Sequence record: NC_007827.1 | Source: Escherichia phage NC29 | Direction: 5' to 3' (one strand) | DNA length: 6,259 bases | In this document: piece after piece, positions 1 to 6,259 of the stretch | How positions within the stretch are numbered: the first letter of the stretch is position 1 | Layout: every line of letters begins with the position of its first letter | Position numbers and translations under genes: made by a program | Notes under the pieces: model-generated | Seen by the model: only the letters and a program-made list of their open reading frames with translations | What the model was told of the DNA's origin: nothing | The model's database searches: none

Positions 1-64
1 TTATTGACAACTCCCAATCCCTTATGAGACTCTTGCTTCAATTAAATGACGTAGGAGTCTTTTT

Positions 65-433
65 ATGAAACCCGCTCATCGCCTTACTCATCCAATTCTT
101 GGTTCTTGGTTGTTTAAGTGTCCTGTTTATATTCGTTATGAGTCGCTTCATCATGGTCGCCTTATCAAGGTCCGTGCTGTTCGTGATTTGTCCCCTCGTC
201 AACGATTGATTGCTAATCCTAAGAATTGCTTTGACGTTGTTATTGCTGAAATTGATCTTACTTATGAAACCGTTACTTGGTTTGATTTTATGGATGAGGA
301 ATATGCCGCGTGTACCCCCGAGGTTATGCAGCTTCTCATTTCCTCTATTGACTCTTCTGATGTTATTCGTTCTGTAGAAGACCCGACCGTTGATTCAGGT
401 GATATGGATTGGCTTTATGAAATTGTGGAGTAA
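65..433 (+). CDS. hypothetical protein, H-A spacer ORF1 (122 aa; basic N-terminal half, strongly acidic C-terminal half)
   Basis: ATG at 65 preceded by SD-like TAGGAG (52-57, 7-nt spacing); uninterrupted 122-codon frame ending TAA 431-433; third codon positions strongly T-biased like the core phage genes; no resemblance I can recognise to phiX174 proteins A-H. Confidence 0.6.
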   Translation: MKPAHRLTHPILGSWLFKCPVYIRYESLHHGRLIKVRAVRDLSPRQRLIANPKNCFDVVIAEIDLTYETVTWFDFMDEEYAACTPEVMQLLISSIDSSDVIRSVEDPTVDSGDMDWLYEIVE

Positions 434-436
434 TTT

Positions 437-529
437 ATGGAAACTGTTATCGGAAAATTTATTGCTCTGGCTGTTGTTGCTCTTATGCTGTATGGAATTT
501 CCCGCTTGATTAGTAGGACTTTGAAATGA
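437..529 (+). CDS. hypothetical small hydrophobic peptide, H-A spacer ORF2 (30 aa, METVIGKFIALAVVALMLYGISRLISRTLK)
   Basis: ATG 437 lies 3 nt after the ORF1 stop, with GGAG (427-430) at 6-nt spacing; a hydrophobic core long enough for one transmembrane helix followed by a basic tail; T-biased third positions. Below the 60-aa cutoff of the supplied ORF track, found by hand translation. Confidence 0.4.
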   Translation: METVIGKFIALAVVALMLYGISRLISRTLK

Positions 530-702
530 AGTATTTTAGCCTTGTGGATGAACACTATGCTTATTGCCCTGATTCGCGCATTTTGCACATCACTCGTAGT
601 CGTGTTTCTGACCCTCGGTATGAGCGTCGTTTTCTTACTGATGAGGAGCATCTTGCACTTCTGGATTGGTTGAAAAATCGCCCAACTTATATTAATTCTT
701 GA
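526..702 (+). CDS. hypothetical protein, H-A spacer ORF3 (58 aa, MKYFSLVDEHYAYCPDSRILHITRSRVSDPRYERRFLTDEEHLALLDWLKNRPTYINS)
   Basis: ATG 526-528 overlaps the ORF2 stop TGA 527-529 (ATGA coupling); AGGA (515-518) at 7-nt spacing; T-biased third positions; stop TGA 700-702. Found by hand translation. Confidence 0.5.
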   Translation: MKYFSLVDEHYAYCPDSRILHITRSRVSDPRYERRFLTDEEHLALLDWLKNRPTYINS

Positions 703-728
703 CAAGTCTTTGATACACCGTCTATATT
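699..728 (+). promoter_or_regulatory. sigma70-like promoter upstream of gene A (pA-like): TTGACA - 18 nt - TATATT
   Basis: -35 TTGACA at 699-704 (6/6 consensus), 18-nt spacer, -10 TATATT at 723-728 (5/6); position equivalent to phiX174 pA just upstream of gene A. Confidence 0.45.
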
Positions 729-759
729 GCCCTCATAGTGATTCTACGAGGGCTTTTTT
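729..759 (+). terminator. intrinsic terminator-like hairpin plus T6 tract (T_H-like) immediately upstream of the gene A start
   Basis: GCCCTC (729-734) pairs with GAGGGC (748-753) and TAG (736-738) with CTA (744-746), 5-nt loop, followed by TTTTTT 754-759; GC-rich stem plus U-tract is the classic rho-independent architecture. Confidence 0.55.
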
Positions 760-761
760 GC

Positions 762-2246
762 ATGGCTACTGAAAACTTCTTCGATGTTGTTAAGACCGTC
801 TGGTCCCACGCTACGGCTAAGCACGCCCATCTTCGTATGGCTGTTCAGGTTGATAACCGCAGTCGCCTTCTCTCTGACCTCGTTTATCAGTTGGAAAAAC
901 GTCTTTCTGAAGAAACTCATCTGGATGATGAGACTTATTCCCTTTATGAATCTCAAACTGGTTTCTTGGAAGACCATATGTCTCTGGTTCGGAAGTGTGC
1001 TGCCCAACTTGATAATAGTAACACTATAGACCACCGTACCTCTTTGGATGCCGAATGTGTTTTCCTGTTTGAAATGATTTGCCCGGGTGTTCGCTACGGT
1101 AAAACGTTGAATTCTCTTTGGACTAAGTATGTTGCTCAATGGCCTGAGAAGTTAATTCGTCAAGAGTTAGACATGGTTAAGCCTTTATCCTTTAAGGATG
1201 AGGTTGCTAGGTACATGGAGAAGATGCAGGAAAAAACACGCAAAAATCGCATGACTCAAAAAGTAATTAATGAGATGCGTATTGCTCACCAAAAGGGCTG
1301 GTTTTTCGTATTTGATACTTTGACACTTGCTGATGACCGTTTGCAGGCTTTTAATGAAAACCCCAATGCTCTTCGTGATTATTTCAGGACTGTTGGTCGA
1401 GCTGTTCTGCGCGCTGAAGGTCGTTCGGTTAAGGATTCCTACAACGACTGCTATCGCTATCTTTGTGTGCCGGAGTTTGGAGGTCAGCACGGTCGTCTTC
1501 ATTGGCACGTTGTGCATATGGTGCGGACTCTTCCTTTGGGAAGTCACGACCCTAATTTCGGTCGCAAGGTACGTAATTATCGCCAGATTAACTCGTTCCG
1601 TGGCATGTGGCCTTATGGCTTCACGCAACCGATAGCTGTACGCTATCAACATGATGCTTATTCTCGCAAAGGTTGGTTGTGGCCTGTTGACAAATCAGGT
1701 AAAGCAATGCAGAGTAAGCCCTATCAGGCGGTCGCATGGTATGTGACCAAGTATGTAGCCAAGCAATCTGACCAGCGTCAGAAAGCTATTACTGAGAGAC
1801 AAAAAAAATGCAAGAATCCACTTATGGCAATCTGTCTGAAAAAGGAATTCAGAGTTCGCAGCAGCCGGAAGCTCGGAATGGAGTTACCGTCGATGGCGCA
1901 TCTCAGCAACAAAGTGCTTCTGGAGCTGAGTCGAATCAGCTTCGATTCCAGCCCTCTGTATCAGATAGTGAAAGAGAACGCCAAAAAGCAATTGACCTTG
2001 AACATCGGCGCGCTGCCTTTGCACGTCATTTTGGATGTGCGCCCGGAAGTGAGAAGTATGTTGAAAAATATCCGTCGTTTGATGAAAAAGACACCCGAGT
2101 TCAATTGGCAGAGTTCTATCGCTTCAATGACGGTCACCTTAAAAAATGGGGATATTTCTGATGAAGCACGTCAATACATTATTGATGCAGGAATTACGCC
2201 TTTTGATTTGCGAGCTAAAGCGACTCAAACTTTCGGCGGTAAGTGA
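762..2246 (+). CDS. A: replication initiation protein A (rolling-circle HUH endonuclease)
   Basis: Alignable along most of its length to phiX174 gpA as I remember it: HUH motif in HGRLHWHVVHMVRTLP, twin catalytic tyrosines in YVTKYVAKQSD, and GWFFVFDTLTLADDRL. The track ORF begins at GTG 738; I prefer the first ATG (762, MATENFF...). Stop TGA 2244-2246. Confidence 0.9.
   Translation: MATENFFDVVKTVWSHATAKHAHLRMAVQVDNRSRLLSDLVYQLEKRLSEETHLDDETYSLYESQTGFLEDHMSLVRKCAAQLDNSNTIDHRTSLDAECVFLFEMICPGVRYGKTLNSLWTKYVAQWPEKLIRQELDMVKPLSFKDEVARYMEKMQEKTRKNRMTQKVINEMRIAHQKGWFFVFDTLTLADDRLQAFNENPNALRDYFRTVGRAVLRAEGRSVKDSYNDCYRYLCVPEFGGQHGRLHWHVVHMVRTLPLGSHDPNFGRKVRNYRQINSFRGMWPYGFTQPIAVRYQHDAYSRKGWLWPVDKSGKAMQSKPYQAVAWYVTKYVAKQSDQRQKAITERQKKCKNPLMAICLKKEFRVRSSRKLGMELPSMAHLSNKVLLELSRISFDSSPLYQIVKENAKKQLTLNIGALPLHVILDVRPEVRSMLKNIRRLMKKTPEFNWQSSIASMTVTLKNGDISDEARQYIIDAGITPFDLRAKATQTFGGK
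1015..1044 (+). other. viral (+) strand replication origin, 30-nt gpA recognition/nick site inside gene A
   Basis: CAACTTGATAATAGTAACACTATAGACCAC matches the phiX174 30-nt origin CAACTTGATATTAATAACACTATAGACCAC (from memory) at 28/30 positions, both differences in the AT-rich spacer; the expected nick is between G1021 and A1022. Confidence 0.75.
1224..2246 (+). CDS. A*: A* (in-frame internal restart of A), start codon tentative
   Basis: phiX174 A* begins at an internal Met (MKSRRGF...) about 25 residues before the conserved GWF motif; the equivalent position here is flanked by in-frame ATGs at 1215, 1224 and 1251. None has a convincing SD, so the exact start is not determinable from sequence. 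Confidence 0.3.
   Translation: MQEKTRKNRMTQKVINEMRIAHQKGWFFVFDTLTLADDRLQAFNENPNALRDYFRTVGRAVLRAEGRSVKDSYNDCYRYLCVPEFGGQHGRLHWHVVHMVRTLPLGSHDPNFGRKVRNYRQINSFRGMWPYGFTQPIAVRYQHDAYSRKGWLWPVDKSGKAMQSKPYQAVAWYVTKYVAKQSDQRQKAITERQKKCKNPLMAICLKKEFRVRSSRKLGMELPSMAHLSNKVLLELSRISFDSSPLYQIVKENAKKQLTLNIGALPLHVILDVRPEVRSMLKNIRRLMKKTPEFNWQSSIASMTVTLKNGDISDEARQYIIDAGITPFDLRAKATQTFGGK
1808..2161 (+). CDS. B: internal scaffolding protein B (encoded within A in another frame)
   Basis: 117 aa; C-terminus ...RVQLAEFYRFNDGHLKKWGYF parallels phiX174 gpB ...RIQPAEFYRFHDAEVNTFGYF; acidic, Q/S-rich N-terminal half; entirely nested in gene A. Confidence 0.85.
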   Translation: MQESTYGNLSEKGIQSSQQPEARNGVTVDGASQQQSASGAESNQLRFQPSVSDSERERQKAIDLEHRRAAFARHFGCAPGSEKYVEKYPSFDEKDTRVQLAEFYRFNDGHLKKWGYF

Positions 2247-2322
2247 CCCGAATTTTTCTCAGGAGAAGATTCATGCTGAGCTCGACTCGTTACTACGCAA
2301 GTTATCGCGCTACTTTGACTAA
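2161..2322 (+). CDS. K: protein K (small overlapping gene spanning the A/C junction)
   Basis: Hand translation from ATG 2161 (overlapping B stop TGA 2159-2161) gives 53 aa MKHVNTLLMQELRLLICELKRLKLSAVSDPNFSQEKIHAELDSLLRKLSRYFD; the N-terminal leucine-rich segment resembles phiX174 gpK (..KQELLLLVYEL..); overlaps the 3' end of A and the 5' end of C as in phiX174. Confidence 0.7.
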   Translation: MKHVNTLLMQELRLLICELKRLKLSAVSDPNFSQEKIHAELDSLLRKLSRYFD

Positions 2323-2479
2323 GCAGCTTATGTTTTTGACTAAAGCTGACTTTACCAATGATGATGAAAAATGGCTTAATGCCTTTGGTAATTTGCTCCG
2401 TCAGTGGTTTCAGATTGAGGATTGGAAAGGTAATCACAAAAAATTGCTTGACGATTTGAAAAACAGGCATTATATTTAA
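2273..2479 (+). CDS. C: protein C (DNA replication switch / packaging)
   Basis: ATG 2273 with AGGAG (2261-2265) at 7-nt spacing; 68 aa; ...TKADFTNDDEKWLNAFGNLLRQWFQIEDW resembles phiX174 gpC ...KTDALDEEKWLNMLGTFVKDWFRYESH. The track ORF starts at GTG 2243; ATG 2273 preferred. Confidence 0.8.
   Translation: MLSSTRYYASYRATLTKQLMFLTKADFTNDDEKWLNAFGNLLRQWFQIEDWKGNHKKLLDDLKNRHYI
2448..2476 (+). promoter_or_regulatory. sigma70-like promoter at the 3' end of gene C (pD-like): TTGACG - 17 nt - TATATT
   Basis: -35 TTGACG 2448-2453 (5/6), 17-nt spacer, -10 TATATT 2471-2476 (5/6) overlapping the last codons of C; best promoter match I found in the window; pD lies within C in phiX174. Confidence 0.5.
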
Positions 2480-2712
2480 CTCATAGATAAATGAAGCAGT
2501 GGTGCAAAGTAGTTTATCTAAGTGGTAAGTTCAGTGAAGGGTGACCCGCTCTAAGTAGCTGAAGGGTGTTGGATGTAAGGACTCCGCGATTGACTGGTTT
2601 ATACTGGAACACTATCGGGTCAGTGAAGTGGCTGCTGAGAAATAGCCCTCTAGCTTTACGAAGACTAGGCTACATCGCGAACACCATTGTTACTTTTTTA
2701 TGGAGGATTTAT

Positions 2713-3171
2713 ATGTCTAATCTTGTTGCTACCGATGTTAATTTTGCTACCTCTGTTGCTGCTCTGAAGATGCTTCAGGCTTCTGCTGTTCTTGATATCA
2801 CTGAGGAAGATTTCGATTTTCTGACTGGTGATAAGATTTGGATTGCTACTGACCGCAATCGTGCTCGTCGTTGTGTTGAGGCGTGTGTTTATGGAACGCT
2901 GGACTTTGTTGGATACCCTCGCTTTCCTGCTCCTGTTGAGTTTATTGCTGCCGTCATTGCTTATTATGTTCATCCCGTCAACATTCAGACGGCCTGTCTC
3001 ATCATGGAAGGCGCTGAGTTTACGGAGAACATTGTTAATGGCGTCGAACGTCCGGTTAAAGCCGCTGAACTCTTTGCGTACACCTTGCGTGTTAAGGCTG
3101 GATTCAAAGAAACGGTTCTGAGTGCTGAAGATAATGCTCGTCAGAAACTTCGTGCAAGTGGAGTTATGTAA
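2713..3171 (+). CDS. D: external scaffolding protein D
   Basis: 152 aa; ATG 2713 with GGAGG (2702-2706) at 6-nt spacing; near-identical over long stretches to phiX174 gpD (LQASAVLD.TE.DFDFLT...WIATDR.RARRCVEACVYGTLDFVGYPRFPAPVEFIAAVIAYYVHPVNIQTACLIMEGAEFTEN). Confidence 0.95.
   Translation: MSNLVATDVNFATSVAALKMLQASAVLDITEEDFDFLTGDKIWIATDRNRARRCVEACVYGTLDFVGYPRFPAPVEFIAAVIAYYVHPVNIQTACLIMEGAEFTENIVNGVERPVKAAELFAYTLRVKAGFKETVLSAEDNARQKLRASGVM
2891..3121 (+). CDS. E: lysis protein E (embedded in D, +1 frame)
   Basis: 76 aa; MERWTLLDTLAFLLLLSLLLPSLLIMFIPSTFRRPVSSWKAL... is nearly identical to the phiX174 E N-terminal transmembrane domain, including the conserved Pro21. Confidence 0.85.
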   Translation: MERWTLLDTLAFLLLLSLLLPSLLIMFIPSTFRRPVSSWKALSLRRTLLMASNVRLKPLNSLRTPCVLRLDSKKRF

Positions 3172-3172
3172 T

Positions 3173-3247
3173 ATGAAAAAGGCTCGTCGTTCTCCTTCTC
3201 GTAAGAAAGGTGCCCGTCTCTGGTATGTAGGCGGTTCTCAATTTTAA
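3173..3247 (+). CDS. J: small basic DNA-binding/packaging protein J (24 aa)
   Basis: Hand translation MKKARRSPSRKKGARLWYVGGSQF; the C-terminus KGARLWYVGG.QF matches phiX174 gpJ, while the short 24-aa length is typical of alpha3/G4-type J; starts 1 nt after the D stop. Confidence 0.85.
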   Translation: MKKARRSPSRKKGARLWYVGGSQF

Positions 3248-3252
3248 TTAAT

Positions 3253-3278
3253 GGGCTTCGGCCCCTATAAGGATTTTT
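3253..3278 (+). terminator. cUUCGg tetraloop hairpin in the J-F spacer (T_J-like terminator or mRNA 3' stabiliser), overlapping the F ribosome-binding site
   Basis: GGGC (3253-3256) / TTCG loop / GCCC (3261-3264), then CTATAAGGATTTTT; SD TAAGGA 3268-3273 sits 7 nt before the F ATG. phiX174 has a terminator in the J-F spacer. Confidence 0.35.
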
Positions 3279-3280
3279 AA

Positions 3281-4564
3281 ATGTCAAATGTACAAACTTC
3301 CGCTGAGCGTATCCCTCATGACCTGTCTCATCTGGTTTTTGAAGCAGGCAAAATTGGTCGTTTAAAAGTTGTTTCTTGGACTCCTGTTGTTGCAGGTGAT
3401 TCTTTTGAGCTTGATATGATTGGCGCTATTCGCCTCTCCCCGCTTCGTCGTGGTCTTGCTGTTGACTCTCGCGTTGACTTGTTCACGTTTTATGTTCCTC
3501 ATCGTCATGTATATGGTGAGCAGTGGATTGAGTTTATTAAGGAAGGTGTCAATGCTCCACCGTTGGCTCCTGTTCAGTGCTCTCGTGGTTGGGATAGTGC
3601 GCAGTATCTCGCTACTATTCCGTCTTCTAACTTAAAGGTTCCTAAGTTCCTTCATCAAGGTTACTTGAACATTTACAATAACTATTTTAAAGCTCCGTGG
3701 ATGGATGACTTGACTTATGCCAACCCATCTAATATGGAAGGTGAAGATGTTCGTTTTGGTGTTCGTGCATGTAATTTAAAAACTATCTGGACTGCTCCGC
3801 TTCCTCCAGATACTGAGACTTCTCATTCTATGGAGACCGAGACCAACTCCATTGACATTATGGGTTTACAGGCCGCTTATGCTCAATTACATACCGAGCA
3901 GGAGCGTGATTACTTCATGACTCGTTATCGTGATATTGTTAACGAATTTGGTGGTAGTACTTCTTATGATGCGGATAATCGTCCTTTGCTTGTTATGCAT
4001 TCTGAGTTCTGGGCCTCAGGCTATGACGTCGACGGCACCGACCAAAGCTCTCTCGGTCAGTTCTCCGGTCGTGTTCAGCAGACGTTTAAGCATTCAGTAC
4101 CGCGATTCTTCTGTCCTGAGCATGGCACTATGTTCACACTCGCATTGGTCCGCTTCCCTCCGACTCATGAAATGGAGATGCATTACTTAGTTGGTAAAGA
4201 AAATTTGACTTATACTGATCTGGCTTGTGATCCTGCTTTGATGGCTAACTTGCCTCCGCGTGAGGTTAATATGTCTCAGTTCTTCCATTCTGGAAGTGCT
4301 AGTGCTAAGTTTAAGATCGCTGAGGGTCAGTGGTATCGTATGCAGCCTGACCGCGTTGCATTGCCGTATAACTATCTTGATGGTTTTCCGTTCTATAGTG
4401 CGATTCCGTCTCATGATATTAAGCAGCGTGTTCTGGTTAATACTGATAACTATGATGAGGTTTTCCAGTCTATGCAGCTTGCACACTGGAATATGCAGAC
4501 TAAGTTTAACTGCACGATTTATCGTAATATGCCGACCACTCGTGATTCTATTATGACCTCTTGA
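3281..4564 (+). CDS. F: major capsid protein F
   Basis: 427 aa; long blocks match phiX174 gpF (MSN.QT.AER.PHDLSHL, LRLSPLRRGLA.DS.VD.FTFYVPHRHVYGEQWI, QGYLNIYNNYFKAPWM, SIDIMGLQAAYA.LHT.QERDYFM.RYRD, SYDADNRPLLVM, GYDVDGTDQ.SLGQFSGRVQQT.KHSVPRFF.PEHGTMFTLALVRFPPT, TTRDSIMTS). Confidence 0.95.
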   Translation: MSNVQTSAERIPHDLSHLVFEAGKIGRLKVVSWTPVVAGDSFELDMIGAIRLSPLRRGLAVDSRVDLFTFYVPHRHVYGEQWIEFIKEGVNAPPLAPVQCSRGWDSAQYLATIPSSNLKVPKFLHQGYLNIYNNYFKAPWMDDLTYANPSNMEGEDVRFGVRACNLKTIWTAPLPPDTETSHSMETETNSIDIMGLQAAYAQLHTEQERDYFMTRYRDIVNEFGGSTSYDADNRPLLVMHSEFWASGYDVDGTDQSSLGQFSGRVQQTFKHSVPRFFCPEHGTMFTLALVRFPPTHEMEMHYLVGKENLTYTDLACDPALMANLPPREVNMSQFFHSGSASAKFKIAEGQWYRMQPDRVALPYNYLDGFPFYSAIPSHDIKQRVLVNTDNYDEVFQSMQLAHWNMQTKFNCTIYRNMPTTRDSIMTS

Positions 4565-4570
4565 TTATGT

Positions 4571-4587
4571 GGGGCTTCGGCCCCCTT
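4571..4587 (+). terminator. cUUCGg tetraloop hairpin in the F-G spacer (T_F-like terminator or mRNA 3' stabiliser)
   Basis: GGGGC (4571-4575) / TTCG loop / GCCCC (4580-4584), then CTTT; followed by SD TAAGGA 4588-4593, 7 nt before the G ATG; near-duplicate of the J-F module. Confidence 0.35.
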
Positions 4588-4600
4588 TAAGGATTTGATT

Positions 4601-5146
4601 ATGTTTCAAGTTTATGTAGCTAAGCATGTTGCTCCTTTTACTTCTATGAACCGTACCTTTTCTATCTCTCCTGCTGCTGCCCCGCAGGTTGTCAATTCTG
4701 GTGAGATTGTTGCAGGTCGTTCTACTTTTCGTATTGCTTCCTCTATTGGTTCTGCTTCTAATGGTAATGGTTTCGCATTCGTTCAGATGATGGACCCTAA
4801 CTCTCCTGATTCTCAACAGGTTTTCTCTGTTGCTGCGTCGCTATCTTTTAGTGTTGACTCGAATTATGTTCCTTGCGTTGTTCGTTTTGAAAGTAGTTTC
4901 TCTCAGCCTGGTCAATTTGCTATTGCTGAGGCTGATTTTATTCCGGTTGAGTCGTCAGCTCTTTCTGCTCGTGCGCTTAGCGTTCGTGATTGTGTTACTG
5001 TTGATGTTAAGCCTCGCGCTGAAGGTAATAATGTTTTTGTTGGACTGTTCTTGTCTTCTGCCGCCGCTAATGCTGGTAATGTTACTGGTGTCATTTCTAT
5101 GGCTCAGGTTGACCATGAAGTTACAGCTTTGCAGCCTCTTAAATAA
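4601..5146 (+). CDS. G: major spike protein G
   Basis: 181 aa from ATG 4601 (track ORF starts at TTG 4595); MFQ... N-terminus and CVVRFESS, DCVT.DV.PR..GNNV.VG, and C-terminal LQPLK match phiX174 gpG. Confidence 0.9.
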   Translation: MFQVYVAKHVAPFTSMNRTFSISPAAAPQVVNSGEIVAGRSTFRIASSIGSASNGNGFAFVQMMDPNSPDSQQVFSVAASLSFSVDSNYVPCVVRFESSFSQPGQFAIAEADFIPVESSALSARALSVRDCVTVDVKPRAEGNNVFVGLFLSSAAANAGNVTGVISMAQVDHEVTALQPLK

Positions 5147-5160
5147 AAGGCCGCCGCACT

Positions 5161-5256
5161 CTCGGTTATATGCCTGCCCAGTGTAGGGCGGACCGAGCCG
5201 TACGGAGATACCCGTGAAACTAGGAACGTGGAAGGCGTTAGCCGCCTTCCCTCCTG
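5161..5256 (+). other. candidate complementary (-) strand origin: three consecutive stem-loops in the GC-rich G-H spacer
   Basis: Hairpins: CTCGGT 5161-5166 / ACCGAG 5192-5197 enclosing 5174-5179 / 5186-5191; ACGG 5202-5205 / CCGT 5212-5215; GGAAGGCG 5230-5237 / CGCCTTCC 5243-5250 (perfect 8-bp stem, 5-nt loop); CTG at 5254-5256 just 3' of the last hairpin. G4-type phages prime at a multi-hairpin origin with DnaG alone. Confidence 0.4.
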
Positions 5257-5281
5257 CTAAGCCCAAAGGAGACTTTCAGCT

Positions 5282-6259
5282 ATGTTAGGTGCCGTTGTTG
5301 GTGGTATTGCTTCAGCCTTAGCCGGTGGAGCAGCTTCTAAGTTGTTTGGTGGTAAGCCTGCCTCTCAGGCCGCTACCGAATCCGCTGGCCTTTCTAATGG
5401 TCAAGGTGTTATTGGTATGGACCAAGATGCCGGTATTCAGTCCGCTATTCAGGGTTCAAATGTCCCAAATGGTCAGATTCCCGCTCCTACTACTACAGGT
5501 GGCGTTATGTCTGATGCTGGTAATATGATTAAGAATGCTGGTAAAGATTTGCTTGATGGTGTTATGACTGCCGGTAGTGACCGTGTTAAGCAGGCTTTGA
5601 TTGACAGATTGGGTGGTAATAATGCAAAGAGACAAGGAAAAGCAACCCGTGATTACTTGGCTGCAGCCTTCCCTGAACTCAATGCATGGGAACGTGCTGG
5701 AGCTGTTGCTTCCGGCTCCGGCTTGGAATCTTCCAGTCAGGACCAGCAGAAAGAGTTGATGCGAATGCAGCTGGACAATCAGAAAGATATTGCGAAGATG
5801 CAGATGCAGAATAATTTGCAGATTGCTGGTATTCAGTCCGCTACTTCTCGTCAAAATACGAAGGATTCTGTTTATGCTCAGAATGAGATGCTTCAGTACA
5901 ATCAACGTGAGTCACAGGCACGTGTTGAGTCTATCCTTGCCAACACTAACCTTACGGATAAACAGGCTACCCATGAAATCATGAGGATGGCCCTTACTCG
6001 TGCTCAGGAGACTGGTCAGCATTTGACTAACTCTCAGATTATTGCTTTGGAGAAAAAGGTTTATGCAGAAATTGGAAAAATTCATCAAGATACTCAAAAC
6101 TCTCGCTATGGTAGCTCTCAAGTTACTGCTGCGGCGAAAGATGTTACGAATATGATTACCGATGCCGCCTCAGGTGCTGCTGATTGGGCCTCTCAGCAAT
6201 GGAATTCGTTCTTCAAGGATGGTAAGTCTAATGGCATTCCTCTTAACACCAGAAAATAA
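5282..6259 (+). CDS. H: minor spike / DNA pilot protein H
   Basis: 325 aa; N-terminus M.GA..GGIASALAGGA.SKLFGG and internal TRDYLAAAFPELNAWERAGA, IAGIQSATSRQNTKD.VYAQNEML.Y match phiX174 gpH; AGGAG-like AAGGAG 5266-5271 upstream; stop TAA is the last three bases of the window. Confidence 0.9.
   Translation: MLGAVVGGIASALAGGAASKLFGGKPASQAATESAGLSNGQGVIGMDQDAGIQSAIQGSNVPNGQIPAPTTTGGVMSDAGNMIKNAGKDLLDGVMTAGSDRVKQALIDRLGGNNAKRQGKATRDYLAAAFPELNAWERAGAVASGSGLESSSQDQQKELMRMQLDNQKDIAKMQMQNNLQIAGIQSATSRQNTKDSVYAQNEMLQYNQRESQARVESILANTNLTDKQATHEIMRMALTRAQETGQHLTNSQIIALEKKVYAEIGKIHQDTQNSRYGSSQVTAAAKDVTNMITDAASGAADWASQQWNSFFKDGKSNGIPLNTRK

What the first reader, a model, noticed from the sequence alone, without database searches (positions are those of the whole stretch)
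3248..3280. J-F spacer is a compact hairpin-plus-SD module with a cUUCGg tetraloop
GGGC-TTCG-GCCC (3253-3264) would form in RNA the exceptionally stable C(UUCG)G tetraloop hairpin; it is followed by CTA, the SD TAAGGA (3268-3273) and a T5 run, 7 nt before the F ATG. It can serve as an inefficient terminator or 3' stabiliser for the J-ending transcript while presenting the F SD just outside the stem.
Basis: partly seen in the sequence, partly recalled or inferred. Interest (0 to 1): 0.4.

Follow-up and report, generated by a model that had tools for sequence, protein, structure and literature searches.

The report
Known phage J–F terminator hairpin
The small GC hairpin with a UUCG loop between genes J and F is this phage's copy of the leaky terminator and mRNA-stabilising hairpin (T_J) already described in phiX174 and G4, so it is real but ordinary.

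Summary
GGGC-TTCG-GCCC lies at 3253-3264, followed by TAAGGA (3268-3273), a T5 run (3274-3278) and the F ATG (3281).

The window is a complete alpha3-like microvirus genome, 92.9% identical to coliphage NC3. All 18 distinct Bullavirinae J–F spacers I folded have a hairpin at this position. The stems change by compensatory substitutions, and 17 of 18 keep a C-G-closed tetraloop: UUCG in 14, UACG in 2, CGCG in G4.

It is the ortholog of phiX174/G4 T_J. Papers report that element as a weak Rho-independent terminator (20-40% block) whose disruption speeds decay of the transcripts ending there.

Three caveats:
- This copy lacks one G. It is the weakest of the 18, with 4 bp and -7.1 kcal/mol.
- It fails canonical intrinsic-terminator criteria.
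- The T5 run is not conserved and is not a U-tract.

Novelty: already known. Interest: low.

Two things noticed in passing:
- A near-identical hairpin-plus-SD cassette sits in the F–G spacer (4571-4584).
- More interesting, about 190 nt (2493-2685) just downstream of the P_D-like promoter is a covariation-supported structured RNA. It has no Rfam match, is absent from other alpha3-like phages, and is shared with Kuravirus and Autographiviridae podophages.

The parts
3173..3247 (+). Gene J (24 aa DNA-binding protein). Its TAA stop at 3245-3247 lies 5 nt before the hairpin.
   Evidence: Sequence. NC3 gpJ is annotated at the homologous place.
3253..3264 (+). T_J-type hairpin: 5' arm GGGC 3253-3256, loop UUCG 3257-3260, 3' arm GCCC 3261-3264. 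C3265 is left unpaired because one G of the 5' arm is missing relative to close relatives.
   Evidence: fold. (relatives have GGGGC...GCCCC). (compensatory changes).
3268..3273 (+). Shine-Dalgarno sequence of F (TAAGGA, core AGGA 3270-3273). It lies 5 nt 3' of the stem and 7 nt before the ATG, and is unpaired in the predicted fold.
   Evidence: AAGGA/GAGGA is conserved in 17 of 18 distinct spacers.
3274..3278 (+). T5 run in the SD-ATG spacer. It is not conserved and is too far from the stem to be a terminator U-tract.
   Evidence: TTCTT, TTTAT, AAATCC, TACAAAA in relatives.
3281..4564 (+). Gene F (major capsid protein, 427 aa).
4571..4584 (+). Paralogous hairpin in the F-G spacer (T_F position): GGGGC-UUCG-GCCCC. 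It is followed by TAAGGA (4588-4593) and the G ATG (4601). The cassette architecture matches J-F.
2448..2476 (+). P_D-like sigma-70 promoter (TTGACG-17-TATATT) at the end of gene C. It is the likely start of the D-E-J(-F-G-H) transcripts that reach the hairpin.
   Evidence: consensus scan only. Its position corresponds to phiX174 P_D.

Best explanation
The hairpin is the alpha3-clade ortholog of T_J, the J-F intercistronic element of phiX174 and G4. It is transcribed as part of the late polycistronic mRNA from the promoters upstream of B and D. The nascent RNA folds a short all-G/C stem capped by a C(UUCG)G tetraloop just after the J stop codon. A minority of RNA polymerases terminate there. 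Transcripts that end at the hairpin, by termination or by 3'-exonucleolytic trimming back to it, are shielded from 3'-to-5' exonucleases. D/E/J message therefore accumulates above F/G/H message. Read-through transcripts present the F Shine-Dalgarno sequence single-stranded 5 nt beyond the stem, so F translation is not occluded. Shown here: the structure, its position, its conservation and covariation, and its homology to T_J. Taken from papers on phiX174/G4: termination and stabilisation. Inferred: that the same holds in this phage, and the exonuclease-trimming route. In this genome the element is probably a weaker version, with 4 bp, no U-tract and a competing fold.
For: The window is a Bullavirinae (Alphatrevirus) genome, 92.9% identical to NC3 with the same gene order. 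phiX174 carries GGGGC-TTCG-GCCCC at the same position between J and F, and the G4-like and alpha3-like phages carry variants. All 18 distinct spacers fold a hairpin 4-11 nt after the J stop, with the GGA of the SD 4-9 nt after the stem. In the loop-anchored alignment A4, 5 of 7 pairs show changes on both sides, for example G-C to C-G in NC28, alpha3 and St-1, and G-C to A-U in St-1 and G4. The core five pairs are paired in 68 of 70 cells. 0 of 500 shuffles reach the observed covariation score, and slid controls score far lower. The loop is UUCG in 14 of 18 and UACG in 2, always closed by C-G, while the stems vary. The RNA fold is -7.1 kcal/mol against -4.0 with DNA parameters. Chance expectation for such a hairpin in this spacer is about 0.0014. 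For function in the homologs: T_J is a leaky Rho-independent terminator, transcripts ending at T_J are the more stable ones, and disrupting the T_J structure accelerates their decay (PMC3335065). It blocks 20-40% of transcription.
Against: There are no transcript-end or half-life data for this phage or for any alpha3-like phage. The window copy fails the usual intrinsic-terminator criteria. It has a 4-bp stem, its tail CUAUAAGG has 2 U in 8, and the scan did not list it. It lacks one G present in all 7 close relatives examined. Its predicted pairing probability is 0.53-0.94 depending on context, against about 1.0 in most relatives, and an alternative pairing with the end of the J coding region wins the MFE in a 76-nt context. 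In phiX174 a complete mutational scan found only 14.6% of single substitutions across the four terminators detrimental, so the fitness contribution may be small. [quoted passage not shown]
Confidence: 0.8

Rival explanations
1. The hairpin works mainly on translation or 5'-end protection of F mRNA. It would be a structural insulator that keeps the F ribosome-binding site single-stranded and independent of upstream folding, or that protects the 5' end of an F transcript made by endonucleolytic processing, rather than acting on 3' ends.
For: The stem-to-SD distance is tightly kept (GGA 4-9 nt after the stem in all 18 spacers). The same hairpin-TAAGGA-ATG cassette precedes both F and G in alpha3-like phages. 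With the weakened stem, an alternative fold pairs the 3' arm and following bases with J coding sequence.
Against: The experimental reports for the homolog concern termination and the stability of upstream, J-ending transcripts. No processing site is known here. The two roles are not exclusive.
Confidence: 0.1
2. The conserved structure is selected in the single-stranded viral DNA, for packaging, J-protein or capsid contacts, protection from SSB, or as a secondary gene A/A* cleavage site, and not in RNA.
For: The + strand is both genome and mRNA sense, so covariation cannot separate the two. The DNA fold also predicts the hairpin (-4.0 kcal/mol). In phiX174 the bases just after T_J are described as an extra-origin A/A* cleavage site (PMC3606162).
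Against: The phiX174 motif ACTTGAGGATAA after the stem is absent here (CTATAAGGATTT), so that site is not conserved. Loop identity (UUCG/UACG with a C-G closing pair) is conserved while the stems vary. This fits the RNA-specific extra stability of UNCG tetraloops, which to my knowledge is not a property of the DNA equivalent. The experimental phenotypes reported for the homolog are on mRNA.
Confidence: 0.06
3. It is a decaying remnant in this genome. After losing one G, the J-F hairpin no longer works here, and termination and stabilisation are left to the intact F-G copy and later elements.
For: It is the weakest of 18 homologs, at -7.1 against -9.4 to -16.4 kcal/mol. Its pairing probability is reduced. 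It has no U-tract.
Against: A 4-bp C(UUCG)G hairpin is still predicted as the spacer MFE, and with probability 0.87-0.94 in 120-200-nt contexts. The competing fold uses J codons that are normally covered by ribosomes. The missing G lies in a homopolymer run and could be a sequencing error.
Confidence: 0.04

Closest known systems
phiX174 T_J (J-F intercistronic Rho-independent terminator / mRNA stabiliser)
   Same: Same genomic position between the J stop and the F SD. Same loop and core stem (phiX174 AGGGGC-UUCG-GCCCCU). The SD lies a few nt after the stem, and the spacers align.
   Different: This copy has 4 bp instead of 5-6. Its tail is CUAUAAGGA rather than UACUUGAGGA, so it lacks the A/A*-site-like ACTTGA motif and has fewer U. 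No experimental data exist for this phage.
G4 J-F intercistronic hairpin (studied together with phiX174 by Hayashi, Hayashi and Muller 1983, as cited)
   Same: Same position and architecture. It is the closest relative in F-gene sequence outside the alpha3 clade (about 82% F identity).
   Different: G4 has a 7-bp stem GUGGGAC/GUCCCAC with a CGCG loop and a U-richer tail (UCUAUUUA), at -15.1 kcal/mol. It comes nearer to a canonical terminator.
Generic bacterial 3' stem-loop mRNA stabilisers and leaky intercistronic terminators that set gene-dosage steps within operons
   Same: It works like them: a stable hairpin after an upstream cistron blocks 3' exonucleases and partially stops RNA polymerase, producing more upstream than downstream message.
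   Different: It is much smaller (12 nt), relies on a UNCG tetraloop for stability, and is fused to the next gene's ribosome-binding site within a 33-nt spacer.

Membership tests
Bullavirinae T_J (J-F intercistronic terminator/stabiliser hairpin) | Located in the non-coding spacer between the gene J stop and the gene F start. | tested here: met
   J stop at 3245-3247, hairpin at 3253-3264, F ATG at 3281. Homologous annotation in NC3, alpha3, St-1, G4 and phiX174.
Bullavirinae T_J (J-F intercistronic terminator/stabiliser hairpin) | Sequence homology of the spacer to the phiX174/G4 element. | tested here: met
   blastn alignments run through J, the spacer and F into G4-like and phiX174-like genomes. 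The spacers align around GGGGCTTCGGCCCC.
Bullavirinae T_J (J-F intercistronic terminator/stabiliser hairpin) | G/C-rich stem-loop maintained by compensatory substitutions. | tested here: met
   5 of 7 pairs change on both sides. The core pairs are paired in 68 of 70 cells. 0 of 500 shuffles reach the observed score.
Bullavirinae T_J (J-F intercistronic terminator/stabiliser hairpin) | A fraction of transcripts end at the hairpin (partial termination). | not testable with these tools
   Known only for phiX174. Needs Term-seq or RNA-seq of this phage.
Bullavirinae T_J (J-F intercistronic terminator/stabiliser hairpin) | Disruption of the stem shortens the half-life of the upstream transcripts. 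| not testable with these tools
   Reported for phiX174/G4 insertion and deletion mutants (Hayashi 1983). The primary paper is not held.
Canonical intrinsic (Rho-independent) terminator | G/C-rich hairpin of at least 5 bp. | tested here: not met
   The window has a 4-bp stem and was not listed by the terminator scan. Relatives have 5-7 bp.
Canonical intrinsic (Rho-independent) terminator | U-tract starting within about 2 nt of the stem (at least 5 U in 8). | tested here: not met
   The tail CUAUAAGG has 2 U in 8. The T5 run starts 9 nt after the stem and is not conserved.
C(UUCG)G / UNCG tetraloop hairpin | UNCG loop closed by a C-G pair. | tested here: met
   C3256-UUCG-G3261. Among the distinct homologs the loop is UUCG in 14 of 18 and UACG in 2 of 18.
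C(UUCG)G / UNCG tetraloop hairpin | Extra thermodynamic stability in RNA. | tested here: inconclusive
   Nearest-neighbour prediction gives -7.1 kcal/mol with RNA parameters and -4.0 with DNA parameters. This reflects the parameter tables, not a measurement.

The most novel reading that the evidence does not exclude
The late transcription unit of this phage may have been re-tuned as a whole. It carries a horizontally acquired, roughly 190-nt structured leader RNA (2493-2685) immediately downstream of the P_D-like promoter. In podophages the same RNA sits right after a host-type promoter, and in Autographiviridae it is followed by an rrn-type boxA. This leader could modify RNA polymerase or the transcript, as a put-like processive antiterminator or a 5' stabiliser, and so change how the leaky T_J and T_F hairpins are read. 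The one-base weakening of T_J would then be part of the same adjustment of the D/J : F/G/H expression ratio.
Probability: 0.07. Interest if true: 0.75.

Novelty: already known. Interest (0 to 1): 0.15.

Why it matters
The hairpin itself adds little. It confirms that the T_J design extends to the alpha3/WA13 clade, with a tiny UNCG-capped stem fused to the next gene's ribosome-binding site. It also shows by covariation that the stem is under selection. That is useful for annotation and for phage-genome engineering, but it is not new biology. The comparative data do give a natural allelic series for testing how stem strength sets termination and stability. The series runs over 4-, 5-, 6- and 7-bp stems, UUCG/UACG/CGCG loops, and tails with or without a U-tract. 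The more consequential result came from the surroundings: an unannotated structured RNA, shared between a microvirus and unrelated dsDNA podophages, in the leader of the main late transcript.

Tried and rejected
- **Energy z-scores.** The hairpin is not better than dinucleotide shuffles in 51-76-nt windows, so I did not use energy as evidence.
- **Consensus terminator scan.** It does not list the element, so I rejected filing it as a canonical intrinsic terminator.
- **Public-collection scans for more diverse homologs.** The metagenome and genome scans returned almost only phiX174 spike-in contamination: 95 of 116 loci carry the identical phiX174 spacer. Diversity came instead from IMG/VR and GenBank phage records.
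- **MAFFT alignment of whole spacers.** It misregisters the alpha3 and St-1 loops, so I used a loop-anchored 18-mer alignment for the pair counts.
- **Primary literature.** The Hayashi 1983 paper is not held, so its conclusions are cited second-hand.
- **T5 run as a terminator U-tract.** Rejected, because it is not conserved and starts 9 nt from the stem.
- **A/A* secondary cleavage site, as reported next to phiX174 T_J.** Rejected as a conserved function, because the motif is absent here.
- **Leader RNA, identity searches.** No Rfam match in the window or in 5 homologous loci. No match in E. coli genomes or plasmids. No paper found by motif-string search or by antitermination keywords.

Full report
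**What the window is.** The 6259-nt window is a complete Bullavirinae (Alphatrevirus, alpha3/WA13-like) genome in the usual orientation.
- It matches coliphage NC3 at 92.9% identity over 96% of its length, and 23 other alpha3-like records over at least 80%.
- Its gene order A-B-K-C-D-E-J-F-G-H matches the NC3 annotation.
- Gene D is 2713-3171, J is 3173-3247, F is 3281-4564, and the G ATG is at 4601.

**The observation.**
- The elements are GGGC 3253-3256, TTCG 3257-3260, GCCC 3261-3264, then CTA, TAAGGA 3268-3273, TTTTT 3274-3278, AA, and the F ATG at 3281.
- The J-F spacer is 33 nt (3248-3280).
- RNAfold places the 4-bp C(UUCG)G hairpin in the minimum-energy fold of the spacer: -7.1 kcal/mol, or -7.7 in a 51-nt window.

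**Is it more than chance?**
- Energy alone says nothing. The z-score against dinucleotide shuffles is -0.25, as expected for a 12-nt element.
- Position and recurrence say more. The + strand of the whole window holds only two all-G/C 4-bp stems with 4-nt loops. Both are the same 12-mer GGGCTTCGGCCC, at 3253 and 4572. Both lie a few bases after a stop codon, of J and of F.
- Shuffles give 0.41 such hairpins per genome, or about 0.0014 for a particular 33-nt spacer.

**Comparative evidence.** I collected J-F spacers from IMG/VR contigs, metagenome and genome contigs, and GenBank phage records.
- Most contigs from bacterial assemblies are phiX174 spike-in: 95 loci share one spacer. In all there are 21 distinct spacers, and I folded 18 of them.
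- All 18 form a hairpin 4-11 nt after the J stop. The GGA of the F Shine-Dalgarno sequence follows 4-9 nt after the stem, and the ATG 12-19 nt after it.
- Stems differ between lineages:

| Lineage | 5' arm / 3' arm |
|---|---|
| WA13-like, several G4-like, phiX174 | GGGGC / GCCCC |
| NC28 | GGGCC / GGCCC |
| alpha3 | GGGCCC / GGGCCU |
| St-1 | GAGCCC / GGGCUC |
| NC10 | GGGGGC / GCCCCC |
| G4 | GUGGGAC / GUCCCAC |
| a 62%-F-identity virome contig | AGGGGG / CCCCCU |

- On a loop-anchored alignment (A4), 5 of 7 pairs show changes on both sides and the five core pairs are paired in 68 of 70 cells. 0 of 500 column shuffles reach the observed covariation score, and sliding the partner strand drops pairing from 82.7% to 25-65%.
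- The loop is much less free than the stem. It is UUCG in 14 of 18 and UACG in 2, always with a C-G closing pair. The other two are CGCG (G4, also C-G-closed) and a 5-nt loop.
- Conservation of a UNCG loop over varying stems points to selection on RNA. To my knowledge the extra stability of C(UNCG)G is an RNA property and is not shared by the DNA analogue. The parameter sets give -7.1 kcal/mol (RNA) against -4.0 (DNA).

**What it is.** phiX174 has AGGGGC-UUCG-GCCCCU at the same place. That hairpin is T_J, one of the four Rho-independent terminators T_J, T_F, T_G and T_H that follow genes J, F, G and H.
- The terminators are leaky. [quoted passage not shown] Disruption of the T_J structure accelerates their degradation. 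About 68% of transcripts read through T_J at 37 C (PMC3335065, which cites Hayashi, Hayashi and Muller 1983 on the J-F intercistronic region of phiX174 and G4).
- RNA-seq gives a 20-40% block for T_J, T_F and T_G (bioRxiv 10.1101/2020.03.05.979765).
- A 2026 saturation-mutagenesis preprint annotates the same four terminators. It finds that only 14.6% of single substitutions in them are detrimental.
- The window's hairpin is therefore an ortholog of a described element.

**How it most likely works here.**
1. Late transcripts, probably starting at the P_D-like promoter at 2448-2476 and at an upstream P_B, run through D, E and J.
2. The tetraloop hairpin folds as soon as it leaves the polymerase.
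3. A minority of polymerases terminate. RNAs whose 3' end is at the hairpin resist 3' exonucleases. This step is inferred from the homologs and from general knowledge of 3' stem-loops.
4. Read-through RNAs expose the F ribosome-binding site just beyond the stem.

The net effect is a dosage step between D/J and F/G/H. I rate this explanation at about 0.8.

**Peculiarities of this copy.**
- All seven close relatives examined have a 5-bp stem. The window lacks one G of the 5' arm, which leaves 4 bp and an unpaired C3265.
- It is the weakest of the 18 homologs, which range from -9.4 to -16.4 kcal/mol.
- In a 76-nt context the MFE switches to a fold that pairs the 3' arm and following bases with the last J codons.
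- The pairing probability of the hairpin is 0.53, 0.94 and 0.87 with 30-, 60- and 100-nt flanks. It returns to about 1.0 when the G is restored in silico, and is about 1.0 in most relatives. Ribosomes on J would normally prevent the competing fold.
- The element does not meet canonical intrinsic-terminator criteria. The stem is shorter than 5 bp and the tail CUAUAAGG has 2 U in 8.
- The T5 run starts 9 nt after the stem and is replaced by TTCTT, TTTAT, AAATCC or TACAAAA in relatives. It is SD-ATG spacer, not a U-tract.
- G4-like spacers have U-richer tails and longer stems. Termination is thus probably weaker in the WA13-like clade, and any stabilising role may depend more on trimming than on termination. 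That last point is inference.

**Rivals.**
- A translational or 5'-protective role for the hairpin-SD cassette is compatible with the tight stem-SD spacing and with the second cassette before G. It has no direct support (0.1).
- A role in the single-stranded genome cannot be excluded by covariation, because genome and mRNA have the same sense. However, the A/A*-site-like motif reported next to phiX174 T_J is absent here, and the loop conservation argues for RNA (0.06).
- Loss of function through the missing G is possible but unlikely (0.04).

**Noticed in passing: a twin cassette in the F-G spacer.** The F-G spacer carries TGATTATGT-GGGGC-TTCG-GCCCC-CTTTAAGGATTTGATT-ATG. In alpha3-like genomes the two hairpins match each other within a genome: GGGGC in both in the WA13 group, GGGCC in both in NC28, and GGGCC(C) in both in alpha3. 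This suggests duplication followed by concerted evolution, or a shared constraint.

**Noticed in passing: a structured leader RNA in the C-D spacer.**
- The C-D spacer is 233 nt here against 73 nt in NC3. The extra DNA is absent from all alpha3-like records.
- Positions 2493-2649 are 75-79% identical to unannotated DNA in Kuravirus podophages. The first ~95 nt of that stretch are about 72% identical to unannotated early-region DNA of Erwinia and Klebsiella Autographiviridae. Searching with the Era103 copy adds Ralstonia and Pseudomonas phages.
- A 12-sequence alignment gives a consensus fold of 40 pairs in 8 helices. 98.1% of cells are paired, against 30-42% in slid controls. 30 pairs change on both sides, and 0 of 500 shuffles reach the observed values.
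- All helices are intact in the window copy, which spans 2496-2685.
- There is no Rfam match in the window or in the homologous loci, no match in 5,426 E. coli genomes or in plasmids, and no paper found.
- In most hosts a sigma-70-like promoter lies directly upstream. In the Autographiviridae copies an rrn-type boxA (CGCTCTTTAACAA) follows directly (MR4 is the exception). It does not follow in Kuravirus or here.
- Its function is unknown. Candidates are a cis-acting leader that stabilises the mRNA or modifies elongation. If it modifies elongation, it would act on the same transcripts that meet T_J, which is the basis of the novel case.

**Verdict.** The finding is real, correctly described and correctly interpreted, and it is already known biology. 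Interest is low for the hairpin. The leader RNA at 2493-2685 deserves its own follow-up.

Noticed in passing
window 2480-2712 (core 2493-2685): The C-D intergenic spacer is 233 nt against 73 nt in NC3. The extra ~190 nt is absent from all alpha3-like phages in the collection. It is 75-79% identical over 157 nt to unannotated DNA in Kuravirus podophages, and about 72% identical over its first ~95 nt to unannotated early-region DNA of Erwinia and Klebsiella Autographiviridae; Ralstonia and Pseudomonas copies turn up when the Era103 copy is the query. A 12-sequence alignment supports an 8-helix, 40-pair RNA structure: 98.1% of cells are paired against 30-42% in slid controls, and 30 pairs have compensatory changes. 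There is no Rfam match and no E. coli chromosome or plasmid match. It begins about 10 nt downstream of the P_D-like promoter, so it would be the 5' leader of the main late mRNA. It looks like a new, horizontally mobile structured RNA..
   Followed up: partly
L119 (Era103) ~1295-1500; L120, L123, L124, L126, L127, L129-L133 at the homologous places: In the podophage copies of the leader RNA, a sigma-70-like promoter (TTGACA/TTGACG/TTGACT -35 element, with a -10-like element ~17 nt downstream in several) lies directly upstream in most. In all the Autographiviridae copies except MR4, an rrn-type boxA (CGCTCTTTAACAA or TGCTCTTTAACAA; CGTTCTTTAACAA in Era103) follows within about 10-20 nt of the closing helix. 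Kuravirus copies and the window have no boxA. This suggests a link to host RNA polymerase elongation or antitermination, or protection of a long untranslated leader from Rho.
   Followed up: partly
window 4565-4603 (hairpin 4571-4584): The F-G spacer holds a second copy of the same module: GGGGC-UUCG-GCCCC, then CTTTAAGGATTTGATT-ATG. It is about 80% identical (by eye; not computed) to the J-F spacer. In alpha3-like genomes the J-F and F-G stems match each other within a genome (GGGGC in the WA13 group, GGGCC in NC28 and alpha3). This suggests duplication with concerted evolution, or a shared constraint. G4 and phiX174 have unrelated, longer F-G spacers.
   Followed up: partly
window 3253 (5' arm of the J-F hairpin): There is a one-base difference in a G run: GGG here against GGGG in all 7 close relatives and in this genome's own F-G copy. 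It shortens the stem to 4 bp and lowers the predicted pairing probability. It could be a real attenuating mutation or a homopolymer sequencing error.
   Followed up: yes
window 5147-5281 (G-H spacer): This 135-nt spacer resembles the G4 F-G spacer, which carries the annotated RNA primer site and complementary-strand origin. The shared blocks are AAAGGCCGCC..., GCCTGCCCA.TGT.GGGCGGACCG.GCC.TACGGAGATAC and GCCGCC.TCCCT.CTGC.AAGCC. It is probably the primase-dependent minus-strand origin, placed between G and H in this clade.
   Followed up: no
window 3281-4564 compared with alpha3 and G4: The F protein is 98% identical to WA13-group phages and about 82% to G4-like phages, but only 65.7% to alpha3 itself. 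Yet the genome as a whole groups with alpha3-like phages. This is consistent with past recombination of the capsid gene between clades.
   Followed up: no
L109 (NC3) 2477-2549: The NC3 C-D spacer contains a tandem repeat, AGCTCTCTACATTTG in about 2.5 copies, where the window has the structured-RNA insert. The whole spacer differs, not just an insertion point.
   Followed up: no
L029-L108 (genome contigs) and L015-L028: Dozens of assemblies of unrelated bacteria (Rhodobacteraceae, Clostridium, Mycolicibacterium, Helicobacter and others) contain 5.4-5.5-kb contigs that are phiX174 sequencing-control contamination. One metagenome contig of 328 kb contains many tandem phiX174 copies.
   Followed up: no

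What the first reader, a model, noticed from the sequence alone, without database searches (positions are those of the whole stretch)
4565..4600. F-G spacer carries a near-duplicate of the J-F hairpin/SD module and is too short to hold a phiX-type primosome assembly site
GGGGC-TTCG-GCCCC (4571-4584) followed by CTT, TAAGGA (4588-4593) and a 7-nt spacer to the G ATG; the 13-nt core GGGCTTCGGCCCC and the TAAGGATTT motif are shared with 3253-3276. The same cassette therefore brackets the capsid gene F on both sides, suggesting duplication or strong convergent constraint. The whole spacer is only 36 nt, whereas phiX174 keeps its PriA-dependent assembly site in a longer F-G spacer, so this phage probably primes complementary-strand synthesis elsewhere (see the G-H spacer).
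Basis: partly seen in the sequence, partly recalled or inferred. Interest (0 to 1): 0.45.

Follow-up and report, generated by a model that had tools for sequence, protein, structure and literature searches.

The report
Leaky terminator hairpins flanking capsid gene
The short gap between the capsid gene F and the spike gene G of this alpha3-like microvirus holds a small, very stable RNA hairpin plus a ribosome-binding site, almost the same as the module in front of F; this is the ordinary layout of its phage group, whose complementary-strand origin sits in the G-H gap instead.

Summary
GGGCTTCGGCCCC occurs exactly twice (3253-3265, 4572-4584), and the hairpin+TAAGGATTT modules match 24/25, far above chance. 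The window is a complete alpha3-like microvirus (Alphatrevirus, 92.9% identical to NC3).

The J-F hairpin is present in every Bullavirinae genome examined. In phiX174 it is the same 14 nt and corresponds to TJ, a leaky rho-independent terminator and mRNA stabiliser. The F-G copy is present in all 17 alpha3-like genomes examined. It is absent from phiX174-, G4- and ID18-like phages, whose 83-137 nt F-G spacers carry the complementary-strand origin.

Compensatory changes support the stem. The closing C-G pair never varies and the loop is UUCG or UACG, which points to an RNA-level c(UNCG)g hairpin.

The 135-nt G-H spacer is 76% identical to the G4 primase-dependent origin. It includes hairpin I with the St-1/alpha3-type GCGTTAGC and the CTG start site.

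Whether the F-G module is a duplicate of J-F or convergent stays open. The finding is real and ordinary.

A more unusual item lies elsewhere. A 233-nt C-D spacer unique to this phage holds a ~210-nt structured element shared with unrelated dsDNA coliphages and absent from Rfam.

The parts
4565..4600 (+). F-G intergenic spacer (36 nt): hairpin plus gene G ribosome-binding site; no origin-type element
   Evidence: It is identical in NC3, ID21 and ID62. It has no similarity to the phiX174 or ID18 PriA-site spacers.
4571..4584 (+). c(UUCG)g hairpin GGGGC-UUCG-GCCCC (5 bp, loop 4576-4579); proposed TF-equivalent leaky terminator and 3' mRNA stabiliser
   Evidence: RNA MFE is -10.4 kcal/mol. The 14 nt are identical to the phiX174 J-F (TJ) hairpin. 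Covariation is shown.
4588..4593 (+). Shine-Dalgarno TAAGGA of gene G, 7 nt before the ATG at 4601
   Evidence: It is conserved in all alpha3-like F-G spacers.
3248..3280 (+). J-F intergenic spacer (33 nt): TJ-type hairpin plus gene F ribosome-binding site
3253..3264 (+). c(UUCG)g hairpin GGGC-UUCG-GCCC (4 bp here, 5 bp in its closest, WA13-like relatives); ortholog of phiX174 TJ
   Evidence: RNA MFE is -7.1 kcal/mol. A hairpin is present at this position in every Bullavirinae genome examined.
3268..3273 (+). Shine-Dalgarno TAAGGA of gene F, 7 nt before the ATG at 3281
3281..4564 (+). Gene F (major capsid protein), bracketed by the two modules; G4/ID18-like along its whole length although the flanking J gene is alpha3-like
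5147..5281 (+). G-H spacer (135 nt): G4-type, primase-dependent complementary-strand origin acting on the viral (+) ssDNA
   Evidence: 102 of 135 aligned positions are identical to the G4 F-G origin. blastn gives E 2e-22.
5230..5250 (+). Origin hairpin I: GGAAGGCG-TTAGC-CGCCTTCC, containing the St-1/alpha3-type GCGTTAGC mini-hairpin
   Evidence: 8 bp are conserved, with one compensatory A-T to C-G change against G4. The sequence motif is described in PMC13037366.
5254..5256 (+). CTG aligned with the G4 primer start site (T5255 corresponds to G4 T3997)
   Evidence: The mapping uses the G4 record annotation and is computed. The rule that priming starts at the T of a CTG 3' of the hairpins comes from PMC6783573.

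Best explanation
The F-G spacer is a minimal expression-control module. It is not a replication element.

On the mRNA, which has the sense of the + strand, GGGGCUUCGGCCCC folds into a 5-bp G/C stem. The stem is capped by a c(UUCG)g tetraloop, 6 nt after the F stop codon. The tail that follows is weak and interrupted in U (CUUUAAGGAUUU).

I infer that the hairpin works like phiX174 TJ, whose hairpin has the same 14 nt:
- It stops a minority of RNA polymerases.
- It protects the 3' end of the transcripts that end there.
- mRNA dosage therefore steps down from F to G.

The SD TAAGGA lies 7 nt before the ATG and drives translation of G.

The J-F module is the ortholog of TJ, and the F-G module is the alpha3-group counterpart of TF. 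In phiX174 the TF hairpin doubles as the PriA site. In the alpha3 group the two jobs are separated: F-G keeps only the terminator and RBS. Complementary-strand priming is done by a G4-type DnaG/SSB origin in the G-H spacer.

Shown here: the structure, its conservation and covariation, its distribution among phages, and the homology of the origin. Inferred: termination, mRNA stabilisation and priming activity.
For: - The hairpin is identical to the only hairpin in the phiX174 J-F spacer.
- phiX174 TJ lies in the J-F intergenic region and is a leaky rho-independent terminator. Together with TF and TG it blocks 20-40% of transcription (Logel & Jaschke preprint), with 68% read-through of TJ at 37 C. 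Disrupting the TJ structure speeds mRNA decay (PMC3335065, citing Hayashi 1983).
- Across 19 distinct hairpin versions, 90% of cells are paired against 75% in shuffles. Four of 6 pairs show double changes (G-C to C-G to A-U). The closing C-G pair is invariant. The loop is UUCG in 17, UACG in 1 and CGCG in 1.
- The module is present in 17 of 17 alpha3-like genomes, including three metagenomic ones.
- The phiX174 F-G spacer carries TF overlapping ori(-) and the PriA hairpin (Wei et al. preprint). Nothing similar exists in the window.
- The G-H spacer matches the G4 origin, with hairpin I, GCGTTAGC and the CTG start.
Against: - There are no transcript data for this phage or for any alpha3-like phage.
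- The U-tract is poor, and the consensus terminator scan did not call either hairpin.
- The folding z-scores of these short sequences are not significant, because shuffles keep the G and C runs.
- In phiX174 only about 15% of single substitutions in terminators reduce fitness, so any effect is probably modest.
- The same hairpin also forms in the viral ssDNA (-5.8 kcal/mol), so a DNA-level role is not excluded.
Confidence: 0.75

Rival explanations
1. The hairpin is chiefly a translational device. It acts as a stable insulator that keeps the adjacent SD single-stranded, or it couples G initiation to F termination. F and G would then be made in matched amounts (60 copies each per virion). Any termination would be incidental.
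For: - Hairpin, SD and the 7-nt spacing are the same before F and before G.
- In the 96-nt fold the bases around the F stop codon pair weakly with part of the SD region.
- The U-tract is weak.
Against: - The identical phiX174 hairpin has documented termination and mRNA-stability effects.
- The extended pairing is A/U-rich, was not predicted for J-F, and was not tested for conservation.
- This role can coexist with termination.
Confidence: 0.15
2. The hairpins act on the packaged or incoming single-stranded DNA. Examples would be excluding SSB, guiding packaging or J-protein binding, or serving as a minor priming or pausing site.
For: - The hairpin forms in DNA on both strands at about -5.8 kcal/mol; only 1-5 of 200 shuffles fold as well.
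- Microvirus origins are ssDNA hairpins.
Against: - The invariant C-G closing pair with UUCG/UACG loops is the signature of the RNA UNCG tetraloop (own knowledge, Tuerk et al. 1988).
- A 14-nt hairpin is far smaller than any known pas or oric.
- A complete G4-type origin is present elsewhere.
Confidence: 0.05
3. On origin: the F-G module is a true duplicate (paralog) of the J-F module. It would have been installed when the origin moved from F-G to G-H in the alpha3 lineage, and kept similar by occasional gene conversion. The alternative is independent convergence on the most stable minimal hairpin next to a consensus SD.
For: - The spacers align from stop codon to start codon (69-88% identity; phiK 35/39).
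- The GGGGC or GGGCC stem variant is shared by both copies in 16 of 17 genomes, although a switch needs two transversions.
- The F-G module is confined to one lineage, whereas J-F is universal.
Against: - The flanks are 4-7 nt of AT-rich sequence.
- Each position keeps its own flank signature across genomes.
- The concordance rests on one compensatory pair and on few independent events (tree).
- MG945254 is discordant.
- TAAGGA is also the SD before G in ID18 and before F in G4-like phages.
Confidence: 0.5
4. The F-G spacer still serves as a PriA-dependent primosome assembly site.
For: None, beyond its position matching that of the phiX174 site.
Against: - It is 36 nt long with a single 14-nt hairpin.
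- It has no similarity to the phiX174 or ID18 F-G spacers.
- According to the phiX174 work, the PriA hairpin alone spans at least nt 2308-2338.
Confidence: 0.02

Closest known systems
phiX174 TJ (J-F intercistronic terminator and mRNA-stabilising hairpin)
   Same: - The 14-nt hairpin GGGGCTTCGGCCCC is identical.
- It sits just after a structural-gene stop codon and just before the SD of the next gene.
- The U-tail is weak.
   Different: Here a second copy follows gene F, and the J-F copy of this phage has lost one base pair. Function has been measured only in phiX174 and G4.
phiX174 TF / ori(-) (F-G spacer with the PriA n' site)
   Same: It has the same genomic slot (after F, before G) and the same presumed terminator role.
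   Different: The phiX174 spacer is 110 nt, and its terminator hairpin doubles as the PriA site. The window's spacer is 36 nt, unrelated in sequence, and has no origin function.
G4oric and the St-1/phiK/alpha3 primase-dependent complementary-strand origins
   Same: The window's G-H spacer is 76% identical to G4oric. It has the 8-bp hairpin I, GCGTTAGC as in St-1/alpha3, and the CTG start site.
   Different: The origin lies between G and H, as in alpha3/St-1/phiK. In G4 it lies between F and G.
c(UUCG)g tetraloop hairpins of phage intercistronic regions (Tuerk et al. 1988, T4; own knowledge)
   Same: It has a C-G closing pair, a UUCG loop, a short G/C stem and an intercistronic position.
   Different: The phage family is different. 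No thermodynamic or nuclease-protection measurements exist for this case.

Membership tests
Bullavirinae TJ-type leaky intrinsic terminator / mRNA stabiliser | G+C-rich stem-loop on the sense strand in the spacer directly 3' of a structural gene | tested here: met
   Hairpins lie at 4571-4584 and 3253-3264.
Bullavirinae TJ-type leaky intrinsic terminator / mRNA stabiliser | Sequence relationship to the characterised phiX174 TJ hairpin | tested here: met
   14 of 14 nt are identical to the phiX174 J-F hairpin.
Bullavirinae TJ-type leaky intrinsic terminator / mRNA stabiliser | Stem maintained by compensatory change across relatives | tested here: met
   90% of cells are paired, 4 of 6 pairs show double changes, and 0 of 500 shuffles reach the covariation score.
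Bullavirinae TJ-type leaky intrinsic terminator / mRNA stabiliser | U-rich tail after the stem | tested here: inconclusive
   The tail CUUUAAGGAUUU fails the criterion of at least 5 T in 8. It is about as weak as the phiX174 TJ tail UUACUUGAGG.
Bullavirinae TJ-type leaky intrinsic terminator / mRNA stabiliser | Transcript 3' ends, partial termination, and longer half-life of transcripts ending there | not testable with these tools
   Only phiX174 data are available.
c(UNCG)g RNA tetraloop hairpin | UNCG loop closed by a C-G pair | tested here: met
   The closing C-G pair is present in 19 of 19 versions. The loop is UUCG in 17 and UACG in 1; G4 has CGCG.
phiX174-type PriA (n') primosome assembly site | Long imperfect hairpin with similarity to the phiX174/ID18 F-G spacer | tested here: not met
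   The spacer is 36 nt, and no blastn hit exceeds chance 10-11-mers.
phiX174-type PriA (n') primosome assembly site | PriA binding and ATPase activation | not testable with these tools
   This needs a biochemical assay.
G4-type primase-dependent complementary-strand origin (G-H spacer) | Homology to G4oric along its whole length | tested here: met
   102 of 135 positions are identical; blastn E 2e-22.
G4-type primase-dependent complementary-strand origin (G-H spacer) | Hairpin I with a GCGNNAGC mini-hairpin, followed 3' by the CTG start site | tested here: met
   Hairpin I is at 5230-5250 with GCGTTAGC; the CTG at 5254-5256 aligns to the G4 primer start at 3997.
G4-type primase-dependent complementary-strand origin (G-H spacer) | Priming by DnaG + SSB alone | not testable with these tools
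   It was shown for G4, and for St-1/phiK/alpha3 by Sims et al. 1979 as cited in PMC13037366.

The most novel reading that the evidence does not exclude
The two c(UUCG)g cassettes are paralogs kept alike by gene conversion, and they mark the boundaries of an exchangeable capsid-gene cassette. In this clade, F is G4/ID18-like from its first codons to its last, while J upstream is alpha3-like. G downstream resembles neither group closely, and the F-G and G-H spacer layout there is alpha3-type. The conserved hairpin/SD modules would then be the junctions that let a foreign F be swapped in with its expression signals intact. The F-G copy would have arisen from TJ when the complementary-strand origin moved to G-H.
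Probability: 0.2. Interest if true: 0.4.

Novelty: new member of a known kind. Interest (0 to 1): 0.2.

Why it matters
It matters mainly for correct annotation. The F-G and J-F spacers of alpha3-like phages can be labelled as TF/TJ-type hairpin plus RBS modules, and the G-H spacer as the complementary-strand origin. No new priming mechanism needs to be proposed.

The comparison also shows in one view how the three Bullavirinae groups distribute terminator and origin functions over the F-G and G-H slots. It further shows that gene F is exchanged as a unit bounded by these modules.

That is useful for engineering microvirus genomes, but it does not open a new question.

Tried and rejected
- A protein-based scan of metagenome contigs with protein G found nothing.
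- An IMG/VR scan with protein F returned mostly known reference-sized genomes.
- A DNA-pattern scan gave three extra alpha3-like contigs (L037, L042, L049) plus unrelated hits.
- Rfam had no family at either hairpin or in the G-H spacer.
- The consensus terminator scan did not call the hairpins.
- Shuffle z-scores of 39-96-nt folds were uninformative because the G and C runs survive shuffling.
- I rejected a PriA site in the F-G spacer.
- I rejected chance similarity of the two modules.
- Concerted evolution of the two copies was considered but cannot be shown. It rests on one compensatory pair and few independent events.
- The hairpins as the actual crossover points of the F exchange were considered but cannot be shown. 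Conserved coding ends (J ...ARLWYVGG, F ...TTRDSIMTS) offer equal or better homology.
- Hayashi 1983, Rokyta 2006 and Rokyta 2009 are not held in the paper library. Kodaira 1992 is a subscription-journal paper that I did not look up. What I say of these four rests on citing papers or on memory.
- For the C-D element, the IMG/VR 19-mer scan was empty and the genome contigs 17-mer hits were chance matches.

Full report
**What the window is.** The 6259-nt window is a complete circular-type microvirus genome of the alpha3 group (Bullavirinae, Alphatrevirus). The best match is coliphage NC3 at 92.9% over 96% of the length. WA13, ID32, NC35, ID21 and ID62 match at 90-92.5%; alpha3, phiK and St-1 match at about 85% over about 82%. 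By comparison with the annotated relatives, the gene map is:
- A: 762-2246
- C: 2273-2479
- D: 2713-3171
- J: 3173-3247
- F: 3281-4564
- G: 4601-5146
- H: 5282-6259

**Checking the observation.** Every coordinate in the finding is exact.
- GGGCTTCGGCCCC occurs at 3253-3265 and 4572-4584 and nowhere else.
- Even with two mismatches allowed, 0.06 matches are expected, and no shuffle gave two.
- TAAGGATTT on its own is not significant.
- The modules align 24/25 with one gap, local score 38. The maximum was 23 in 5000 shuffled pairs and 22 anywhere else in the genome.
- Both modules start 5-6 nt after a stop codon and place TAAGGA 7 nt before the next ATG.
- The J-F stem is only 4 bp here (-7.1 kcal/mol), against 5 bp (-10.4 kcal/mol) in F-G. 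This phage lacks one G that its closest relatives, the WA13-like phages, have.

**Distribution among relatives.** I extracted the J-F, F-G and G-H spacers from 13 alpha3-like GenBank genomes, three alpha3-like metagenomic contigs found with a DNA pattern (L037, L042, L049), and phiX174, G4, ID18, ID52 and three more distant contigs.
- A hairpin sits in the J-F spacer of every genome. In phiX174, ID18, L026 and L032 it is the same GGGGCTTCGGCCCC. ID52 has GGGGGC-TACG-GCCCCC. G4 has a different 7-bp hairpin.
- The F-G hairpin/SD module is present in all 17 alpha3-like genomes, where the spacer is 33-37 nt.
- It is absent from all the others, whose F-G spacers are 83-137 nt and carry origin-type sequences.
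- So the refuting condition 'relatives lacking the shared module' is not met within the group. The F-G copy is a derived feature of the alpha3 lineage.

**Evidence for structure.** I compared 19 distinct versions of the hairpin.
- 90% of cells are paired, against 75% in column shuffles and at most 68% when the partner is slid.
- Four of six pairs show changes on both sides (G-C to C-G to A-U).
- The pair closing the loop is C-G in 19 of 19.
- The loop is UUCG in 17, UACG in one and CGCG in G4.
- A C-G closing pair with a UNCG loop defines the exceptionally stable RNA tetraloop (own knowledge: Tuerk et al. 1988). This favours a function in the mRNA, which has the sense of the + strand.
- The same hairpin can also form in ssDNA at about -5.8 kcal/mol.

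**What it most likely does.** This part is inferred from phiX174.
- phiX174 has four leaky rho-independent terminators in the J-F, F-G, G-H and H-A spacers. TJ, TF and TG each remove 20-40% of the transcriptional current (Logel & Jaschke preprint).
- 68% of transcripts read through TJ at 37 C, transcripts ending at TJ are the most stable, and disruption of the TJ structure accelerates decay (PMC3335065, citing Hayashi et al. 1983).
- The only hairpin in the phiX174 J-F spacer is the 14-mer found here in F-G.
- I therefore read the J-F module as the TJ ortholog. I read the F-G module as the alpha3-group TF: a weak terminator and 3' exonuclease block, followed by the RBS of the next gene.
- Caveats: no transcript data exist for this group, the U-tail is poor, and the consensus scan does not call either site.

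**The priming question.**
- In phiX174 the TF hairpin overlaps ori(-) and is the PriA binding site (Wei et al. preprint; PMC3606162).
- Neither the phiX174 nor the ID18 F-G spacer has any counterpart in the window.
- The G4 F-G spacer matches window 5146-5270 (E 2e-22). The 135-nt G-H spacer aligns with G4oric along its whole length, with 102 of 135 positions identical.
- The 8-bp hairpin I is conserved, with one compensatory A-T to C-G change. It contains GCGTTAGC, the variant reported for St-1 and alpha3 (PMC13037366, citing Sims, Capon & Dressler 1979).
- The CTG at 5254-5256 aligns with the annotated G4 primer start. This fits the rule that primase starts at the T of a CTG 3' of the hairpins (PMC6783573).

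**Duplication or convergence.**
- Within each genome the two spacers align from stop to start codon at 69-88% identity; phiK reaches 35/39.
- The stem variant (GGGGC/GCCCC or GGGCC/GGCCC) is the same in both copies in 16 of 17 genomes. MG945254 is the exception.
- This suggests paralogy with some concerted change.
- Against that, the flanks are short and AT-rich, each position keeps its own flank signature across genomes, and the concordance reflects few independent events (tree).
- I leave it at about even odds.

**A related observation on gene F.**
- Protein F of this clade is 80-81% identical to G4/ID18 F but 65-66% identical to alpha3/phiK F. It is G4/ID18-like from the first 40 residues to the last.
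- J immediately upstream is alpha3-type.
- G is no more than 40% identical to alpha3, phiK, G4, ID18 or phiX174 G.
- F has therefore been exchanged as a precise cassette whose borders coincide with the two modules. An F transfer between these groups was, as I recall, reported by Rokyta et al. 2006; that paper is not held.
- Conserved coding ends could have provided the crossovers equally well, so a causal role for the hairpins is not shown.

**Verdict.** The feature is real, non-random and conserved, and it is ordinary for the alpha3 group. Novelty is low.

**Seen in passing.** The C-D spacer is 233 nt, against 26-73 nt of unrelated sequence in relatives.
- Positions 2493-2649 match unannotated intergenic DNA of Kuravirus podophages at 75-79% identity.
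- The alignment supports a multi-helix structure: 95.5% of cells are paired against at most 40% when slid, and 13 pairs show double changes.
- A covariance model built from it finds a full-length copy in the Vequintavirinae phage UPEC06 (E about 5e-17). It finds none in phiEco32, 172-1, EP335, or the four other alpha3-like loci searched (NC3, alpha3, L042, L049).
- Rfam 15 has no match.
- The element lies just downstream of the PD-like promoter at 2448-2476, so it would be the leader of the D-J-F-G-H transcripts.

Noticed in passing
window 2480-2712 (element 2488-2697, + strand): The C-D spacer is 233 nt and unique to this phage; relatives have 26-73 nt of unrelated sequence. It holds a ~210-nt element with strong covariation support for about 10 helices. 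The element is shared at 75-79% identity with gene-free regions of Kuravirus podophages (MN03, Bas89, FS2B, XT32, SDYTW1). A covariance model also finds it in the Vequintavirinae myophage UPEC06. There is no Rfam 15 match and no tRNA. It lies just after the PD-like promoter, so it would be the 5' leader of the late mRNAs. It is a candidate undescribed structured RNA moved between dsDNA and ssDNA coliphages; its function is unknown.
   Followed up: partly
window 3281-4564 (gene F) versus 3173-3247 (J) and 4601-5146 (G): F is G4/ID18-like over its entire length (80-81% aa identity, against 65-66% to alpha3/phiK). J is alpha3-type. G is no more than 40% identical to G of alpha3, phiK, G4, ID18 or phiX174. 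This is a precise capsid-gene cassette exchange whose borders coincide with the two hairpin modules.
   Followed up: partly
window 3253-3264: The J-F hairpin of this phage has lost one G, giving a 4-bp stem at -7.1 kcal/mol. Most alpha3-like relatives, including all of its closest WA13-like ones, have at least 5 bp; Lilleven also has 4 bp. If the hairpin is TJ, this predicts more read-through or less stable D-J transcripts.
   Followed up: no
window 699-760: A promoter-like site (TTGACA-18-TATATT, 11/12) is followed directly by the hairpin CCCTC...GAGGG and a T6 run just before the gene A start at 762. This is the same overlapping pA-TH arrangement described for phiX174.
   Followed up: no
G-H spacers: window 5150-5200 and L002, L004, L006, L007, L011 (alignment A1, columns 13-19 and 50-57): There are correlated changes between GGCCGCC and GGGCGGACC: C to T paired with G to A in alpha3, ID32, WA13 and WA45, and G to A paired with C to T in NC28. 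They suggest a long-range pairing in the origin that competes with the hairpin predicted by RNAalifold.
   Followed up: no
L001 (NC3) 2477-2549: The NC3 C-D spacer contains about 2.5 tandem copies of a 15-nt unit (GAGCTCTCTACATTT). So the C-D junction is a hot spot for insertions in this clade.
   Followed up: no
L055 (UPEC06) 1521-1796, minus strand: Two small annotated 'hypothetical protein' ORFs on the minus strand overlap the structured element found by the covariance model. They are probably mis-annotations.
   Followed up: no

What the first reader, a model, noticed from the sequence alone, without database searches (positions are those of the whole stretch)
5147..5281. GC-rich three-hairpin G-H spacer: candidate primase-dependent complementary-strand origin
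Against a T-rich genome this 135-nt spacer is visibly GC-rich and folds into three successive stem-loops (5161-5197 compound hairpin, 5200-5217, and a perfect 8-bp stem at 5230-5250). A CTG triplet (5254-5256), the trinucleotide recognised by E. coli DnaG, sits immediately 3' of the last hairpin, so a primer starting there would be copied back through the stem. G4-type phages use a multi-hairpin origin primed by DnaG alone; my recollection is that alpha3/St-1-type phages carry it between G and H, but I am not certain. The hairpins could alternatively or additionally act as a G terminator.
Basis: partly seen in the sequence, partly recalled or inferred. Interest (0 to 1): 0.55.

Follow-up and report, generated by a model that had tools for sequence, protein, structure and literature searches.

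The report
Known G4-type primase origin, alpha3-like phage
The GC-rich spacer between genes G and H of this alpha3-like microvirus is the classical "G4-type" start site where the host primase DnaG makes the primer for the second DNA strand; this element has been known since 1978-79, so the finding is correct but ordinary.

Summary
The window is a complete alpha3-like microvirus genome (Alphatrevirus, about 92% identical to NC3, ID32 and WA13). The 135-nt G-H spacer (5147-5281) is real. It is the most GC-rich 135-nt stretch of the genome. It holds the perfect 8-bp hairpin at 5230-5250 and the CTG at 5254-5256, as described.

Over 118 aligned columns it is 94-96% identical to the G-H spacers of alpha3, St-1 and phiK. 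The dnaG-dependent negative-strand origins of those phages were sequenced by Sims, Capon and Dressler in 1979. The spacer is also 75-78% identical to the F-G spacers of G4 and ID52. GenBank annotates the 28-nt RNA primer and the complementary-strand origin at the homologous G4 positions.

By homology, DnaG should start at T5255 and copy back through hairpin I.

Comparison of 21 sequences changes two details of the anatomy:
- The 5' domain is better supported as a long-range helix, 5149-5155 with 5187-5194, which has two compensatory pairs.
- Hairpin II is weak; only CGG/CCG is conserved.

No terminator-like site is present.

Verdict: observation confirmed, interpretation supported, element already known, low interest.

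A side observation may be newer: a roughly 190-nt insertion at 2464-2697 is a candidate structured leader RNA shared with kuraviruses.

The parts
5144..5146 (+). TAA stop codon of gene G (major spike protein); the origin block begins immediately after it
   Evidence: ORF 4595-5146; homologous gene G annotated in alpha3, St-1 and phiK
5147..5281 (+). G-H intergenic spacer. It holds the complementary-strand (minus-strand) origin on the viral strand, followed by the ribosome-binding site of H
   Evidence: GC 0.593, the highest 135-nt window in the genome
5149..5194 (+). Stem-loop III in its comparatively supported form: long-range helix GGCCGCC (5149-5155) with GGGCGG-A-CC (5187-5194), A5192 bulged
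   Evidence: All 7 pairs are kept in 21/21 sequences. Compensatory double changes occur at 5152/5190 (C-G to T-A in alpha3, L006, ID32, L018) and at 5153/5189 (G-C to A-T in NC28 and Lilleven). This helix is part of the MFE in 4 of the 5 G4-like sequences, G4 included, where it is 9 bp long; in NC19 it is 3.6 kcal/mol above the MFE
5161..5197 (+). It is mutually exclusive with the long-range helix
   Evidence: It is the MFE in the window, by 1.4 kcal/mol over the long-range form. No pair shows a double change, and T5162-A5196 exists only in the window
5201..5214 (+). Conserved block TACGGAGATACCCG shared with G4-like origins. It contains weak stem-loop II (A5202-T5215, C5203-G5214, G5204-C5213, G5205-C5212, loop AGATAC)
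   Evidence: Only CGG/CCG is conserved in 21/21 sequences. The A-T pair is specific to the window. G4's 6-bp stem II (CGGAGA/TCTCCG) is not conserved in the alpha3 clade
5230..5250 (+). Stem-loop I: GGAAGGCG TTAGC CGCCTTCC, the template of the primer RNA
   Evidence: Perfect 8-bp stem. It is 100% paired in 21/21 sequences, with an A-T to C-G compensation at 5233/5247 in the five G4-like sequences. Its sequence is identical in alpha3, St-1 and phiK
5235..5242 (+). GCGTTAGC, the GCGNNAGC 'mini-hairpin' motif inside stem-loop I
   Evidence: PMC13037366. Across the 21 sequences only the N positions vary (TT, CA, TA, AA, T, A)
5254..5256 (+). 5'-CTG-3' primase initiation triplet; predicted primer start opposite T5255
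   Evidence: Invariant in 21/21 sequences. It is aligned with G4 3996-3998, where the annotated primer ends at 3997 and rep_origin is 3998. The CTG rule is stated in PMC6783573
5228..5255 (-). Predicted template span of a full-length 28-nt primer, 5'-pppAGGAGGGAAGGCGGCUAACGCCUUCCAC-3' (inferred by homology)
   Evidence: G4's annotated primer template 3970-3997 gives AGUAGGGACGGCGGCUUUCGCCGUCCAU; the window equivalent was computed
5266..5284 (+). Shine-Dalgarno AAGGAG (5266-5271) and ATG (5282-5284) of gene H, downstream of the origin block
   Evidence: Sequence; ORF 5282-6259; gene H annotated in relatives

Best explanation
The G-H spacer is the origin of complementary-strand (minus-strand) DNA synthesis of this alpha3-like microvirus. 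It is a member of the G4-type, primase-only origin family.

Proposed mechanism:
1. The circular viral (+) strand enters the cell and is coated by host SSB.
2. The GC-rich origin keeps its secondary structure: stem-loop III (5149-5155 with 5187-5194), a weak stem-loop II around 5202-5215, and stem-loop I (5230-5250).
3. DnaG primase therefore binds here without DnaB or the PriA primosome.
4. DnaG starts RNA synthesis opposite T5255 of the CTG at 5254-5256.
5. It copies 3'->5' along the template through stem-loop I. The primer is up to about 28 nt, predicted 5'-pppAGGAGGGAAGGCGGCUAACGCCUUCCAC-3'.
6. DNA polymerase III holoenzyme extends the primer around the circle to give the double-stranded replicative form.

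Shown here: the sequence, its homology to experimentally mapped origins, conservation of the CTG and stem I, and covariation in stems I and III.
Inferred by homology: the priming itself, the start site and the primer sequence.
For: 1. The window is an alpha3-like genome, about 92% identical to NC3, ID32, NC35 and WA13.

2. Over the origin block the spacer is 94.9% identical to alpha3, 95.8% to St-1 and 94.1% to phiK. It is 74.6% identical to the F-G spacer of G4 and 78.0% to that of ID52.

3. In a whole-genome blastn against G4, the origin block (77.8%) is better conserved than the D-F region (73%), A (70%) or H (68%). The neighbouring gene G does not align at all. This points to strong purifying selection on non-coding DNA.

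4. NC_001420 annotates the G4 RNA primer at 3970-3997 and the origin at 3998. These positions align with window 5228-5255 and with the CTG.

5. The CTG is invariant in 21/21 sequences. Stem I is paired in 100% of cells, with one compensatory pair. Stem III has two compensatory pairs. Slid-register controls drop to 36-52% paired with no double changes.

6. Literature:
- G4ori supports priming with primase plus SSB only, starting at the T of a CTG located 3' of three stem-loops, with a primer of up to 28 nt (PMC6783573).
- St-1 and alpha3 Hairpin I carries GCGTTAGC in an 8-bp stem at the origin, and Sims, Capon and Dressler 1979 is cited for the dnaG-dependent origins of St-1, phiK and alpha3 (PMC13037366).

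7. All genes are on the + strand and that strand is T-rich (0.321), as expected of the packaged viral strand.
Against: - No experiment exists for this particular genome.
- Single-sequence folding statistics are weak: z = -1.86, and an 8-bp hairpin is expected by chance about once per genome.
- G4's 6-bp stem-loop II is not conserved in the alpha3 clade; only CGG/CCG remains.
- In the window, the structure that competes with stem-loop III is 1.4 kcal/mol more stable than the covariation-supported one. Three window-specific substitutions (C5162T, and AT to TG at 5215-5216) contribute to this.
- The text of Sims et al. 1979 could not be read. Only its title and the description in a review were available.
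Confidence: 0.93

Rival explanations
1. At the RNA level, the hairpins act as a transcription terminator or attenuator, or as a 3' stabiliser of the G message. This could replace the origin function or add to it.
For: The spacer follows the G stop codon directly, and a GC-rich 8-bp hairpin would also form in the mRNA. From my own knowledge, not checked here: phiX174-like phages have weak terminators after several late genes.
Against: No terminator-like site was found in 4500-5600 on the + strand apart from an unrelated one at 5386-5403. Hairpin I is followed by CCTCCTGCTAAGCCC, which has no T-run. In G4 the same module lies upstream of G rather than downstream of it, so its conservation cannot be tied to terminating G. 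The invariant CTG and the invariant loop bases have no explanation under this model.
Confidence: 0.08
2. It is a phiX174-type primosome assembly site: a PriA (n') recognition hairpin that requires PriA, PriB, PriC, DnaT, DnaB and DnaC before DnaG can prime.
For: It is a structured intergenic element on the viral strand of a member of the Bullavirinae, the subfamily that includes phiX174.
Against: A blastn search with the spacer found only alpha3-like and G4-like genomes (29 records). None of the several hundred phiX-like records in the collection matched. The element is homologous to origins that are primed by primase plus SSB alone.
Confidence: 0.02
3. It is a translational control element for gene H, with spacer structure modulating access to the H ribosome-binding site.
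For: The H Shine-Dalgarno sequence (5266-5271) lies 16 nt downstream of hairpin I. The MFE includes a small hairpin over 5260-5281.
Against: The conserved blocks end at about 5265. The segment bearing the ribosome-binding site is the least conserved part of the alignment. In G4 the module precedes a different gene, G. Nothing in the covariation analysis involves the ribosome-binding site.
Confidence: 0.04
4. It is a chance GC-rich spacer with no specific function.
For: The fold z-score is only -1.86. An 8-bp hairpin and CTG triplets are both expected by chance.
Against: The spacer is more conserved than the flanking coding genes across two phage genera, and at two different genomic positions. 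Three base pairs have compensatory changes. The homologous site in G4 is experimentally defined.
Confidence: 0.01

Closest known systems
Negative-strand (complementary-strand) origins of phages alpha3, St-1 and phiK (Sims, Capon and Dressler, J Biol Chem 1979; cited in PMC13037366)
   Same: The genomic position is the same (G-H spacer). Over 118 columns the sequences are 94-96% identical. Stem-loop I (GGAAGGCGTTAGCCGCCTTCC), the CTG and the flanking AAGCCC are identical. The phages belong to the same genus, Alphatrevirus.
   Different: There are a few point differences. Three are unique to the window: C5162T, and AT to TG at 5215-5216. All three add base pairs to the local hairpins. No functional difference is implied.
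Phage G4 origin of complementary-strand synthesis (G4oric; GenBank NC_001420 primer 3970-3997, rep_origin 3998)
   Same: - The element is homologous, at 75-78% identity.
- The order of the three domains is the same.
- The CTG has the same spacing 3' of an 8-bp stem-loop I.
- The loop motif GCGNNAGC is shared.
- The long-range stem III with a bulged A is shared.
- By literature, both use primase plus SSB-only priming.
   Different: - In G4 the element lies between F and G rather than between G and H.
- Stem I carries C-G instead of A-T at one pair.
- The loop is AAAGC instead of TTAGC.
- Stem III is 9 bp instead of 7 bp.
- G4 has a clear 6-bp stem II (CGGAGA/TCTCCG), which is absent from the alpha3 clade.
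G4-type single-strand initiation signals ('G sites') of plasmids such as R1/R100 (from my own knowledge, not checked here)
   Same: These are hairpin-containing single-stranded DNA sites where DnaG primes without a preprimosome.
   Different: They are found in plasmids, and they were not compared here. The relationship is functional analogy or distant similarity only.
phiX174 primosome assembly site (PriA/n' site) and the RNA-polymerase-dependent minus origin of M13/fd
   Same: Both are structured intergenic elements on a viral single strand that start complementary-strand synthesis.
   Different: The enzymology differs: the PriA primosome for phiX174 and host RNA polymerase for M13/fd. No sequence similarity to phiX-like genomes was found, and there is no promoter-like site on the + strand of the spacer.

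Membership tests
G4-type primase-dependent complementary-strand origin | Sequence homology to experimentally mapped origins (G4; alpha3, St-1, phiK) | tested here: met
   94-96% identity to alpha3, St-1 and phiK; 74.6% to G4 and 78.0% to ID52 over 118 columns. A blastn search hits the G4-like F-G spacer only.
G4-type primase-dependent complementary-strand origin | 5'-CTG-3' initiation triplet a few nucleotides 3' of stem-loop I | tested here: met
   The CTG at 5254-5256 is invariant in 21/21 sequences. It is aligned with G4 3996-3998, the end of the annotated primer and the rep_origin. The CTG rule is stated in PMC6783573.
G4-type primase-dependent complementary-strand origin | Stem-loop I: a stable GC-rich hairpin that serves as primer template | tested here: met
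   Perfect 8-bp stem at 5230-5250. It is 100% paired in 21 sequences, with one compensatory pair, A-T to C-G. The loop fits GCGNNAGC.
G4-type primase-dependent complementary-strand origin | Stem-loop II | tested here: inconclusive
   Only a 3-bp CGG/CCG core is conserved. The window has 4 bp plus a wobble pair (-2.4 kcal/mol). G4's 6-bp stem II is not conserved in the alpha3 clade, although the sequence TACGGAGA(T/C)AC is nearly invariant.
G4-type primase-dependent complementary-strand origin | Stem-loop III (the 5' domain) | tested here: met
   The long-range helix 5149-5155/5187-5194 is paired in 21/21 sequences and has two compensatory pairs. It is part of the MFE in 4 of the 5 G4-like sequences, G4 included. 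In the window a competing local hairpin is 1.4 kcal/mol more stable.
G4-type primase-dependent complementary-strand origin | Lies in an untranslated spacer on the packaged viral (+) strand | tested here: met
   It lies between the G stop (5146) and the H start (5282). All genes are on the + strand, which is T-rich.
G4-type primase-dependent complementary-strand origin | Primer synthesis with SSB plus DnaG alone (rifampicin-resistant, independent of DnaB and PriA), with a unique primer 5' end | not testable with these tools
   This needs in vitro priming and 5'-end mapping. It is established for G4 (PMC6783573) and, going by the title of Sims et al. 1979, for St-1, phiK and alpha3.
Rho-independent transcription terminator | GC-rich hairpin immediately followed by a T/U run | tested here: not met
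   No terminator-like site in the spacer. The tail after hairpin I is CCTCCTGCTAAGCCC.
phiX174-type primosome assembly site | Similarity to the phiX174-group intergenic PriA recognition hairpin | tested here: not met
   The spacer matches no phiX-like genome in the phage collection. All 29 matches are alpha3-like or G4-like. This is a test of sequence only.
Rfam RNA families | Match to any curated structured-RNA model | tested here: not met
   No hit in the spacer at E <= 1. This is expected for a DNA-level element.

The most novel reading that the evidence does not exclude
The 5' domain of the origin could be a two-state element. One state is the covariation-supported long-range stem III (5149-5155/5187-5194). 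The other is the competing local hairpin (5161-5197). The two are nearly isoenergetic across the alpha3 clade. The three window-specific substitutions (C5162T; AT to TG at 5215-5216) tip this genome toward the local fold and a stronger hairpin II, which could tune SSB phasing or primase loading. The conserved GCGNNAGC mini-hairpin register in stem-loop I might likewise be a functional alternative conformation.
Probability: 0.1. Interest if true: 0.3.

Novelty: already known. Interest (0 to 1): 0.1.

Why it matters
The result lets the G-H spacer of this genome be annotated with confidence as the minus-strand origin. The predicted primer start is T5255, and the spacer should not be treated as dispensable or as a terminator. 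It adds no new biology, because G4-type origins in alpha3-like phages have been textbook material since 1979. The small gain is comparative. Covariation in 21 sequences supports stem-loops I and III, shows that stem-loop II is not structurally conserved between the two clades, and shows that only the N positions of the GCGNNAGC loop motif vary.

Tried and rejected
After filtering for the stem II/III motifs, no microvirus locus was left.

2. The IMG/VR loci L017 and L019 matched the hairpin-I pattern. They lie inside ORFs of 836-895 aa in unrelated contigs, so they were rejected as chance matches.

3. Rfam has no family for the spacer, and no tRNA was found.

4. The terminator idea was rejected.

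5. G4's stem II pairing (CGGAGA/TCTCCG) was projected onto the alpha3 clade by inspecting the alignment. At most 2 of the 6 pairs can form there, so it was rejected for this clade.

6. An extension of stem III by CACT/AGTG (5157-5160/5180-5183) appears in the constrained fold of the window. It is broken in L006 and L021 and absent from G4, so it was not adopted.

7. The primary papers could not be read. Fiddes et al. 1978 (PMC411412) is not held. Searches for Kodaira's alpha3 papers and for work on G4-type single-strand initiation signals returned nothing useful.

8. For the side observation at 2464-2697, E. coli genomes, plasmids and two IMG/VR pattern scans gave no matches.

Full report
**What the window is.** The 6259-nt window is a complete alpha3-like microvirus genome (Bullavirinae, Alphatrevirus). 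It aligns end to end with NC3, ID32, NC35, WA13, WA45 and ID21 at about 92% identity, and with alpha3, phiK and St-1 at about 85%. All major ORFs lie on the + strand, including F at 3281-4564, G at 4595-5146 and H at 5282-6259. That strand is T-rich (T 0.321). The + strand is therefore the packaged viral strand.

**Check of the observation.**
- G ends with TAA at 5144-5146 and H starts at ATG 5282, so the spacer is 5147-5281, 135 nt.
- Its GC content is 0.593 against 0.444 for the genome. No other 135-nt window is as GC-rich.
- GGAAGGCG/CGCCTTCC (5230-5237 and 5243-5250, loop TTAGC) is a perfect 8-bp inverted repeat. It is the only one of that quality in the genome.
- CTG lies at 5254-5256.

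By chance criteria alone this is unremarkable. The z-score is -1.86. A perfect 8-bp hairpin is expected 0.84 times per dinucleotide-shuffled genome, and CTG occurs 130 times. The case rests on homology and conservation.

**Homology.**
- Over the origin block (118 alignment columns) the spacer is 94.9% identical to alpha3, 95.8% to St-1 and 94.1% to phiK. In all three the block lies between G and H.
- It is 74.6% identical to the F-G spacer of G4 and 78.0% to that of ID52.
- In a sensitive whole-genome blastn against G4, the origin block (77.8%) is better conserved than D-F (73%), A (70%) or H (68%). The adjacent gene G does not align at all.
- The module sits on opposite sides of gene G in the two genera, so it has been relocated as a unit.
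- A blastn search of the phage collection with the spacer finds only alpha3-like and G4-like genomes, and no phiX174-like ones.

**Link to experiment.**
- GenBank NC_001420 annotates 'RNA primer of replication' at G4 3970-3997 and 'origin of compl. strand synthesis' at 3998.
- The template ATGGACGGCGAAAGCCGCCGTCCCTACT gives the primer AGUAGGGACGGCGGCUUUCGCCGUCCAU. The next base is the G of the CTG.
- These columns align with window 5228-5255 and with CTG 5254-5256. This predicts a start opposite T5255 and a primer AGGAGGGAAGGCGGCUAACGCCUUCCAC.
- PMC6783573 states that G4ori allows primer synthesis with primase and SSB only. Synthesis starts at the T of a CTG located 3' of three stem-loops, and the primer is up to 28 nt.
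- PMC13037366 describes Hairpin I of St-1 and alpha3, with GCGTTAGC in an 8-bp stem, at their replication origins. It cites Sims, Capon and Dressler (1979) for the dnaG-dependent negative-strand origins of St-1, phiK and alpha3.
- The window's hairpin I is identical to theirs.

**Structure from comparison.** I collected 21 distinct sequences, 16 alpha3-like and 5 G4-like.
- *Stem I* is paired in every sequence. It has an A-T to C-G compensation at 5233/5247 in the G4-like group.
- *The 5' domain* has two mutually exclusive pairings.
One of its pairs exists only in the window.
  - A long-range helix, GGCCGCC (5149-5155) with GGGCGG-A-CC (5187-5194, A5192 bulged), is paired in 21/21 sequences. 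It has two compensatory pairs: 5152/5190, C-G to T-A in four sequences, and 5153/5189, G-C to A-T in NC28 and Lilleven, which have different sequence backgrounds.
  - Slid-register controls fall to 36-52% paired with no double changes.
  - In the G4-like sequences this helix is 9 bp long. It is part of the MFE in four of the five, G4 included, together with a 6-bp stem II and stem I. The exception is NC19, where the long-range form is 3.6 kcal/mol above the MFE.
  - In the alpha3 clade the two forms are usually within about 1-3 kcal/mol of each other, and up to about 6 in individual sequences. In the window the local form wins by 1.4 kcal/mol, helped by the window-specific C5162T.
  - I therefore take the long-range helix as the homologue of G4 stem-loop III and the local hairpin as a competing fold.
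- *Stem II* is weak. Only CGG/CCG is conserved. The window gains A5202-T5215 and T5201·G5216 through its unique AT to TG change. G4's CGGAGA/TCTCCG stem is not conserved in the alpha3 clade, yet the sequence TACGGAGA(T/C)AC is almost invariant in all 21 sequences. This suggests recognition of the sequence rather than of a stem. That is an inference.
- *The loop of stem I* varies only at the N positions of GCGNNAGC or GCGNAGC (TT, CA, TA, AA, T, A). This is consistent with the mini-hairpin motif described in PMC13037366.

**Mechanism.** The steps below are inferred by homology, except where a call is cited.
1. SSB coats the incoming viral strand, but the origin hairpins persist.
2. DnaG binds the SSB-origin complex. 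The literature reports two primase molecules per origin.
3. DnaG starts at T5255 and transcribes through stem-loop I.
4. DNA polymerase III extends the primer to form the replicative form.
5. No PriA primosome is needed, unlike in phiX174.

**Rivals.**
- A terminator for G is not supported. There is no T-run after hairpin I and no terminator-like site. In G4 the module lies upstream of G, not downstream.
- A phiX-type primosome assembly site is not supported, because there is no similarity to phiX-like genomes.
- Control of H translation is unlikely, because conservation ends before the ribosome-binding site.

**Verdict.** The element is already known, and this is simply its copy in a new alpha3-like genome. 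Interest is low.

**Side observation.** The window is about 190 nt longer than its relatives because of an insertion at 2464-2697.
- The insertion lies between a promoter-like site (2448-2476) and the start of gene D.
- It is 75-79% identical to unannotated stretches of about 75-kb E. coli kuraviruses. In each kuravirus locus whose downstream gene is annotated, that stretch also lies directly upstream of an ORF on the same strand.
- An RNAalifold consensus of five sequences has 61 pairs, 16 of them with compensatory changes.
- There is no Rfam hit and no match in E. coli genomes, plasmids or IMG/VR pattern scans.
- This looks like a structured 5' leader exchanged between unrelated phages. It may deserve its own follow-up.

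Noticed in passing
window 2464-2697 (between the end of the 78-aa ORF at 2479 and the gene D start at about 2714): About 190 nt here are absent from all alpha3-like relatives, which have about 45 nt at this position. Window positions 2493-2649 are 75-79% identical to unannotated stretches of about 75-kb E. coli kuraviruses (MN03, vB-EcoP-XT32, KarlSchell_Bas89, SDYTW1, FS2B). Where the downstream gene is annotated, those stretches also lie directly upstream of an ORF on the same strand. The RNAalifold consensus of 5 sequences has 61 pairs, 16 with compensatory changes. There is no Rfam hit, and no match in E. coli genomes, plasmids or IMG/VR pattern scans. The single-sequence fold z-score is only -0.15. 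This is a candidate structured 5'-leader RNA transferred between a microvirus and podoviruses.
   Followed up: partly
window 2448-2476: A sigma-70-like promoter match (TTGACG, 17-nt spacer, TATATT; 10 of 12) lies immediately upstream of the insertion, so the inserted element would be the 5' leader of the gene D transcript. In the pairwise alignment, similarity to the kuravirus sequence already begins around the -10 hexamer.
   Followed up: partly
window 5235-5242 and the homologous positions in 20 other origins (alignment A2, columns 102-109): The loop of stem-loop I always fits GCGNNAGC or GCGNAGC. Only the N positions vary (TT, CA, TA, AA, T, A), and the loop bases A, G and C are invariant. 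This fits the 'mini-hairpin' alternative conformation proposed in PMC13037366, or direct sequence recognition.
   Followed up: partly
window 5162 and 5215-5216: Three substitutions in the origin are unique to this genome: C to T at 5162, and AT to TG at 5215-5216. All three create extra base pairs in the local hairpins (T5162-A5196, A5202-T5215, T5201·G5216). The first helps make the local fold the MFE in the window.
   Followed up: partly
window 5146-5270 compared with G4 3890-4012 (L010): The origin module lies between F and G in G4-like phages and between G and H in alpha3-like phages. It is better conserved at the nucleotide level than any neighbouring gene, and gene G itself does not align. 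The window's F-G spacer is only about 30 nt (4565-4594).
   Followed up: yes
window 4024-4037: A short near-palindrome (TGACGTCGAC/GTCGACGGCA, 90% complementary) lies inside gene F. It is the only other inverted repeat reported by the short-loop scan. It is probably chance.
   Followed up: no
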